DNA from: Candidatus Heimdallarchaeota archaeon
Lineage (GTDB): Archaea; Asgardarchaeota; Heimdallarchaeia; Heimdallarchaeales; Heimdallarchaeaceae
Length of the DNA: 64,000 nucleotides
Assembly (NCBI GenBank): GCA_021399345.1
Contig: JAAFKI010000045.1
Coordinates: 128,001-192,000, forward strand
Reading direction: 5' to 3'
How positions within the stretch are numbered: the stretch's first letter is position 1; each line of letters starts with the position of its first letter. The notes under the pieces are model-generated. The model saw only the letters and a program-made list of their open reading frames with translations. It searched no databases and was not told the origin of the DNA. Of this stretch, positions 1 to 64,000 are shown one piece after another. A program made the position numbers and the translations under genes.

Positions 1-998
1 TAGATATTATAGAGATTCAAAGTTTCCGTATGTCCAGAAAGTGTTTTTTGTGTTACTTCCCTAAATTTGTCTACCATTTCTTTATCTTCTCCAGCAAGAT
101 AACCAACAAGATATTTATTTGCTAGATCATCTAGATCTTCAACATTTAGAACGAGAAGATTTTTCAGCTGAAGATACAATTCGGAGAGTTTTTCTTTCAA
201 AGAATTTTGAACGCGTAACAACTTCAGTAACTGTTTAAGCATCCTCTCTTTCTGTTGTTGATCAACATTGGATGTGTCAAGCTTAGCTTGATAATATTCT
301 ATTTCAACCTCACTTAACTCGTATGATGAAGATTCCATATCAGGTATTATAAATAATGATTCAAATCCACTTTTAATCTGGTAAATTTCTAGAAATGTGT
401 TCATTAAAGCATAGATTTTTCCTATCCAGATATCAATTTTAATGTCAGGTTTAACTCCATCATTGTCCAATAAGAAATACCCTATTATAACGGGGGCAAT
501 TTGGCGTCCAAGATCATTAACATAATAGCGAAAATTAACTTTAGCTCCCAGAAATCTATAAAGTCGTCCAATAACATCACCTAGAATGGAATTTCGTATG
601 TTACCTATATGGAGGGGGCTGATAGGATTAGCAGAAGTATGTTCAACTATAATCCGTTTCTTTTCTTTCAAATTGCTTTTTCCATATTTATCCAACGAAA
701 TTATCTCAGAAAGAATTATTTTTGCGAATTCATTTTGATTGATGAAGAGGTTTAGAAAACCTCCCTTCAACTCAAATCTATCTATTATATCCATCATAGA
801 GAAATTTTCAATTAGTTCTTTCCCTATATCTTGTGGTGTTAGAGAAGTTTCTTTGGCAGCATTAAAAAGTGGAAAACTAAGATCTCCCAAATTTGAAGAA
901 TGTGGTTTAGACCACACTAGCTCAGTAGCAATATCGTGCTTATCTTTAAGAATCTTTTGCAGTTGGTTTTTTATGGAATCATATATACGAGAATACAT
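1..998 (-). CDS. argS: Arginyl-tRNA synthetase (N-terminal part; runs off the window edge)
   Basis: Absent from the ORF track. Manual minus-strand translation from ATG at 998 gives MYSRIYDSIKNQ...GDLSFPLF...IVEHTSANPISPLHIGNIRNSILGD...YYVNDLGRQ, the ArgRS HIGH region. GGAG lies upstream. Confidence 0.95.
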   Translation of the reverse strand, partial: MYSRIYDSIKNQLQKILKDKHDIATELVWSKPHSSNLGDLSFPLFNAAKETSLTPQDIGKELIENFSMMDIIDRFELKGGFLNLFINQNEFAKIILSEIISLDKYGKSNLKEKKRIIVEHTSANPISPLHIGNIRNSILGDVIGRLYRFLGAKVNFRYYVNDLGRQIAPVIIGYFLLDNDGVKPDIKIDIWIGKIYALMNTFLEIYQIKSGFESLFIIPDMESSSYELSEVEIEYYQAKLDTSNVDQQQKERMLKQLLKLLRVQNSLKEKLSELYLQLKNLLVLNVEDLDDLANKYLVGYLAGEDKEMVDKFREVTQKTLSGHTETLNLYNI

Positions 999-1191
999 GT
1001 GAATTACTCCTAGGTTGGTACAAACTATCTGGTTTCTACTTTTACAAATTTCTTTAAAAAATACTTAAACTTTCCCTCTTTCGGTTGTTTTACATAAACT
1101 TTTATTTGGAAAATATCCAAAGATGTGAAGAGATAAATAAGAGTGTATAAAAAACAGTACAAACTCTCGAAATTATAGATAGGGGAAAAAA

Positions 1192-1521
1192 ATGGGTAAA
1201 ATACAAAACGTAACAAATGATGAATTTGAGGAGATTTTAAAATCTGAAACAAAACCGATTATAGTAGATACTTGGGCACCTTGGTGTGGCCCATGCAGAA
1301 GTATAGAACCATTTTTTGAACTATTATTTGAGAAGTATGCAAATTCTGTTAGATTCCTTCGAATGAATATGGACCAAGAATCGATATTTGCTCAAAAATA
1401 TATGGTTTCCAGTCTTCCCACATTTGTAGTATTTAAAGATGGAAAGCCGTTCAATTCACTTATTGGTGCTAAGAGAGATAAACTAAAAGATTTGGTTGAA
1501 AAAACTGCAAAAGGCAAATAA
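1192..1521 (+). CDS. trxA: Thioredoxin
   Basis: WAPWCGPC active site, cis-Pro motif SLPT, 109 aa. Confidence 0.95.
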   Translation: MGKIQNVTNDEFEEILKSETKPIIVDTWAPWCGPCRSIEPFFELLFEKYANSVRFLRMNMDQESIFAQKYMVSSLPTFVVFKDGKPFNSLIGAKRDKLKDLVEKTAKGK

Positions 1522-1591
1522 TTATGCAGTTAAGTTTTTAGGCTAGTTTTTTTCATAGTTTAGTGTAAGAGAGACTTACGAGTGAAATTAT

Positions 1592-2218
1592 TTGAGCTTT
1601 GATAGAAAGAAAATTACCTACCCCTCTGGCATATACGAGTATTTGGCTAGAAAGGCTAATGCAGCAGTAGGGGAGGCTTTCATTACCATCTCATTTCCTG
1701 TTTTAGAGATTAAATTCTTGAATACTAGCAGAAAAGGCAGTCAGAAAACTATTGATTGGTTGTTTGAAGAATTAAGTCAAAGAATTGTAAATATCTCAAA
1801 GAAGTATAAACTAGATTTAGGACAAAGTGCTCAAAGGAGGGATTTGGTGATAGACTATAAAGTTAAAGAGACCTCTCAACAAATTAATATCACAGGTTAC
1901 CATCATATTCCAATTAAATCGTTTGGAAATATTCTAGATATAGTTTTGTGGAGTTATATTATTTTCATAACGGGACATACTACAAGTGAAGATAAAGAAG
2001 CAAAGGAACTGCATCAGAAGTATTTGGAGAGTTTAGAGGAATTCAAGAACTACTGGAATAGAATGCCAAGAAAGAAATTACCTTTACTAGATGAGAAAGC
2101 TTGTTTTATTTGTGGAAAGGAAGCATTTGCAATAAATGGGTGGATCTATAAATCCAAAGGAACAAGTGTAGAGATTTATACTCCAGTTTGTAAAACACAT
2201 CGAGATAGACTTATCTAG
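1592..2218 (+). CDS. Hypothetical protein with C-terminal putative zinc finger
   Basis: 208-aa ORF with TTG start; C-terminal CFIC...CKTH. Confidence 0.7.
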   Translation: MSFDRKKITYPSGIYEYLARKANAAVGEAFITISFPVLEIKFLNTSRKGSQKTIDWLFEELSQRIVNISKKYKLDLGQSAQRRDLVIDYKVKETSQQINITGYHHIPIKSFGNILDIVLWSYIIFITGHTTSEDKEAKELHQKYLESLEEFKNYWNRMPRKKLPLLDEKACFICGKEAFAINGWIYKSKGTSVEIYTPVCKTHRDRLI

Positions 2219-2268
2219 AAAAAATTCATTTAAGAAAGTTTATAATTTTGTTCTTTCAATGTAGATTA

Positions 2269-2652
2269 ATGTTAGATTTTATAACTCCTGAGAAGAAGAA
2301 TGAATTATTAATAACACTGCGTGATATTTCAAAGGAATGTAGCTTAAGTGCAATCGCTGTAGTAAGTTCTGAAGGACAAGAAGTAGCATTCTTTGCAGAG
2401 AAAAGTACAGATCAAGTTATCATGTCCGCTTTAGCCTCTGCTCTCAACTCAGCTGGTCAACAAACTGTAAATCAGATTAAGTGTGGAAATTTGGATCAAG
2501 TAATTATTAAAGGATCTGAAGGGTTTGTTATTCTTCTAAATCTTGACCAATTCATTGTCCTTGCTGCATCTAAAGACATTTACACTTTAGCTCTTGCAAT
2601 GACAGTACTTGGAAAATACAGTAAAAAAGTATATCAGATTCTTACGACTTAA
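2269..2652 (+). CDS. Roadblock/LC7 (MglB/LAMTOR-like) domain protein
   Basis: AIAVVSSEG, MSALASAL, LDQVIIKGSEGFVIL follow the Roadblock pattern. ATG at 2269 is preferred over TTG at 2248. Confidence 0.85.
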   Translation: MLDFITPEKKNELLITLRDISKECSLSAIAVVSSEGQEVAFFAEKSTDQVIMSALASALNSAGQQTVNQIKCGNLDQVIIKGSEGFVILLNLDQFIVLAASKDIYTLALAMTVLGKYSKKVYQILTT

Positions 2653-5458
2653 CTCGCTTTTTCTTAGTTATCAACAAATAAACAACACATACTATTAATG
2701 AAATTTCAACCACTATAGGTCCCCAAGAAACCTTTGCTAGAACATGAATTTTCCATGAATGTGTACCAAATGAGGAACGGATTGCGAGAGTGTGTTCTCC
2801 AGGAGAAATTGAATATAGTGATGGGTCAAAACTAATCAAATATGTTCCATTACCATAATCAATCTTATCATAATTTCGAACTACAATAACATCCTTGTTC
2901 TGTACTGTTAAATAAAAATCCCAATTGGTTAAGGGTTTATAATTGTTAGCAGCACTTATTGTTACTTCGATAGTGTCTTCTCCCTTCACTGCTTCCAAAC
3001 TGGATATATTATAAGCAAATTCAAGATTTGTTACAACTGCTGTACTCATGATATTATGAAGCAATTCTTGATTATCTCCAAAGTTTAAAGCAGAGTTCAA
3101 CACTTTGTAATCCATTTGCAAATTATCATAGAGATATGGAGAATTTAGAAACATTGACAAATCATTTACCGCAACCACTAGTGAACCATTATTACTTCTA
3201 TAGTCAGAATAAACAAAACGATCAAATATAGTTCCAACGGAATCATTTGTTTTTATCACATCAAAAGGAGATGGGATAAAGATCTCTTGCAGACTATTAG
3301 GATTTGAAGTTAAAAGATGGAAATTTGATGATAAATTAATCGTCTCATTGATTAATCCTGTTTGGCTATATGTGATGTTAAGTGCATCAAGAAGGCTATT
3401 AAGGCCGCCAATATCACTTTCCTTAGAAGGAAAAATCACAATTGCGCCACCTGAATAATCTCCTCCTGGATAAATGTAATCTAAAATTGCTGAAGAATCC
3501 AAAGAGGAGAAATTATGAAGAAGTGAATTATTATGGTTAATTAAAGCTATAACTTCATAATTGTTGAGATTCATTTGGTTTAGATGGAAAACATTTTCAT
3601 CTCTTCTTAATATTTCAGGAATCAACCCATAGAATCTGGCTGTATCTAGAAAATTGTTCAGATTACCATATAACGAGAAAAGCGCTTCATCTCCAACCTC
3701 ATTGCAGTCAAATAATATTCTCCCTTTTCCAATTCTTATGTGAAAGTCAAAATCTATAGAATAAGTTTGATTATCGGCTACAAAATCAAGATGACTGCTG
3801 ATTGGTCCCGTAAACAGATTCTCTGATGAAAATTCCACTAGAATATCATGTTGACCGATTTCATAGTCCGCTGGTATGTTACTTAGCGTTAATAGCTCAG
3901 TTAATACAGCTGGATACCCCACTACCAAATAATCAATTTTCTTGTTGATAAACAGATGAATATAGAATGATTGCCTTTCATTTTTGAAAAATACTTGTCT
4001 GGTATAGGGTAAATCTGAAGGCCAGATGGTTATACTTTGCGGATCTTGTAAGTAGTTTCTAGCTGCACTGGCATCTACTAATCCTGCTCCTTGATAATCT
4101 GGTGGTACAAAGAGACCGATATATTCTCCAAAAGGAGATAGATAATCTATTGTTAATGACTCTGAAGTTTCAAGAAGTGCAGCTTTCAAGATTGACGGTT
4201 TATACTCAGGATAAATTTGCTTTAATAACAAACACAATCCTGACACAACAGCTGTTGAGTAACTTGTCCCTGATACTATAGTTGATCCTTGTAAATTAGT
4301 TGAAGTAGTATTTAAAAAAACACCAGGAGCAACAACATCTGGCTTTGACCAAGTATTTTCTAAATCTACAGAGTCAAAAAGAAAATTTTCCGAACTTACA
4401 TTGTAATTTACAGCTACAGGCCCAGCACTACTCTCCTCGAATAAAATTTTATTATTATCTATAGCTCCCACAGTAATAGCCTGCATAGCAATTCCTGGAC
4501 TTAAAATTGTATATTTATCATTATATCCAAATTCAGCAATTCCTCGTGAATTCCCTGTAGCTACACATACCACAACTCCACTTTTTACTGCACTATTAAC
4601 AGCTTCAACCTCTGGAGATTCTTTATTCGAAACTTCTTTTCCTAAAGAGAGATTTATTACATCTACCCCGTTTGCTACAGCCCAGTCAATTCCTTCAATT
4701 AAATCTTCAATTGAACCTGTAGCATCATAAGAAAGAATCTTTCCAACTAAAAATTCACAGTTCGGTGCTACTCCACGATCATACCCATATAATCCGTTAC
4801 CACCAATTATCCCAGCAACTTCTGTACCATGTCCATTATCATCTTCAACATTGGCATTGTTCTCAATAAAATTCCAACTGTCTATTATTCGATTTTCACC
4901 ATCCAAACCCACTTCTAGTGCAGGATGGTCTGTTTTTATTCCTGTATCCAGAATTGCTACTAAAGTTTCATTTCCGAAAAATCCTAAATCCCAAAGTGCT
5001 TGAGTATTGATTTTGCTATTAAAATCATCTATGTCTCTACTTATGTTTAAAGAAGTCAAATGAGCATCTAAACTAGCTGCTCTTATCTTCGAGTTTTCCC
5101 ATACTGAAAGTATATTCCCTATCTTAATCTGGTTTAACAATGCAGCTTTTGAAATTGTTAAAGCAATTCCTTCAAATGTTTCAAAGAATTTGAGATCTTT
5201 TCCCACAATCTCAAGAGAACGAATAGCATCTTTATTATTAGTCTTTACTAGAATTCTAAAGAAGTCATTATTTTTCGATTGAAGAATTTCATCTAGGAGA
5301 AAATTCTCTTTAAAGATAGTTGATAATTTGTCGGTATCATGTGAAAGATCTAGAAAAGAATCATCAGTTGAGCAACTATAGGAAGTATAAGAAAACAAGC
5401 ATAAAATAATAATTAGAAAACCTGAACATTTTGTAAATAGGAGGGGAATTTGTTTCAC
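2642..5458 (-). CDS. Membrane-anchored S8 subtilisin-like serine protease (site-1-protease-like architecture)
   Basis: Signal peptide; triad motifs AILDTG, NGHGT, SGTS; C-terminal TM helix followed by KKKR. Confidence 0.9.
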   Translation of the reverse strand: MKQIPLLFTKCSGFLIIILCLFSYTSYSCSTDDSFLDLSHDTDKLSTIFKENFLLDEILQSKNNDFFRILVKTNNKDAIRSLEIVGKDLKFFETFEGIALTISKAALLNQIKIGNILSVWENSKIRAASLDAHLTSLNISRDIDDFNSKINTQALWDLGFFGNETLVAILDTGIKTDHPALEVGLDGENRIIDSWNFIENNANVEDDNGHGTEVAGIIGGNGLYGYDRGVAPNCEFLVGKILSYDATGSIEDLIEGIDWAVANGVDVINLSLGKEVSNKESPEVEAVNSAVKSGVVVCVATGNSRGIAEFGYNDKYTILSPGIAMQAITVGAIDNNKILFEESSAGPVAVNYNVSSENFLFDSVDLENTWSKPDVVAPGVFLNTTSTNLQGSTIVSGTSYSTAVVSGLCLLLKQIYPEYKPSILKAALLETSESLTIDYLSPFGEYIGLFVPPDYQGAGLVDASAARNYLQDPQSITIWPSDLPYTRQVFFKNERQSFYIHLFINKKIDYLVVGYPAVLTELLTLSNIPADYEIGQHDILVEFSSENLFTGPISSHLDFVADNQTYSIDFDFHIRIGKGRILFDCNEVGDEALFSLYGNLNNFLDTARFYGLIPEILRRDENVFHLNQMNLNNYEVIALINHNNSLLHNFSSLDSSAILDYIYPGGDYSGGAIVIFPSKESDIGGLNSLLDALNITYSQTGLINETINLSSNFHLLTSNPNSLQEIFIPSPFDVIKTNDSVGTIFDRFVYSDYRSNNGSLVVAVNDLSMFLNSPYLYDNLQMDYKVLNSALNFGDNQELLHNIMSTAVVTNLEFAYNISSLEAVKGEDTIEVTISAANNYKPLTNWDFYLTVQNKDVIVVRNYDKIDYGNGTYLISFDPSLYSISPGEHTLAIRSSFGTHSWKIHVLAKVSWGPIVVEISLIVCVVYLLITKKKRVKS

Positions 5459-5503
5459 ATAACATGTTTTACAATTTAACTATAAAAATTTAAGGTGAAG
5501 TAC

Positions 5504-6340
5504 CTAATTAAAATCATTGACAGCATCTTCGAGATTGTTGATAATTATATCTGGTCCACTGTCTTCTTTCAAATCTCCTAGATCATCCATTGATGTAACA
5601 CCAGATAAAACTAAACAAGAATTTATCCCTGCTTTATTAGCTCCATATATATCTGTTTCAATTCTATCTCCAAACATTATTGAGAGGTCTTTCTTCGATT
5701 TAGCTATCGAGATTGCTGTTTCATACATTAAAGGAGCAGGTTTTCCAATAATAGTTTCGACTTTCCTGTTAGATAATGCTTCTAGCATTGCAATCATTGC
5801 ACCTCCCCCCGGGATTAAACCTTTAACTGAAGGGAATGTAAAATCACCATTGGTTGCTATGAATTGAACATTTTTATAATTTACAAGTATATGAGTTGCT
5901 CTCGCTATTTTCGTGTAATTAAAATTTCGATCCATTCCAGTAATAACGTAATCAATATTATCAAAATTTAAATTGAAAATATCTTCTTCATTTGTCTCTT
6001 CCCAATTATTAACAACATCCAATCCAGCAAGCAATAGTTCTCGTTTCAAACCTTGTTCCCCAATAACATACACAGAAGAGTTTGGGGCATTTTGTTTCAA
6101 ATATTCAGCTGTTAAGGAAGCTGAAGTTAAAATGTGATTTATAGATAAAGAAATACCCAGATTCTTTAGTTTATCTTGAAATTCTTTTCGTGTTTTTGTA
6201 CTATTATTAGTTAAAATGAAAATTTGCTTGTCTTTCTTTTCAAGCAGGTGTAAAAATTCCATAGCTCCCGGAAGAGGTGAATTTTCTTTATACAAAACTC
6301 CATCTCCGTCAAAGAGAAAGGTTTCGAAAATCTCAAACAT
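5504..6340 (-). CDS. HAD-IIA hydrolase (NagD family)
   Basis: FDGDGVL, LTNNS, GKP and GDRIETDI motifs. Confidence 0.93.
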   Translation of the reverse strand: MFEIFETFLFDGDGVLYKENSPLPGAMEFLHLLEKKDKQIFILTNNSTKTRKEFQDKLKNLGISLSINHILTSASLTAEYLKQNAPNSSVYVIGEQGLKRELLLAGLDVVNNWEETNEEDIFNLNFDNIDYVITGMDRNFNYTKIARATHILVNYKNVQFIATNGDFTFPSVKGLIPGGGAMIAMLEALSNRKVETIIGKPAPLMYETAISIAKSKKDLSIMFGDRIETDIYGANKAGINSCLVLSGVTSMDDLGDLKEDSGPDIIINNLEDAVNDFN

Positions 6341-6487
6341 TAGTATCCTCTAATATTCTATTAAGAGATTATATAACAGTTTTTGAAAAAGAGGGTTCTA
6401 GAAGAAAAAGAGTGGATAACAATCATTAGATACTAAGTTTGCTCTATTTTCCAAACTTTTTTTATAGACTGAAGATATTGGATATTC

Positions 6488-8002
6488 ATGTCATATGTTG
6501 AGAAAGCTTTCTATAAATATATCAAAAACATCTTCACTAGCGGTTTTAAAGTACTCTTCAGCAAAAGATATATCTTTTACACTTTAGCTTTTGTTTTGAT
6601 TAGTCTAACAACTACCATCTTCTATTTAATTCGTAAAAATGTTGAAGTTGGTCCTCCTGGAACACTGAAGATAGTAGCAGATATACTTATATCAATAGAG
6701 TTGTCTGTAGCTATCACATACGTGCTGTTCGGGCTATTTTTCTCAAAATATCAATTGAAATATTGGGTTCCTCCAGCAATATTATCTGCAGTTGGTGGAG
6801 CAGTATTACTTTACTTCGTTCCAATTATTTCACCATATATCGCATCAATTTGTTATTTTAGCTGGATAATTGTATCTATATTTCTAACATTTTCACTATC
6901 AAGAAATTTCTGGGGAAGCAAGGTTTTAGGAAGCATCATGTTTCTTGGAAAACCAGCTGATGAAGGAACAATTATATTCAGTGGTATTGCGTTTTTCTTC
7001 TCATTAGTTAATTCGGTTTTAGCTGGTTATGTTATCTATGATTCCGTTAGAAGATTCTTGATACCACCAATAACAGCTGAAAGTATAACTAGTTTGGTCT
7101 TCACTTTAGTTACAGTCTTATTTGCACTTATAGCCATAATTCTAGTTAATCTTATGATTTTTGTATGGGGAAAGAAGGATGATGTTTTCTACACAATTTT
7201 AGCATTCTTCTATGTTTTTTCCTCATTCACATTATGGAAATATGCACTTTACACATTCCAAAATAGAGCTGAAACTAACATAATTCCATATGATAATGCA
7301 GGAAGTATAATTATTGCTCTCTTCTTCATTTTTTATACTGTTTCTAGTTATGGGAGAAAAGTAAAAAAAATAGAGAAGGGTGAGGCTAAGGAAATGATCC
7401 TATCTGTTGATGAATCAACTAAGAATGAAGATATCAGTGAAACTGAAGCTGAGGAGGAATGGTATTTATTGAAAATTCCCAGATTTATGGGTCCTTTAGG
7501 AGTTTTAATCACTTTAATGGGATTGGTTTTAGGATATCATGTAACTATTCTTCAGTTTATTGCAACTGAAGATCTCTTCACTCAAACCTTTTTCTCACTA
7601 AACGATCTGGTTGGTTTAAAGGATAAAATAGCAATTATTCTTTTACCTTTGATAATAATGTTCTTCCTATTTAGCTACAAATGGTCTTCAAGATTTCGTA
7701 GATATTCTTCACCTGAATTATATCGATTTGAATTTCTTCCATCATTTGAAGAATTAGAAGAAAGACTAGACAGAATCAAACGTGGGGAAGATTCATGGAA
7801 GGATTACGCAAACATGATAATTAAGGAGGGGATTAAAATAGGTGCAAAATCAGCAGCACAGAAAGTTTTTATCGCCCCTACCAAAAAAGTTGCAGGAGCT
7901 ATTGTTGGAGCTTACTCCAAAACGAGAAGTGGTGTTTCTAGAGGTTTTAGAAAGGTTTTTAGGAGAAAATCTAAAGAAAAAAATGACTTAGAAAACTCCT
8001 AA
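6488..8002 (+). CDS. Polytopic membrane protein of unknown function
   Basis: About 10-11 hydrophobic segments and a basic C-terminal tail. Confidence 0.8.
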   Translation: MSYVEKAFYKYIKNIFTSGFKVLFSKRYIFYTLAFVLISLTTTIFYLIRKNVEVGPPGTLKIVADILISIELSVAITYVLFGLFFSKYQLKYWVPPAILSAVGGAVLLYFVPIISPYIASICYFSWIIVSIFLTFSLSRNFWGSKVLGSIMFLGKPADEGTIIFSGIAFFFSLVNSVLAGYVIYDSVRRFLIPPITAESITSLVFTLVTVLFALIAIILVNLMIFVWGKKDDVFYTILAFFYVFSSFTLWKYALYTFQNRAETNIIPYDNAGSIIIALFFIFYTVSSYGRKVKKIEKGEAKEMILSVDESTKNEDISETEAEEEWYLLKIPRFMGPLGVLITLMGLVLGYHVTILQFIATEDLFTQTFFSLNDLVGLKDKIAIILLPLIIMFFLFSYKWSSRFRRYSSPELYRFEFLPSFEELEERLDRIKRGEDSWKDYANMIIKEGIKIGAKSAAQKVFIAPTKKVAGAIVGAYSKTRSGVSRGFRKVFRRKSKEKNDLENS

Positions 8003-8015
8003 CTTTCTCTACTTT

Positions 8016-10136
8016 TTATATTGTTTTAACTTCTAATTCGGATAGATGTTCAATGAAGAATTTCATAACTTTCTTTTTTACTCCAGAATAGAATTTAATT
8101 GAACCTACAACTTCGTGCCCACCGCCCTCAACATCGGCTTCAGAAATTTTGTTTTGTATTAATTTCACTGCATCGGGAAAATTGATTAAAAGTCCCTTAG
8201 AACGAAGAATTATGAAGTCTGGACCTTCGCCAAGAGTAACCACAGCTTTATCAGGATTTTCTTGACAATGATGATCGAAAATTAATCCTGTTAGTTTACC
8301 AGGATTCGGGAAAGTAAATCTATGTGTATACAACTCTACATCTATAGTTACCAGTAACGCACCATTTGCTAGCTCCTTGACTTTACTATGAGGAAGAGCA
8401 TTCTTATACGCTTTATCCATCATCTCTCTTGTTTCATTTCCGATTAAAGTATACATCTTTGTATGCCATTCTATTGAAGTATCAACGCCAAATAATATTT
8501 TCAAAAGGTTTTGTCCTTCTGAAAATCTTAGTTGATATACTTCATAGTCCACAGCTATACCAATTTTTTTCAGATCATCAATCGTATAATCTTTGGATTC
8601 AGCTAACTTGATGTATTGCTCCAGTTCTTTTCCTTCAACTCTATCCATCAACCCTGCAATTGCTGGTAGATGTAGCAAATCATCATGAATATCAGAGCTG
8701 ATTATCCTAGCCAATTCAAACCCTAACATACCTGCAGACAGTTCATAACCTCCTCCGACGAAATATGGATTTACATGTATATCTACTAAATCTTTGATTT
8801 CTTTATCGGGAAAATGGTGATCTATTACAATTACTTCTAAATCTAGAGATTTAATTTGTAAATAAGGAAAGAGAGATTCAGTACTCGATCCAAAATCTAA
8901 GCATACGAATAAGGGTAACTTGTCACCAAATCTTTCTTGATCTGCTAAAGCAAAGTCAAGGTCTTTTGTAACATCAATAGCATCATAGAATGGTGGTTTA
9001 TTGGGTAGGCGTTTTAACCTCATCCTTATTGTATCATTATCATATCCCTCTTTTTCCATCAAGTTTTTGATAGCCATCTTGACTGCAAATCCTGCAACTG
9101 TACCATCGGCATCAGCATGATTTCGTATTATTATAGGTTGACCTGTGAAAATGGCTTTTCTAATACGTTTAGCAGCTTTAGTTAGGTCTGGTCTAAGTTT
9201 TTCAAGAAGCTCACTTTTTATCGAAAAGTCTATTTTTTGGGGAGTAGCTTTTTCATCTATCGCTTTTTCGATTTCTTTTACCAAACTAGAACTCTCAGCT
9301 TCATCCAAAGCTTCCATGTCTTTTATTTCAATTTGTAAAATATCTCTGTGCTTATTTATTTCCCCGAAAATTGCTACAACTGTATCTTCTTCTATTTCTG
9401 GAAATGCTCTTTCTCCAGGTTTAATGAATGCAGCACCATTAATTGAGCCAGTTTGATCAGCAAGTGTAAAACGAGTTGGTCCCGATGTTTGTAAAACAGA
9501 TACAACTTGTGCATTAAGAGAGATAAAGGACCCTTCCATGTCTTGATTCAAGTTACTAATTTGGAGTTTTCTTACTCTACCTCGTAAAGATTCTATTGCA
9601 TAATCATCTATATTCAGAGGAATACCAAAAAGCTTCCCTTGATCATTTATGAAATTAACCTTAACAATCACTTCCTCTCCAATATCCCATGCATAGTCTT
9701 GAGTTACATCCTTTGTTCTTATTAAAACATTCAAATCAGGAGCAATTTGAACAAAAACACCTACTTTTTTCACAGCATCAACTCTAGAAAGAAGTAACAT
9801 CCCTTTTCTGACTAGTCGGGAATCAATAGGGGGTTTTAAACTATAAACTACTGGAACCTTCTTATCCTCACAACCACTACATAAGCCAGAAGATGTAGGT
9901 TCTTTTATTATTTTCTTGCAATTTGAACATAATTGAACTGATTGTTTCCCTCCACACGTTGGACACTTTTCACGCAAAATAATTTTTCCTGTTCCCTTAC
10001 ACTTCTCACAAGCCTGTCCTTCTTTAGCTTCACCTAGTGTGAAGGATGTTTTACCTATACCTAAACACGAAGGACAAGTCATTTTTTCTTTTATAATCTT
10101 TCCTCGACCTTTACAAGTGGGACATTTTGAACTCAA
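8016..10136 (-). CDS. Archaeal RecJ-like DHH exonuclease with DnaJ-type Zn finger and S1/OB folds (COG1107-like)
   Basis: CxxCxGxG repeats at the N-terminus; HADADG, LDFGS, IDHH and GGGH motifs. Confidence 0.9.
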   Translation of the reverse strand: MSSKCPTCKGRGKIIKEKMTCPSCLGIGKTSFTLGEAKEGQACEKCKGTGKIILREKCPTCGGKQSVQLCSNCKKIIKEPTSSGLCSGCEDKKVPVVYSLKPPIDSRLVRKGMLLLSRVDAVKKVGVFVQIAPDLNVLIRTKDVTQDYAWDIGEEVIVKVNFINDQGKLFGIPLNIDDYAIESLRGRVRKLQISNLNQDMEGSFISLNAQVVSVLQTSGPTRFTLADQTGSINGAAFIKPGERAFPEIEEDTVVAIFGEINKHRDILQIEIKDMEALDEAESSSLVKEIEKAIDEKATPQKIDFSIKSELLEKLRPDLTKAAKRIRKAIFTGQPIIIRNHADADGTVAGFAVKMAIKNLMEKEGYDNDTIRMRLKRLPNKPPFYDAIDVTKDLDFALADQERFGDKLPLFVCLDFGSSTESLFPYLQIKSLDLEVIVIDHHFPDKEIKDLVDIHVNPYFVGGGYELSAGMLGFELARIISSDIHDDLLHLPAIAGLMDRVEGKELEQYIKLAESKDYTIDDLKKIGIAVDYEVYQLRFSEGQNLLKILFGVDTSIEWHTKMYTLIGNETREMMDKAYKNALPHSKVKELANGALLVTIDVELYTHRFTFPNPGKLTGLIFDHHCQENPDKAVVTLGEGPDFIILRSKGLLINFPDAVKLIQNKISEADVEGGGHEVVGSIKFYSGVKKKVMKFFIEHLSELEVKTI

Positions 10137-10211
10137 GATTTATACACCTATATCTAATAATAGACTAACGAAACAAAAATTCAATATACAAAAAAATTAC
10201 GTTGTAAGAGA

Positions 10212-10595
10212 TTAATCTGGAATTAAGGCTATTTCACTGAAATTAAGTAATCTAGTGAATAATAGATTGCTTATTTCCAGTTTTAGTTTTTCTGAACTAT
10301 CTTCAAATCTTTCTGCAGCACTATAGATTTTCATTGAAAGTTCTGCATCCCCAAAAACATAATGTACATAAAAAGCTAAATCTCGGGTTCCTGCATCATC
10401 AGAGTCTTCACATGAACACACATGAGCTTTGATTATTACAGGACTTAGATCCAATACGCACTCGTATAATTCTTCTAATGTTGAGCTGGAACAAAGAACA
10501 CCAAGTGTATCAGGTGAAATAAATTTGAACCTTTCATTTGGTCCTTCATCACCACTAGCCATTTTAGCCAGTACTTTAAGCGTAGTTAGATCCAC
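10212..10595 (-). CDS. Hypothetical protein
   Basis: 127-aa ORF with GTG start and GAGGTGA Shine-Dalgarno-like sequence upstream; co-oriented with the adjacent Roadblock gene. Confidence 0.7.
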   Translation of the reverse strand: MDLTTLKVLAKMASGDEGPNERFKFISPDTLGVLCSSSTLEELYECVLDLSPVIIKAHVCSCEDSDDAGTRDLAFYVHYVFGDAELSMKIYSAAERFEDSSEKLKLEISNLLFTRLLNFSEIALIPD

Positions 10596-10617
10596 AGTTT
10601 TTCACCTCATTGCTTGT

Positions 10618-11004
10618 TTAACTTATCATCATTGGGGTTAGTTGTTGCAATAATCGTTTAATATTGTGTTCCAGAAGGCCTCTGTTTTCTTCTTTGGTAG
10701 TTATAATTACTGCGTAATATTCATCACCAATTGGACGAAGATAAACAAAGTGATCCTTTTCTTCAATTGTAACACTCATCAAAGTAAATTCTTTCATTAA
10801 TTGTTGGAGGGATTCCTTTGCTAGAGAAAGCATCTTTTCACTTAACCATTGAATAACAAGTCTTTCAAATTTCTGTGATGATTCCGCTAACAATAAAGCA
10901 TCTTTAGCATAAATAATTGAACAACCCAATACTCCTTCTGTATTAGATTCAAATTCATGTAGCATTTTTTCTATTTGTTGTCCAGATAGACTCATCTTAT
11001 CCAC
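10618..11004 (-). CDS. Roadblock/LC7-like protein
   Basis: EGVLGCSII, DALLLAE, SVTIEE, FVYLRPI, YYAVIIT, GLLEHNIKR match Roadblock topology. Confidence 0.75.
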   Translation of the reverse strand: MDKMSLSGQQIEKMLHEFESNTEGVLGCSIIYAKDALLLAESSQKFERLVIQWLSEKMLSLAKESLQQLMKEFTLMSVTIEEKDHFVYLRPIGDEYYAVIITTKEENRGLLEHNIKRLLQQLTPMMIS

Positions 11005-11152
11005 CAGTTTCTTTGGGTAAGTAGTAATACTAATAGTATATCAATCTTATCTTTATTTTTGAATGTTCATTCAGTGATAGAATGCGGATTTAGTATATAA
11101 ACTCTCAAGTTTAGAAAAAAAACTTCATGCTGAAGTAGAATATTGAAATTTT

Positions 11153-12079
11153 TTATAACATTCTCTCAACAAACATAGAAATTCTACTCATGTGAGGAGA
11201 CATAGATTCTAATTCATCTCGAAAACTACTAAAAACAATAGCTTTTGAGGTTTGATTCTTGTTTGAATAAACCAATACCCAGTATAATTCATCCTCCACT
11301 GTAATTGATTTAATTAGATTTTCTGAGGATTTAGGATCGATGCTAATTTCTGAAGGATTGGACATAATGTATTTTATTACTGGATATATTTCGGAAAATA
11401 CTCGTCGACTAAAAACAAATGAAAAAAGCTGGTCATCCTTTGCAACTGCAAATAAACTTGAAATTAGTCTCTTATACCCCAAGAAGAAATTTGTTAAAGA
11501 TTTCTTAATACTATTAATTTTATCTCCACCCAATTTTTCTTCGTCAGTTAGAACCTCTACGAAAAATTCCTCCATCTTGACTGTTGGGATAGAAATTTCA
11601 GGGAGAGGTAAAGATTCTTCTGTAATTACTTCATTATCAATATATCTCTCTGGTTTTTTCTGTCCTTTTCTTCTAATTTCTGCAACTAAATCCAAGGGTA
11701 TAATTGTATCCCCAATATCAAACAGAGAAGAAATTTCACTAATAGATTTATTTTCTGTCAATATTTCATACCTAAGAGATATATTATGTATAAGTGTACT
11801 TTCAATTTCTTTGCTTAGGGTTTCCTTAGTAATAATAACAAGTAATTTTCCGTCATGAAGTTCTGCAAAAAGAAATTTGCTCGTACCAAAATCTATTGTT
11901 CTAACCTCTTCATTACCCATAGCATAAGTATAGCTGTGCAGTGCCGATATGAAACCGAATACTAATACATCATCAATATTCAAGAAATCTGTGAATTTTT
12001 CAGTAAATACACTAATTCCTTGATCTATAATTTGAATTGAGAAAATCTTCTCTTTGTATTTGGAAATATCAACACTCAT
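11153..12079 (-). CDS. Longin-like N-terminal domain, linker and second alpha/beta domain
   Basis: IQIIDQGISVF...DDVLVFGFISALHSY...IDFGTSKFLF is the pattern seen in Asgard longin-like domains. Confidence 0.7.
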   Translation of the reverse strand: MSVDISKYKEKIFSIQIIDQGISVFTEKFTDFLNIDDVLVFGFISALHSYTYAMGNEEVRTIDFGTSKFLFAELHDGKLLVIITKETLSKEIESTLIHNISLRYEILTENKSISEISSLFDIGDTIIPLDLVAEIRRKGQKKPERYIDNEVITEESLPLPEISIPTVKMEEFFVEVLTDEEKLGGDKINSIKKSLTNFFLGYKRLISSLFAVAKDDQLFSFVFSRRVFSEIYPVIKYIMSNPSEISIDPKSSENLIKSITVEDELYWVLVYSNKNQTSKAIVFSSFRDELESMSPHMSRISMFVERML

Positions 12080-12111
12080 TGGATAGAGATATAGTAAGAG
12101 GATTTTTATTC

Positions 12112-12654
12112 TTATTGTTGTTTTTCACTAAAAAAATCAGCGATTTTTGATTGTGTATAGAAAGTTAGTCCAACAGATTCTAAATTTCTTTGAATGTAAT
12201 CTTGTGTGGATGAGAACATGTAAACGTTTCTCTTCCATATAGTTTCTAAGTCCTTATTATCCGGAAAACTTCGATTTTTTCTCCAATTTTTTCGTCTATT
12301 TTTATAAATTCCATAATCTTTCAAGAGAACAAGATATCCTATGAATGTGACCCTCTTCAAAACATGAGAAAATTTCTTTCTTTCTAGTTCCCGTAAAATC
12401 AAAATTCTTAGATATTCATTTAGTTGTTCTAGAAACTTATCTTCATTTCCTGCAGATACTTTATTGTGATGTTTTGCTTCAAAAACAATATAGTATGTTT
12501 TGTCCCTAATAGATCTTTTAGCTAATATATCTAATCTCCTATTCTCAATCTTTTTCTCTTCCCAAACCTCAAAACTATTATTGTGTAAAAAATGTGCTAT
12601 TGAACTTTGAGCCACCCTCCATGCCTCAGGAGATTTTTCATTATTTGGATTCAT
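12112..12654 (-). CDS. PD-(D/E)XK nuclease-like protein with C-terminal PIP box
   Basis: E...RLDILA...FEAK catalytic pattern; QSKIADFF near the C-terminus; ATGA overlap with the TPR gene stop. Confidence 0.7.
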   Translation of the reverse strand: MNPNNEKSPEAWRVAQSSIAHFLHNNSFEVWEEKKIENRRLDILAKRSIRDKTYYIVFEAKHHNKVSAGNEDKFLEQLNEYLRILILRELERKKFSHVLKRVTFIGYLVLLKDYGIYKNRRKNWRKNRSFPDNKDLETIWKRNVYMFSSTQDYIQRNLESVGLTFYTQSKIADFFSEKQQ

Positions 12655-14426
12655 ATAGAGTTTTCCCATTCTTCAAATCGTGCAGCTGTTTTATAATCTT
12701 TATTCTTTATAGCAATGTCTTTTGCTTTGTTATAGCAATTTTTAGCTTCATTCTTAAGTTTCAATTCTTCATAGAGTATCCCAAGATTCGCCCAAGAAAT
12801 GGCTTTGCTTGGTTCAATATCTATAGCTGTTTGATAAGCATCAATCGCTTCATCATATCTCTTTAATTCTTTTAAAACATTACCTAAATTGTTTAAAGCT
12901 GCATGATCTTCAGGATTTAATTCCAATACTTTTTTGTATGTTTCTTCAGCCTTTTTGTAAAGTGATAATTCTTGATATGCTAGCCCAAGATTAAACTGTA
13001 TCCTAGAATCATTCGGATCAAATGATATTACTTTTCTGAAAGCTTCACTTGCACCAAGATAGTCTTTAGCTCTCATAAGAAGATCACCTATTTTATTCCA
13101 AAGAGTAGTTTCATCCCAAGGGAGATAAGAAGATACCATCTTAAGAATGCGAACTAATCGTTTATCATCATGAAGCACAGTTAAAATTGAAGTAATTTTC
13201 TGAAGATATTTTTGAACTTCTTTTCCAGACATCAGTAATTCTTCATAGATGCTTATGGCTTCATCTACCTTTCCCATTCTTTCATAAACCAAAGCCAAAT
13301 TTTCTAATATTCCTGCATTCTCGGGAAATTTTGATACACCTATCTGGAGTATTTCCAGAGAATTATCATATTTCTTTCTACTAATTAGCCCAGTTACGAA
13401 ACGAACAATTGCTTCAGCTGAAGACATCAATTGAATTTGCTTAATAAAGTACTCATACTCTCCCATAGATTCAATAGTTGCTATAGCTATTCCAGCTAAA
13501 GTCCAACACTCTAAACATTCTGGATCCAGTGTTAAAGCAGTCTTAATTGCTTTGATAGCTTGTTCATTTTTATGCTGAGCAAAGAAACAATCAGCTAATT
13601 CATTCCAATACTCAGGTATATCATTCTTAATCTGAAGTGCTTTCTTGAAATATTCTTCAGCAATGAGGTAATGTTTGCCTTCAAATGCCGCTTTTCCAGT
13701 GAAAAATAATATTACATGGCTATCTGGTTGTTTAAGAACTACGCTTGAAAAGAGAATGAAAGCTTCATCAGTATTATTATTTGCTAAAGCTTCTTGCCCG
13801 TTAACAAAATCTTTGTTTGCGTATAATTCCCTTAACTCGTGCTCAAATTGTTGTTTCAATTCAGTTGATGTTTGTGCTCTTCGAGTTAGAGATTTCAAAG
13901 ATTTTGGTAGGGGATAAGCAGTTGAAATATTCAATATCCTATATGCATCTGATGTTGAATCTTTTTTCTCATTGTTTGAATGTTCTATAAAATCTGGACG
14001 AAGCCTAAGATAACAATCCATTGCTTCCTTATGTTTACCTTGAAGCATGTATATTGACATCAAGTTTGCCCATGCGAATTGGTTGTCTGGATTGTAATTA
14101 GACAATTTACTATAAATTTCGATTGCCATATCATATTCTTTAATTTCAGTTAAAAGATTAGCTAGAATAATAACTTCATCTTCACGATCATAAGGTAGTT
14201 TAGAAAGTTCTTTTTTCAGTACTTTCTTTATTAAATCAAAATTATCTGTAAACTCTTTAAGAAAAATGTCATCCTCGAATTTGAATAGACTTGAAGTAAT
14301 TTCACCAGGAGGATAACTTGCATATATTTTACTGGTTGAATGTACAATTTCAGAAGCTATAGTCTCCAATAGGAGGGTAGTATTTTTCAACATCTCATCT
14401 ATTGGTCTAATATTTTCTTGTGTCAT
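12651..14426 (-). CDS. Tetratricopeptide-repeat protein
   Basis: Many TPR units, for example ALNNLGNVLKELKRYDEAIDAYQTAIDIEP. Confidence 0.93.
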   Translation of the reverse strand: MTQENIRPIDEMLKNTTLLLETIASEIVHSTSKIYASYPPGEITSSLFKFEDDIFLKEFTDNFDLIKKVLKKELSKLPYDREDEVIILANLLTEIKEYDMAIEIYSKLSNYNPDNQFAWANLMSIYMLQGKHKEAMDCYLRLRPDFIEHSNNEKKDSTSDAYRILNISTAYPLPKSLKSLTRRAQTSTELKQQFEHELRELYANKDFVNGQEALANNNTDEAFILFSSVVLKQPDSHVILFFTGKAAFEGKHYLIAEEYFKKALQIKNDIPEYWNELADCFFAQHKNEQAIKAIKTALTLDPECLECWTLAGIAIATIESMGEYEYFIKQIQLMSSAEAIVRFVTGLISRKKYDNSLEILQIGVSKFPENAGILENLALVYERMGKVDEAISIYEELLMSGKEVQKYLQKITSILTVLHDDKRLVRILKMVSSYLPWDETTLWNKIGDLLMRAKDYLGASEAFRKVISFDPNDSRIQFNLGLAYQELSLYKKAEETYKKVLELNPEDHAALNNLGNVLKELKRYDEAIDAYQTAIDIEPSKAISWANLGILYEELKLKNEAKNCYNKAKDIAIKNKDYKTAARFEEWENSI

Positions 14427-14746
14427 TTAATTTCACAAACCAGACTATTTGCTTTACCCCCTAAGTCGTAAATGACCCCAACCAGAGGTTCGTATTAGTT
14501 TTTGACTAATCTCTTTGAAATAGCTTTTCATTACTCGTTGTATTTAAACATTGCTAGTTAATTTTTGATTACTAGTCTAGTTTCAATAATATAATTCACA
14601 CGGGTATTTATTAATATAATCTTCTAAAAAAATGGAGTTAGTGCAAAAAATCGAATTTTCAACTATTTCTTAATCGTCTGTTTTACGTTTTCTCTACTCA
14701 TGCAATAAAGCTTATATGGACTCTCATAAACGAAACAAAGACACTT

Positions 14747-16831
14747 ATGAGTAATCGTAGAGAGAGTGGAACCGAGATAGATGATTATATTTTTTGTTCC
14801 AAATGTGGGAAAATCATACCATCCAATGCAAACAATGGAATCTGTACTAAATGCAATACACCTCTCAATCAACCTGTAGTTCATAAGCGATTAAATACGA
14901 ATAAAGTGTGGGAAGAGTATTTTCCCTATATTGAAGTCAGACCTCTTCAAAATCAAATTATAGAGAGTATTTCTGAAGAGAACAACAATCAAAAACATAT
15001 AATTATTCAAGCTGCTAACGGTGTAGGTAAAACAATCGCTATTTTAACAGCTTTATTGCCAATCTGTATAAAGAAGAAGAAAACTATAGTTTACTGTTGC
15101 CGAACTCATCAACAAATGAGCAGGGTGATAGAAGAACTAAAGATGATTAAACAGCTTAAACCTATTTCAGGAATAGCTCTAAGAGGGAGAAAGGAATTGT
15201 GTTTACATCCGATTATTCAGAAGTTTGCTTTAGATGCTGCGAATGCTGCAGATATTTGTAGATATCTAAAAAAAGAGAATAAGTGCAAATATTTCTCCAA
15301 TACTGCTAAAACAGATATTAAAGCTAAAATAGAAAAGATAACAAAAGAACAAGTTCTAGATAGTTTGGAGATATTTGAAATTGGAAAATCCTTTGAAGTA
15401 TGCCCATTTGAAATTTCGAAGAAAGTGATACCAAATGTAAATGTTGTAGCAGCTAGTTATCAACATATTTTCAATCCGGGAGTACAAGCGAATTTTCTAC
15501 AGAATTTGGATAAAGAATTAAAGAACATCATATTAGTAATTGATGAAGCTCATAATTTACCTTCAACAGCTGTCGATATTAGCAGTAATAGCTTATCAAA
15601 TTTTAGCATTGATAATGCTAAATCAGAAGCGATAAAATACAAGATGGGTGAAATTTATGACCTACTAGATGCTTTATCTTTAATACTAGTTGATGAAAGC
15701 TCTTCTTTAAAAATAAATGAAGAAATTAGTTTCAATCCTGCTGATTTTATTAAAAAAGTAGAAAAAAGTGCTGGTCAAAAAATTGATGAACAATTCCTAA
15801 AATCGCTTGACAGACTTGCGGATTTTGTCAAAGAAATGCAAGCTAAACAGAATAAAGCTCCTCTTTCTTACACATCTGCAGTTGTATCCTATCTCAATCG
15901 GCTTCTTGAAACAAAAACAAGAGATGACTTTGCTCATTTCATTTTGAAAAAAGAATCAAAAACTGGAAATATAAGCTCAAAACTATTAACACAGTCGCTT
16001 GACCCTAGATCAATAACGAAAAATATTCTAGATAGCGTATATATGTCGGTTTCCTTATCAGGAACTTTAGATCCAATTGAAGCATATGCATCACTGATTG
16101 GACTTCAACTTGAAAATTTAAAGATTCTTAGTTTACCGTCTCCTTACAGAAAAGAAAACCATGTTACTTTGGTAGTTGATAAGATTTCATCAAAACTAGA
16201 AGATCGAATTCCTGCTACATTTTTAAAAATGTTGGAAGTAATTACAGAAACAGTCGAGTCAACACCAAAAAATATAGGTGTTTTCTGTGCAAGTTATGCC
16301 ATTATGAGAAGTATCCTTGAAACAGGTCTTGAAAGAGCTATATCAAAGCCTCTTTTCATTGCTTATCAGGGAATGTCGTCTCGAGAAAACGATAAACTAG
16401 TTCAGGATTTTAAGAATGAATCCAAGAAGAAGGGGGGCGTTTTAATATCTGTTCTAGGTGGCAGATCATCTGAAGGAAGTGACTATCCAGGAGGTGAAAT
16501 GCAGAGTGTAATTATTGTAGGAATTCCTTATGCAAGGCCAACTCCTACAGTCAAAGCCAGCATAGATTATTTGGAAAAGCAATTTCCAACCAAAGGTAGA
16601 GAGTTTGGCTACAATATTCCTGCAATTACTAGAGCGGCTCAAGCAGCAGGAAGACCAATTAGAAGTTTAGAAGATTACGCAGTAATCATGTTACTTGACT
16701 ATCGTTTTGCCAGACATTATTACAAAAAACATCTCCCTATATGGTTAAAGGATAACTTGCATCTGGTACAACCAGAAAAGGAAATTTTGCAATCTAAAAT
16801 TAAACAATTCTATCAATATCATGGGGACTAG
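14747..16831 (+). CDS. xpd: XPD/Rad3-family 5'-3' Fe-S DNA helicase with extra N-terminal zinc ribbon
   Basis: Q motif RPLQ, AANGVGKT, Fe-S cysteines (LCLH, ICR, KCKY, VCPF), IDEAHN, QAAGRPIR. Confidence 0.92.
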   Translation: MSNRRESGTEIDDYIFCSKCGKIIPSNANNGICTKCNTPLNQPVVHKRLNTNKVWEEYFPYIEVRPLQNQIIESISEENNNQKHIIIQAANGVGKTIAILTALLPICIKKKKTIVYCCRTHQQMSRVIEELKMIKQLKPISGIALRGRKELCLHPIIQKFALDAANAADICRYLKKENKCKYFSNTAKTDIKAKIEKITKEQVLDSLEIFEIGKSFEVCPFEISKKVIPNVNVVAASYQHIFNPGVQANFLQNLDKELKNIILVIDEAHNLPSTAVDISSNSLSNFSIDNAKSEAIKYKMGEIYDLLDALSLILVDESSSLKINEEISFNPADFIKKVEKSAGQKIDEQFLKSLDRLADFVKEMQAKQNKAPLSYTSAVVSYLNRLLETKTRDDFAHFILKKESKTGNISSKLLTQSLDPRSITKNILDSVYMSVSLSGTLDPIEAYASLIGLQLENLKILSLPSPYRKENHVTLVVDKISSKLEDRIPATFLKMLEVITETVESTPKNIGVFCASYAIMRSILETGLERAISKPLFIAYQGMSSRENDKLVQDFKNESKKKGGVLISVLGGRSSEGSDYPGGEMQSVIIVGIPYARPTPTVKASIDYLEKQFPTKGREFGYNIPAITRAAQAAGRPIRSLEDYAVIMLLDYRFARHYYKKHLPIWLKDNLHLVQPEKEILQSKIKQFYQYHGD

Positions 16832-17342
16832 TATCCCATCTTTTAGGAAATTGAGAAACTATTTTAAGACTCATAACCAAACAGCAGATATGAAGGTCAT
16901 TTATGAAATAAAAAACACAAGTGAGTTTCTCAATCAATTATATCTGATTGCTCAGAAATATGGAGCACATGTCTCAAAACAAGATGAAGGACCGGGTCAC
17001 TTTATTTTCATCAAATCAAGACTTAAAATAGCTGGAAAACTGAGAGATAACAAACAATTTGCATATGTTTGGGGAGCTACTGAGGAAGATCTTTCTTTTC
17101 TGAATTCTTTTTGGGGAGAACCAGATCAAATTATAGAACTAAAAATGACACCTCTTGAATTTGCATTCGAATTAATCGAAATTCCTCAAGCAGAAGCACT
17201 TACTGTTGAAGAAATAATGCAGATAATGGAGATAACTGAAAAAGATTTTAAGCAATACTCAAGATATATTAAAATGGCTTCAAGAAAATCTGATATCTCC
17301 GAAGATGTAAAGCGAGCAAATACAATTTTAGAAAATCTGTAG
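16821..17342 (+). CDS. Hypothetical protein
   Basis: 173-aa ORF overlapping or abutting the xpd stop; the real start may be the internal MKVIYEI. Confidence 0.7.
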   Translation: MGTSIPSFRKLRNYFKTHNQTADMKVIYEIKNTSEFLNQLYLIAQKYGAHVSKQDEGPGHFIFIKSRLKIAGKLRDNKQFAYVWGATEEDLSFLNSFWGEPDQIIELKMTPLEFAFELIEIPQAEALTVEEIMQIMEITEKDFKQYSRYIKMASRKSDISEDVKRANTILENL

Positions 17343-17400
17343 AAAATCTGATTCGGTTTAGACGATATATATTTATTAAGCATAATTTGTATGTATAGAT

Positions 17401-19440
17401 ATGATTAGAAAAAAACAAATTATCTTTTTAGCAATTTTGTCGTTACTTTTACCAGCATTTGTTCCATTTAGTGCAAATCAACAAGTACTTGTTGCTTCAA
17501 ATTTTGCTAATAATTTAAGTGATATTTCTCTGGATGCCATTACAACAGAAACATTTTCAGGAATAACAAATATTACTACTTTTGTAGGACCAGATAATGC
17601 TCATGAAATTGTAATAAATTCCATTAATAATGCACAATCAACCTTCTATCTTGAAGTTTATACATTGTCAAGTGAATCTTTAATAAATGAGCTTATTGCA
17701 GCTCATGGTAGAGGAGTCACAGTTATTGTACAACTTTCAGATGACCGTGTTAACAGCTATGAAGATGAATATACCGAAGAAGCTGCATGGAGACTAGATA
17801 ATGCAGGAATTGATGTTTACTGGACAAGTAGTTCTTTCACTTTCACACATGCTAAATTCTGGATTGTGGATAGTCAAGAAGTTTATGTATACTCAGGAAA
17901 CTGGGCTCCTTCAAGTATGCCTGAATCTCCTGAAGCAAGAACTAATAGAGAGATGGGATTTATTTTCAATGATGTTGCAATTGCATCATACTTTGAAGAC
18001 GTCTTCATTGATGATGGGTTGATTTCTACTGCATACGATTCTGCAATTGGACATACTGGAAATCTTCAAGCTCCTGAAACTAGTGGAACTTATGAACATC
18101 CATTTTCTCCATCTATCTTCGTAGAGTATGCTGAAGTAACACCAATTTTCTCTCCAGATAACAGTTTTGAATTACTTTCTAACTTAATTCAATCAGCAAC
18201 TACTAGTATCGATTTAGAACTTCAATATATCAAGTTTGATTGTGATTTACTCTATGATGTTATTGATGCTGCACTAAGAGGGGTTTCAATAAGAGTTCTA
18301 ATACCAGAACCTGACTCATCAACCGGAAATGTTACAGAAACTTTGATCAACAGTGGTGTTCAAGTTAAGTTTTTCAAAGGTATGTATGATCATAACAAAT
18401 ATGTTTCTGTTGATGGTGAAACTGTCCAAGTTTCAAGTATCAATTGGTCTAACAATTCAATTGAAAATAACAGAGAAGCAGGAGCTATTGTAAAAAATGC
18501 TAATATTGCAGCATATTTCAAAGAAGTATTTGATTATGATTGGACTAATGGTGAAACACCTGTTGGTTTTGCAGCTCCAGTAGCTTTAGTATCTCCAAAA
18601 GTTGGAGGAATAGCTTCAGGAAACTACCTGTTCCAAGCATCATTTGCAATTAATACATACACCTCTGGAGAGCTTTTCATTGATGGTACATCGGTTCATA
18701 TCTGGAGTAATCCAACTGGAATAGTCAGTACAAGCATCAATACTGAAACATATACCCATGGTATCCACAATATCAAAGTTTTAGGAACTCCTACTGTGGG
18801 AGATCCTATTGAAGTTGTTAAAAAGATTAACATAATCAATGAAGCAGGATGGAAAATATTCATCACTGAAATTCGTTATGATGCTGACGATGAACCTGAA
18901 GGGGAATTTGTTGAGATTTATAATGCGTTTGATTTTGATATTTACCTTGAAAACTGGAAACTAACGGATAGTGAGGGAAATTATATCCTACCAGAAGGGG
19001 CACAAATTGATGCAGATGACATATTGATATTTGCATATGATAAAGCAATATATCTAAGTGAGATGACAGCATTAGGTGTTACAGCTCCAGCTGCTGATTA
19101 CAATTTAGGTGACATTCAACTAGCTAATACAGGAGATGATCTTAGCTTAAAAGATCCATCAGATGCTACAAAGGATGCTGTTGCTTGGGGATCTGGAAGT
19201 GTAGCAGGTGTTGTTGCATGGTCAGGCTCTACTACAGATGCAGATAAAACTTTACAAAGAGATCCTGCGAATGAGGACACAAATAATTGTAACACAGATT
19301 TCATAGTAGATACTCCAAATCCAGGAGCTGTATATGTTAGTACTCCACCTGACACAGGTTATACTTCATATGAGTTTGTATTGCCTGTGATTGGAATAGT
19401 AGGTTTAGCTGTACTACTTTTAAGAAGAAGAAAAAGGTAA
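17401..19440 (+). CDS. Secreted, membrane-anchored phospholipase-D-superfamily protein with lamin-tail domain
   Basis: Signal peptide; two HKD motifs (HAKFWIVD, HNKYVSVD); LTD motif ITEIRYD...EFVEIYN...LENWKLTD; C-terminal TM and RRRKR. Confidence 0.88.
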   Translation: MIRKKQIIFLAILSLLLPAFVPFSANQQVLVASNFANNLSDISLDAITTETFSGITNITTFVGPDNAHEIVINSINNAQSTFYLEVYTLSSESLINELIAAHGRGVTVIVQLSDDRVNSYEDEYTEEAAWRLDNAGIDVYWTSSSFTFTHAKFWIVDSQEVYVYSGNWAPSSMPESPEARTNREMGFIFNDVAIASYFEDVFIDDGLISTAYDSAIGHTGNLQAPETSGTYEHPFSPSIFVEYAEVTPIFSPDNSFELLSNLIQSATTSIDLELQYIKFDCDLLYDVIDAALRGVSIRVLIPEPDSSTGNVTETLINSGVQVKFFKGMYDHNKYVSVDGETVQVSSINWSNNSIENNREAGAIVKNANIAAYFKEVFDYDWTNGETPVGFAAPVALVSPKVGGIASGNYLFQASFAINTYTSGELFIDGTSVHIWSNPTGIVSTSINTETYTHGIHNIKVLGTPTVGDPIEVVKKINIINEAGWKIFITEIRYDADDEPEGEFVEIYNAFDFDIYLENWKLTDSEGNYILPEGAQIDADDILIFAYDKAIYLSEMTALGVTAPAADYNLGDIQLANTGDDLSLKDPSDATKDAVAWGSGSVAGVVAWSGSTTDADKTLQRDPANEDTNNCNTDFIVDTPNPGAVYVSTPPDTGYTSYEFVLPVIGIVGLAVLLLRRRKR

Positions 19441-19473
19441 TTCCTTTTTCATTTTTTATTTTTTGGACTTTTT
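19441..19473 (+). terminator. Putative archaeal oligo-T terminator
   Basis: T-runs (ttcctttttcattttttattttttgg) immediately after the stop codon. Confidence 0.45.
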
Positions 19474-19500
19474 ATATTAAAAAGACTATAATTCAATAAT

Positions 19501-20631
19501 ATGACACTTGCTAATCAAGTCGTTTATTTCTCAGAGAAGGAACAAACATTTGATTCTATCATACTGTATATGGATTTAGATGCTTTTTTTGCTTCTGTTG
19601 AAATAAGAGATAATCCTAGTTTAGCAGATAAACCTCTAGTTGTTGGAGGAAATCCAAAAACAAAGCAAGGTGTCGTTAGTACTTGTAACTATAATGCAAG
19701 AAAATATGGTATTCATTCAGGTATGCCAATATCACAAGCACTAAGATTATGTCCACATCTAACAATGGTTAGAGGGTCATATAAGCTGTATAGTGAAGTT
19801 TCAAAGAGTATTATGAATATAGTAAAACATTATTCCCCTACTATGAAAGTAGCAGGTAATGATGAAGCTTATCTTGATTTAACTGAAATAGCATCCGATT
19901 ATGAAGAAGCAAGAAGACTTGCTGTGGAATTAAAGGATGACATTTATGCGACAGAACGTTTAACTTGTTCAATAGGTATTGCTCCTACAAAAATACTGGC
20001 AAAAATCGCTTCTGAAACAGATAAACCTGATGGATTAATTGTTGTAAAACCTCTAGAGATTACAGAATTTATGGAACCTCTCAAAATTACCATCATACCT
20101 GGAGTAGGAAAAAAAAGTGCTGAATCTTTCAGTAGGAAAAATATATACACATGTGGTGATTTAGCCAAATTACCATACCAGTTAGTCTACCAGAAATTTG
20201 GTAAATATGGACTTAAAACATGGAAACTGGTAAATGGTTTCAATACTGAAAATACTCAAGAAAAATTCTTATCTAGTGAAAGGAAATCAATTAGTGAAGA
20301 GAGAACTTTCTTTGATAGATACCAAAAATGGGAAAATATTTGGGTACAAATTGATTCTTCCATTGACACAATTATAGCAAGAATGAAAGTTAAAAACATG
20401 AGTTTTAAAACTATAACTCTTAAAATTCGTTTTAAAAACTTCGAAACCTATACTAGATCACATTCTCTATCCAGTTACAATATCACAGAAAAACTTGTTA
20501 GGACTGTTGTCCAGAAACTTTTAGAAGAATTTGAAAACAAAAAACCTGAAGATATAAGACTGATAGGGGTTAAAATATCTAATTTAAGAAAAATAGATAA
20601 TAATCAAAAAACTTTAACACAATTTTTTTAA
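19501..20631 (+). CDS. dinB: Y-family DNA polymerase IV
   Basis: MDLDAFFASVE, STCNYNARKYG, DEAYLD, AKIASE..KPDG; C-terminal PIP box QKTLTQFF. Confidence 0.95.
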   Translation: MTLANQVVYFSEKEQTFDSIILYMDLDAFFASVEIRDNPSLADKPLVVGGNPKTKQGVVSTCNYNARKYGIHSGMPISQALRLCPHLTMVRGSYKLYSEVSKSIMNIVKHYSPTMKVAGNDEAYLDLTEIASDYEEARRLAVELKDDIYATERLTCSIGIAPTKILAKIASETDKPDGLIVVKPLEITEFMEPLKITIIPGVGKKSAESFSRKNIYTCGDLAKLPYQLVYQKFGKYGLKTWKLVNGFNTENTQEKFLSSERKSISEERTFFDRYQKWENIWVQIDSSIDTIIARMKVKNMSFKTITLKIRFKNFETYTRSHSLSSYNITEKLVRTVVQKLLEEFENKKPEDIRLIGVKISNLRKIDNNQKTLTQFF

Positions 20632-20665
20632 TACTGTTATGTAAGTATTAAAGAAAGGAAAAATC

Positions 20666-22018
20666 ATGTCGACTGAAATTCCTGACTGGTTTGTTTTAAA
20701 AGACCCTGGAGACATATCTTTAGATGTTGAAAGTTGGAATAAGTATGCCAATACACGCTTAGACCGTCTTATTTCGGAAGATCTATGGATAATAACTCAA
20801 CCTTCATGGATGTCTGAAGATGAATGGTTTCAGTCGAAAGTAGAGGAATTTGGAGGACACACTTCACTTAAACTTGCAGTTTCCCAAGATCCAAGATTAA
20901 CATCCTGGTTAATAGAGGTTGAGGGGGATCTATTTGAATTCCGTTTTATCAGTAGTCCAAGTTTTGAACAAAAAATAAGTGTGTTAAAAGAACTTTATTC
21001 TCAAGAAAATGTTAAATTAATCAGTGAAATTAATAGCATGTTTAGTATAGATATTTTCAGAAAATTCAATATTGCAGAAGTTGATACAAGATCTGTAAAA
21101 TACGCTAAAAGCAAATATGGAACAAGCGCCACTGACCTTAACAGAAAAGTAGCTATTCATTATACAAAAATCCCCTCAATAGTTTCAGCAAAAAGAGTAC
21201 TTCTCTACAAAGGATGGGGAATTGTCACACTTGCAGACATACGCCTCGCAGTTAAAAGAGAGTTTGAGAAACAGCTGAGAGAGGTTATTGAGAGATCAAA
21301 AGAACTTGTCGAACAAGATGAAGGATTAAAAAATGCCATTAAACCTATATTTGACAGAGTAGAAGAAATTGCACGATCCACAAGATTATCAAAAGATTTC
21401 CTAAGTTTAGGTTTAGATGAGGGAGTTGAAATCCTTTCTAAACCTGAATTATTTCCACCTTGTATTCAGGAACTAATTGGAATTCTTAAATCAGAAGGTC
21501 ATCTGGCTCATTTAGAAAATTGGCAGTTAGGAACTTTTTTAAAAAGAGCTGGCATGGCTGTTGAAGAACAACAGAGATTTTGGTATGAAAGCTCAGTAGA
21601 CAATATTGGAATTTCTTTTGAGGAATTTAAACAGAAGGTAAACTATCAGATTCTACATATTTATGGTAAAGTTGGTCGTGAAGTCGATTACAACCCTCCA
21701 AGTTGTAAAACTTGTATCAACAATTATTATTGTTACTGGGCACATAAAGAAAGTGCCAAAATTATAGAAGACATAAAAACCCGTTTTGAAGACAGAAAGG
21801 GAGAAGTTGTTGAAACGGCAATAGAAGATATTTCTAAATTATTAAATGGTCAACAGTATCAAAGAGCATGTGCGAGATATTTCACATTATTAACAGGTTG
21901 GACTGTTCGAGGAAATCACATTAATCAAATGATAAGTTTCACCAGACAAGCCTACAAGAGATTCTATGCAAAGAAAAAGGAAGAAAAAGAAGTAAAGGAG
22001 AGTAATGAAGATGAGTGA
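20666..22018 (+). CDS. priL: DNA primase large subunit
   Basis: FPPCI, GHLAHLE, YQILHIYG, YNPPSCKTC Fe-S domain motifs; upstream of and overlapping priS. Confidence 0.88.
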   Translation: MSTEIPDWFVLKDPGDISLDVESWNKYANTRLDRLISEDLWIITQPSWMSEDEWFQSKVEEFGGHTSLKLAVSQDPRLTSWLIEVEGDLFEFRFISSPSFEQKISVLKELYSQENVKLISEINSMFSIDIFRKFNIAEVDTRSVKYAKSKYGTSATDLNRKVAIHYTKIPSIVSAKRVLLYKGWGIVTLADIRLAVKREFEKQLREVIERSKELVEQDEGLKNAIKPIFDRVEEIARSTRLSKDFLSLGLDEGVEILSKPELFPPCIQELIGILKSEGHLAHLENWQLGTFLKRAGMAVEEQQRFWYESSVDNIGISFEEFKQKVNYQILHIYGKVGREVDYNPPSCKTCINNYYCYWAHKESAKIIEDIKTRFEDRKGEVVETAIEDISKLLNGQQYQRACARYFTLLTGWTVRGNHINQMISFTRQAYKRFYAKKKEEKEVKESNEDE

Positions 22019-23171
22019 GGAAGTTACATCAGAATTACTGTCTGAATATTATGATAAGAAATTTCCTATGGAAAGTTTCATGTCTTATCTAGGTTCGCCT
22101 GATTTTCAAAATAGAGAATTTGGCTTTGTTGTTAATGAAAGATTTACGAGAAACATATCTTTTGAAAATACAAAAAAATTAAGAGACTTTATGGTTTCCA
22201 ATTCAGTTCAACATGCTTATGTAGGTTCAGTATATGAAAAGCCACCTTCCAGAGATAATAGAATACATTCTATCAAATGGAAGTATAGAGAATTTATTTT
22301 TGACATTGATATCAATGAATATGATTTAGTAAGATCATGTGACTGTGGCAAATACGACTATTGTAAAATTTGCTGGCCTTTAGTTCAAGATGCAGTTATA
22401 TTTATTGAAGAAACTATGAAAGAAGATTTTGGTTTTAAGGAGATGAAATGGTTCTTTTCGGGTAGAAGAGGAGTACATGGATGGGTAGTGGATAAAGAAT
22501 CGAAGTTTCTAAACAATGAACAAAGAGTTTCAATTTTGAACTATTTAACTTTCATACATGACGAAACTAGATCTCAATCTATTGAAGAAATTCCTAATGA
22601 AGCAAAACCTCTCAGAAACAGAATTTTTTCTCTTTTAGTTAAACCTTACATTGAGCACTCTTTTCTTGTGGATTTGGATAACCCTATCTTACACTGTCAA
22701 AGTTGTAAATCAAAATTTAGAGCTTATGAATTAGTAGAAGAAGTAACAGGAAGAAAAGCAGAAGGTTTAAGGTTTAGTACACTAAACAAAAGAATTCAAG
22801 ATAGCAATATAAAATGCAAATACTGTTCTGGAGAACTAGAAAATATAACAAAATTAGAAATTGAAGATTTTGGATTAACAGAACTTAAGGCTAGAAAAAT
22901 AATAACTCAAGTTAAGGAAGCTACTTCTTTTGATCATAATCAATATAACATTATAATGCCAAATGAGTGGAAAGTAAGAAGGAAAATGTCAAATGACATA
23001 ATCTTGAACAGATACCCTAGAATTGATAGAGTTGTATCTACAGACATTAAAAGAGTAAGCAGAATGCCCTATTCAATTCATGGGAATACTGGAAAAATAG
23101 TTATTGAAATAAAGGACATAGATAGTTTTTACCCTGATTCTACACCAAATATTTGGGAAGCTTTAATGTGA
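22005..23171 (+). CDS. priS: DNA primase small (catalytic) subunit with inserted zinc module
   Basis: REFGF, REFIFDIDINEY, FSGRRGVHGW, PRID..V, RMPYSIHGNTG. Confidence 0.93.
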   Translation: MKMSEEVTSELLSEYYDKKFPMESFMSYLGSPDFQNREFGFVVNERFTRNISFENTKKLRDFMVSNSVQHAYVGSVYEKPPSRDNRIHSIKWKYREFIFDIDINEYDLVRSCDCGKYDYCKICWPLVQDAVIFIEETMKEDFGFKEMKWFFSGRRGVHGWVVDKESKFLNNEQRVSILNYLTFIHDETRSQSIEEIPNEAKPLRNRIFSLLVKPYIEHSFLVDLDNPILHCQSCKSKFRAYELVEEVTGRKAEGLRFSTLNKRIQDSNIKCKYCSGELENITKLEIEDFGLTELKARKIITQVKEATSFDHNQYNIIMPNEWKVRRKMSNDIILNRYPRIDRVVSTDIKRVSRMPYSIHGNTGKIVIEIKDIDSFYPDSTPNIWEALM

Positions 23172-23188
23172 AAGAAGAAGATTTCTAA

Positions 23189-24379
23189 TTAGAAATCTGC
23201 ATGTAAAAATGGCAATTTTTGTGGAAAGAGTTTCTTTAGTTTTAGTTTATTTTCTTCTGATAAATCTCCCCATTTTTTGAAAGGAAAGTCATCCAAATTA
23301 TAACAACCATAGATTATGGCAGATAATCCTTGTATTGTTAACTCACAATCATGGTGATCAGTTTCATTTACATTCAGAATACCATCTTTGTTTTCAAACA
23401 AGTATGTTTTGTTATTCCATTCACATTGCTCATCTTTGATTTTCATTGAAATGGACCCTTCTCCAACATGGATGCCAGAAATTTGGTCTACAATTACAAC
23501 TCGACCCATAGGGGAAGGCACCCATTCTCTGCTGATTATTTTTCCCTTAGAACCCCAAAATGTATCATTAAACCAAATTTCAGGAAAATCTCCAGGAAGA
23601 ACGGGGAGATGAATTTCATTAACTTGGTCAGCGTGATGAGCTAGCCATTGTAGTAACAAATATTTGCCTTGAGAATTATCAAAATAAAAATGTCTAATTT
23701 TAATTTCCTTCCAAAATCCAGTGATTTTATAGGTCATGATTCCTATAACCTCACCATTATTCTTTTTTGCAATAGCAAGCCAGTAAGTAGCTTCATCTTT
23801 CATCCTAGCTTGTTCAGTGTCATGTTTTATTCCCATTCCATGAGTTTTAAGCTGAAACTTCTTAATGTAATCAAGATATACATCAATTCCTTCTTTGATA
23901 TTGATCCTCTCTACAGTGCCGTCTAGTTCTTCTTTGATTATAGGAACCAAAGATTGAGGAGAGAAAACAGCTGTTCTTATTTGAGGAAAACTAATGTATC
24001 CTAATCTTTCATAAAACTCCTCTTTGAAAGGATATAAGGTAGAAAATACTTGTTCTTTTTCTTTCATCTTTTTGAATGAAAAATCCATTAATTTCTTAGC
24101 ATATCCTTTTCTTCTAGCTTCAGGATTAGTAACGACTTCTGCGACTCCACACATTTTTTTAATTGTTCCTCGAACATTTTGCATGATAGGTTTGAGCATT
24201 AATCCCGAAACGGGCTTATTGTTCTCATAAATTGCATAACATAAATCCTCTTTGAAATAGTGTTTGTTTTTAAGTAATCTTTCAATGTCCCCAGGAGTTG
24301 TAAAAAAAGCATAGAAAACCATTTCGAGTAATGGATCTAATTCATCCCCTGATACCTCCTTAATTTCAACATCTTTCAT
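23189..24379 (-). CDS. Eis-family GNAT acetyltransferase
   Basis: VVTNPEARRKGYA, STLYPF..EFYERLGY, C-terminal SCP2-like domain ending in DF. Confidence 0.88.
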   Translation of the reverse strand: MKDVEIKEVSGDELDPLLEMVFYAFFTTPGDIERLLKNKHYFKEDLCYAIYENNKPVSGLMLKPIMQNVRGTIKKMCGVAEVVTNPEARRKGYAKKLMDFSFKKMKEKEQVFSTLYPFKEEFYERLGYISFPQIRTAVFSPQSLVPIIKEELDGTVERINIKEGIDVYLDYIKKFQLKTHGMGIKHDTEQARMKDEATYWLAIAKKNNGEVIGIMTYKITGFWKEIKIRHFYFDNSQGKYLLLQWLAHHADQVNEIHLPVLPGDFPEIWFNDTFWGSKGKIISREWVPSPMGRVVIVDQISGIHVGEGSISMKIKDEQCEWNNKTYLFENKDGILNVNETDHHDCELTIQGLSAIIYGCYNLDDFPFKKWGDLSEENKLKLKKLFPQKLPFLHADF

Positions 24380-24499
24380 AATAGAAGGCGGGAAAAGGCG
24401 CTTAAAAGAGTTTTGTAGCCAATATGATTATTATGGGAAAATTTCCTATTGATACAAAATTTTATTATATTTGGGTTGGTTTTGGGATTTAGAGTAATA

Positions 24500-27268
24500 A
24501 TGTCCATATCAAAAGATAAACTCAAAGAGAGATTCAAGAAGGAGAACTACGAAGTTAACCTATTCAAGGAAAAAGGATTTATCAGAAAGGAATGCCCTCA
24601 CTGTAAGCACCATTTCTGGACATTAATTCCAGACCAAGAAAACTGTGGAGATACCAGATGTTCTGGAGGATATAAGTTCATTGACAAAAAAGGAAAGAAC
24701 ATGGACTTTGATCAAACAATTAAAAGTTTGACAGATTTCTTTGTAAAAAATGGACATACCGCAATAAAGGATTATCCAGTTGTATCAAGATGGAGAGCTG
24801 ATATGGATTTTACAATAGCCTCTATAGCTGATTTTCAACCCTGGGTTCTAGAGGGGGTTGTTGATCCTCCGGCAAATCCTCTAGTTGTACCCCAAATGTG
24901 TATTAGAACAGGTGGAGAATTCTCAGATATAGATAATATTGGAAAAACAGCTAGACATTTAACTAGTTTCGTTATGTTTGGACAACATTCTTTCAATTCT
25001 AAAACACTAACTGATGGATATTGGATCGACAGATGCTTAGATTTGAACTTTCAATATCTAACTGACGAATTAGGACTTAAACCTGAAGAAATATCTTATG
25101 TGGAAGGCATTTGGGCAGGTGGAGGTAACTTTGGACCTAATTTGGAAGCTATGGCTTATGGAATAGAAGTTGTGAATAATGTATTTATTGCTTATGGATT
25201 CGATAATGGAAAAGTAAAGAATCTTGATATGCAAGTAATAGATGTAGGCTGGGGTTTGGATAGAGTATCATGGTTCTCCCAAGGAACGCCATCAATATAT
25301 GAAGCAATATTTCCAAAAGCCATCAATTATTTACAAAAAGAAAATGATTACAAACCAGACCATAAATTACTAGTAGAATACAATATACTTGCAGGTCTTT
25401 TAGCAGTGGAAGAAGTCAAAGATTTGAGAAAAGAAAGAAGACAAATGGCTAAGAAACTAGGGATGACATATGATGAAATGCTAGAAGTTCTTGGACCACA
25501 AGAAGCGATATATGCAATTGCAGACCATGCAAGAACACTGTCTATGACTATTGCTGACGGAGCAATTCCTTCAAATGTAGGTGGTGGATACAACCTAAGA
25601 GTTCTTTTGCGAAGAATAGAAGCTCTCAGAAGTTTATATGGACTACAATTCTCAATTGAGAAACTATTTGATCTTCAAATCGATCACCTCTCAGTCTCTT
25701 ATCCTAGAGTAAAGGATCATAGAGATGATATCTTCAAGATAGTTGATATAGAACTTAAACGATATGAAGAAACTAAGAAATCAGGGAAAAGAATTGTTAA
25801 TAAACTAATCCAACAAAAGAATGAATTTGATTTTAAAACACTCTTAGATTTGTATCAAAACAATGGAATAAATCCTTTAATGGTAAAGGAACTAGCTAAA
25901 GAAAGCAAATTGGATATTGAAGTCCCAGATGATTTTTATATTAAATCGGAAGAAATTCTTGCACAGCAAAAAGCTAAGCAAAAGGCAGCCAAGGACGAAC
26001 TTGTTTTAGAAATAGAAGAAGAATATATTACTCAAGCTTTATACTATGAAGATGCCTATAAGACGAAGTTTGAAGCTAAGGTAGAATCAGTACTAAAAGG
26101 TAAATATCTTGTACTAGATAAAACACTATTCTATCCTACAGGTGGAGGACAAATTCACGATATTGGCACTATAAGTGCAGATGGAAAAGAATTTCATGTC
26201 ACTGACGTTTTCAAAAAAGGAACTACAATCATTCATAAGCTAGAGGAAAAATGTGACCTCAAAAAAGGTCAATCTGTCAAAGGAGAAATTGATGGAAAAA
26301 GACGTATGGATATTATGCGCCACCATACAGCTGTTCACGTTGTAAATACTGCAGCAAAAGAAATTCTAGGAGATCATGTTTGGCAAGCAGGTGCAGATAA
26401 AACTGAATACAAAGCTCGATTAGATATAACACATTACAACTCTGTAAAAGCAGAAGAATTGCAAAGGATAGAATATTTAGCTAACCAAGTAGTATTTGAA
26501 AATCGCTCAATTTTAAAAACCGATTTAGATAGAGATGAAGCTGAAAGGAATTATGGTTTCCAAATTTATCAAGGTGGTGTTGTTCCAGGAAAAACACTTC
26601 ACATTGTGTCCATTAATGAATGGGATATAGAAGCATGTGGTGGTACACATCTAGATAGCACCAGTGACATTGGAATCATCAAGCTTGTTAGTAGTGAAAG
26701 AATCCAAGATGGAATAGTGAGGTTGGAAATTCTTGCAGGTAATCCAGCCTTGAAATATATTCAAGAACAAGAAAATATTCTCAAAGAATCTTCAAATATT
26801 CTTAGTGTGGAACCTAAAATACTTCCTAAAACTGTAAATAGGTTCTTTAAGGAATGGAAAGAACAGAAGAAAGAAATTGAAAATCTAAACCAAAAAATTG
26901 CTGAATTGCAATTTTCTCCTACTCAAATAAAAACTAAGAAGATCAATGATGTTGATGTTTTAGTTCAAGAAACAATAGGAAATCAAAAAGAGCTAATTAT
27001 TCAAGCTACTCAAGCAGTCAAGAATTTTAAGAATGGAATAAGTATTTTGATTTCCTCAGATGAGGATAAAGTAATTCTAGTTGGAGCTAGGAGTAAAAAT
27101 TCCGATGTTGATATTGTTTCAATAATTAAGGAATTGTCAGAATTAGTTGGTGGTTCAGGTGGAGGAAAAGATGAACTAGCAATTGGGGGAGGACCACAAA
27201 AAGAGAAATTAGCAGATTTAATATCAAATGTGGATAAGATTATTGAATTGAAAATAAACTCAAATTAA
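24500..27268 (+). CDS. alaS: Alanyl-tRNA synthetase (archaeal type)
   Basis: FTIASIADFQP, IDVGWGLDR, IADHART, editing motifs HHTAVH and EACGGTH. ATG at 24500 is preferred over TTG at 24449. Confidence 0.97.
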   Translation: MSISKDKLKERFKKENYEVNLFKEKGFIRKECPHCKHHFWTLIPDQENCGDTRCSGGYKFIDKKGKNMDFDQTIKSLTDFFVKNGHTAIKDYPVVSRWRADMDFTIASIADFQPWVLEGVVDPPANPLVVPQMCIRTGGEFSDIDNIGKTARHLTSFVMFGQHSFNSKTLTDGYWIDRCLDLNFQYLTDELGLKPEEISYVEGIWAGGGNFGPNLEAMAYGIEVVNNVFIAYGFDNGKVKNLDMQVIDVGWGLDRVSWFSQGTPSIYEAIFPKAINYLQKENDYKPDHKLLVEYNILAGLLAVEEVKDLRKERRQMAKKLGMTYDEMLEVLGPQEAIYAIADHARTLSMTIADGAIPSNVGGGYNLRVLLRRIEALRSLYGLQFSIEKLFDLQIDHLSVSYPRVKDHRDDIFKIVDIELKRYEETKKSGKRIVNKLIQQKNEFDFKTLLDLYQNNGINPLMVKELAKESKLDIEVPDDFYIKSEEILAQQKAKQKAAKDELVLEIEEEYITQALYYEDAYKTKFEAKVESVLKGKYLVLDKTLFYPTGGGQIHDIGTISADGKEFHVTDVFKKGTTIIHKLEEKCDLKKGQSVKGEIDGKRRMDIMRHHTAVHVVNTAAKEILGDHVWQAGADKTEYKARLDITHYNSVKAEELQRIEYLANQVVFENRSILKTDLDRDEAERNYGFQIYQGGVVPGKTLHIVSINEWDIEACGGTHLDSTSDIGIIKLVSSERIQDGIVRLEILAGNPALKYIQEQENILKESSNILSVEPKILPKTVNRFFKEWKEQKKEIENLNQKIAELQFSPTQIKTKKINDVDVLVQETIGNQKELIIQATQAVKNFKNGISILISSDEDKVILVGARSKNSDVDIVSIIKELSELVGGSGGGKDELAIGGGPQKEKLADLISNVDKIIELKINSN

Positions 27269-27295
27269 ATAAGAATCTACTAAGCCTTCTTTTTT

Positions 27296-27655
27296 CTATT
27301 CCTTAGAGTTAAATTTGATATTTCTTAATCCAGTTGGGGACAAAGATCTTATCTCAACAGGAACAGTAGATGGAGCAATCATTAGTGTTTCATTGGATAC
27401 CATCTTCAAGGTAGCATGAAGCTTTGCTGATGTGTTCTTCAGAGATTGTAGAAATTCATTTTTCCTCTCAGGACATGCTGAAATTCTATTTATATTTAGG
27501 AAAACCAAATGCCCTTCCTTAACTTCATCCATAATACGATCAGTTTTAACAATATCAATTAGAGAGTAGAATTTCACTCCAGGTGGTTGTGAAATAACTT
27601 GAGTATCTTCTGGCTTAATATTAGAATCTTTTAGAATCTTTTTCTTAATACCCAT
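27296..27655 (-). CDS. sepF: SepF-family cell division protein
   Basis: IMDEVKEGHLVFLNI...LKMVSNETLMIAPSTV resembles the archaeal SepF core; the size fits. Confidence 0.7.
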   Translation of the reverse strand: MGIKKKILKDSNIKPEDTQVISQPPGVKFYSLIDIVKTDRIMDEVKEGHLVFLNINRISACPERKNEFLQSLKNTSAKLHATLKMVSNETLMIAPSTVPVEIRSLSPTGLRNIKFNSKE

Positions 27656-27748
27656 AGAGTTTAACCCATTTAATGAGAAGTTTTCACTTAATAAAACCAG
27701 ATTAATACAGTAATAACATTAGGGTAATACTAGAATAAGAAAGAAGTA

Positions 27749-28711
27749 TTAGAACTTCCATGGATCGCGAACATAAACAGGTGCTGATGCAGCTCCTCTT
27801 TTTACGATTACGTTAGCTAATTCTAAAGAGTCTACTATTTCTCGGAATCGATTTCGTAATGTAACTGGAGTTGTTTTTGCTACTTTAGCAACTTGTTGTT
27901 GAGTTCTTCTTTCACCGGTTCTGATTCCTGCGATATATATTGCAGCTGCTGCGACACTTAATGGATTCTTACCCATATCGAGTCTTCTTGATTTGCTCTC
28001 TTCTAGAATTTTCAAAGCTTCATTCTGTGTAGCTGTTGTTAATTCAAGTTCATTACATAACTTTGTGAGTAAAACTGCAGGATCAATGGGTGTTGGTTTA
28101 ATATGTAATTCCTGAACATATAATCTGAAACATCGAGCTATAACTTTCTTATCTGCTCTGATATGTTTTTCAATATCTTTAAGTGTGGTCGGATTGTTAT
28201 ATTGACGAGCTGCTATGTATATTGCGGCTGCAACCATAGATTCAATGCTTCTTCCACGAATTAAATCTGCTTTCAAAGCTTTTCTATAAGTAGTAGCTGA
28301 TGCTTCTGCTATCTCATCACTTAACTCAAGTTGACTTACTATTCTTTTCAACTCTCTCAGAGCTATTCTCAGGTTTCGAATTTGGGATCGAGAATCTCTT
28401 CTATTAAGCCATCTCAATCTTCTCATCTTTGCCACAACATTTGGATCTAGTTTCTTACCAAAAATATCCATGTTACCAAAACTAATTTGAGATGAAACAC
28501 CATAATCAGATTTTAAGGGTGATATAGGTGAACCAGTTCTACTCCGAGCAGCTTTTTCTTCTCCTGTAAATGCTCTCCATTCAGGAGTTGTATCAATTAA
28601 TTTTGAGAGCACTAACCCACAATTACTGCAAATAGACTCACCACGTGTGTAGTCATCAATAATTTCCTCTGAGTTACAATTTGGGCAGCGTTCTCCACTC
28701 ATTTCAGACAC
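27749..28711 (-). CDS. tfb: Transcription initiation factor IIB
   Basis: Zn ribbon CPNC...CSNCGLV, B-reader PEWRAF, two cyclin repeats (RGRS, GKNP..VAAAAIY, TQQQVA). Confidence 0.97.
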   Translation of the reverse strand: MSEMSGERCPNCNSEEIIDDYTRGESICSNCGLVLSKLIDTTPEWRAFTGEEKAARSRTGSPISPLKSDYGVSSQISFGNMDIFGKKLDPNVVAKMRRLRWLNRRDSRSQIRNLRIALRELKRIVSQLELSDEIAEASATTYRKALKADLIRGRSIESMVAAAIYIAARQYNNPTTLKDIEKHIRADKKVIARCFRLYVQELHIKPTPIDPAVLLTKLCNELELTTATQNEALKILEESKSRRLDMGKNPLSVAAAAIYIAGIRTGERRTQQQVAKVAKTTPVTLRNRFREIVDSLELANVIVKRGAASAPVYVRDPWKF

Positions 28712-28735
28712 TCTAATTAGAAATGCACATGAGAT

Positions 28736-28743
28736 TATATAAA
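28736..28743 (-). promoter_or_regulatory. Putative TATA box of tfb
   Basis: TTTATATA on the minus strand about 25 nt upstream of the GTG at 28711, consistent with a leaderless or short-leader mRNA. Confidence 0.55.
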
Positions 28744-28930
28744 GCTAGCTAAATAAAGAACGATAGAAGGCCCCTAACTGCAAATTTCAAATATGTGATA
28801 GATGTTTGATTAAACATCGTATTTTGTGTTTAAATAGACAATGGTTGATTTATACATTTGTTTGTCACCGGTTAAAACGAATGAACGTTCCACAGAAAGA
28901 CATTTTAATAACAGTGAGACCAATTTCTAG

Positions 28931-30826
28931 ATGACGGTTTATTTGTCTGTACATTATAATCTGTCTTGCTTTAGGGGTTTAGTTACCAAAGATCACGCTG
29001 ACAGATATCAACAGATTATAGATTGGTTCGCAAGAGAACCTCGGTTTAAAGGAACCATCTCCTTCAATACTCTCTTTCTCCAATCAATAATCTGGGAGAA
29101 TGAATCTATTGTTAAAGATATTTCCAAACTGTGTCTAACAGAACAATTAGACCTGTCAGCATCAATGTTTTCGAATTATGCTCCTTTCTCGTTAGATTTC
29201 GAAAATGAGATTCTTGAACACCAAATCAAATATGCGTCTAAAGAGTTACAAGACATTTATCCTGATAAATATATCAAGGGTTTTTATTCCCCCTTCGGTG
29301 TTTTTGATGATCGAAATGTAGGTCACCTTGTTGACGAATCGTACAAATATATAATAGTAGACTGGAGTATTCTAGATCGAACAATAAACGAAAAACCCAT
29401 TGGAAATATAGATACCAGTTTTTCCAAGGTCTTTAAAATAAAAGATAAAGAAATTTATGTTCTTCCATCATATAATTTGAGAAGTGTCTATAGACTTTTC
29501 CCAGAGTTCTATAAACAATATCTCAGCTCAGGTATTATTGACAGTTTGTCAGAAGCTATCCAAGAAGGGGATGAAATATCGGAGAAAGAAGGGATAGATC
29601 TATTCGGCATATTAACTATTGATCTTAATGATCTAAAGTTCCCGACTTTTAGATCTGATTTTGATTTTGACAACTATTTCATTGAAAGCAAACAATTACT
29701 CAAGCAGCCGATGAGTTTTATTAGACCATCAGAAGTTATAGAAAAATTCGATATCGAAGAAATCGAATTGAAGTACTCATTACCATATGAAATGATATTA
29801 TCTTCTGAAACTATTCCGACTATAGACATCTCTCCATGTTGTGAAAATCTAATTAGAATAGTAAAATTGAATTTGAACAGAATCAAAAAGATAGAAAAAG
29901 CTGCAAGTTTGCTTGAAAATGATCAAAAGGATGCAGTTGAAAATCTACTTAAACACTCTTGGAATTATCTTTTAACAAATTTACATAATACTTACTTTTC
30001 ACAATTCAATGAACCAATTAAAGGAGTAAATATTCTTGACTTTAGAAATATGTGGAATAGTATAAATCATATTAATTTAGCAGAATTTATAGCAAACTCC
30101 TACAAAACAGGTAAAATAACCAAAAATGGCATTCATATAATTGACCCAATTTGTGGAGATATGGTTTATTTCAATAAGAAACTTCTCTGTAGTTTTCTAC
30201 ATAGAGGGGGTATAATTAATAATCTTGCTAATCTTGAAAACGGAGAGTTTCTAGTTTCTTCGCCCTCACCTAATCTGATCGTAAACACTGTAACCCAAGA
30301 ACCCAATTATGGATTAATGTTTGATATAGTATCTAAGAAGTACAGTGGTCAATATAATTTATTCAACGAAGGTTATGTTGCTAGTAGAAAAGAATTAACT
30401 GATGGAGTTGAAGTTACTTTAAGTACTTATGCAACAAGTGACATAGTTCTGAAGAAAGTTTTTACAATCACAAACGATTCTAACAAAATTGACATTATTT
30501 ACAATTTTCAAAATAGAGGGATAGTCAAAGAAGAATTCATTCTTTACAGTCTCTCTAAATTTAATATGGGAGATTATATAGCACCAGTATTTTCACAAGA
30601 GAATCTCGTTCTAGAAAACACATCAAGTTCAAAAGATACTGTGATTCTGGAGATAAATAATGAAAAAACAAACTCAAAGGTAAAAATCACTCTTCCTAAA
30701 GAGATTGGATATGATAGTAAGAAACGTTTTCGTAATTTAGAATTAACTCTGAGAATGAAAGTACCAATCTTAGAATTACATGAAACAAAAGATTTTGTTT
30801 TTAACATAGAAATTGAGAAAAAATAG
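28931..30826 (+). CDS. Divergent GH57-like protein, probably lacking the catalytic nucleophile
   Basis: GH57-like N-terminal barrel (LSVHYN, ISFN, LEHQI, GFYSPF, YIIVD) and a C-terminal beta-sandwich (GGII..L, KKVFTI, IIYNFQN). Confidence 0.6.
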   Translation: MTVYLSVHYNLSCFRGLVTKDHADRYQQIIDWFAREPRFKGTISFNTLFLQSIIWENESIVKDISKLCLTEQLDLSASMFSNYAPFSLDFENEILEHQIKYASKELQDIYPDKYIKGFYSPFGVFDDRNVGHLVDESYKYIIVDWSILDRTINEKPIGNIDTSFSKVFKIKDKEIYVLPSYNLRSVYRLFPEFYKQYLSSGIIDSLSEAIQEGDEISEKEGIDLFGILTIDLNDLKFPTFRSDFDFDNYFIESKQLLKQPMSFIRPSEVIEKFDIEEIELKYSLPYEMILSSETIPTIDISPCCENLIRIVKLNLNRIKKIEKAASLLENDQKDAVENLLKHSWNYLLTNLHNTYFSQFNEPIKGVNILDFRNMWNSINHINLAEFIANSYKTGKITKNGIHIIDPICGDMVYFNKKLLCSFLHRGGIINNLANLENGEFLVSSPSPNLIVNTVTQEPNYGLMFDIVSKKYSGQYNLFNEGYVASRKELTDGVEVTLSTYATSDIVLKKVFTITNDSNKIDIIYNFQNRGIVKEEFILYSLSKFNMGDYIAPVFSQENLVLENTSSSKDTVILEINNEKTNSKVKITLPKEIGYDSKKRFRNLELTLRMKVPILELHETKDFVFNIEIEKK

Positions 30827-30847
30827 AATAATGAGAAAGTAGGGATT

Positions 30848-32731
30848 TTACTTTCGATTTGTTTTATTCTTCTTGTTAATGGCGTAACCTGCTACTAGGA
30901 GAGAAAATAGAATTGATAAAGTTGCATAAGGAGCTGTTGTTGGTGTCTCAACTTCAAGCACGACATTAAATATTATGGTTGAATTAAACTGATTTCCAGC
31001 CTTATCTTCCACCATTATAATTACAGTATAATTTCCATTTTCTACATAATTGTGGAACGCAAAATTATCATCTGTAACATTCTGAACTACACCATCATCC
31101 CAGAAAATCCAGACTCTACCTATTCCTGCATACGCATCAGAATAGTCAAAATAAACTTCAACATAACCATCAATTATTGCTGTATCATTTGAAGTATGAC
31201 TAGTGATTTCCAATGAAGGATTTTCGAAATCAAGATAGATAATCGTAAAAATTGTAGCATTTACTAATATAGGGGCATCATTAACTCTTGTAATGTTAAT
31301 TGAGACATATAATGTCGCGTTATATTCGCCTGTAACTTGAGGATAATAATGAACACTTGTATTTGTATCAACATCCATGATATCAGTGATTGGTGTTCCA
31401 TCATCAAAATCCATTTCAACACTATAAAGTGACCCTCGAGAAGCATCAATTTCGTAGTAAAATGTCACATTATAGTCGTTTGTGTAGGTGTTATTCACAG
31501 GATATAAACTAATCTCTGGAACTGAATCGTAAATATACAACAATTTCATTATTCCACCCGTTTCATTATAAAACGCACCATAATAGAGATTGTATGCTTC
31601 ATAATGCAAAATATTCCCTTTGGAGAATGAACCAATAGAAACAAAGTATTCTCTTATTGTATCAGTGTGCCCATTTTCGTTTTCTACTGTGTAATTTCTA
31701 TTAAGTGTTGCTTCGACTTCAGTAAACGGAATTATTTCCGTATCATTATCTAGACCTTGTGTTGCAAAATATCTGATTCCATATTTCTCTACATCTGTTG
31801 AATTGTGAGTAGTAATATTAAATTCTATATTATCTAAATCGGTTATTTTTCCTTCTTGTAATGTATTTGATTCAAAGTAAAAACCATTGTGAATCATATA
31901 CACATTTAGCTGAGTTCTGACTTCATTTATACCGGCCCACATATCCCAACCATATGAGTTGTTCGCACTGAAGAAAATTGTTCTATCCGTAAATTCAAAC
32001 GTTGTGTTGAAAATAATAGAAGTTGTAGTTGTATTCCCTTCTTGCCAATCCATTTCAATAAATGTTACATCACCATTAAAAACACCTAAAGCGACATCAG
32101 TTATTGGATCTCTGTATTTCGACAATGCTAAAGTTACAGTATCATTTTCTGTGCCCCCATAGATTTCGTAACGGACAGTTATTGTATTATTTGTTTGGTT
32201 AGAAGGAGTATAGTAAATGTAACTGTTTTGTGTCACAGTTGCATTATCAATACTATGAAAATCAGGAGGTGTCCCTTCTTCTGTAACATATAGATAATGC
32301 CATGGTCCTAAATGATTAAAATTTTCTAATTCTTCATAGGTTCCATTAGTGATATCACCAATCCAAGCATAACCCTTGAATGTAGTTAAACCTGTTAAAC
32401 TGAAAGTTCCTTTATAATATAAACGGTCAACTAGAGAGGAGGAGTAATTCAATGCTAAGCTGGTTTCGGGGGTTAGACTCAGGTTTGAACCAGAACCTAC
32501 AATCACTATTCCACTGATACCTATGAAACGATCTACGGAATATTCAACTGTTATTAAAGTGAGATTTGGGAAATTGATTCCTTGGAAATCTTCAAGCCCT
32601 TCAGCTACTAGGCTTTCTAAAATCGGTTCTGTAGGACTAGCGGCATGCATTTTAGGATCGAATGATCCAAGTCCCAATGAAAGTGTTATCAGTACTATAA
32701 CTACAAAGGTATATGTCTTTTTGCTGTTCAT
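30848..32731 (-). CDS. Secreted or surface glycoprotein with C-terminal PKD-like domains and TM anchor
   Basis: Signal peptide; many N-x-S/T sequons; DFDDGT and WDDG..HNY..NGNYTV..VEDKAGN; C-terminal TM with basic tail. Confidence 0.8.
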   Translation of the reverse strand: MNSKKTYTFVVIVLITLSLGLGSFDPKMHAASPTEPILESLVAEGLEDFQGINFPNLTLITVEYSVDRFIGISGIVIVGSGSNLSLTPETSLALNYSSSLVDRLYYKGTFSLTGLTTFKGYAWIGDITNGTYEELENFNHLGPWHYLYVTEEGTPPDFHSIDNATVTQNSYIYYTPSNQTNNTITVRYEIYGGTENDTVTLALSKYRDPITDVALGVFNGDVTFIEMDWQEGNTTTTSIIFNTTFEFTDRTIFFSANNSYGWDMWAGINEVRTQLNVYMIHNGFYFESNTLQEGKITDLDNIEFNITTHNSTDVEKYGIRYFATQGLDNDTEIIPFTEVEATLNRNYTVENENGHTDTIREYFVSIGSFSKGNILHYEAYNLYYGAFYNETGGIMKLLYIYDSVPEISLYPVNNTYTNDYNVTFYYEIDASRGSLYSVEMDFDDGTPITDIMDVDTNTSVHYYPQVTGEYNATLYVSINITRVNDAPILVNATIFTIIYLDFENPSLEITSHTSNDTAIIDGYVEVYFDYSDAYAGIGRVWIFWDDGVVQNVTDDNFAFHNYVENGNYTVIIMVEDKAGNQFNSTIIFNVVLEVETPTTAPYATLSILFSLLVAGYAINKKNKTNRK

Positions 32732-32818
32732 ATCTCTTCACTTCAGCCTTGCTTGGTTGTGGTATTTTAAAGCTATTTTTATGCTTTATGTATTGTGTTT
32801 TTTGTTTTGGAGTCTTTT

Positions 32819-33376
32819 TCATTCATTCCGATACGTAAATGGGTCGAAGACAACAAATGAAATTGAGCAACCAAAATTTTTAGTGATTTCTAAAAATGAG
32901 CTTATAGTTTTAAAGCCAGATAAACCCCAGGAAGAATCAATTTTTGCCCTTCTTTCTTGAACCATTGATTTCACGCCCTCTATAGCCATAGTCTCAGTTT
33001 TATCTAAAGTCTCACCCTTGCTTTCAAAAGCTAACATACATGGAATTTGTTCCTCTCTGATTTTTACAAAGACTTTTGCTAAAGCAATGCATGTTGCATG
33101 TTTTTGTCCAACAGACCCTTTAGAGAGAGATTTAACAACATGAATATTTGTACTAAATGGAATCATTATGAATTTATCATCAACGTCTATGAATGTAATC
33201 CCTTTCGCTCTATCTATTTCAGGTATTATCTCTACAACAGGAGGAATGGAGGACACAGTAATATGGTTTTGATAACCTAATCCTGAATTCATGAATGCTT
33301 TATCAATTGCATCTAGTTCAGATGTATCAGATTCACCTATACCGGATGTAAACCAAAATCTCGTTGGGCTGCTCAT
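32819..33376 (-). CDS. pdaD: Pyruvoyl-dependent arginine decarboxylase
   Basis: FTSGIGES...AIDKAF..SG...N.ITVSSI with the Ser-Ser autocleavage site. Confidence 0.8.
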   Translation of the reverse strand: MSSPTRFWFTSGIGESDTSELDAIDKAFMNSGLGYQNHITVSSIPPVVEIIPEIDRAKGITFIDVDDKFIMIPFSTNIHVVKSLSKGSVGQKHATCIALAKVFVKIREEQIPCMLAFESKGETLDKTETMAIEGVKSMVQERRAKIDSSWGLSGFKTISSFLEITKNFGCSISFVVFDPFTYRNE

Positions 33377-33522
33377 TTTTCAATGAAAAAATCTTTGCGG
33401 ATTATATATAATTGTCGAACGAGCATAAATTATACGGAAATCTACAGAGTAAATACTTTCACAAAAGCATATATATTAATTTAGATTTTTCTTCTTTACA
33501 ACCAAATGGTATGGTATATCTC

Positions 33523-34818
33523 ATGGATGAACTGAAAGAGTTTTTCAGAAAAAATAATATTGAATTTATTCAATTTCAATTTACAACTATATTTGGAGAT
33601 CTAAAGTCAGTCGAATTTCCCTCAGACATCTGGGAGGAAATGAAAGATGGAACTGGAGTGGATGGATCTTCCTTAGGATTCTTAAAAACTGAACAGAGCG
33701 ACATGAAGATAGTTCCTGATCTATCAACTTTAGCTGTTTTTCCCTGGGAACCAAGAATGGCAAGATTCATTTGTGATATTTATGGAAATGATGGAAAACC
33801 CCATCCGACTGATCCTCGGAGCATTTTGAAAAAAGTAATTAAACAGGCTAAAAATTTAGGGTATGAATTCAAGACACGACCTGAACTTGAATGGCACTTC
33901 CTAGACTCAGATCTTGAACCATATGAATCTGGTGAATACATGGATACTCTCCCTTATGATGAATTAGGATATCTTCGACGAAGTATTGCAAGCGATATGC
34001 AAGAAATGGGCATTGCAGTTAAAACAATTCACCATGAAGTTGGTAATGGTCAACAAGAGATTGAATTCGCTGCTTTAGAAGCGTTAAAGCAAGCAGATGA
34101 CACACAAACTGCGAAAATGATTGTCAAAGCAGATTCTCTTTTTAATGAAATTTTTAGTACTTTCATGCCAAAACCCTTTGCAGATCAAGCTGGAAATGGA
34201 ATGCATGTTCATCAATATCTTACCAAAGATGGAAAGAATATCTTTGCTGATGAAGAAAAAGGAATCAGTGATACATTACGCTATTTTGTTGGAGGAATTT
34301 TGAAACATGTAGATGCAATGACTGCACTCTTCAATCCAACAACAAATTCTTACAAAAGATTGGTTCCTGGTCATGAAGCTCCTGTTTACAAATCCTGGGG
34401 AGTTGCCAATAGAACAGCTTTAATTCGAGTTCCAGGATACGAAAAGAAAGCAAGAATCGAATTTCGTGCAACAGATGCTGCTTCAAACATCTACCTAGCT
34501 ACAGCTTTACTTCTAGCTTCAGGTTTGGATGGAATCAAGGATAAGATTGAACCAATTCCTCCTACAACTAAAAATATTGAAACTTTATCTATTGAGGAAA
34601 GGAAAAGTATGGGGATTGTACAATTACCTAGTAGTTTATCTGAAGCTCTGGACCACTTGGAAAAAAGCTCTTTCGTAAAAGAAACCCTTGGTCAAGACAT
34701 TCTCGAGATATTTCTAGCCGTTAAAAGAATGGAATGTAAGGAACATGCTGAAGCTAAGAACAAAGGCGATGAAGAAGAATGGGAATGGGAGTATGAAACC
34801 TATCTTGACAGAACATAA
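33523..34818 (+). CDS. glnA: Glutamine synthetase type I
   Basis: DGSS, SDM, HHEVG..Q.EI, FMPKP, GNGMHVH, NSYKRLVPGHEAP, NRTALIRVP, RIEFR. The start is probably ATG at 33523 or 33511. Confidence 0.93.
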   Translation: MDELKEFFRKNNIEFIQFQFTTIFGDLKSVEFPSDIWEEMKDGTGVDGSSLGFLKTEQSDMKIVPDLSTLAVFPWEPRMARFICDIYGNDGKPHPTDPRSILKKVIKQAKNLGYEFKTRPELEWHFLDSDLEPYESGEYMDTLPYDELGYLRRSIASDMQEMGIAVKTIHHEVGNGQQEIEFAALEALKQADDTQTAKMIVKADSLFNEIFSTFMPKPFADQAGNGMHVHQYLTKDGKNIFADEEKGISDTLRYFVGGILKHVDAMTALFNPTTNSYKRLVPGHEAPVYKSWGVANRTALIRVPGYEKKARIEFRATDAASNIYLATALLLASGLDGIKDKIEPIPPTTKNIETLSIEERKSMGIVQLPSSLSEALDHLEKSSFVKETLGQDILEIFLAVKRMECKEHAEAKNKGDEEEWEWEYETYLDRT

Positions 34819-34970
34819 CTAAATGAGCTGTTTTTTATTCTATCCGCTAAATTCTTGTTTTCAATAAGGTAACTTTAATAAGTCATGTAATGCTAAATAA
34901 AACTAATTGGCTGGGGTAGTTTCAACTGAGTTATGAACGTGAAGATATTGTCGAATTAGACTTCCAAGAA

Positions 34971-36992
34971 TTGGATCTTCCTACAGTAACTCTGTCTAAA
35001 ACAAGGAAATCACAAATAATTTCACAACTCTATCTGTATAGAGAAATTAACTTAAAATTGTTTTCTGAGCAGACTGGCGTTGCCATTGTAACAATCAAAG
35101 ATTATATTCAGTTACTCATTCAAGCTCTTATTCTGAGGGGGTATTACAGAAAAGACAGGTTTGTTCTAGTATCAGCATACAGGTATCCAAGGGTGAATCC
35201 AGGAAGATTAAGTAATCTTAGAAGAAATTTGTTAGGAGTACTAGTAAGCAATAAAAAAATCAATATCCATTTTCTTCGCAAAATTTTGAACATTTCTTCT
35301 GAGGAACTAATATCGCATCTTCTATTCCTCACAGTTAGAGGATTATTTATTGGAAGTCTGAAAAATCAAGAGATATCAGTTCAAAAAATATGGGTGCCTT
35401 TCGAGAAAGTAAAAATCAGTTCTGATGATACATTTATCATAGGAACATGCATGCTTCTGCGAGATGCAGATTTAAGCAAAGTAGCAAAACTAACAGGTTT
35501 CACTAAGGATGAAGTATTTAACACAATTACCAATCTTATGTTATATAAAAAATTGGAAGCTTCATTTGAAGTTTCTGGAGGAATTGTTGGTTCGAGTAAA
35601 ATTTCCGTAAACGTCAAAAAGTATCTGATTGCTCCCCGCACTTTACCTATGGAAGCTCTTCAAGGTGATGAAAGATCTGTAGTTGGGTACAGTATATTGA
35701 AGAAAGAAGCTGATATAGAGGAATTAGCAAAATATCTTGACAAAAAAGAAAAAGAAGTAGTCAAAATTATTGCCGTCTTAACTGCAAGGGGTACTTTTCA
35801 ATTTATATTTAATGAAAAAAATAAGATAGTACCAATTATCATTCCTGATACACAACCGAATCAAACAATAGAAGAAATGGCTGCATTATCATTTTTCAAT
35901 TACGAAGCATTGTTTGGTCTATTATCGACTCAAGAAAGAATTCCTCTTAGGAAACTTGCTACTTTAATGAATAGAGAAGTTGACGAAGTCTTAGAAGGTG
36001 TAATGAATCTATATCTAGAGGGATTTGTTACTTGTACATTAAAGGGTGCCACAATTCATGTAGATAGCCTCAAAAGGTATAGTAGAACTCAAGAAGGAAC
36101 CCTTGAAAGATGGGAAAAAATTGTACTAGGTATGATAATTGCAAAAACATCTATCACCACTAAAGATATCGAGGACGCATTAGGTATTGACAAAAATCAT
36201 GCTAAAGAAAGAATGTATGGATTTTATGGAAAGGGTTTAATCAAAGGCACTATCACAGGAAATAAACTTGAACCTGAAGAAATACCTATATTTCCTCCTT
36301 TAGTTCAACTAGATGATCTTCCTATTCATTATCAGGAAATTTATGGTTACATTATTTCAAACTCCAGAGTTTCATTTAGGAATATAATGAAATTCTGGGA
36401 GAAAACACTTATTGCATCAAAGAACATAGTTTACGAATTAACAGGTTCTGGTCTGATGAATATATCTTCACGTGGAAGTACTGTAACAATAGTTTCAAGC
36501 CAAAAATTCCTACCAAATAAGCAATTGAACGAACTAGGTGATATTTACACCAGAACTGTAAATGAGATTGAAAAATCAAGAAGAAAAAGGATTAAGTTAA
36601 CAACAATTGCAAATTCTGTTGGAATGGAATCTTTAGATTTGTTCAAAATGTTATGCCAGTTAATCGCCCATGGGTATTATAAAGGAGTTTTAACTTCAGC
36701 TTATTTTGAAAGAGTTGGTAAAATAGTATTGCCAAAGGGTAAAAATTATTGCCTCAATTGTGGGTATGTAATAAAATCTTCAACTGAACCTTGCGATAAT
36801 TGTAAACAATTGCATCAGAAGTGTATGGTTTGTCAAGGATTAATTAAGAAGGGTGATAATGTGAAAGAATGCCCAACTTGTAACAATATTGCTCATGATG
36901 ATCATTTGGAACAATGGATGAAGATAAAGCAAGAATGTCCGATATGTAAAACTAGAATTTCGAAAAGAAATCTAAAAAAATATTCAGTATAA
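34971..36992 (+). CDS. Tandem winged-helix (PCI-like) repeat protein with C-terminal zinc ribbon and RING finger
   Basis: About 8 repeats of I.L..LA..(L/T)G.....V...I..L...G...G; C-terminal CMVC...CPTC...H..H...W.....CPIC. Confidence 0.8.
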   Translation: MDLPTVTLSKTRKSQIISQLYLYREINLKLFSEQTGVAIVTIKDYIQLLIQALILRGYYRKDRFVLVSAYRYPRVNPGRLSNLRRNLLGVLVSNKKINIHFLRKILNISSEELISHLLFLTVRGLFIGSLKNQEISVQKIWVPFEKVKISSDDTFIIGTCMLLRDADLSKVAKLTGFTKDEVFNTITNLMLYKKLEASFEVSGGIVGSSKISVNVKKYLIAPRTLPMEALQGDERSVVGYSILKKEADIEELAKYLDKKEKEVVKIIAVLTARGTFQFIFNEKNKIVPIIIPDTQPNQTIEEMAALSFFNYEALFGLLSTQERIPLRKLATLMNREVDEVLEGVMNLYLEGFVTCTLKGATIHVDSLKRYSRTQEGTLERWEKIVLGMIIAKTSITTKDIEDALGIDKNHAKERMYGFYGKGLIKGTITGNKLEPEEIPIFPPLVQLDDLPIHYQEIYGYIISNSRVSFRNIMKFWEKTLIASKNIVYELTGSGLMNISSRGSTVTIVSSQKFLPNKQLNELGDIYTRTVNEIEKSRRKRIKLTTIANSVGMESLDLFKMLCQLIAHGYYKGVLTSAYFERVGKIVLPKGKNYCLNCGYVIKSSTEPCDNCKQLHQKCMVCQGLIKKGDNVKECPTCNNIAHDDHLEQWMKIKQECPICKTRISKRNLKKYSV

Positions 36993-36995
36993 TGG

Positions 36996-37316
36996 TTGAT
37001 TTTGATGGAACTTCAAAAAATACAAGATGAAGTATATAATTTCTTAAAAGATAGAGATTGGTTCAAATATTCTCCAAATGATGTTCTTATTCATCTGTAC
37101 GAGGAATTAAGTGAAATTGGAAAACACCTACTATTCAAATCAAAGTATAAAGAAGAAGGTGGCCATTCAAAGCCAGATGGAGAAGAATTACCAAGGGAAT
37201 TTGCTCAAGCATTTTCGTTGTTCTTACAACTCTGTATTCTGCTAGATGTCGATTTGGAACAAGCGTGGAAAAATGAGATAAAAATAATGAGAGAAAGATT
37301 TCCAATAGATAAATAA
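36996..37316 (+). CDS. MazG-like nucleotide pyrophosphohydrolase
   Basis: LQKIQDEV..F...DW, HLYEELSEI, EFAQ, DLEQAW. Confidence 0.8.
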   Translation: MILMELQKIQDEVYNFLKDRDWFKYSPNDVLIHLYEELSEIGKHLLFKSKYKEEGGHSKPDGEELPREFAQAFSLFLQLCILLDVDLEQAWKNEIKIMRERFPIDK

Positions 37317-37343
37317 AAATATCAATTAGGGAGAAGTTAGTAA

Positions 37344-38078
37344 ATGAGTGACAAAAAGAAGAGCAAACCTCAAACGAAGAAAACCACAAAAAAAATCTTT
37401 GTTGATGTTAAAGGGGTATCAAAAAGCTATCAAATGGGTGAGGTAGAGGTTCAAGCTCTAAAGAATGTGTCACTTGTTTTAGGTTTAGGAGAAATAGTTT
37501 CAATTATTGGACCTTCAGGAAGCGGTAAGACGACTCTTTTGAATGTTATTGGAGCTTTGGATTATGTTGATTCTGGATCCATTAGCATTAATCGGAAAAA
37601 ATTAAGTTCAATGAGTGATAAAGAATTAAGCTTTCTTCGAAGAGACACCATAGGTTATATTTTCCAAAATTTTAACTTGCTAGAGGAAATTAATGCTGAA
37701 AAAAATATTGAAATGCCTTTAATTCTAGCGAAGTTAGAAAAAGAAGATCGTAAAAAGAGAGTAGAGGAATTGTTAGAAAGTGTTGATCTTATCGAGAGAA
37801 GATCACATAATCCTGATCAACTATCTGGAGGAGAACAACAAAGAGTTGCAATAGCAAGAGCTTTAGCTAACAACCCAAAATTACTCCTTGCTGATGAACC
37901 CACAGGAAATCTAGATTCTATAACAGGAGAAAAAGTTCTAAAATTACTTATAGACCTAAGTAAAAATCAAAATAAAACACTAATTTATGTTACTCATGAC
38001 GTAGAATCAGCTACTTTAGCTGATAGACAACTATACATGAGTGATGGTAAAATAGTAAAAGATACTTCCACTAAATAG
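37344..38078 (+). CDS. ABC ATP-binding protein (LolD/MacB type)
   Basis: [37 protein letters not shown]. Confidence 0.95.
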
Positions 38079-38181
38079 AGATAGAGTGTTCTTTTACAAT
38101 TAGAAATAACTTTTAAAGCTGTTACTTGACAGAATTATAAAAATAAATTTTATTTGTAAAGAAGTAGAGATTTGAAAGTTA

Positions 38182-39945
38182 GTGAAAAAAATGGGTTATA
38201 AACGCTGGTTTCTGAAACATCTACTAAAAGAGAAATTACTATCCACAATATTACTAGTATTTCTCTTAGTATTTATTGGAACAGTCTCTATAACCCCATT
38301 ATTTATAGGGAATATTTTTAATGAATTAGCTAGTGAAAATAGCTCATTTAAAGCCATAGTGAGTATTGCTTTATTTATCGCAGGGGCGGGAGTAATCAGA
38401 GCAGTTGCAGATTTTACACAGAGTTATGCAAATGAGGTTTTAGCTCATAAAATTACCAAAAATGTTACTGAAGAATTCTATGGAGATATGCTCGAGAAGA
38501 GTCAAGAATTTCACGATAGAATTAGAATAGGAGATATAATGGCAAGAGCTACATATGATACACGTCAAATGAATATATTCATTTCTCCTGGAATAAAATT
38601 TCTATTTGAGGCAGCTTTTACACTTCTCTTTTCGGTTTCTCTAATGATTTGGATCAGTCCAAAATTAACACTTCTTCTAGTAGCAGCTCTGCCTTTCTAT
38701 GTCATAGTAATGTATGATTATAATAAAAGATTGCGTCCAATTTCTAAAGCTCAAATGGAACAGAATAGTCTTTTGAATGCCAGATTACAAGAAAGTATTA
38801 CAGGAATCAGAGTGATTAGGGCTTTTGTGAAAGAAGAGAAAGAGATAAATGAGTTTGATGATGAAACAGATAAATTACGAGATATAAATACTCGAAGAGG
38901 AATTCTTAGTGCTCGTTATTTTGGAGTTGTGGTAACAGTGTTGATCATCTCTTTCAGCTTCTTATGGGGATCATATGAAGTAATTAACGGAGATTTAGCT
39001 CTTGGTTATCTGATTACCTATGTCTTTCTAATGATGACTTTGATGATGCCTACTTGGCAAATTGGTTGGGGGATCACACAATTTCAAATAGGAATGGCAG
39101 CTGCAAAAAGAATTTTTGAAATGAAAGAGAGAGAGGAGTACGTCCCAGAATCTTCATCACCTATAGAATGGCATAGTAAACAAGGAGCAATCAGTTTCAT
39201 GAATGTCTCTTTCTCTTATAATGGAGGAAGTAGTAGAAAAAAAGCGCTGAGCAATATAAACCTAGAAGTCCCTGGAGGATCCACTGTAGCAATCATTGGT
39301 AATCCAGGATCAGGAAAATCCACACTGATAAAATTACTAATGAGACTTTATGATCCCACACAAGGGAGTATATTCATTGATGGGGTTAATATTAAAGACA
39401 TACTTCTATCCAATCTCAGAGATCACATAGGTGTGATTGAACAAGAGGTATTTCTGTTCAGTAAATCAATTAGGGAAAATATAGCATATGGAAAACCAAA
39501 TGCAACTAAGGAAGAAATAGAAGAAGCATCAGAATTAGCACAAGCTCATGAATTCATAATGGGTTTTGAAAAAGGATATAATACAATTATCGGAGAAAGA
39601 GGAGTTACCCTTTCGGGGGGACAAAAACAAAGAATTGCAATTGCTAGAGCATTGCTAGTTAATCCTTCATTTTTAATTCTTGATGACGCAAGCAGTGCCA
39701 TAGATGCAGAAACGGAAAGAAAAATCCAAACTGCAATAGCTAATGTATTAAAAAATCGAACCACCTTTATTATCACACACAGGTTAGCTACAATTAAGCA
39801 TGCTGACCTAATCATAGTTTTGAGAAATGGTTTACTTAAGGACAGTGGATCCCATGATGAACTTATTCTAAGAAATATCGATTACAGAAGATTGTTTGAA
39901 AGGTTTTCTGAGCTTCCACCAATGACAAAAATGGAGGAGAACTAG
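38182..39945 (+). CDS. Type IV ABC exporter half-transporter (degenerate Walker B)
   Basis: TM domain plus NBD; GNPGSGKS, LSGGQKQR, ILDDASS. Confidence 0.93.
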   Translation: MKKMGYKRWFLKHLLKEKLLSTILLVFLLVFIGTVSITPLFIGNIFNELASENSSFKAIVSIALFIAGAGVIRAVADFTQSYANEVLAHKITKNVTEEFYGDMLEKSQEFHDRIRIGDIMARATYDTRQMNIFISPGIKFLFEAAFTLLFSVSLMIWISPKLTLLLVAALPFYVIVMYDYNKRLRPISKAQMEQNSLLNARLQESITGIRVIRAFVKEEKEINEFDDETDKLRDINTRRGILSARYFGVVVTVLIISFSFLWGSYEVINGDLALGYLITYVFLMMTLMMPTWQIGWGITQFQIGMAAAKRIFEMKEREEYVPESSSPIEWHSKQGAISFMNVSFSYNGGSSRKKALSNINLEVPGGSTVAIIGNPGSGKSTLIKLLMRLYDPTQGSIFIDGVNIKDILLSNLRDHIGVIEQEVFLFSKSIRENIAYGKPNATKEEIEEASELAQAHEFIMGFEKGYNTIIGERGVTLSGGQKQRIAIARALLVNPSFLILDDASSAIDAETERKIQTAIANVLKNRTTFIITHRLATIKHADLIIVLRNGLLKDSGSHDELILRNIDYRRLFERFSELPPMTKMEEN

Positions 39946-39946
39946 T

Positions 39947-41824
39947 ATGTCAGAAGAAGATGATTTCAAGAAATCATATGATAGACAATATGGAGATATT
40001 GAACTATTAACACGATTTTGGAGATATCTGAAAGTATACAAAAAATATCTTCTCTTTATAATAGTAGGTATTTTAGTAACAGCTGTTGTTACTATTCTCC
40101 CCCCATCTATGGTTCAAAGTGCTTTTGAATCTTTGGCAGATAGAACCAAACCTTTCCCTCAAGCAATCGATTTTATGCCAACATCTCTATTCTTATGGAA
40201 ATTTCAAATAAACTTGTGGAGAGCTGTTTACCCTTATGCAATTGGATATGTTCTTCTATCGTTATTCTTATGGTTAGCCCAAGTACTTCTAGGGATCGTT
40301 GTAACCATTGTTTCACAAAAGATAATCAAACGTATTCAAATGGAAACCTATGAGAGTTTACAAGAACATGATTTGATGTATTTTGACACGCAGTCAACAG
40401 GTCAAATAATGAGCAGAATAACAAATGATTCCCAAGAACTGAATGATATGATCAATGTTGTTTCACAGTTTGTAGCTAATTTCTTCATACTATTTGCAGT
40501 ACTGATATGGATGTTCGTTGTAAATTGGAGACTGACATTTATCACCCTTGGAATGGCTCCTTTTGTCTTTATTGTTGCTTTTTTCTTCAGAAGAATAACA
40601 AGATTAACCACTGGAAAATGGAGAGAAGCAATTGGAGAAGTGAATGCTTCTTTCCAAGAGAGCGTAGCGGGAATTTCAGTAGCTAAAGCATTTGGAAGAG
40701 AAAAGAAATCTAAAGAAGAATTCGAAGTAATAAATCAAGCAACTTTCTATCATGCGAAGAAAAGAGCATTTGCGGTTATGGGAATCTGGCCCCTTATGGA
40801 CGGTATAAGCACAATTGGTGTTTTTGGAATCACTCTTTACGGTAGTTGGTTATTTTTTGGAAATTTGGCTTCATCAGATGTTATTTTATTGTTCCTCCTA
40901 CTGCTAAATAGATTCTTATATCCTCTTGTTAGAGTAGCATCTCAGTTTTCAATCATCCAATCTGGTTTCGCAGCTATGGAACGTATTTTCAGTATAGTTG
41001 ATGCTAAAAAGGAAATTGTTAATCCAGCTAATCCAATCAGTAAAGAGATGCAAGGACAAATCACTTTCGAGGATGTTTATCATCAATATGTTCAAGGAGA
41101 ACTTGTATTGAAAGATATCAACCTTAAGATTCAACCAGGTGAGTCTATAGCTGTCGTTGGCCATACTGGCGCTGGCAAGACCACTATTGCTTCCTTGTTA
41201 ATGCGGTTTTACGATATTTCCAAAGGTTCAATTAAAATCGATAATGTTGATATTAGAGAATATGACTTACACAATCTCAGATCTCAGATAGGTTTGGTGA
41301 GTCAAGATGTTTTCCTTTTTAGTGGAACAGTTTTAGATAATATACGATATGGTAATCCTGAAGCAAGCTTATCTGAAGTTCAAAAGGTGATAGATATTGT
41401 ATCAGCACAAGAATTTATTGACGCTTTACCTGATGGTTTAGAAACTGAATTAGGTGAACGAGGTAAGGGTCTTTCATCTGGACAGCGTCAAATGGTTTCA
41501 TTTGCTAGAACATTATTAATTGATCCTAAGATATTAATATTGGACGAAGCTACAGCTGCAGTGGATGCTTACACTGAATGGAAAATCCAAGAAGCACTCG
41601 ATAAGCTTCTAGCTGACAGAACTTCGATAGTAATAGCTCATCGTTTAACAACTATAAAGAATTCAGACAGAATCATAGTTCTTGATCATGGTAAAATAGT
41701 TGAAGAAGGTAATCATGAGAGTCTTATGAATAAAGGTGAATTATATTCTGAACTTTATGAAACATATTTCAAACATCAATCTGCTGAATGGATTTCAGAA
41801 ATCAGTGATGTATTTACTGATTAA
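39947..41824 (+). CDS. Type IV ABC exporter half-transporter (consensus Walker B)
   Basis: TM domain plus NBD; GHTGAGKT, LSSGQRQ, ILDEAT, IAHRL; heterodimer partner of the upstream gene. Confidence 0.93.
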   Translation: MSEEDDFKKSYDRQYGDIELLTRFWRYLKVYKKYLLFIIVGILVTAVVTILPPSMVQSAFESLADRTKPFPQAIDFMPTSLFLWKFQINLWRAVYPYAIGYVLLSLFLWLAQVLLGIVVTIVSQKIIKRIQMETYESLQEHDLMYFDTQSTGQIMSRITNDSQELNDMINVVSQFVANFFILFAVLIWMFVVNWRLTFITLGMAPFVFIVAFFFRRITRLTTGKWREAIGEVNASFQESVAGISVAKAFGREKKSKEEFEVINQATFYHAKKRAFAVMGIWPLMDGISTIGVFGITLYGSWLFFGNLASSDVILLFLLLLNRFLYPLVRVASQFSIIQSGFAAMERIFSIVDAKKEIVNPANPISKEMQGQITFEDVYHQYVQGELVLKDINLKIQPGESIAVVGHTGAGKTTIASLLMRFYDISKGSIKIDNVDIREYDLHNLRSQIGLVSQDVFLFSGTVLDNIRYGNPEASLSEVQKVIDIVSAQEFIDALPDGLETELGERGKGLSSGQRQMVSFARTLLIDPKILILDEATAAVDAYTEWKIQEALDKLLADRTSIVIAHRLTTIKNSDRIIVLDHGKIVEEGNHESLMNKGELYSELYETYFKHQSAEWISEISDVFTD

Positions 41825-41865
41825 AAATACTGGAAGAAAGATACTAAGATAACAGAAATAAATAA

Positions 41866-43287
41866 TTAGATGACGCAAATTCGTTCTTCTTTTGAGTATA
41901 GAAATATCATTACATACATTTCCTCTAGAAGTGAAAAACAAGAATAATTCTGATAAACTTTTGTACTAAATGCATGACCAATTATAGTTTTACCTTCACA
42001 CCTTATATTTTTCTTCATATCCACTGATATGTTTGCTTCAAGAAGTGATGATATTGGTATTCTATTATAATATTGGACACTATTTGGATGATAAAACCAT
42101 TCAGATCCAGAGTTTTTAGTTGTAGTCCATGTATAATGGAAGTAATTTTCACCTATATCACAATTTGCCCAGCGCTCATATAGTTCATCTGTTTGAGTTA
42201 TCTGGAATTCAAGATACATATAACCATCATAAGTACCCATATACAAATCTGAAATGTCATATGTATCATTCTCATGTTTTGAATAAAGAAAAACAAAATT
42301 ATTGTCTCCAAAAGAGCAAATAGAATCTTGGTGGAAATCAATTATACCTTCTATTTCCACGATTTGACTAGTTTCATAATAACTAGAATTATATACTTCA
42401 ACAGAATATATCGTAGTATTACCGCTTATACTCCCACTATCGTAGAAGAAAGCATTAAAATGGTCATTAGTATAGAAAATTGATAAAGGTATGAATTGAT
42501 CTTCATCGGTTCCTAATTCAAAGAGAGTCCAATTTTTATCTTCCCACTCAATAGCCAGAATAGGATAATAGCTAGTACTATTTAGATATCTCTTCCAAAT
42601 CAAAGCCGTTCTATTTGATTCAATTCTGAAATCTCCAGGAGTATAATTCTTGTAATCTTTAATTTGTGGAAAAATATCACTAAGAAATACAAAATTACTG
42701 TCTTCCTCATAGAAGATTGTTGGTTCTATATTTTCTCCCCAACAACGAGAAGCTAATCTAATTTTGTTAAATTGATTGAAATTAAGATTGAACAATTTAC
42801 CCATAGTCCTTCTAGTGGTGGTATTATCAAAAAAAGCAGGAATTACCCATATTTCATTGTTAAGTGTATAATACCGCTCCACCAGAGCGATTTGACCATC
42901 ATAGAAATACCAGTAAATAAGAGGTGTTTTATTTTGATCCAAGAATATTCGTAGTTCACGATTATCACCAGAAAATTGTCTCTTAATAAGCTCAAACGTG
43001 AAAGAATGATTAGAAAAATCTTGTAGGTCTAGAAATGCATAAACAGGGCCCCAATTCGAAAAATCATAACTCATAATAGAAAAATGTACTTTATCATCTT
43101 CTTCAACAACCAGATCAGAAAAAGTACCATTGTTAAATATGGGAGTTGGGTATAAGTAATTAAATGAAGAAGGTTCATTAACTGTATTATCTGGAATAAG
43201 GAAAAACACAGGTAACAATATACTTCCAAGAATAATAATAACCAAAGTAACAGTTATTATAATCCATTTTGTTCTCAAATTAAGCAC
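41866..43287 (-). CDS. N-terminally membrane-anchored extracellular beta-rich protein
   Basis: N-terminal TM or signal anchor; aromatic beta-strand-rich body with several N-glycosylation sequons. Confidence 0.7.
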   Translation of the reverse strand: MLNLRTKWIIITVTLVIIILGSILLPVFFLIPDNTVNEPSSFNYLYPTPIFNNGTFSDLVVEEDDKVHFSIMSYDFSNWGPVYAFLDLQDFSNHSFTFELIKRQFSGDNRELRIFLDQNKTPLIYWYFYDGQIALVERYYTLNNEIWVIPAFFDNTTTRRTMGKLFNLNFNQFNKIRLASRCWGENIEPTIFYEEDSNFVFLSDIFPQIKDYKNYTPGDFRIESNRTALIWKRYLNSTSYYPILAIEWEDKNWTLFELGTDEDQFIPLSIFYTNDHFNAFFYDSGSISGNTTIYSVEVYNSSYYETSQIVEIEGIIDFHQDSICSFGDNNFVFLYSKHENDTYDISDLYMGTYDGYMYLEFQITQTDELYERWANCDIGENYFHYTWTTTKNSGSEWFYHPNSVQYYNRIPISSLLEANISVDMKKNIRCEGKTIIGHAFSTKVYQNYSCFSLLEEMYVMIFLYSKEERICVI

Positions 43288-43580
43288 CCCAAGTTTCTAG
43301 CAATAGAAAATCAGCGCACCAACACTTATAATGGTTTTGAAAATAAGCATTTCAAAAAACCAATAAGATCTATTGCATTTTAATGCAAAAGCATATGTCT
43401 TCTAATATCAACCACCTTTTTAGAAGAGTGTAGAGCTTACTCCTTAGTAGTCTAGATATGTTACTCCACCTTATTAGAAAACCCTTTCTCATATAATACT
43501 CCCAGCTTACATTAATAATACACTCAAACTTTTATTGTTTGAAAAAACAATTTTATAGCTCTACGAGAAAATAGTGAATA

Positions 43581-43976
43581 ATGATAAAAATAGTTATCCT
43601 AGTTGGAAGCATGATTACACTTGGATTTGCTGTTTGGCATTTTCTAGTTCCTTGGAAACATAAGTGGTCTAATTACATGCCTAACATCTCTAAGGATTTA
43701 GAAAATTCAATTAAAGCTACAAATTTCTTCTTCGCTCTTTCATTACTACTACTGGGAAGTTTGTCCTTAATAGTTACAAGCTGGTTATGGGAAGATACTC
43801 TAATTGTAAAAATAGTATTAGTAATGATGTCTATTCTATGGACTGCTAGAGTTGTTTATCAAATCATTAAACCACAAGGAAAGATGCTTCAGCACGTCTC
43901 CACAATAATATTAGGAACCTATATCATAACAGATCTGTTGTTCGTTATCCCAATGTTCATCGTATTCTTCAAATAA
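43581..43976 (+). CDS. Small 4-TM membrane protein
   Basis: Four hydrophobic segments in 131 aa. Confidence 0.75.
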   Translation: MIKIVILVGSMITLGFAVWHFLVPWKHKWSNYMPNISKDLENSIKATNFFFALSLLLLGSLSLIVTSWLWEDTLIVKIVLVMMSILWTARVVYQIIKPQGKMLQHVSTIILGTYIITDLLFVIPMFIVFFK

Positions 43977-44029
43977 TTTAGAAATGTTAATATAGAAAGC
44001 AAGGTGTTAGAAATAATAGAGATGATATT

Positions 44030-44410
44030 ATGCCTCGTCCAGCAGCTTTCTTAGGCGGAGCTTTAACAGCTATAGGTATTTTTGGTGTTATTATTTCGAT
44101 AGTCCAGTTAACAGATAAGTATTGGTGGCTACTGTTTTATCTAGCTATAGGGATAATTGGTGGTTTCTCCCTTGGATCAGTTTCAGCATCTTTCAAAGAG
44201 CAAGAAAAGAATGCTTATTTGACGCTAACCGGATTTATGCTAGCAGCATTAATTTTGTTAACTGTTTTTCTAGGGATATGGCAAAACAGTAATCCTGCTT
44301 TAAACACCGAATTAAGCGGTATTTGGGTAATTATCATTGCCGCAGCTTCAGGTTTAGTCACATTTATTGGAACGACTTTAATGTCAGTTGGCGAAGGTTT
44401 CAAAAGATAA
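44030..44410 (+). CDS. Small 4-TM membrane protein
   Basis: Four Gly-rich hydrophobic segments in 126 aa. Confidence 0.75.
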   Translation: MPRPAAFLGGALTAIGIFGVIISIVQLTDKYWWLLFYLAIGIIGGFSLGSVSASFKEQEKNAYLTLTGFMLAALILLTVFLGIWQNSNPALNTELSGIWVIIIAAASGLVTFIGTTLMSVGEGFKR

Positions 44411-44496
44411 TTTTCTCGTTAACACTTCCACAATCTTTTTTTTCCCATAAGACTTAATATCTTCTAAGTAACTATAATATTAAAAAAAAGAGAACG

Positions 44497-45651
44497 ATGT
44501 TTATGAAAAATATAAAATTCTTTCATCTTGGACAATTTTTCGGTAAAAGAGCCTTGATTGCGACACTTCTCGGTGCTGGACTTGCCGTTGTAACAGAATA
44601 TGTTCTTCCAAAGTTCGGAATTCTTGCTATACCCGCTATTCAATCCTGGATTACCCCCGCAACCATAACATTTACTCTTGCAGTAATTATCATATTTAGT
44701 GCAATTGCGAAAAACTTAGTAGCATCTATTTTTATAGGAACAGCAGCTATTCTTTCTTTCTATAGTCCTTACATAGCAGGAATTTACGATTATGGCTTTT
44801 GGTCAGTTGTAATAATTTACCTAGTCACCGCATTTTTCTCAGGATTATTTGCAGCAATAGAAATGTCTGGAAGAACAGCTCTGTTAGTTGTCGGAATTGT
44901 ATATGGAATACAAGGATTCATTGGTGCAGGGACTAGTATGTTCCTTAGTTTAACTAATATGCAACAACCGTTTCTCGATAATAATCTCGGAATTGCATTT
45001 GGTGAGACGATGGGTTCATTTCCATTGTATGATGTGATAGTAGGAGGATTTTCATTTATCTTCATGTTAGTTTTTATCATTCTTTCTCGTAGAAGATATT
45101 CAATTGATGTTGATAACAAAAAACGTGAAATAATTGGTCAAATCATAATATTTCTAGCAATAGTTGGAGCAATACTTTTCATTGTTTTATCTAACGTTAT
45201 GTTTGATCAGACTTCTGCAGAGTTAATTTTTGGTGAAAAAAATACTAGATTCATGAATCTTCTTTTTGCTAAGAATCTTACAGGTGGATTTATGGCGATT
45301 AGATTGCTTAATGTGTTCTATATTCTACCCATTGTAGGTTTTGCTATTGGAATTGGAATGCTTTTCATCATACATGGAAGAGCAGAAGGTACAACCGGTC
45401 ACTTTAGAATGAATTTTGAAGGACCTTTATTACTCCTCAATGTTGTCCCATTCTTAATAATTGCATTCTATAGTTATCCTGTTCAAAGATTCTTTGCAGG
45501 AGATGCTCCAGTAACAAATTTCTACCTTGAGATGCCTACTTGGTTTACACTATTCACCGAATATACAAGTCTATTACTCATAAATCTATTAGTTGCATAC
45601 ATAATTTTCAAAATAGTTTCTTTAATTAGAAATTTGATTCAGAAGAAATAA
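44497..45651 (+). CDS. Polytopic membrane protein of unknown function
   Basis: About 10 TM segments in 384 aa. Confidence 0.8.
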   Translation: MFMKNIKFFHLGQFFGKRALIATLLGAGLAVVTEYVLPKFGILAIPAIQSWITPATITFTLAVIIIFSAIAKNLVASIFIGTAAILSFYSPYIAGIYDYGFWSVVIIYLVTAFFSGLFAAIEMSGRTALLVVGIVYGIQGFIGAGTSMFLSLTNMQQPFLDNNLGIAFGETMGSFPLYDVIVGGFSFIFMLVFIILSRRRYSIDVDNKKREIIGQIIIFLAIVGAILFIVLSNVMFDQTSAELIFGEKNTRFMNLLFAKNLTGGFMAIRLLNVFYILPIVGFAIGIGMLFIIHGRAEGTTGHFRMNFEGPLLLLNVVPFLIIAFYSYPVQRFFAGDAPVTNFYLEMPTWFTLFTEYTSLLLINLLVAYIIFKIVSLIRNLIQKK

Positions 45652-45678
45652 TCAATTTATTTCTTTCTTTTATCTTTT

Positions 45679-46926
45679 TCAGGTAACGATAAACTCATGG
45701 CCATCATATGAAGCAGTTTGATCTCCGCTATTTCTCTGTATTAATCTTTCTTTCATTTTGGGATTGAGACCAAATAAGTAAGATCTTCCTTTTTGACCTT
45801 TTAGAACGACTATATTTTTCTCTTTTAATCGTTTAAGAAAGCTCTTAGTCCCCATATATTTGCTTCGGTATTCTGAGGAAGGTAATTCTCCATAGAGATA
45901 AAGGGTTATTTCCTTTGCAGAAGCATCTTTGTGAATAAGATACTCACACACTTGTCTTTCTCTATGTGGTAAGCTATTCAAGACTTGTTGGTATAAAAAT
46001 TTCTCATGGTCATCCATACCATCTTGCACAGTAGAACGGGAGAAGAGATCTATTACATCAATAACATCTTCATGGCTTACACTTTTCGAGCCTTTTTTCT
46101 GGGAATACGAGTAAGCGTCAGATAGAATAGAAATTAAAATCCATGGATTTCCTTTTGATTTGTTCCATGCTTCCTCTATTGCCAACTCCGAAAAGACCTC
46201 TGTCACTTTAAAGGATGATTGATTTAATGCATAACACATCCGAGAACGAATTAATTCTTTCGCTTCCTGAAGTGACAATTCAGAAACTTTAATCGAATAT
46301 GTAAAATGATCCCACCCACCATTTTTTAAGCCGTTTAAACTTATTGGCATATCACTGAGATTGAATGATATGACACAAGAAAAGTTTTCTCGTAGTAATT
46401 TTAGTATTTTGGCTGAATATTGGGAGATAGCAAAAAGATTATCTCCTGTGAAATTATCAAGTAAAACTACAAGTAGTGAGTTTGTACTCATAACGTATTT
46501 TTTTAACTCTACTATTATTTGCTCTTTTGTGGAGTAATATTTTCCAAGTACTTGATCTGCAATATTTTGAAGAAAATTAGTTAGAGTATATTCTTTGAAC
46601 TCGTCGGAAGTGAAATTCACAATGAATATTTTATCAAAATCTGCATACTTCCAAAGAGATTCTTTTAACCCGTCATTTAACAAATTCATCAGATAAGATT
46701 TTCCTGATTTAATATCCCCCATTATAGAACAAACAGATTTACCGTTTTTTATTATCTGTACTAGACGTGCAACTTGAATGTTGAGTTTTTCTGATGATAT
46801 ATACAATTCTGGAAGAGGGTTCATTGTCCAAGGATCACGTCTAAACTCCTGATCCTGTACATTGAAATTTTCATCAGTTATATATTGTGAAATTTTGAAC
46901 ACTTTATCTAGTAGGTTTTCTAACAA
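45679..46926 (-). CDS. AAA+ ATPase-like protein with C-terminal winged helix
   Basis: Walker A GDIKSGKS, Walker B-like VVLLDN, lid SKGNP; C-terminal SAKEIT..LY...LKRLKEKNIV. Confidence 0.75.
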   Translation of the reverse strand: MLENLLDKVFKISQYITDENFNVQDQEFRRDPWTMNPLPELYISSEKLNIQVARLVQIIKNGKSVCSIMGDIKSGKSYLMNLLNDGLKESLWKYADFDKIFIVNFTSDEFKEYTLTNFLQNIADQVLGKYYSTKEQIIVELKKYVMSTNSLLVVLLDNFTGDNLFAISQYSAKILKLLRENFSCVISFNLSDMPISLNGLKNGGWDHFTYSIKVSELSLQEAKELIRSRMCYALNQSSFKVTEVFSELAIEEAWNKSKGNPWILISILSDAYSYSQKKGSKSVSHEDVIDVIDLFSRSTVQDGMDDHEKFLYQQVLNSLPHRERQVCEYLIHKDASAKEITLYLYGELPSSEYRSKYMGTKSFLKRLKEKNIVVLKGQKGRSYLFGLNPKMKERLIQRNSGDQTASYDGHEFIVT

Positions 46927-47006
46927 TGTATCCCCATTGAGTATTCACGAATTTTCTATATATAGTTTATTAATAAGGAAATGGTGGAAAACACTAGTTT
47001 AAACCT

Positions 47007-48137
47007 GTGGATTTAATCGGAAAAGATATTAAGCTAGTTATTGATTTATCACGAAAATCAATGTACTTTTCATCAGCACCTGCCAGAGTTTGTTTGTTTG
47101 GAGAACATCAAGATTACTTGGAATTGAAAGTTATTCCCGCAGCAATTAATTTACGTCTTCAAATAACTTCACAAAAAATAAGCGGAAACGTAATTAAGGT
47201 ACACAGTCAAGATTTGGATGAAACAACCCAAATTAGAATGAATATCAAATATTTAGAAGCAGAAAAAGGTTCTCTAAAATCATATCTAGAAGCTGGAATT
47301 CTTGCTCTGAAAATGCTCAAACAAGATATTATCATTCCTCCTTTAAACGTAACTGTAAGAAGTCAAATTCCTATCGCAAGCGGTCTTTCCAGTTCAGCAG
47401 CTCTTCTAGTTGGATGGATAAAACATTTGGCAGGAATATTAGAGCTAAACTTGGATGAAAGAACAATCGCCGAGTTAGCTTATAATGCAGAACATAATAT
47501 CTTAAAAATACCATGTGGAAGAATGGATCAATATGCTTCATCATTCGGGGGAATTTTTAGCTTAATATGTAAAGAAAAACCTACTTTGAGCAGATTAAAG
47601 TATCCAAATTTAGGCCTGATTATAGTAAATAGTCAAATTCCCAAATTAACTAGCACTGTTCATGGGGAAAAAGTTGCAAAGATTAAGCAAGTTGTTGATA
47701 ATTTCAATAAAATGTTTAATAAGAAACTAGAAGACATTACTACAGATTTTCTTCAAGAATCGAAAGAAAAAATAAAATCAGATGAGTTCAAAATACTGAA
47801 AGGTGTTGTTTCAATAAAAGAGAATACTTCAATAGCAGAAAAAGAATTATTGAAACCAACTCCTGATTTAGAACTACTTGGTCAGCTTCTAACAACACAG
47901 CATAATTTATTGAAAAACAATATACAGGTTTCTCTACCATTACTAGATAAAATTGTTGAAAAGGGAATAAAAAATGGTGCGATGGGAGGAAAATTAACTG
48001 GAGCAGGATTAGGCGGAAGTGTAGTTCTTCTCATTGAGGAGACAAATGAAAAAATTGTTGAAAAGATTAAAAATGATTTGAAACTTCCCGCATATTCAGT
48101 GAGAATAGATAAAGGAGCTGTTTTTGAAGTAATTTAA
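47007..48137 (+). CDS. GHMP kinase (galactokinase-like)
   Basis: SAPARVCLFGEHQDY, PIASGLSSSAA, CGRMDQ, KLTGAGLGG. The start may be the internal MYFSS. Confidence 0.9.
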   Translation: MDLIGKDIKLVIDLSRKSMYFSSAPARVCLFGEHQDYLELKVIPAAINLRLQITSQKISGNVIKVHSQDLDETTQIRMNIKYLEAEKGSLKSYLEAGILALKMLKQDIIIPPLNVTVRSQIPIASGLSSSAALLVGWIKHLAGILELNLDERTIAELAYNAEHNILKIPCGRMDQYASSFGGIFSLICKEKPTLSRLKYPNLGLIIVNSQIPKLTSTVHGEKVAKIKQVVDNFNKMFNKKLEDITTDFLQESKEKIKSDEFKILKGVVSIKENTSIAEKELLKPTPDLELLGQLLTTQHNLLKNNIQVSLPLLDKIVEKGIKNGAMGGKLTGAGLGGSVVLLIEETNEKIVEKIKNDLKLPAYSVRIDKGAVFEVI

Positions 48138-48148
48138 AAGAAAGAATC

Positions 48149-49006
48149 TTAGATTTCGTAATGCAGAATGGTTTGTGCTACTTTAACAGCTTCTAAAGTA
48201 GGCTTTACATCGTGAGTTCTAATGATGTGAGCACCATTTACAAAAGCAATTATAGTTGCACCCAATGTCCCAAAAAGCCTTTGATCAGGAGGTGCATCAT
48301 TTAGTACCTTGCCTATTGATGTTTTTCTGCTTATACCAACATAAACAGGTTTGTTCAGTATCCTGAGTTCTTCTAAATTCTTTATAATTACATAATCATG
48401 ATGGTAATCTCTAGCTTCCCAGCTACCAATACCAGGGTCAATAACGATTTTTGTTTCATCAATACCGTATTTAATACCAATTGCAATACTTTTTCTTAGT
48501 TCAGTGATGATATCATTAATTAGATATACATCGCCTGGCTCAGTTCTAGCGGCCATAACAACAGCTGTTCCATCAAAATCAGCAATACATTTAGCTATTT
48601 TTTCTTCTTTCTTAAAACCAGAAATATCGTTTATGATGTTAACTCCCTTATTCAATGAATGTTCAGCAACTGCTGAACGTTGAGTATCAACTGAAATTTC
48701 AATACTGTTGTAACTACTTAGAACATCCATTGTTACTTCCAATGTTTCCTTAATAATTTGAAGTTCTTTTATTTCATCTACTCTACCTTCACCACCATAA
48801 ATCTGAATAGGTCTAGTAGATTGAGCGCCTAAATCAATGCCATGCACACCTTCGTTTATCATGTTGGCAACCATTTTTTCTAAATCATCTGATGAAGAAA
48901 CTATTGATCCTAGATAGAATGATGCCTCTGATAGATTAACTACTCCAATAATTTTTGCAGGATGTTTATCTCCAACTAATAATTTGCCCAAAAATCCTTC
49001 AATCAT
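48149..49006 (-). CDS. folP: Dihydropteroate synthase
   Basis: GVVNLS..SFY, IDLGAQSTRP, ISVDT, INDISG, IDPGIG, GISRK, IRTHDV. Confidence 0.93.
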   Translation of the reverse strand: MIEGFLGKLLVGDKHPAKIIGVVNLSEASFYLGSIVSSSDDLEKMVANMINEGVHGIDLGAQSTRPIQIYGGEGRVDEIKELQIIKETLEVTMDVLSSYNSIEISVDTQRSAVAEHSLNKGVNIINDISGFKKEEKIAKCIADFDGTAVVMAARTEPGDVYLINDIITELRKSIAIGIKYGIDETKIVIDPGIGSWEARDYHHDYVIIKNLEELRILNKPVYVGISRKTSIGKVLNDAPPDQRLFGTLGATIIAFVNGAHIIRTHDVKPTLEAVKVAQTILHYEI

Positions 49007-49018
49007 AACAACATCTCT

Positions 49019-49810
49019 TTATTCATTTGTTTTGCTAATATAAGGTCCCATAAACATACATTCTTCAGGAGAGATAAGAGTGTTGAGATCCATTTCTTCA
49101 TCTTTGGATATTCTTACCATCGGAAAACCTCTGATTATTGCAAAAGGAATCATTTCATCTGTTTCTCCCATTACAATTTCTGCAGCTGTTGCTAGTTGAT
49201 CAGCTATTGCTCTAACTGTAATATGCATGGGTCTTCCAAAGAGATCATTTTTCCCTCTCACATCAAGAATTGATAAAAAACCATAAGTAGCTAATGCGCA
49301 ACCCACTGTCCCTAATCTCAAAGGTGTAGTTCTTGAATCAGCTATGATAATCCCAACATGCTTTTTCACTTTTTCAAAAATTCGTTTGTGAATATTCTCT
49401 GCTGATTTCTTGCAATTTCTTGGTAAAAGGATTATCTTCTCTTTTCCAGAATTCGATTGATCTGCTCCCGCATTTGCTAATAGACCATACTTGTTAATGG
49501 TAGTAATTGCCCCAGGAACAGCCCCCGTATAATTACCATTAGATTCATCTAGTATAACTTGAGCAAATTCCGGTTCCATATGGGCATTCTTAGCAAGTTC
49601 AATTGCTTCTTTAGAAGGTTTAATAGATGAATATGACACGATACCATCTTCGACAACTGCAACTACTTTACTTGCAATGACAAGAATATCATCATCTCTG
49701 AACTCTATTTCACTTACTCTAAGTGACTCCTCAAGAATAGAAAGTAAATCATCACTTTCTTCTACTAATTTGTAAGAGGGTATAGGTATAATCTCCAAAT
49801 TTGGCATCAT
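49019..49810 (-). CDS. cofE: CofE-family gamma-glutamyl ligase
   Basis: LVIASKVV, ANAGADQSN, IIADSR..PLRLG..G.A, DLFGR, ADQLA..A..VMGE. Confidence 0.88.
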   Translation of the reverse strand: MMPNLEIIPIPSYKLVEESDDLLSILEESLRVSEIEFRDDDILVIASKVVAVVEDGIVSYSSIKPSKEAIELAKNAHMEPEFAQVILDESNGNYTGAVPGAITTINKYGLLANAGADQSNSGKEKIILLPRNCKKSAENIHKRIFEKVKKHVGIIIADSRTTPLRLGTVGCALATYGFLSILDVRGKNDLFGRPMHITVRAIADQLATAAEIVMGETDEMIPFAIIRGFPMVRISKDEEMDLNTLISPEECMFMGPYISKTNE

Positions 49811-49877
49811 GTTACTATGAATTATATACTTAAAAAAATTCTTCGGCTGATGTTAGTTTTAAATAAGATTCTGGAAT

Positions 49878-50717
49878 TTAAGCCAGAAAAGCTGCTAGTA
49901 ACCACGAAATTGCTATGATAATTACAGCAACCACATTCAGAACAGCATATAGATTGGATGTTTCTTCATTGTAAATGTGATTAACATCTCTTACTATTTC
50001 ATTCAATTTTGTATCAATAGATTCAAGAATGTCTTTACCTTCTCCTCCTTCAGTAAACTGTTCAGTTGAGGTGCTTAAAACATCAATAAATCCATGTAAC
50101 ATTTTTTTGTCAACTTCAAGCAAAGTAGGCGATGTAATTGTATGCAGTTTTTCGTGTAACCGTTTAACTTCTTCTAAAGTTAACTGTGGTATTTCCCATT
50201 TTATATTAAATTCAACTAAATTTGCTAGATGAGTGGTTAAATTATCATAATATATTCCAAAAGGTATGGCCTTGTAATCTAATTCATTAACCAATCTAAA
50301 GAATTTTATTTCTAAATCCTCTTGTTTTGATGATTTATAATATTTCGAAGGGTCAACAACCAATGCTACAGCTTGAGGGAATAGGTTCTGATAGGTTCTT
50401 TGAGTTCCTTTATCTGTTCCTGAGAGGAAGCAACCATATGAAGGATGAGTATGAGCCCAACCAACAATGGTTTCATCCTTATCCCTTTTGTACAAATCTT
50501 CAACAATCTGAACCAGAGCTTCATCACTAAGAACTACATATGTTGATGTTTGTTCTTGTCTTCCAGTATCAAAATCAGTAATTACTAATGTTCCCTCATC
50601 ATTAACATAACCTAACAATAAACCCGCTGATTCTTTTGATTTATCTAACGAATCAACTGCTAGCATCTTAGCTAAAACATATGCGGAAATTAGAATCTCC
50701 TTTTTTGAGTGAGTCAT
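49878..50717 (-). CDS. JAMM/MPN+ metalloprotease with C-terminal coiled coil and TM tail anchor
   Basis: ESAGLLLG, VGWAHTHPSYGCFLSGTD (H-x-H-x7-S-x2-D), ALVVDP; C-terminus YAVLNVVAVIIIAISWLLAAFLA. Confidence 0.9.
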   Translation of the reverse strand: MTHSKKEILISAYVLAKMLAVDSLDKSKESAGLLLGYVNDEGTLVITDFDTGRQEQTSTYVVLSDEALVQIVEDLYKRDKDETIVGWAHTHPSYGCFLSGTDKGTQRTYQNLFPQAVALVVDPSKYYKSSKQEDLEIKFFRLVNELDYKAIPFGIYYDNLTTHLANLVEFNIKWEIPQLTLEEVKRLHEKLHTITSPTLLEVDKKMLHGFIDVLSTSTEQFTEGGEGKDILESIDTKLNEIVRDVNHIYNEETSNLYAVLNVVAVIIIAISWLLAAFLA

Positions 50718-50765
50718 CTCTCAAATATCCATTGTTTTCGTCTATAAAATATTTACCCTTCCCTT

Positions 50766-51812
50766 TCATATAAAACTATTGATTTCCTTTCCTATAGGTT
50801 GCTCTGTCAGGAAATAGTAAGCGAAATCTTTGAGAAGTTCAATATTTGGATTGTCAGCAGGTAAATTTTGGACTGTGGTTTTATCCAATATATCCATTAA
50901 TGCCCAGATTGCCAAGAATAGGTCTAGAGGAAATCCTTTTGGATAGAGTGTTTCCAACGGTTGAGAGTTTATTTCTCTCAAGTGTACACTGTATCCCAAA
51001 ATGAACTGTTTGATGTCTTCTATGGTGACAGGGATTCCTTTTGATTCTCTATATTCAAGAAATGCTTGTCTCCCGAAAAATGTACCAATATCTTCAAACC
51101 TATCAAATGCCCCTTGCATCCAAAAAGTTGGATCTATGAGAGCTATGTTTAATACTTCGTTCTGAGGAGAAGCTCTAATCATAAGATTACTCTGATGAAA
51201 ATCTCCAAAAGCATCACTTCCACCTTGTGATGAGGATATCATTTCTAGTAAGATTCTTGATTTATCCATTATCTCATGCTCATTTGTTTGACCACCAAAA
51301 ATGGCTAGAACAAGTCTTCGATATAGTTCTTCATAAATGTCTATCATTACAGGACGAGGTTTTCCTTCATGAATTATAGATAAAACATATCCACCCCAGA
51401 AACTCTTATCGTTTACATCATGAGCATCCTCATAATTAATACCTGTAACTCCTTCATAAGCAATGAAAGTTGGAGATTTTAAGTTCACATAGATGTATCG
51501 AGGAATTTTAACAACTGATCTAGTTGAAAACTTTTTCTCCAAAAAAGAAGAATTTCTGATTTCAGTAATAACTTCTGTAGGACTTTCCATGAATTTAATT
51601 GCTAGTTTAGTTTTATGGTTTCCTAATTCAGAACTATAAAAAACATCAATAACATAAACATCACCAAACCTTCCACTTGCCTTATGATATTCAATATCAT
51701 TTATTTTAACTTCTAAAATATCTTTTCCAAATTCTCCGCGTGCTTCATCAATTAAATAATACGAGAAGGAACTGACAAGCTGAATTAATAGAGGTTTGAG
51801 TGATTCACTCAT
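50766..51812 (-). CDS. Protein-kinase-like (APH/choline-kinase fold) phosphotransferase
   Basis: SGRFGDVY loop, LAIKF, GDFHQSNL catalytic loop, ALIDP. Confidence 0.78.
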   Translation of the reverse strand: MSESLKPLLIQLVSSFSYYLIDEARGEFGKDILEVKINDIEYHKASGRFGDVYVIDVFYSSELGNHKTKLAIKFMESPTEVITEIRNSSFLEKKFSTRSVVKIPRYIYVNLKSPTFIAYEGVTGINYEDAHDVNDKSFWGGYVLSIIHEGKPRPVMIDIYEELYRRLVLAIFGGQTNEHEIMDKSRILLEMISSSQGGSDAFGDFHQSNLMIRASPQNEVLNIALIDPTFWMQGAFDRFEDIGTFFGRQAFLEYRESKGIPVTIEDIKQFILGYSVHLREINSQPLETLYPKGFPLDLFLAIWALMDILDKTTVQNLPADNPNIELLKDFAYYFLTEQPIGKEINSFI

Positions 51813-52026
51813 GAGAGAACAATTACATTTTAGGTTATTAAATTTTAGTTTATAAGTAGCTAGTTAAGTTAAAAGTACGTGTTTATTATTTCTTCAAAAT
51901 TAGATCCAAATTTGTCTCATTAATCTTCTAAAAGTTTAATGAAACGGATACTTAAGAAAAGTTAATAAGATATGAAAGGTAGTATGGCTTGAGATTCTCG
52001 CTCACTCCTCAACAAGTGGTTACTGT

Positions 52027-53046
52027 ATGAATAACGAAGAAGATTCAAATGAAATGCTAGATTGGAACAAAAAAAATGTTACAAGATTTGCTCAATTTTT
52101 GTATGATTTAGCTAAAGAAAGAGTTCAAACAGATAGAGATACAACAGAATCTACAGAGGAGGACGAAGTTGTTGAAGAATTGATTCAATTAAATGAATCT
52201 TTAGAACAAGAGTTACTTGATGAGCCTCTAGACACACAGAAAGTTGAGGAAGAGATTTTTGAAGAAGAAGATCTAGAAGTTGAAGGAAATTTAGAGCAAG
52301 AATTAGAGGAAGTAACAATTGGATTAGCTAAAGCTGTTTCTGGAGAAGATGTAGGAGAAATTGATGTTAGTGATGAAGAAGAGATTAAGGAAATAATAGA
52401 AAAAGAGCAAATACCTATTCCTTCTGAGAATATTACAATTTCTACTGAAGTTACATTACAAAAAGAAATACTTGAGACACAAGCAAGTATAGAACAAGTC
52501 CAGGAATTCGAAATAGAACAACAGATTGAAGAGCTAGAATCTGTAGATCTCTCGCAACCTATTGTTACTGATCCAGTTATCAATAAGGAAGTTTTTGTGC
52601 AACCCGAAAACATACCTATAGATATTCATAATTTAGTTTTTGTTGAAGAAGCTACAAGTATCCCAATTACTAAAGATGAAATGACAATTACAGATAGTGC
52701 CCAAGAGGCAGAGATTGCCCAAGAGGCAGAGATTGCCCAAGAGGCAGAGATTGCCCAAGAGGCAGAGATTGCCCAAGAGATAGAAGTAATTCAGGAACCA
52801 ATTGCTGAAACTGATTTAGATTTTGAAGCTTCCAGTCGAAGACAAAAAATAATTGATAGCATGTTAGCAGAAACTAAGAAACGAGAAGATGAAGAAGGTT
52901 TCAAAGTAAGAGAACTAGGTGAAACCGAAGGTCGAGCTTATTCTGCTGTTGTCTTCGGAAATGAATCTAATAGGAATATCAAAAAATGGAGAAGATGGGA
53001 GAAAAGAAGATTAAAGGAAGAAAAGAAGAAACGAAAAAGAAAATAG
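52027..53046 (+). CDS. Highly acidic low-complexity protein with basic C-terminal tail
   Basis: Glu-rich 339-aa ORF; helical N-terminus; ends KKWRRWEKRRLKEEKKKRKRK. Confidence 0.8.
   Translation: MNNEEDSNEMLDWNKKNVTRFAQFLYDLAKERVQTDRDTTESTEEDEVVEELIQLNESLEQELLDEPLDTQKVEEEIFEEEDLEVEGNLEQELEEVTIGLAKAVSGEDVGEIDVSDEEEIKEIIEKEQIPIPSENITISTEVTLQKEILETQASIEQVQEFEIEQQIEELESVDLSQPIVTDPVINKEVFVQPENIPIDIHNLVFVEEATSIPITKDEMTITDSAQEAEIAQEAEIAQEAEIAQEAEIAQEIEVIQEPIAETDLDFEASSRRQKIIDSMLAETKKREDEEGFKVRELGETEGRAYSAVVFGNESNRNIKKWRRWEKRRLKEEKKKRKRK
52698..52779 (+). repeat. Coding tandem repeat, 18-bp unit TGCCCAAGAGGCAGAGAT, about 4.5 copies (AQEAEI)
   Basis: Four identical copies plus a 10-nt partial copy, read directly from the sequence. 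Confidence 0.97.
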
Positions 53047-53148
53047 AATAACAGAAGTTCTTCACACAGTAAAATATTAAATGAAGTAAATAATTGAAAA
53101 TAATGTGAGAATAGAATAAACAACTCACATTCAAGATGTGGATTTAAG

Positions 53149-54180
53149 ATGAGTGACTTTGAATTACCATGGAACACGTTTGTAGGATTTAGTCTTTTTA
53201 CTTTAGAAGAAGATATGATATTTGATAAAGTTATTAATACAAAAACTGCATTTTCCACGGTTTATCAAGTCATAGATACAAGTACAAAAACAAGAGAAGA
53301 ATTAAAAAAATCTCAAACAATAACTCTAGTTAATGAAGTTTTTAGAGTTGATTATCATTTATTCTACAATATAGTTTTAGCCTGTATGTTTAAACCTGAA
53401 ACTGATGAAAATGTAGCTTTAAACATGATACAGATTATTAAGAATAAGCTTATTGAACAGCTTCAAGATTACGGAACAATTGAAAAAATGGAACCAAGAT
53501 CACAAACTGCATTAATTAAACGTTTGGGAAATTTAATTTCTGAAAGAGCTGCAAGTCAGGTTAAGTATGATTATTTCCCAACTAAAAAACCGCAGGAAAT
53601 AGTATCAGAACCAGTGGAACAACCCAGAGTTGTAGAAGAGAAACCAGTCTACTCACAACCAACATCACAAGCACAAACCTCCACACCTGAAGCACAAGGA
53701 ACGGGTCAAGTAGAAGATTTACTCGAATATATAGGCCACAAAACCGAACCATTATTTCAAGGTGCTTCCGATAGTAAAAAAGTTGAACTTGCTCAAGAAT
53801 TATTAGAACAAGCAAAGAGAGATTCAATTGTAAAAGTAATATCTTCAATTGTCAAGGGTTTATCAACAAAAACAGGTGTTTGTTTTGTTTTTACTGGAGA
53901 CAAAGGTGCTTTAGAAACAATAACCTATGGTATGTCAGAAAAACATGCAGAATTTGTTCTAGGGATTTTATCTAAATATCCAGAAGTTGTTAAACAAACT
54001 ATAGAATCACCAGGTGAAGAAAAAACACTAGATGCTGGTGATGGTGTGGTGATACTTGAAGAAACAGAAAGTGGTATGTTAGTGAGTATCACTAAAAATC
54101 GTGAAGAGATTAGCACAATCTCCAAAAGAATGAAACTTGTAAAAACTATGATTTCTGAGTTCCTAAAACCATCCTTTTAA
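53149..54180 (+). CDS. Longin-like domain, linker and Roadblock-like domain (paralogue A)
   Basis: Predicted beta-beta-alpha-beta-beta-beta-alpha-alpha N-terminus; C-terminal domain similar to those of 54917-55522 and 55687-56652. Confidence 0.65.
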   Translation: MSDFELPWNTFVGFSLFTLEEDMIFDKVINTKTAFSTVYQVIDTSTKTREELKKSQTITLVNEVFRVDYHLFYNIVLACMFKPETDENVALNMIQIIKNKLIEQLQDYGTIEKMEPRSQTALIKRLGNLISERAASQVKYDYFPTKKPQEIVSEPVEQPRVVEEKPVYSQPTSQAQTSTPEAQGTGQVEDLLEYIGHKTEPLFQGASDSKKVELAQELLEQAKRDSIVKVISSIVKGLSTKTGVCFVFTGDKGALETITYGMSEKHAEFVLGILSKYPEVVKQTIESPGEEKTLDAGDGVVILEETESGMLVSITKNREEISTISKRMKLVKTMISEFLKPSF

Positions 54181-54244
54181 TAACCAAATTAAGATTATTT
54201 TGCATAATGCTGTCTCAATATTATTAGGAGAGTGATTAATACTG

Positions 54245-54892
54245 ATGAAAGGAAATCAGTCCAAAGAGATATTTGTTTCAGAAGTTATACGTAGTAATAC
54301 AAAGGATATATTGTCCTTTTTCAAATATATTGAAAAAAACCTACAAAAAGAGAAATTGCATTTAAAAGAAGTCAGTCAAAAGCGTATATTATTAAGTAAA
54401 AAAATCTCCGGAAAATCGATCTATTTTGAGTTTCAAGATACTGAAAATGAAAATTTCTTTCTACTAGAAATCTTTTCCTATAAATTTGTTTTAAATACCT
54501 CTTTACCCAAATGGGTTCAATGGAATTTTTTGGGATTAAAATTAGGAATTTGGTTATTTCTTATTTTAATTGGTGGATTATTGACTCCCCTAATCATATA
54601 TCTTGGATTTAGAGATAATCTTCCTGAAGAATTTCAAAGTATTCTTTTGATTGTTGGGATCATTTTAATGTGTAGTGGTGTAATAGCTTCAGGAGTATTG
54701 TTTATTGCAAATCATATCAGAAGAAATAGAAAGTTTCGAAGAAAATCTGAAGTAGAGAAATTATCAGCTAAAATTTCCAGGTTGATTATGGAATACTCAG
54801 AAAGCACATCAAACAAAATGATTTGTTGGAAATGTTTCAAAGAAATAAGTGTAGGATTGAAAAAATGTCCTGAATGTGGTACAAATACATAG
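54245..54892 (+). CDS. 2-TM membrane protein with C-terminal zinc ribbon
   Basis: Two hydrophobic helices; CWKC...CPECG. Confidence 0.8.
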   Translation: MKGNQSKEIFVSEVIRSNTKDILSFFKYIEKNLQKEKLHLKEVSQKRILLSKKISGKSIYFEFQDTENENFFLLEIFSYKFVLNTSLPKWVQWNFLGLKLGIWLFLILIGGLLTPLIIYLGFRDNLPEEFQSILLIVGIILMCSGVIASGVLFIANHIRRNRKFRRKSEVEKLSAKISRLIMEYSESTSNKMICWKCFKEISVGLKKCPECGTNT

Positions 54893-54916
54893 ATATGTTA
54901 AGTAAACCAAGAAAGG

Positions 54917-55522
54917 TCAAATATCTTCTAATAATAGAGTATTTTCAATAACTACATTTTGCACATGTCTCAGCTTTCTAGAGAGTTCATCCACGTCTTT
55001 TTGTTTTTGAACAATCCCAATCAGATAGTTATCTTTTTGGCAATTTTCTAGAACTACAAAGCCGATTCCAGTATCAAGAACTTTGACTTCTTCATCTGAT
55101 CCCAATAAATCATTGACAACGGGTGGATATCTTCTAAAAATTTCCAATATTTTCTTTACTATATCTCGTTCAAGGGGCCCTCTAACTATGACTCTTACGT
55201 CTGAACTTTCTGGATGTGGCACAAGTGCTGCAGCTGAGAGAGATTTAAAATCTGAAGAAATACTATCAAGTAAGGCATCAATGGTAACTCGTATGGCTTC
55301 CTTAACATCTTCACTTGTAGAAGTTTGTGTTAGAAAATCACGTAAATACTGACCTGACTTGAGTTTCTTTGCTGAAATATTTAAGGCTTCATATGCAATT
55401 TCTTCCATTTCTACGAAAACATCCTTTATTGCAGGTTTTCTTTTTCGTGATGAAATCCTTGAGGAAGGAGAATCACTAGAATCTTTTTGCCTTGTCATTA
55501 TTTTACCACAAAGATAAGTCAT
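54917..55522 (-). CDS. Roadblock-like domain protein with basic, Ser-rich N-terminus (paralogue B)
   Basis: RYPPVV...SDEEVKVLDTGIGFVVLENC is shared with the neighbours. The start may be MTRQK at 55498. Confidence 0.65.
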   Translation of the reverse strand: MTYLCGKIMTRQKDSSDSPSSRISSRKRKPAIKDVFVEMEEIAYEALNISAKKLKSGQYLRDFLTQTSTSEDVKEAIRVTIDALLDSISSDFKSLSAAALVPHPESSDVRVIVRGPLERDIVKKILEIFRRYPPVVNDLLGSDEEVKVLDTGIGFVVLENCQKDNYLIGIVQKQKDVDELSRKLRHVQNVVIENTLLLEDI

Positions 55523-55686
55523 CTTAAAACTCTAAAAAGATTTCCTTATTCTTAACAGCTTTTAGAAATTGGAATCTAAAGGTGGAAGAAGTGTTTTTCA
55601 CAAATTTTCACAATTCATTAGCCAATTAGACACTTGGGATATGTTTATTAGCCAACAATAAGATAATAATATCTAGTTGAGGTCTT

Positions 55687-56652
55687 ATGCCTTTTCGTAG
55701 AAGTGAAATCAATCCATTGGTAGCTGTAATTATCTATGATTTGATAGGAAACAATATCTTTGAGATTGAAAATACAAAAGATGAAATTGAAAAATCAGAA
55801 ATTCATAGTTATTTCATCCATCCTATTGAATTTTACCAGTGGGTCAGAAGATATAATGAAATAACAATTTTTCGAGGAAAGTTCAGAGCCACTTATATTA
55901 CATTTATTGATTTAACTCTATTATTCGTATCAAACGTAGAAAATATCGCAGCTGAGGTTCGTCCTACAATATTAGAATATGTTCAAAAGTTTGGGGAAGA
56001 TGTAATCAAGCATCTTGTTACAGAAGAAAATGTTGATCTTCTAATCAAAACTTGTGGTTCAGATTTTAATAAGAACAAAGAAAGTATCAAGATTCATATT
56101 GATAAAATATTCTCGCGACTTGGAATTGAAAAAATCGAAATTGAATCCATTAAACCTGTTGAAGTAGAAGTTATTCCAGAAACAACAATTACTCAGACTA
56201 AAGCTGAGGTGTATGAAGAAATTCGTCCTTTTGAAACTGTTCCAAAGATTGCAGTCAGTGAGATGACACAAGAAATACTTGATGAAGCAAATAAAAGAGC
56301 AATAACTTCCTTGCTTTTTTCATCCATCAGAGGGTGTAATTTTCCTTCAGCTGCAGCTTATATTTTCCCAAAAGATGATGGATCAATGGGAGAACTATAT
56401 GCAGGAAATCTAGAGGAGAAGAAAATTGTATATGTTTTAGAAACCATTACAAGATTTCCAAAAGTTATTTACGAGATGATAAATTCAGAGGATGAAATCA
56501 AAGCTTTAAATGCAGGAGTTGTTCAGATTATTGTAGAAAATTGTTCTGAAGGCAGAATACTAGTTGGAATGACAACTAATGTACACGATGTTATGAATGT
56601 AGGATACAAATTTAAAATTATCAAACACATTCTAAAAACCATGGGCTTTTAG
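55687..56652 (+). CDS. Longin-like domain, linker and Roadblock-like domain (paralogue C)
   Basis: VAVIIYDLIGNNIF...FRATYITFIDLTLLFVS longin-like start; RFPKVI...SEDEIKALNAGVVQIIVENC shared domain. Confidence 0.65.
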   Translation: MPFRRSEINPLVAVIIYDLIGNNIFEIENTKDEIEKSEIHSYFIHPIEFYQWVRRYNEITIFRGKFRATYITFIDLTLLFVSNVENIAAEVRPTILEYVQKFGEDVIKHLVTEENVDLLIKTCGSDFNKNKESIKIHIDKIFSRLGIEKIEIESIKPVEVEVIPETTITQTKAEVYEEIRPFETVPKIAVSEMTQEILDEANKRAITSLLFSSIRGCNFPSAAAYIFPKDDGSMGELYAGNLEEKKIVYVLETITRFPKVIYEMINSEDEIKALNAGVVQIIVENCSEGRILVGMTTNVHDVMNVGYKFKIIKHILKTMGF

Positions 56653-56724
56653 TAGAAATACAAAAAAATTCCTTTTTCTCTCCTTCAAAAAACTTTTAGA
56701 AATTATAGATTTCTAGTATTATTA

Positions 56725-57771
56725 ATGGAAGAAGGTAAGCTAGAGATTTCTCTTTTAAGAGAGATACTCAAACTAAAAGGGTCTGAAAATAAAGGAATTG
56801 TAACTTCAGGGCATATAGGTGGGGATTCAGCAATTATAGATATATCTAAAGCTCATGTAAAAGCTCAGAAATTTTATAACAATAATTCGAACCCGCTCCT
56901 TGTTGTGAAATCTGATCCAATAACATTTCCAACAGCTGAACCAGGACGATATGCAGTAATTGTGAATGCAAATGATATAGCATGTGCTGGGGCATTACCC
57001 TTTGGATTTCTTTCTTCAATTATTGTTCCAATTAATACATCATTCGATGAAATCAAACGCATTCAGGAACAAATACATCAACAAAGTATTGAACTTGGAA
57101 TAAGCATTTTAGGAGGACATACAGAGATTTCTCAATCAGTCAAAACCCCCCTTGTATCGGGTCACATGCTGGGTTTTGTTCCTCAAGACTTTGCTGTTCC
57201 CAATAAGCTGACTGAAGAGGAGATTATTCTAGCAATTGGTTTCACAGGGGCAGAGGGAACAGGAATAATTATTTCAGAATCTGGGGACTTAATACACTCT
57301 ATACTCAATAATAACGAAATAGAAGAAGGAAAAAGGATAGGGGCACAACTACGAATTGTAGATTTAGCTTTGGATTTAAATAGGAAGTTTCAACCTTCAT
57401 TAATCCACGATGCTACTGAAGGAGGGGTTTATGGTGCGTTATATGAAATTATAGCATTCAGTGAACTAAGTATTGAACTTAATAATCAACCGAGAATATC
57501 TAATGTTACGAAAAAACTATCCTCATGGCTTCAGTTTAATCCCTTTAGACTCATCTCTTCTGGAATGATCATTGTTTCAGCAACAGAGAAAAAAGCTCTA
57601 CATATTTTAGATTATCTAAAGAAAGAACAGATACCTTGTGAGAAGATTGGAAGAGTAGGAACTAATAAAGGAATCTTGACTCTCAACGGTCAAGTGCTGG
57701 ATAAACCAAAAGGTGATGAAATTTCAACTGCTCTGAAAAATCTTGCAATAATCAAAAAAGGAAAAAAGTGA
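56725..57771 (+). CDS. AIR-synthase/HypE-like (PurM superfamily) protein
   Basis: GGDSA, SDPITF, VNANDIA..GA.P, GGHTE, HDATEGG, LISSG. Confidence 0.88.
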   Translation: MEEGKLEISLLREILKLKGSENKGIVTSGHIGGDSAIIDISKAHVKAQKFYNNNSNPLLVVKSDPITFPTAEPGRYAVIVNANDIACAGALPFGFLSSIIVPINTSFDEIKRIQEQIHQQSIELGISILGGHTEISQSVKTPLVSGHMLGFVPQDFAVPNKLTEEEIILAIGFTGAEGTGIIISESGDLIHSILNNNEIEEGKRIGAQLRIVDLALDLNRKFQPSLIHDATEGGVYGALYEIIAFSELSIELNNQPRISNVTKKLSSWLQFNPFRLISSGMIIVSATEKKALHILDYLKKEQIPCEKIGRVGTNKGILTLNGQVLDKPKGDEISTALKNLAIIKKGKK

Positions 57772-57784
57772 AAGGCTGATAAAT

Positions 57785-58450
57785 TTGTTAAACAAAGAGA
57801 ATGAATGGGGAGCAGAAGCAGTTCTTCTCAAGGATGAGTGGCTAGGATTTCAGGTATTGAAAAAAATTCGTTTACCGAAGTCATATAGAATCAAGCAAAT
57901 TGATGATGAATTAAGGAATAGCAGAACAATCTCTGAATCAAAGCTAATCATGGCTTCAAGAGATGTGGGAGTAAAAACACCAATTATCTTCGACATTGAT
58001 TTAGATTCATCGACAATAACAATGGAATTAATTGAGGGAAAACTAGTTAAAGATGTTTTGAACAGTGAAGACACTTTAGAAGAAAAATTACATTATGTTG
58101 AATTGATTGGAGAACAAGTAGGAAAATTACACAATAATGACATCATACACGGAGACTTAACAACCAGTAACATTCTAATAAAAAATCGAGAACTTGTCTT
58201 CATTGATTTTGGTCTCGGTAAATTTTCACAGGCTTTAGAAGACAAAGCTGTTGACATCTTGTTGATTAAGAAATGTTTTACAAGCACTCATACTAGATTT
58301 GAAAGTCACTTCTTTACTACATTTCAAAAAGGTTATATGAGTACTATGAGCGAGGCTAAAAGTATTTTTCGTCGTGCAATAAAAGTAGAGGCTAGAGCAA
58401 GACATTTGAAAGAAAATCAAATTATTGGCGACTATCTTCTCTCTGAATAG
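57785..58450 (+). CDS. bud32: KEOPS kinase Bud32
   Basis: GAEA, K.R.PKSYR, IIHGDLTTSNI, IDFGLG, EDKAVD, VEARAR. Confidence 0.95.
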   Translation: MLNKENEWGAEAVLLKDEWLGFQVLKKIRLPKSYRIKQIDDELRNSRTISESKLIMASRDVGVKTPIIFDIDLDSSTITMELIEGKLVKDVLNSEDTLEEKLHYVELIGEQVGKLHNNDIIHGDLTTSNILIKNRELVFIDFGLGKFSQALEDKAVDILLIKKCFTSTHTRFESHFFTTFQKGYMSTMSEAKSIFRRAIKVEARARHLKENQIIGDYLLSE

Positions 58451-59729
58451 GAGTCACATTAGCAATTCGCTGATTGAGTTTCCAAGCATCCAACGCATAC
58501 CGTTCTTGGTGTGTCCAATTTCCTTCAATTTTGCCAAGAGAACTTAGTTTTCCAAGAATCTTCTTTATTTGAGGATAAACTGGTTTGAATTTTGCGCCTT
58601 CAAGGTTAGTTCCTGGTAAAGGCATGAAAACATGTGCTCTTATTATAGAGTTTCTTCTTATTAGATCCTTTATAACCTTGATTGTTTCCATTTCATCATC
58701 CTCAGTAGCAGTTGGTAATCCTATTATTATATCAACAACAGGTGTAAAACCTGTATCATCGAGAATCTCTATTGCTTCAATCCCTTCCTCAACTGTATGT
58801 CCTCTTTGAATTTCTTTGAGAACTCTATCACTACCTGATTGAAGACCAATAGATATTCGAGAATTTGAAATAATTGGCTTAATGTCCTTCATCAAACTAG
58901 AAGATACAGTTTCAGGACGCACTTCTCCAGGAAATGTACCAAAATAAACATTATCAATTCCAGGGGTTGATTTAATTGATGATAAAAGATAGAGGATTGC
59001 ATCTTTATTGACTTCTTCAGGTTTTGAAGACATATAACCAAAGGAATTAGGGGTAATAAAACGGATATCGTTTAGCTTTTGAGTTCCCATCCATTTTATT
59101 ACATCTAGAATTATTTCAGGAGATCTATGTCTTGTTCTATGCTTGAAAAGTTTCGGAACTTGACAAAATGTACACCCAAAAGAACACCCCCTGCTTATCT
59201 CCAATGGTGGATAAAGCCTCCTTTTCGGGGATAGGAAGGGATAATCATCCAGAACTATGGGGTCAGGTCTTTTAGTTAAACGTAATGAATTATCTTCCAA
59301 AAACCCAATACCAGGAGTTCCAAATAAGTCTTCATTGTCCTTAAATCGTCTAACAAAATCAGTAAATGAGTATTCTGCTTCCCCAATAAAAACAAAGTCA
59401 AAACCAGATTTTAATGTTGTAAGAGGGCTACCAGAAGGATGACTTCCACCTGAGATGAAGGTTACTTTATCTAGTTCTGATTTATTTAGTGAGGAATAAA
59501 TTGTTTTCATCCGAGCATAAATATCTTCAAATTGCGCAGTTCTAAAAGAAAAACCTACAATGAGTTTTTCATATTTTTCCAAGAGCTTTCGGATTTTTAA
59601 TGGATTAAGATTTTTTTCAAGTAAGAAATCTAAATTACGTAAATTAGTATTGGCATCTATAGTTGCAACTAAAGGTGTAAGACTGTAGAAATTCTTCTTA
59701 GTAAAATCAAAAACAATTGCTGATGTCAT
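58422..59729 (-). CDS. B12-binding-domain radical SAM protein
   Basis: GGSHPS, GEAE, EISRGCSFGCTFC, SIGLQSGS. ATG at 59729 lies 11 nt downstream of the kae1 stop. Confidence 0.9.
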   Translation of the reverse strand: MTSAIVFDFTKKNFYSLTPLVATIDANTNLRNLDFLLEKNLNPLKIRKLLEKYEKLIVGFSFRTAQFEDIYARMKTIYSSLNKSELDKVTFISGGSHPSGSPLTTLKSGFDFVFIGEAEYSFTDFVRRFKDNEDLFGTPGIGFLEDNSLRLTKRPDPIVLDDYPFLSPKRRLYPPLEISRGCSFGCTFCQVPKLFKHRTRHRSPEIILDVIKWMGTQKLNDIRFITPNSFGYMSSKPEEVNKDAILYLLSSIKSTPGIDNVYFGTFPGEVRPETVSSSLMKDIKPIISNSRISIGLQSGSDRVLKEIQRGHTVEEGIEAIEILDDTGFTPVVDIIIGLPTATEDDEMETIKVIKDLIRRNSIIRAHVFMPLPGTNLEGAKFKPVYPQIKKILGKLSSLGKIEGNWTHQERYALDAWKLNQRIANVTPIQREDSRQ

Positions 59730-59740
59730 ATAATCACAAT

Positions 59741-60745
59741 TTATCTCCAAGTAACTTCCACATCTTCAGGTCTGAAATGTTGGTCCACTATTGTGTCCTC
59801 AAATTCAGTCGTCACACCTGATTGCTTCATTAAAATCCCTAACCATGCTATCATTACACCATTATCTAGAGCTAGATCAGCATTAAGACCTCTAAAAGAA
59901 GCATCATGGGAACTGGCCATTTCTTCAAGCATTTTCTTTAATCGCGAATTAGCTGCTACCCCACCACACACTAAAACTTCTTCCTTCTTTGTATGAGCTA
60001 AAGCTCTTTCTGTAACTTCAACTAACATAGAGAAAACTGTTTCTTGGAGACTAAATGCGATATCTTCAAGTGGGTGTTTCTTACTATTTAACAATCGGGT
60101 AGCATGAGTAAGAATACCTGAAAAGGATACATCCATTCCTTTTATCACATATGGGATGGAAACATAGGTTGAACTTTTCAATGCTTCTAGCTCGATCATT
60201 CTCCCCATTGGATTCTCTTTGTCACTTAAACCAGCATTTCTTCCAAAGACATCTAAACAATTTCCTACTGGTATATCTATTGTTTCACCAAATACCCTGT
60301 ATCTTCTTTCAGAGAACGCAATGACTTGTGTATTTCCTCCAGATACATACAGAACAACAGGATCATCAAGTTCTCCAACTAATCTTCCAATTTCAACATG
60401 TGCAATTGGGTGGTTCACCGCCATTAGTGGTTTACCCAAGGATAAAGAAAGAGTTCTTGCAGTAACGGCACCTATTCTTAAACAGGGTCCCAATCCCGGT
60501 CCTTTTGTAAAAGAAATCAAATCGATTTCCTCAGGTTTAATGCCTGATTCATGGAAGGCATCTTCTATTGCTTTGGGCATTGTAGAGGAGTGATATTCCG
60601 AAGCTTCTCTAGGATGAATTCCACTTCCATAAGGGGGTTTGTAGGTTCTTCGAACATTTGATAACACATTTCCTTTGTCATCTATAATACCAACGCCCAA
60701 TTTATCAGCAGAACTTTCTATTCCTAAAGAAATCATTGATATCAC
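59741..60745 (-). CDS. kae1: KEOPS tRNA threonylcarbamoyltransferase Kae1
   Basis: LGIESSA, GIHPREA, GPGLGP.L, VNH..AHVEIG, LYVSGGNTQVI, GETID, DNGVMIAW, FRPEDVEVTWR. Confidence 0.96.
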   Translation of the reverse strand: MISMISLGIESSADKLGVGIIDDKGNVLSNVRRTYKPPYGSGIHPREASEYHSSTMPKAIEDAFHESGIKPEEIDLISFTKGPGLGPCLRIGAVTARTLSLSLGKPLMAVNHPIAHVEIGRLVGELDDPVVLYVSGGNTQVIAFSERRYRVFGETIDIPVGNCLDVFGRNAGLSDKENPMGRMIELEALKSSTYVSIPYVIKGMDVSFSGILTHATRLLNSKKHPLEDIAFSLQETVFSMLVEVTERALAHTKKEEVLVCGGVAANSRLKKMLEEMASSHDASFRGLNADLALDNGVMIAWLGILMKQSGVTTEFEDTIVDQHFRPEDVEVTWR

Positions 60746-60820
60746 TCTGACTACGTTAGTTTAAAGGTTTCTTTTTGAAACTATTTAGTAATCTTTAATA
60801 TGTCTGAATTGTAGTTCTTT

Positions 60821-61756
60821 ATGATGCCCCCCATGATAGAAGCTGTTTTTCCTTGGGAAAAACAAAAGAAAGCTGTTATGAAGAAAAATCAAGAATTGGG
60901 TAATCTACTTAAGATTAATTTTGTATTCATGTATTTCCTACTCTTTGTATTCACAGTTTTAGGGAAACTCTATCCTTTACTCAGAATCTTCGATATGAAT
61001 TTATTAGGGTATAAAAGTTGGTTAGTAGAATCCTTAGGATATTTAGTGTACAACTGGTGGATTAGCATAGTTTTGTTCTTCAGTTCTTTAATAATTTCTA
61101 TTTTTCTTTCACTGTTAATAACAAAAACTAGTATAGGGGTGTTTAGAGGTTACTTGGAATATTTAAAAATTGACTTCAAAGATAAAAAACGAGGTTTAAT
61201 AGTTAAAACAGTCATCAAAGATATCACAATTATAGCTGGTTTTTCTCTTATAGTTTTTCTAATTTTAGAATTCATAACGTTCGCAGTCAGCTCTCTAATA
61301 GCATCATTTGTTCTTCCAATTGTTTATACTTTAGATGAAACTTCTCTTGCTAATGTTTTTCTCTCTATATTAATATCTCATATCATCTTCTTTCCTTTAT
61401 TTGTCTTTATTTACCAAAGAATGATAAACAAAAAACTAATCCCAACTGAAACATTTAATTTTAAAGAATTTATGAAGGAAGACGGGGAGGTTGATATGGA
61501 AAAGTGGAGATTAAGAACTTGGGGGAAAAAACCATATACATTTAATTGGGAGGAAGAAGAAGTATTTCCAATTACATGTTTTTCATGTGGTTCTATTATA
61601 TCAAGCAATTTAACTGTCTGTCCTATATGTGATGCGGATTTAGTCAAGGAAATTGAAGAAATTGATACTGAATATTCGGCTGAAAATACTGAAGCAGATA
61701 ATAATCTAGACATTGTTAATGACAATAATCATGAAGAAGAAAAAAACAATTCTTAA
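60821..61756 (+). CDS. 4-TM membrane protein with C-terminal zinc ribbon and acidic tail
   Basis: Four hydrophobic segments; CFSCG...CPICD. Confidence 0.8.
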   Translation: MMPPMIEAVFPWEKQKKAVMKKNQELGNLLKINFVFMYFLLFVFTVLGKLYPLLRIFDMNLLGYKSWLVESLGYLVYNWWISIVLFFSSLIISIFLSLLITKTSIGVFRGYLEYLKIDFKDKKRGLIVKTVIKDITIIAGFSLIVFLILEFITFAVSSLIASFVLPIVYTLDETSLANVFLSILISHIIFFPLFVFIYQRMINKKLIPTETFNFKEFMKEDGEVDMEKWRLRTWGKKPYTFNWEEEEVFPITCFSCGSIISSNLTVCPICDADLVKEIEEIDTEYSAENTEADNNLDIVNDNNHEEEKNNS

Positions 61757-61778
61757 ATTAAACCAGACAGTTATTTCA

Positions 61779-62063
61779 TCAATTAACTCCGAATATAATG
61801 CCTGCTACAATCATACCTAGAATTAAAATTAATAAGAATCCAGGGAAGAAACCATTACGTATCCTTGTCTTTCTTAAGCAACCAGGGCACAAAGTTATTT
61901 CTTCTTGCTGGTGTGTTTGTGATTGAAACATCGCTAATAATGCATTTGTTTGCCAGTAAGTTTTAGAGCATTCATCACAAATAGGAAGCTTACACCTATT
62001 ACATTCATTGACTGCAGTATATTTTGTATGAATATAACATGTATTTTCTGACATTTTAATCAC
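61779..62063 (-). CDS. B-box-like zinc finger protein with C-terminal TM helix
   Basis: CYIH...A...CNRC..PICDEC...LCPGC followed by a hydrophobic tail. Confidence 0.75.
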   Translation of the reverse strand: MIKMSENTCYIHTKYTAVNECNRCKLPICDECSKTYWQTNALLAMFQSQTHQQEEITLCPGCLRKTRIRNGFFPGFLLILILGMIVAGIIFGVN

Positions 62064-62158
62064 TTTATTGCCTCAGCCAAAAGTCGATCATCAATGATCA
62101 GGTCGTTGCAACTACATCATTGGCAAATAAGGATTATTTTGTTAATTTTAAAGAATTC

Positions 62159-63052
62159 CTATTGCGATGAAACTAATGAAACAATTTTATCCACTACAAG
62201 TTCTCGAAGTTTTTTTATTGTATTTTCACCTTTGATTGTTTCAATTAAAGGCAATTTGCGTATTTTAGTTTCATTAATAAGGAGCTCATGAATCTTTCTG
62301 ATATTCTCGAAATGATTGAGTAAATCTTCCTTTTCTTGAGTATATTGAGAACTTAGGTTTTCTCTATGCATCTCAGGATCTGGAACAGCTATTGTGATGT
62401 AAAGCACATTTGGCTTATTTAGAATAATTTCATCAAAGAATGCTGGTAGTAAATGTTCCCCCTCTACAACAATCGATACTGACTCTTTTTCAGCCCTCGA
62501 TAAAATTGCATCAACACCTATGTTAACTAGTTTTGAGTGATTCTCAAATCCTATAAGTACTTCATCAAAACGACTGCTGTAAATTGGTCGAAGAGTCTGA
62601 TAAGCCTTATAGGATGAAGAATGAAGCTCAGGCATTACATCTGCTGAAAGAACCTTTCTTAAAACATCACGAACTACTTGAGTTCCCACAACATGTTGAA
62701 TACCCAAGTCTCCAGCTATTTGTCTGGATAGAGTGCTTTTTCCAGCACCAATGGCACCAGATATAAGTATCCACAGAGGAATATTGGAATCTCTCCATTG
62801 TTCAATCATCAAATATTTGTTGCCAGCACTAATATCTTGTAAATTAGTTAAATGAGAAGAAACAATTTCATCTAGTCTCTGTTTACTAATAGTGTTTTTC
62901 TGGAGATTTGCTAAATCATTATAAATTTGAATCGAGAATTCATAACCTTCTGAGAGTGAAAAACCAATCATTCTTAGTTTTTGGGCTAAAATCCCTCTAG
63001 AAAATAACTTCTTCGTTTTTCCTTGAATATAGATTTGAGGTCCTTTCTCCAT
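62159..63052 (-). CDS. 2-phosphoglycerate-kinase-like protein with ATP-cone-like N-terminus (paralogue 1, D-to-Q variant)
   Basis: FSRGIL, ISGAIGAGKST, PELHSSSY.AY, IVVEGEHL, F..IRKI. Confidence 0.85.
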   Translation of the reverse strand: MEKGPQIYIQGKTKKLFSRGILAQKLRMIGFSLSEGYEFSIQIYNDLANLQKNTISKQRLDEIVSSHLTNLQDISAGNKYLMIEQWRDSNIPLWILISGAIGAGKSTLSRQIAGDLGIQHVVGTQVVRDVLRKVLSADVMPELHSSSYKAYQTLRPIYSSRFDEVLIGFENHSKLVNIGVDAILSRAEKESVSIVVEGEHLLPAFFDEIILNKPNVLYITIAVPDPEMHRENLSSQYTQEKEDLLNHFENIRKIHELLINETKIRKLPLIETIKGENTIKKLRELVVDKIVSLVSSQ

Positions 63053-63100
63053 TTTTTTATCACGGTAAATTAACTTTAAAGAAAAGTATAATTAAACTGT

Positions 63101-63118
63101 TAAAAAGTTAACTTTTTA
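63101..63118. promoter_or_regulatory. Perfect 18-bp palindrome TAAAAAGTTAACTTTTTA in a divergent promoter region
   Basis: The palindrome is read directly; a regulatory role is inferred from its position. Confidence 0.5.
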
Positions 63119-63143
63119 GATAAGATTGTTATTATTATGCTTA

Positions 63144-64000
63144 ATGACTAGTAATAATTCCGACAATTTTCTTAGAATTAAAACGAAGAAAGACAAGTAT
63201 GAGTACTTCTCAAAAGGTATATTGTCTTCATCTTTGTTTTCTATCGGAATTAATGCTAATCTTGCTTTAGAGGTAGCAAATCAAGTAGAAGAAGAAATTA
63301 GTTCAGCTTCTGAAACACCCTCTAAGAAAAAGCTGATTAAAATCATAACATCAGCAATTGAAAAAATAGACAAACGTTTAGCTGAGAGATATATAGTTTT
63401 TGAAGGAGAGGAGAAATACAAACCCATCATTGTCTTATTAGCTGGAGTCCCCGGAATTGGTAAAAGTACTCTCTCTGTAGATCTTTCAAAGAGACTTGAA
63501 ATAACAAACATAATTGGGACCGATATGGTTAGAGAGATTCTAAGACAGACAATTTCTTCTAATCTAATACCAGAATTACATAGTAGTAGCTATGATGCTT
63601 ACAAGCACTTGAAACCAACGATAAATCCAATCTTACGACAATCAATAGTTGGTTATGAAGAACAATGCAGGCATGTGATTGTTGGCGTGGAAGCTGCTAT
63701 TCAATCAGCTTTGTACTCTAGAGAAAACACAATTATTGAAGGGGTTCATCTCGCACCCAATATTCTAAATCGGTCTATTCTTGAAGAATCACACGTCTTG
63801 ATGATACTTTTATATTTAGAAAATGAAGAAGAACATCTGAGAAGAATTAGATCAAGAGGTTCAGAAGTCAAACAAAGAGGTGCAGACAGATATCTTAGCT
63901 CATTTCAAGAGATAAGAAAAATACAAACTTATCTAGTTGAAGAAGCAAATAAACTCAATATCCCTATAATAGAGACTTCAGATGGAACAATTGCTATAGA
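63144..64000 (+). CDS. 2-phosphoglycerate-kinase-like protein (paralogue 2; truncated by the window end)
   Basis: Absent from the ORF track. Manual translation from ATG at 63144 gives MTSNNSDNFLRIK...FSKGILSSSL...LLAGVPGIGKST...IGTDMVREILR...PELHSSSYDAY...IIEGVHL. Confidence 0.88.
   Translation, partial: MTSNNSDNFLRIKTKKDKYEYFSKGILSSSLFSIGINANLALEVANQVEEEISSASETPSKKKLIKIITSAIEKIDKRLAERYIVFEGEEKYKPIIVLLAGVPGIGKSTLSVDLSKRLEITNIIGTDMVREILRQTISSNLIPELHSSSYDAYKHLKPTINPILRQSIVGYEEQCRHVIVGVEAAIQSALYSRENTIIEGVHLAPNILNRSILEESHVLMILLYLENEEEHLRRIRSRGSEVKQRGADRYLSSFQEIRKIQTYLVEEANKLNIPIIETSDGTIAI

Follow-up and report, generated by a model that had tools for sequence, protein, structure and literature searches.

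A candidate tail-anchored JAMM isopeptidase of the Rpn11 type in Asgard archaea

Eukaryote-like ubiquitin and ESCRT genes occur in Asgard archaea. The JAMM isopeptidase AMSH is soluble and is brought in via ESCRT binding, and the deubiquitinase USP30 sits on mitochondria. USP19, another deubiquitinase, is described as tail-anchored in the ER (10.1101/2020.10.05.326363). The closest described archaeal system is CsRpn11, the Rpn11 homologue of Caldiarchaeum subterraneum (PDB 6FJU, 6FJV, and 6FNN), which is described as processing the ubiquitin precursor as well as ubiquitinated proteins and as belonging to ubiquitin modification operons, and whose 202 aa were handled as a soluble protein in purification and crystallisation, with SEC-MALS showing a monomer (PMC6043591). 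An earlier note on the DNA discussed here stated that characterised JAMM enzymes are generally soluble, and this holds for the studied enzymes, including CsRpn11 as the closest one with a solved structure (PMC6043591). In the openly accessible literature (PMC6043591, PMC5654768, PMC9192718, and PMC1779556 included), we came across no account of an archaeal JAMM that is anchored in a membrane.

The window, i.e., the whole stretch of 64,000 nucleotides that was analysed, comes from a Candidatus Heimdallarchaeota archaeon and encodes a JAMM protein which ends in a predicted membrane helix, a feature of no studied relative, and which probably trims ubiquitin-like tags from proteins at the cell membrane. 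Our main reading, to which we assign a probability of roughly 0.6, is that of a zinc metallo-isopeptidase of the Rpn11/CsRpn11 type that faces the cytoplasm from a tail anchor and would act on ubiquitin or a ubiquitin-like protein (Ubl) at the membrane. The gene and its catalytic part are as follows.

49878..50717, minus strand: tail-anchored JAMM gene, 279 aa plus a stop codon (ORF list, translation)
50250..50705, minus strand: MPN+/JAMM catalytic domain, residues 5-156 (Pfam, PDB sequence search, AlphaFold2/Foldseek, hhalign)
50631..50633, minus strand: codon of Glu29 (in KESAG), invariant in close and distant relatives
50412..50453, minus strand: zinc-binding motif HTHPSYGCFLSGTD, residues 89-102, with H89, H91, S99, and D102 invariant

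The zinc motif has the correct JAMM spacing, H89-x-H91-x7-S99-x2-D102, and the five residues E29, H89, H91, S99, and D102 are invariant in alignments with 19 close and 17 distant relatives, down to 25% identity, which bears out the claim that the MPN+ residues are intact. Glu29 is expected to be the general base. The Pfam JAB profile (PF01398) matched residues 5-114 with an E value of 6e-16 and 58.7 bits (cut-off 22.5), and a sequence search of the PDB retrieved CsRpn11 (6fju, 4.7e-24), Rpn11 (8.7e-18), and CSN5 (4e-14), with the AMSH-type entries being weaker (2e-11 for AMSH-like, range 2e-11 to 1e-6). The protein had been placed in an Rpn11/CSN5/AMSH-like context; the Rpn11/CSN5 part of that placement stands, whereas AMSH is a weaker match. 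CsRpn11 is the best match in both sequence and fold, at 37-38% identity over about 150 residues and a TM-score of 0.8, and Foldseek with the AlphaFold2 model gave TM-scores by target of 0.79-0.86 for the MPN domains of CsRpn11 and Rpn11. Alignment of the whole family by hhalign to Rpn11 (5e-30) and CSN5 (3.6e-28) spans residues 1-145 only. By its catalytic motif and its predicted MPN fold, the protein is a member of the MPN+/JAMM family.

The C-terminal part is made up of three further features.

50043..50249, minus strand: helical linker or stalk, residues 157-225 (AlphaFold2 helices, column conservation)
49962..50030, minus strand: heptad-like membrane-proximal segment, residues 230-252 (six a/d layers, shuffle control)
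49881..49952, minus strand: predicted C-terminal transmembrane helix, residues 256-279, with invariant N261 and W272 (hydropathy, conservation)

The AlphaFold2 model places stalk helices at residues 159-167, 181-193, and 201-216, with low confidence (pLDDT 35-74), followed by one unbroken helix at residues 226-278; the helical region proposed to follow the MPN domain is thus present in the model and comes to about 100 helical residues. A conserved LHGF(V/I)D(V/I)LS motif lies at residues 207-215 of the stalk. No Pfam family matched the stalk: RPN11_C (PF23594), a profile that does find its domain in the eukaryotic controls, gave no match, and CSN5_C gave only a non-significant E value of 0.13. 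The CSN5_C hint was rejected on account of that E value, and the hhalign alignments to Rpn11 and CSN5 end before the C-terminal helices. A feature search of the ESM Atlas with residues 157-279 returned no usable match.

The terminal helix consists of 24 apolar residues without interruption, after which the protein ends, and so the terminal hydrophobic helix without a luminal tail that had been read from the sequence is indeed there. Its Kyte-Doolittle mean over 19 residues (KD19) is 2.68, above the threshold of 1.6 used for a transmembrane helix, with all other windows of the protein below 1.2, and its summed insertion energy on the Hessa scale is about -2.4 kcal/mol. The flank predicted to be cytoplasmic is acidic (NEETSN), not basic. 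Among 47 homologues, 44 are full length (about 280 aa, 53-98% identity), and every one of these 44 keeps the helix at its extreme C-terminus, as do about 45 distant representatives, the KD19 of the tail helix across the family being 2.5-3.0. The transmembrane call draws together hydropathy, conservation, and what the AlphaFold2 model shows. The predicted tail anchor withstands two of the outcomes that the earlier note had named as refuting it, a missing transmembrane helix and orthologues that lack the tail. The tail-anchored architecture itself is confirmed, and by its single predicted C-terminal transmembrane helix the protein belongs to the tail-anchored class.

We considered whether the terminal apolar helix might instead be an assembly helix inside a soluble multi-subunit complex, as is the C-terminal helix of Rpn11 in the lid bundle. 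That helix is fairly hydrophobic in eukaryotic Rpn11 representatives too (KD19 about 1.57-1.59), and Foldseek aligned our model loosely with full-length Rpn11 and CSN5 over 260-297 columns. Nevertheless, the family values and the 24 unbroken apolar residues lie well over both the threshold and Rpn11, the similarity to Rpn11 and CSN5 by hhalign does not go past residue 145, and neither C-terminal domain profile was matched in the stalk. In addition, both MPN genes of this genome (88.6% complete) bear the full MPN+ motif, so an MPN- (Rpn8-like) partner is lacking in it. The assembly helix is in our view highly improbable. Two eukaryotic proteins were also flagged as tail-anchored, namely a CSN5 whose end is rich in Ala and a protein resembling Rpn11 whose KD19 is 1.92; both are false positives of the crude hydropathy rule.

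To return to the tail-anchored isopeptidase, the protein has no signal peptide and no second transmembrane helix, and since nothing follows the terminal helix either, it would be inserted post-translationally and the protease would thus sit on the cytoplasmic face of the cell membrane. Families of insertion machinery are encoded in the genome, i.e., an ArsA/Get3-family ATPase (4e-81) and EMC3/DUF106 (1e-17), although ArsA-family matches were found in 14 of 14 control genomes, so that their presence says little.

The heptad-like segment that had been noted between the helical region and the membrane is present as a short stripe of six layers (L231, I234, L238, I241, V245, and I248) in strict 3-4 spacing, with only I, L, V, M, F, or Y at these positions in 18 orthologues; shuffling the same 45 residues produced a six-layer stripe in 0.6% of shuffles. 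The stripe occurs in Heimdall-type relatives and is missing in the short Frey, Jord, and Hermod forms. A SNARE motif comprises about 60 residues and 16 layers with a Q/R zero layer, and there is a report of prototypic SNAREs in Heimdallarchaeota (10.1101/810531). With that report in mind, the tail-anchored topology and a heptad stripe adjoining the membrane could be taken to indicate a SNARE-like tail-anchored protein, in which the coiled coil would help to fuse or tether membranes and the MPN domain would be a regulatory head. However, SNARE, synaptobrevin, and other SNARE-type Pfam profiles gave no match to the last 85 or 123 residues at E <= 10, the stripe fits its 6 layers into about 21 residues and lacks a Q/R zero layer, it is missing from shorter members of the same clade, and the strict conservation of the catalytic site argues against a merely regulatory head. 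We see next to no chance of this and regard it as close to refuted already. What stands of the SNARE-like tail topology claimed in the earlier note is the generic tail-anchored topology, and the further likeness to SNAREs falls away.

Orthologues are present in 28-29 of the 31 genomes of the family Heimdallarchaeaceae and in four more families of the class. Relatives at 25-50% identity that keep the tail come from MAGs labelled Heimdall-, Jord-, Frey-, Baldr-, and Hermodarchaeota, and the tail-anchored JAMM occurs in at least five Asgard classes. In an unrooted tree of MPN domains, which covers archaeal and eukaryotic rows other than CsRpn11 and HvJAMM1 themselves, a single bipartition unites the tail-bearing proteins with two exceptions (UFBoot 97, SH-aLRT 82; recovered in 98% of the bootstrap trees). 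This group is separate from the ubiquitin-operon JAMMs of Asgard archaea, and eukaryotic Rpn11 and CSN5 make up a starred clade to which no archaeal row belongs. What would mark an Rpn11 orthologue, namely RPN11_C, an MPN- partner, and grouping with eukaryotic Rpn11, is absent here.

Two JAMM genes in all were found in this 88.6%-complete genome. The product of the second is soluble, and its gene lies within a Ub/E1/E2 operon, i.e., in the context of CsRpn11-type JAMMs, which the tail-anchored JAMM does not share. The tail-anchored JAMM is the more Rpn11-like of the two, scoring 88.7 bits against CsRpn11 vs 43.7 bits for the operon JAMM. The RING E3 of the Ub/E1/E2/JAB operon is a multi-pass (polytopic) membrane protein. 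Vps28 and two Snf7 genes are 2-7 kb away from another ubiquitin gene of the genome, whose product ends in GG-L. No homologues of Ub, E1, E2, or RING were found within 6 kb of the tail-anchored JAMM at the 80 loci examined. The JAMM gene is thus never beside Ub, E1, or E2, so it is the homology of the catalytic domain that carries the link to ubiquitin.

The genome has four ThiS/MoaD-like genes, so another Ubl could be the substrate, and the protein would then be a membrane-anchored desampylase acting on ThiS/MoaD-type SAMPs or a Urm1-like protein. Besides the missing linkage to the ubiquitin operon, it speaks for such an enzyme that Prok-JAB (PF14464) matched only the same two JAMM genes, leaving the genome with no separate small gene of the HvJAMM1 type. 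Against it, the eukaryote-type JAB score of the catalytic domain is far above the 27.3 bits of the Prok-JAB model on the same domain, the closest studied relative, CsRpn11, cuts the ubiquitin precursor and not SAMP precursors (PMC6043591), and the small E1-linked JAMMs of DPANN archaea sit in a separate starred clade of the tree. We consider a non-ubiquitin Ubl as the substrate unlikely.

Directly upstream of the JAMM gene lies a second gene of interest.

50766..51812, minus strand: gene of 348 aa with a predicted APH/choline-kinase fold, 48 bp upstream of the JAMM gene on the same strand
50718..50765, minus strand: spacer of 48 bp separating the two genes, in which a TATA-like AATATTTTATAG precedes the ATG by about 30 bp (read from the sequence)

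The kinase-like protein retrieved no Pfam match (APH and choline-kinase profiles included) and no PDB sequence match, even at E <= 10, so the family is divergent. Its AlphaFold2 model is confident (pLDDT 89.7), and the top Foldseek matches were PsiK, APH(9), macrolide phosphotransferases, MTR kinase, and choline kinase, with E values of 1e-9 to 1e-7. K73, E84, D204, N209, and D227 are invariant in the alignment, and with a predicted bilobal fold, a beta-3 Lys, a helix-C Glu, a catalytic D-x4-N, and a metal-binding Asp, the protein is to be classed as APH/choline-kinase-like on the evidence of model and alignment. In 27 of 28 genomes of the family, and in six of a second family, this gene immediately precedes the JAMM gene, and the pairing is limited to one order, Heimdallarchaeales. 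A complex prediction for the kinase-like protein and JAMM residues 1-256 scored 0.00, which we weighed neither way. Two families have the kinase family without the protease.

Some bacterial JAMM proteins function in cofactor or siderophore pathways. A hydrolase outside protein tagging, acting for example on a small-molecule or lipid-linked amide in a shared pathway with the kinase-fold neighbour, would be in keeping with this, with a sole conserved neighbour whose best structural matches are small-molecule kinases, and with the absence of ubiquitin-system genes nearby. Such a role is distinctly improbable in our judgement, given the 37-38% identity to a ubiquitin-specific enzyme and the strong conservation of the Ins-1 hairpin segment, the holder of the ubiquitin tail (T51, G52, Q54, Q56, T57, T59, and V61 are nearly invariant among relatives). 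Moreover, the protease occurs without kinase pairing in one family (f7), and the Jord, Frey, Baldr, and Hermod tail-anchored JAMMs are likewise without the kinase; hhalign found no relation between the kinase family and the two genes preceding the short JAMMs in Frey, Baldr, and Hermod loci.

We return, then, to an isopeptidase for ubiquitin or a Ubl, in which the N-terminal 156 residues would be the catalytic domain and the roughly 100 helical residues the stalk, with the short heptad stripe leading directly into the single C-terminal membrane helix. The protease would most likely remove ubiquitin or a Ubl from membrane or membrane-bound proteins, and a further task may be to process the ubiquitin precursor linked to ESCRT by cutting off its one-residue extension. 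The protease could be the membrane-resident counterpart of the soluble ubiquitin-operon JAMM and oppose the membrane-embedded RING ligase of that operon, and in this Heimdallarchaeia order it would be paired genetically with a kinase of the APH/choline-kinase fold. More specifically, and only tentatively because we find it rather doubtful, it might be the resident deubiquitinase of Asgard ubiquitin-ESCRT sorting, a functional forerunner or analogue of AMSH and Doa4 that recycles ubiquitin from membrane cargo tagged by the RING ligase and that is switched by the kinase in Heimdallarchaeales. The analysis shows the architecture of the protein, how well it is conserved, its separate place in the tree, and its genomic surroundings, while membrane insertion, topology, and substrate are inferred, as would be any tie to the kinase, the E3, or ESCRT. 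Overall, the earlier interpretation of the protein is partly supported, with its deubiquitinase or desampylase for membrane cargo standing as a proposal.

Among candidate ubiquitin erasers, a conserved protease of the Rpn11 type with a membrane anchor would be the first to be located at the Asgard membrane itself. It would also add a second example, of unrelated fold, of the design of USP19 and USP30, i.e., a deubiquitinase on a single membrane helix. If the ubiquitin-ESCRT deubiquitinase is real, reversible and regulated ubiquitination of membrane proteins predates eukaryotes.

Compared with known systems, the protein is like CsRpn11 in having an MPN+ domain with the same motif and Ins-1 segment, CsRpn11 being likewise archaeal and acting on eukaryote-like ubiquitin. 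It differs in never adjoining ubiquitin genes and in its 279 aa, 100-residue stalk, and membrane helix. With Rpn11/PSMD14 and CSN5 it shares the JAMM chemistry and fold, whereas it lacks their RPN11_C and CSN5_C domains as well as an MPN- partner, and nothing points to a lid or signalosome. The HvJAMM1-type desampylases are also archaeal MPN+ proteases that take off Ubl tags, but they are short, soluble, and of the Prok-JAB kind, while our protein fits the eukaryote-type JAB better and has a stalk and an anchor. AMSH/STAMBP and yeast Sst2 are JAMM isopeptidases that handle ubiquitinated membrane cargo, and given the ubiquitin-ESCRT cluster of this genome, the job proposed here would be analogous to theirs; unlike AMSH, the protein has no MIT or other AMSH-type N-terminal domain by Pfam, where JAB and Prok-JAB were the only matches, and its MPN domain starts at residue 5. 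USP19 and USP30 are cysteine proteases, unrelated in fold and mechanism to a zinc metalloprotease, and the likeness to them is thus one of analogy only: a deubiquitinase held on one membrane helix, with its catalytic domain in the cytoplasm.

The gene under study is a 279-codon open frame:

49878-50717 of the window, minus strand: tail-anchored MPN+/JAMM protease gene

Residues 5-114 of its product belong to the JAB/MPN family (Pfam; E 6e-16, 58.7 bits); Prok-JAB also matches, less strongly (27.3 bits). The MPN+ site is of the ubiquitin-cleaving kind and complete, i.e., Glu29 in KESAG together with H89-x-H91-x7-S99-x2-D102 in HTHPSYGCFLSGTD. The earlier note had described this set as intact, and conservation bears it out: all five residues are invariant in alignments of 19 close relatives and of 17 relatives at 24-50% identity. 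An AlphaFold2 model built from the orthologue alignment (mean pLDDT 72.7) predicts an MPN domain at 8-156, a poorly predicted loop at 160-178, helices at 181-193 and 201-216, and then a single continuous helix at 226-278. Homologues are currently annotated as hypothetical, as Mov34/MPN/PAD-1 family, or as 'proteasome lid subunit RPN8/RPN11', and public databases have carried the sequence at least since the Heimdallarchaeota AB_125 assembly (locus L010).

Strong hydrophobicity is confined to residues 256-279, a stretch that closes the protein with no tail after it, as the earlier note had described (19-residue Kyte-Doolittle mean 2.68, all remaining windows at or below 1.2; simple Hessa-scale sum about -2.4 kcal/mol). 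There is no signal peptide. We checked for orthologues without the tail, and all 44 full-length homologues of our first search keep the same kind of end helix (KD19 2.5-3.0; 53-98% identity, 277-294 aa; available source names Heimdallarchaeota or Heimdallarchaeaceae). Such a helix would be inserted post-translationally, leaving the protease on the cytoplasmic side, held by a stalk of roughly 100 residues. The genome encodes an ArsA/Get3-family ATPase and an EMC3/DUF106-family protein; since the ArsA/Get3 family was found in every control genome, its presence is weak evidence.

A heptad stripe precedes the membrane helix, separated from it by a polar break (NEETSN). Positions 231, 234, 238, 241, 245 and 248 hold only I/L/V/M/F/Y in 18 orthologues, with strict 3-4 spacing, which makes six core layers or about three heptads. 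When the 45 residues preceding the membrane helix were shuffled, 0.6% of the shuffles reached this number of layers. The heptad-like segment is thus as the earlier note described it, in all details. Inside the membrane helix, an Asn (N261) and a Trp (W272) are invariant. The stripe and the intramembrane Asn may let the protein self-associate or dock onto a second membrane protein. That the terminal helix is itself an assembly helix strikes us as very improbable. The SNARE likeness suggested in the earlier note fared worse: the last 85 or 123 residues matched no SNARE-type profile even at E <= 10, and six layers are well below the 16 layers, over roughly 60 residues, of a SNARE motif (10.1101/810531), such that we give a SNARE-like role almost no credence.

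Searched exhaustively, 1.8 billion representatives yielded 2316 relatives, and about 45 of the best 100 of these (210-300 aa, 25-50% identity) carry a hydrophobic end helix. In named-genome loci, the architecture occurs in MAGs labelled Heimdallarchaeota (278-312 aa), Jord- and Freyarchaeia (214-235 aa), Baldrarchaeota (232-245 aa) and Hermodarchaeota (231 aa), as well as in one Thermoproteota-labelled MAG whose sequence groups with the Jordarchaeia ones; the tail-anchored lineage thus spans several Asgard classes. Three other kinds of Asgard/DPANN JAMM have no tail helix: the ubiquitin-operon type (229-242 aa), a type of roughly 300 aa common in Hodarchaeota-labelled MAGs, and a 154-164-aa type adjoining E1 genes in Micrarchaeota. 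The 300-aa family (L054-L079, e.g., L063 5959-6864), also common in Promethearchaeota-labelled MAGs, has no membrane helix, bears a conserved C-terminal ...DY.QK.QKMP.L... motif, and reaches up to three copies per genome in f5 and f6, two families of the same class without the tail-anchored form.

In a maximum-likelihood tree of the MPN domain (152 columns, 76 rows), one side of a branch holds 34 tail-anchored archaeal proteins and two exceptions, one with a short charged tail after the helix and one cut by a contig end. This group has UFBoot 97 and SH-aLRT 82, and 98% of the bootstrap trees recover it. Operon-type and 300-aa-type proteins, DPANN proteins, and eukaryotic Rpn11 plus CSN5 each fall separately. 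The tree thus shows the tail-anchored form to be a distinct lineage, probably of single origin. Because the tree is unrooted, its eukaryotic branch is long, and AMSH, BRCC36, HvJAMM1 and CsRpn11 (the Rpn11 homologue of Caldiarchaeum subterraneum) were left out, which archaeal lineage is nearest to eukaryotes lies outside what it shows.

Two genes only in the genome's own assembly (3.27 Mb, 199 contigs, 88.6% complete) match the JAB or Prok-JAB models. The second JAMM (239 aa, soluble, MPN+) belongs to a ubiquitin operon on a different contig (locus L005: E2, JAB, RING E3, 223-aa multi-pass protein, ubiquitin-like protein, E1). The relevant genes are as follows:

L005 6796-7869 (contig C136:30795-31868): operon RING E3, a polytopic membrane protein
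L005 7856-8527: 223-aa multi-pass membrane protein, after the RING E3
L005 9453-9812: operon ubiquitin-like protein
C123:64429-65539: two Snf7 genes, near the second ubiquitin gene
C123:68903-69469: Vps28, near the second ubiquitin gene
C123:71543-71755, minus strand: second ubiquitin gene (locus L003, 80 codons)

The RING E3 consists of several hydrophobic helices, a Ser/Arg-rich linker and a C-terminal RING, and both it and the 223-aa protein are kept in loci L085 and L086. The second ubiquitin, encoded 2-7 kb from the ESCRT genes Vps28 and Snf7, ends ...TKGG-L, a one-residue extension needing trimming; the operon protein ends ...STAG without an extension and has an acidic N-terminal extension of about 45 residues. 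We favor, at a probability of roughly 0.6, a membrane-anchored Ub/Ubl isopeptidase acting mainly on ubiquitin, which might strip membrane proteins of ubiquitin (or of another Ubl) or mature the GG-L precursor. The genome also has four ThiS/MoaD-like genes, and another Ubl as the substrate is a possible, if rather unlikely, alternative. No Ub, E1, E2 or RING gene was found near the tail-anchored JAMM in 80 loci examined; a substrate that is not a protein tag at all appears somewhat less likely still.

The JAMM gene has a kinase-like neighbor:

50766-51812 of the window, minus strand (same as the JAMM gene): kinase-like gene, 348 aa, 48 bp upstream of the JAMM gene

Its product has no Pfam or PDB sequence match. 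It is modelled at high confidence (pLDDT 89.7) and resembles aminoglycoside/macrolide phosphotransferases, PsiK, methylthioribose kinase and choline kinase (Foldseek E 1e-9 to 1e-7), with an invariant beta-3 Lys (K73), helix-C Glu (E84), catalytic D204-x4-N209 and metal-binding D227. Some 30 bp before the ATG, the 48-bp spacer contains a TATA-like element; the JAMM gene is followed by a T-run. We surveyed the pairing in 83 species-level genomes of the class:

Own family (f1): protease orthologue 28-29/31; kinase family 31/31, adjacent orthologue in 27
f4: protease 12/12; kinase family 11/12; adjacent in 6 genomes, 1.8-2.4 kb apart in 5
f7: protease about 11/12; kinase family 0/12
f5 and f6: protease none; kinase family 24/24

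Of the 28 f1 genomes with a full-length protease, 27 have the kinase orthologue as its immediate upstream neighbor on the same strand; the exception lies at a contig edge. Given this adjacency in f1 and f4, against the protease alone in f7 and the kinase alone in f5 and f6, the pairing is a real, long-lived feature of one order, obligatory for neither family. Nearly every f1 genome also has a kinase-like paralogue (here C169:203284-204324, about 11 kb past the window end; E about 1e-60); the match has one in-frame stop in many relatives (TAA, TAG or TGA, depending on the genome) and is open here.

Other neighbors, namely the downstream cofE and folP genes and the divergent acidic-protein and longin-roadblock genes, show synteny only within f1:

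48149-49810 of the window, minus strand: cofE (F420-0:gamma-glutamyl ligase family) and folP-like (pterin-binding) pair, downstream of JAMM, conserved in f1

This pair is block-inverted in L021-L023 and missing from L024 and L025, which places it outside the JAMM unit. The short tail-anchored JAMMs of Frey-, Baldr- and Hermodarchaeota loci are preceded by a different conserved pair (about 391-417 aa and about 255-269 aa; L037 3842-5092 and 5097-5861, also L032, L043, L050, L058 and L046); this pair has no Pfam match, and hhalign does not relate it to the kinase-like family. A second Heimdall lineage has a 515-aa PilB/T2SSE-type secretion ATPase between the JAMM and the kinase-like gene, directly upstream of the former (L029 4372-5916, L030 4371-5915, L031 4356-5900, L035 3306-4904), and the JAMM's near downstream neighbors are head-to-head P-loop kinase-like paralogues (ATP-cone plus AAA_18/AAA_33); window 62159-64000 contains a comparable head-to-head pair.

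In the searchable literature, no account of a membrane-anchored archaeal JAMM came up. Added here are the occurrence outside Heimdallarchaeia, the phylogeny, the count of two JAMMs in the genome, the polytopic RING E3, the GG-L ubiquitin linked to ESCRT and the bounds on the kinase pairing. Among known proteins, the best PDB sequence match is CsRpn11 (6fju, E 4.7e-24), followed by Rpn11 (8.7e-18), CSN5 (4e-14), AMSH-like Sst2 (2e-11) and BRCC36 (1.7e-3), and Foldseek gives the same ranking. Sequence scores place the tail-anchored paralogue much nearer to CsRpn11 and Rpn11 (88.7/68.2 bits) than the operon paralogue (43.7/39.9 bits). Profile-profile alignments to eukaryotic Rpn11 (E 5e-30) and CSN5 (3.6e-28) are confined to residues 1-145, so no relation of the stalk and anchor to RPN11_C or CSN5_C is detectable; both domains came up readily in eukaryotic controls. 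CsRpn11 was purified and crystallised, is monomeric in solution, acts on the ubiquitin precursor and on ubiquitinated proteins, and does not cleave SAMP precursors (PMC6043591). In contrast to the 202 residues of CsRpn11, the tail-anchored JAMM has 279, with a stalk and an anchor.

Follow-up and report, generated by a model that had tools for sequence, protein, structure and literature searches.

The A, B and C genes and their products

The window, i.e., the whole stretch of 64,000 nucleotides of Candidatus Heimdallarchaeota archaeon DNA analysed here, contains a cluster of three genes that are designated A, B and C in the following. Gene A (53149..54180, + strand) encodes a protein of 343 aa and gene C (55687..56652, + strand) a protein of 321 aa, while gene B is positioned between them on the − strand. 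The longest open reading frame of gene B comprises 201 aa (54917-55522), and its start is probably Met9 at position 55498 because the B orthologues are 193 aa in length; with this start, gene B spans 54917..55498. Nearly all of the 72 B homologues possess this length. The corresponding numbers of homologues are 67 for A and 48 for C; where they are named, those of A all originate from Heimdallarchaeaceae/Heimdallarchaeota, and none of them carries a Pfam domain. Hydrophobic segments were found in none of the A, B and C proteins.

The initial annotation had claimed that the C-termini of the three proteins align with each other, and this is borne out by pairwise BLASTP comparisons of the C-terminal ~125-130 residues (A/C, E 1e-16; B/C, E 2e-14; A/B, E 7e-10), which yield nearly gapless alignments with 25-27% identity and place the motif segments quoted there in register. 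Fifteen alignment columns are invariant among A, B and C, and eight of these fall into the α2-β3 region (aa 271-297 of A). When the A and C families are compared over their full length by profile-profile alignment, an E-value of 1.5e-12 is obtained; the N-terminal domains alone give no significant match (hhalign, E 0.19), and there is no match between the N- and C-terminal domains inside one protein. A search of this genome with a profile of the trio recovered only three significant copies, namely A, B and C themselves.

The B protein is the best conserved member of the trio, with a mean column identity of 74% in its family alignment. Its roadblock-like domain (aa 66-201 of the long open reading frame; 54920-55327) is assigned by homology to A and C. 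The N-terminal tail, described earlier as basic and Ser-rich and indeed possessing a pI of 9.7, is conserved and polybasic (I-S-x-R-K-R-K), and is followed by a conserved helix region. Judged from its sequence, B is a roadblock-like domain alone, located behind a conserved polybasic N-terminal extension.

Predicted folds of the A and C proteins

The A and C proteins were modelled separately with AF2, and the two models exhibit a common order of secondary structure elements: ββ-α-βββ-α-α, a linker, and then α-ββ-α-βββ-α. In A (pLDDT 72 overall, and 78-91 within the domains), the longin-order domain (aa 11-142; 53179-53574) comprises, by DSSP, strands at residues 11-18 and 23-28, a helix at 46-55, strands at 57-61, 66-72 and 75-81, and helices at 87-106 and 116-142. 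The roadblock-order domain (aa 208-338; 53770-54162) comprises a helix at 208-235, strands at 243-249 and 255-260, a helix at 264-286, strands at 293-295, 300-305 and 309-315, and a helix at 318-338; the first and the last of these helices (α1 and α3) are the flanking helices that had been noticed beforehand. In C (pLDDT 68), the longin-order domain extends over aa 13-145, and the roadblock-order domain over aa 195-318 (56269-56640). The Pro/Glu-rich linkers are confirmed to be acidic (pI 4.4-4.6), and their disordered portions span 40-60 residues in the models, with boundaries at aa 146-207 in A and aa 151-190 in C. A conserved short helix motif is embedded in the linker of A (V188-L191-L192-I195-G196; helix aa 189-194, modelled with low pLDDT), of which V188, L191 and G196 are invariant, while the linker of C ends in a conserved P-F-E-x-V-P motif. 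According to these models, A and C are two-domain proteins consisting of a longin-order domain, an acidic linker and a roadblock-order domain.

Structure comparisons agree with the longin-like N-termini and the unrecognised Roadblock-like common domain that had been proposed from the sequence. Residues 10-143 of A match the longin domain of AP2 mu with a Z-score of 11.1 (rmsd 3.0; 116 residues aligned) and that of delta-COP with a Z-score of 10.9. The longin result is weaker for C alone because it shares the element order but attains a Z-score of only 7.8 at best (to AP-3 sigma). With respect to the C-terminal domains, residues 219-343 of A match Mon1 (Z 10.2), Robl/LC7 (3leq; Z 9.8) and MglB (Z 9.6), and residues 198-321 of C match Mon1 (Z 11.1), MglC (Z 10.9; 113/120 residues, rmsd 2.9), and both Robl/LC7 (3leq) and MglB (Z 10.0). 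Taken over both proteins, the Z-scores range between 9.6 and 11.1 for Mon1, MglC, MglB, Robl/LC7, the CTD of LokiRagO and LAMTOR/MP1-p14, and these targets are nearly fully covered. The Foldseek lists of A and C consist almost entirely of longin and roadblock proteins; the top matches of C are BLOC-3, MON1A and Fuzzy, which are full-length and collinear (E 4.6e-6 to 2e-4).

Sequence libraries gave little in comparison. Pfam (E up to 10) and NCBIfam (E up to 1) scans of A, B and C returned no meaningful family, and A and C remained unmatched by the longin-type Pfam profiles (Longin, Sybindin, Sedlin_N, Clat_adaptor_s, Fuz_longin, Mon1). PDB profile searches with A, C and the combined domain alignments gave nothing significant, the lowest E-values being 0.09 (BORCS7) and 0.77 (3leq); A alone found no relevant match, and C alone found three NADPH2 dehydrogenase-like matches at chance level (E 1.3-1.4). 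An atlas search returned Robl_LC7 and Gtr1/RagA; the ESM Atlas matches of A are leads only because its feature score is below 0.9. An HMM search with a three-sequence profile against 1.84 billion representatives yielded 10 matches, one of which is a spurious repeat protein, and no match outside the trio family and a paralogue termed D. Comparison of the domain with the seven canonical Robl_LC7 proteins of the same genome gave an E-value of 0.02 at a probability of 2% (hhalign). By the models, the roadblock fold is present in A and C; the assignment concerns the fold and not membership of the Robl_LC7 (PF03259) sequence family. The stretch aligned by hhalign is in register with Robl_LC7, yet it constitutes no evidence.

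Overall, A, B and C are best explained as old paralogues that form a conserved trio of soluble longin/roadblock-fold proteins.

Phylogenetic distribution and genomic neighbourhood

Each of the other 30 genomes of this family contains the trio, which is complete in 25 of the 31 genomes. Whenever its members reside on one contig, they occur in the order A(+) B(−) C(+), and this order and orientation are kept over five genera (g1 to g5), while the flanks vary and the identity drops to 35-48%; the clustering proposed at the outset is hence conserved. It should be noted that the unrelated KEOPS genes equally remain adjacent at this depth, so the adjacency of the trio alone is weak evidence of a joint function. 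The fourth paralogue, D, is unlinked to the trio (it is located on another contig in this genome), is much more distant in sequence, and is spread across the order. Neither the trio nor a member of its domain family was detected in ~355 other Asgard genomes. Judged by these sequence searches, the domain family does not extend beyond one order of Heimdallarchaeia, and the trio itself is restricted to one family; the label 'Asgard' given to the candidate complex in the initial annotation is too wide in its taxonomic range.

A protein of 215 aa with two hydrophobic segments (residues ~93-124 and ~128-158) and a C-terminal CxxC...CxxC motif is encoded between A and B (54245..54892, + strand); its Pfam matches to zinc ribbons are weak and below the cut-offs. 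This protein had been suggested as a membrane anchor. Its gene is present in g1 and g2 (29-52% identity) and absent in g3, g4 and g5, and because it occurs between A and B in only two of the five genera, we consider it a lineage-specific insert; synteny rules it out as a core subunit.

Directly upstream of A, and co-oriented with it in all five genera (tblastn), lies a gene for an acidic, disordered, repeat-containing protein of 339 aa (52027..53046, + strand), which has no Pfam family but possesses a conserved C-terminal region of ~70-90 aa (aa ~254-338) and a polybasic tail. This protein is possibly a companion of the trio. Transcribed divergently from the acidic-A unit is a gene for a phosphotransferase of 348 aa resembling APH/choline kinases (50766..51812, − strand); it has no Pfam match and is recognised by atlas features (0.98-0.99), with PF01636 APH represented in 22 of the 30 nearest clusters. 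Downstream of this gene lies that of a JAB/MPN (JAMM) protein (PF01398 JAB, E 6e-16) with a C-terminal hydrophobic tail (49878..50717, − strand). The kinase-like gene adjoins the cluster in g1, g3, g4 and g5, and the JAMM gene does so in g1, g4 and g5; neither was found in g2 within ~7.7 kb of upstream sequence. No gene for a solenoid large subunit was found near the trio.

Candidate client GTPases are plentiful in the genome (~40 Ras-like and ~22 Rag/Arf-like proteins), but no Ras, Arf or Rag gene was found in or next to the trio. In this respect the trio differs from the canonical Robl_LC7 genes that this genome also contains, which do adjoin those of Ras-like GTPases. The distance between the trio and the nearest Rag-like gene (~417-434 aa) is 5.5 kb in one genus and 36-40 kb in the window's own genus, and two more genera have the Rag-like gene on other contigs; the linkage of this gene was discarded as evidence for a GTPase-related role, given that it lies near the trio in one genus only. 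Longin domains of the GAP type, as found in FLCN, SMCR8 and NPRL2, possess a GP motif just before the second longin strand (PMC12290439). The A family has L-E-E-D at this site and the C family an invariant Gly followed by N, A, I or K, but never Pro; the absence of the GP motif rules out a reading of A and C as GAPs of this type.

Relationship to known longin and roadblock systems

Longin and roadblock domains build the eukaryotic platforms that switch trafficking and nutrient-sensing GTPases, such as TRAPP, Mon1-Ccz1, Ragulator, GATOR1 and folliculin, and Asgard archaea are known for their many single-domain longin and roadblock copies. The comparison with Mon1-Ccz1-type tri-longin GEFs drawn in the initial annotation corresponds to the best structural match found (Foldseek; roadblock Z 10-11). 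These GEFs (Mon1-Ccz1; HPS1-HPS4, i.e., BLOC-3; Inturned-Fuzzy, i.e., CPLANE) likewise contain a canonical longin domain followed by a roadblock-type longin domain, and each has two paralogous subunits that are built alike, as A and C are. The Mon1-Ccz1 paralogues pair domain by domain via continuous β-sheets, and the αX-βX connector between LD1 and LD2 is the defining structural feature of TLD GEFs (PMC8833172). In contrast to the three consecutive domains (longin, roadblock, lamtor) of these GEFs, A and C possess only two folded domains, with the disordered linker at the position where these GEFs carry the αX-βX connector. Neither sequence similarity nor a Pfam match to Mon1, Fuz or CCZ1 connects them with A and C, and while the tri-longin GEFs have a Rab partner, the trio has the roadblock-only third subunit B and no linked Rab-like gene. 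The resemblance is one of domain order only, since the models do not predict how the two domains are placed with respect to each other (pTM 0.45-0.52; full-length matches with an rmsd of 17-22 Å).

Ragulator (LAMTOR2/3 and LAMTOR4/5 on LAMTOR1) and yeast EGO also contain several paralogous roadblock-fold subunits, and by analogy heterodimers would be expected in the trio. The structural matches to MP1-p14, the CTD of RagC and Gtr/EGO reach Z 8.5-9.6, and the C-terminal helix of LAMTOR2/3 is kept in the roadblock domains of the trio. Ragulator differs in having no longin fusion and in its lipidated LAMTOR1 wrapper, which holds the roadblock heterodimers; no counterpart of this wrapper was identified, and to see one in the acidic neighbour with its basic tail would be a mere guess. 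Ragulator binds to the roadblock domains of Rag GTPases, and although the genome contains several Rag-like genes, none of them is linked to the trio. The bacterial proteins MglB and MglC, which regulate the small GTPase MglA, are prokaryotic roadblock paralogues like the members of the trio, and MglC is the second-best match of the roadblock domain of C (MglB, Z 9.6-10.0). Both consist of a single domain that is detected by Pfam Robl_LC7, and the gene for MglB usually neighbours mglA, whereas the trio has no Pfam match and no adjacent GTPase but additional longin domains. Within the Asgard archaea, fusions of GTPases with roadblock domains as well as a Roadblock-Longin protein of Lokiarchaeota have been reported (PDB 8yqk; Tran et al. 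2024, PMC10933270). Both folds, and combined forms of them, thus occur in these proteins as in the trio, and MK-D1 Roadblock2/3, a Thor roadblock protein and the roadblock domain of Loki Roadblock-Longin match the trio domains with Z 8.2-9.2. The domain order of the Loki protein is reversed relative to the longin-first A and C, and the trio stands apart as a three-gene paralogue cluster of one family that is unrecognised by Robl_LC7. Literature searches for tri-longin with Asgard, for Mon1 with Asgard and longin, and for 'Roadblock-Longin' did not turn up any account of the trio family.

A candidate GTPase-docking platform and its alternatives

We consider the chances evenly balanced that the trio represents longin/roadblock paralogues assembling as a GTPase-docking platform from an A-C heterodimer and B. 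Roadblock proteins dimerise through the α2-β3 region (PMC10933270), and we infer a pairing of A, B and C through the central helix α2 and the edge strand β3, as in other roadblock/longin proteins; it is in these elements that the residues common to A, B and C cluster. As the most probable complex we envisage a pseudo-symmetric A-C heterodimer with longin-longin and roadblock-roadblock contacts, to which B is added. Such a two-layer platform might dock and regulate a small GTPase whose gene lies at another site of the genome, in a way comparable to Mon1-Ccz1-type GEFs, Ragulator or MglB/MglC, be it as a GEF, a GAP or a plain scaffold; membrane contact, if any, would be provided by the basic tail of B or by neighbouring proteins and not by A, B and C themselves. 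No GTPase gene is linked to the trio, so both the heteromer and the GEF/GAP role are putative. A more specific version, in which the A-C heterodimer carries B and perhaps D in its lower layer and is a minimal prokaryotic counterpart of the tri-longin GEFs that activates a Rab- or Rag-like GTPase, seems rather unlikely to us; were it true, the layered longin-roadblock GEF design would have arisen, or have been built independently, in Heimdall-group archaea.

A similarly low probability attaches to the proposal that the trio does not act on GTPases and instead serves as a scaffold or adaptor of a local signalling module, to which the acidic protein, the APH-like kinase and the tail-anchored JAMM isopeptidase would also belong; it could, for example, bring these enzymes to the membrane or regulate them there, with the Ser-rich basic tail of B as a phosphorylation site. 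The missing linkage to a GTPase gene fits this proposal, and so do the adjoining genes in three to five genera, above all the acidic gene with its fixed position upstream of A; longin and roadblock domains also occur in non-GTPase settings, in SNAREs and dynein light chains (PMC10933270). However, g2 lacks the JAMM and kinase-like genes in the upstream sequence covered, and with KEOPS genes being equally syntenic, the neighbourhood is weak evidence. JAMM and APH systems are not known to have longin/roadblock partners.

The longin domain of A bears on a further alternative, namely that A and C contain longins of the coat-adaptor (AP sigma/mu, COPI zeta/delta), SNARE or SRP-receptor type and serve as trafficking-type adaptors instead of a GEF/GAP platform. 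Its best matches are indeed the mu/delta coat longins (AP2 mu, delta-COP and AP-3 mu, Z 10.4-11.1), and the layout of longin, disordered linker and second domain recalls the mu-adaptins and delta-COP. The longin subfamilies nevertheless score practically alike, with differences of ~1 Z unit (VAMP7 10.3, synbindin 9.7, sedlin 8.8), the second domain resembles a roadblock and not a mu-homology domain, and no gene for a solenoid large subunit was found nearby; we regard this alternative as distinctly improbable. Very improbable, in our view, is a reading of the common C-terminal domain as a GAF- or IclR-effector-type sensor of small molecules, by which the proteins would be ligand-regulated. The GAF domain 2qyb (Z 9.7) is tied with the roadblock matches of A, and IclR effector domains reach Z 8-9, but for C the roadblock-type matches are ahead by 2-3 Z units. 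Roadblock chains are also nearly fully covered (113 of 120-128 residues) and the GAF/IclR chains only partly; the domain, with ~125 residues and five strands, has the roadblock order α-ββ-α-βββ-α, and no output domain is attached to it.

The GTPase-docking platform, if correctly envisioned, bears on the question of how the multi-domain and multi-subunit GTPase regulators of eukaryotes were assembled, although its weight for eukaryote origins is limited because the domain family occurs in one order of Heimdallarchaeia and the trio in one family. The trio is compact and strictly conserved, and it shares the domain order of a tri-longin GEF subunit over the first two-thirds of the latter. Since the three proteins are small and soluble, they are amenable to expression and to testing on the ~40 GTPases.

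Gene organization and paralogy of the trio

Four genes lie in the stretch 53149-56652 of the window, whose G+C content is about 32%: gene A (53149-54180, +; 343 aa), the gene for a membrane protein with two transmembrane segments and a zinc ribbon (54245-54892, +; 215 aa), gene B (longest ORF 54917-55522, -) and gene C (55687-56652, +; 321 aa). Nearly all orthologues of B are 193 aa in length, with their start at the second Met of this ORF, eight codons into its longest version; the true start of B is therefore probably the ATG at 55498. All named homologues of A, B and C originate from Heimdallarchaeaceae or Heimdallarchaeota. In a related genome, gene B is split between two overlapping frames (116 and 99 aa; G026:C191:2882-3299), owing to a frameshift or to an error in the assembly.

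The C-terminal regions of A, B and C, each of about 125 residues, were initially noted to be alike, and this likeness holds: they can be aligned almost without gaps at 25-27% identity, with pairwise BLASTP E-values of 7e-10 (A/B), 1e-16 (A/C) and 2e-14 (B/C). Fifteen columns are invariant across the three proteins, and eight of these fall between L271 and G297 of A, a segment that includes the signature (K/R)(Y/F)P-x-V(V/I). No further copies of the trio type exist in the genome. When the A and C family profiles are compared with each other, they align from about residue 50 to the end (E 1.5e-12); the N-terminal domains alone reach an E-value of only 0.19, and their common longin fold hence rests on the two structural models and not on sequence.

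Predicted folds of the trio proteins

The description of the shared domain as unrecognised in the initial annotation is correct, since scans of A, B and C against Pfam and NCBIfam returned nothing, searches of PDB profiles gave no significant match, and a profile-profile comparison of the trio domain with the seven canonical Robl_LC7 proteins that this genome encodes yielded an E-value of 0.02 and a probability of 2%. Searching 1.84 billion representative proteins with a profile of the three domains yielded ten matches, which belong to families A, B, C or D (D being a fourth, unlinked and distant paralogue) with the exception of one spurious repeat protein.

The assignment of roadblock-like and longin-like folds is borne out by AlphaFold2 models built from independent family alignments (35 sequences for A, 31 for C) and by the structural matches of these models. 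Mean pLDDT values are 72 for A and 68 for C, with 75-91 and 57-89, respectively, in the folded parts, and the two models have an identical layout in which the domains are separated by a linker of 40-60 residues with a pLDDT below 50. In a VIA-align run against 48,161 PDB chains, residues 10-143 of A matched the longin domain of AP2 mu (Z 11.1, rmsd 3.0, 116 residues aligned), followed by delta-COP (Z 10.9), VAMP7 (10.3) and synbindin (9.7). Residues 219-343 of A matched Mon1 (Z 10.2), a Streptomyces Robl/LC7 protein (9.8) and MglB (9.6), a GAF domain tying at Z 9.7, and scored Z 8.9 with both an MK-D1 roadblock and the C-terminal domain of LokiRagO. For residues 198-321 of C, the corresponding values are 11.1 for Mon1, 10.9 for MglC (113 of 120 residues), 10.0 for Robl/LC7 and MglB and 9.6 for MP1-p14, while IclR and GAF-type domains trail by two to three Z units; the longin part of C reaches Z 7.8 at most.

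Foldseek searches of the PDB with the A and C models retrieved longin and roadblock proteins almost exclusively. The top matches of C are collinear over its full length (333-352 columns) with tri-longin RabGEF subunits, namely BLOC-3 (E 4.6e-6), MON1A (8.7e-6), Mon1 (4.5e-5 to 9e-5) and Fuzzy (1.9e-4), and single roadblock domains rank lower (LAMTOR2, 4e-4; MglB, 1e-3). With an rmsd of 17-22 Å, these full-length matches reveal a common domain order and not a common spatial arrangement. A shape search of the ESM Atlas led to Robl_LC7 and Gtr1/RagA clusters. The domain of B can be expected to adopt a roadblock-like fold as well, because its sequence is significantly similar to those of A and C. 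Taken by themselves, the predicted folds and the paralogy of the trio are, in our judgement, highly probable.

Distribution and synteny

Every one of the 30 other genomes in the window's family has a match to the trio profile, and, counted from the match list, all three genes are present in 25 of the 31 family genomes, the window's included; those without a full trio are 72-91% complete. The proposed clustering is conserved: in 21 genomes A, B and C are found on one contig, within 2-3.6 kb, and without exception in the order A(+) B(-) C(+). When 400 Asgard genomes were searched with a broader profile covering D as well, the domain turned up in four copies in the window's family (30/30) and as D only in two sister families belonging to its order (1/1 and 11/12); the remaining families gave nothing apart from one marginal match.

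D (G000:C41:213441-214346, -; locus L017:1468-2391; about 307-333 aa) is a much more distant paralogue, in which an acidic linker joins a different alpha/beta domain at the N-terminus to the C-terminal roadblock-like domain known from the trio. Three families of the order have D as a single-copy gene, and it seems to represent the ancestral state that gave rise to the trio by expansion. A radical-SAM gene of the same type adjoins D both here and in the related genome G001.

The zinc-ribbon membrane gene between A and B, whose product had been proposed as an anchor, occurs in the window's own genus (g1) and one other (g2) and is absent from the remaining three of the five genera compared (g3, g4 and g5), which speaks against this role. 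Unrelated genes downstream of the trio (AIR-synthase-like, Bud32, radical SAM and Kae1) likewise keep their synteny in three genera, so that adjacency at such depth is only weakly indicative of a shared function. The trio is kept in g2 and g4, where both flanks differ.

Relationship to known systems and possible function

The closest known relatives of the trio proteins are the subunits of the tri-longin RabGEFs, with which they have in common the domain order and the logic of paired paralogues. However, tri-longin subunits contain three domains and the trio proteins two, a disordered linker takes the place of the defining alphaX-betaX connector, there is no sequence similarity, and the trio has no known Rab partner; the trio proteins are thus not members of the tri-longin RabGEF family. 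The analogies that come next are Ragulator and MglB/MglC. The general kind is known, since earlier descriptions cover roadblock and longin proteins of Asgard archaea, GTPase fusions and a Roadblock-Longin protein from Lokiarchaeota (PDB 8yqk); in the papers that could be searched, neither the trio family nor its arrangement is described. The trio is a real feature, with a conserved three-gene arrangement, paralogous domains and predicted longin and roadblock folds.

Conservation across the paralogues is highest in alpha2-beta3, the dimer-making element of roadblock proteins (PMC10933270), and in Mon1-Ccz1 paralogous subunits are joined domain by domain via continuous sheets (PMC8833172). A, B and C would form a hetero-oligomer, most simply a pseudo-symmetric A-C dimer to which B is added, that might act as a GTPase platform and make a putative membrane contact. 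We advance this function, and the explanation as a whole, tentatively, and put its chances at even or slightly below. None of the three proteins contains a hydrophobic segment, and their folded domains are all mildly acidic; the sole basic part of the trio is the conserved N-terminal tail of B (I-S-x-R-K-R-K, pI 9.7). Within otherwise variable linkers, A carries a conserved short motif (V188, L191, L192, I195, G196) in a predicted short helix, and C carries the conserved P-F-E-x-V-P immediately ahead of the first roadblock helix. Neither the A nor the C family has the GP motif that was reported for longins of the GAP type (PMC12290439).

Ras-like genes number about 40 in the genome and Rag/Arf-like genes about 22; none of them lies within the trio. 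The distance between the trio and a Rag-like gene (417-434 aa) is 5.5 kb in g5 and 36-40 kb in g1, and in g2 and g4 the two are on different contigs. In the window's genome, this Rag/Gtr1-like GTPase (417-aa frame; G000:C169:220513-221217) lies about 28 kb past the window end. In genomes of the Heimdallarchaeum endolithica type, its counterpart (L013:14089-15321), just 5.5 kb away from the trio, adjoins an IFT52_GIFT-domain gene. Unlike the trio, a canonical Robl_LC7 gene of the window's genome (C41:188480-188746) is situated about 100 bp from a Ras-like gene (C41:188842-189348). At least six Robl_LC7 genes exceed the cut-off in the genome, some of which adjoin Ras-like GTPases on other contigs. 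One canonical Robl_LC7 gene (PF03259; about 134 aa) is found in the window at 2344-2565 (G000:C169:130344-130565, +), where no Ras-like gene was found.

Genes neighbouring the trio

In all five genera, tblastn places an acidic gene (52027-53046, +; 339 aa) directly upstream of A, usually with the genes for an APH-like kinase (50766-51812, -; 348 aa) and a JAMM protein (49878-50717, -) on its far side. The 339-aa protein is very acidic and probably disordered; it contains the repeat AQEAEI four times in tandem and has a polybasic tail with Trp at its C-terminus. Between genera, only its last 70-90 residues or so are conserved. The 348-aa protein has no Pfam match. It contains G-D-F-H-x-x-N, a motif characteristic of the catalytic loop in APH/choline kinases, and in the ESM Atlas the clusters closest to it bear PF01636 APH (score 0.98-0.99). 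This unannotated kinase-like enzyme forms a pair with the tail-anchored JAMM protein. A rearranged locus in a related genome (L024; G004:C80:1-9450) reads Kae1, radical SAM, Bud32, AIRS, B, acidic gene, A and kinase-like gene; this contig lacks C, and its A segment has the opposite orientation to that in the other genera.
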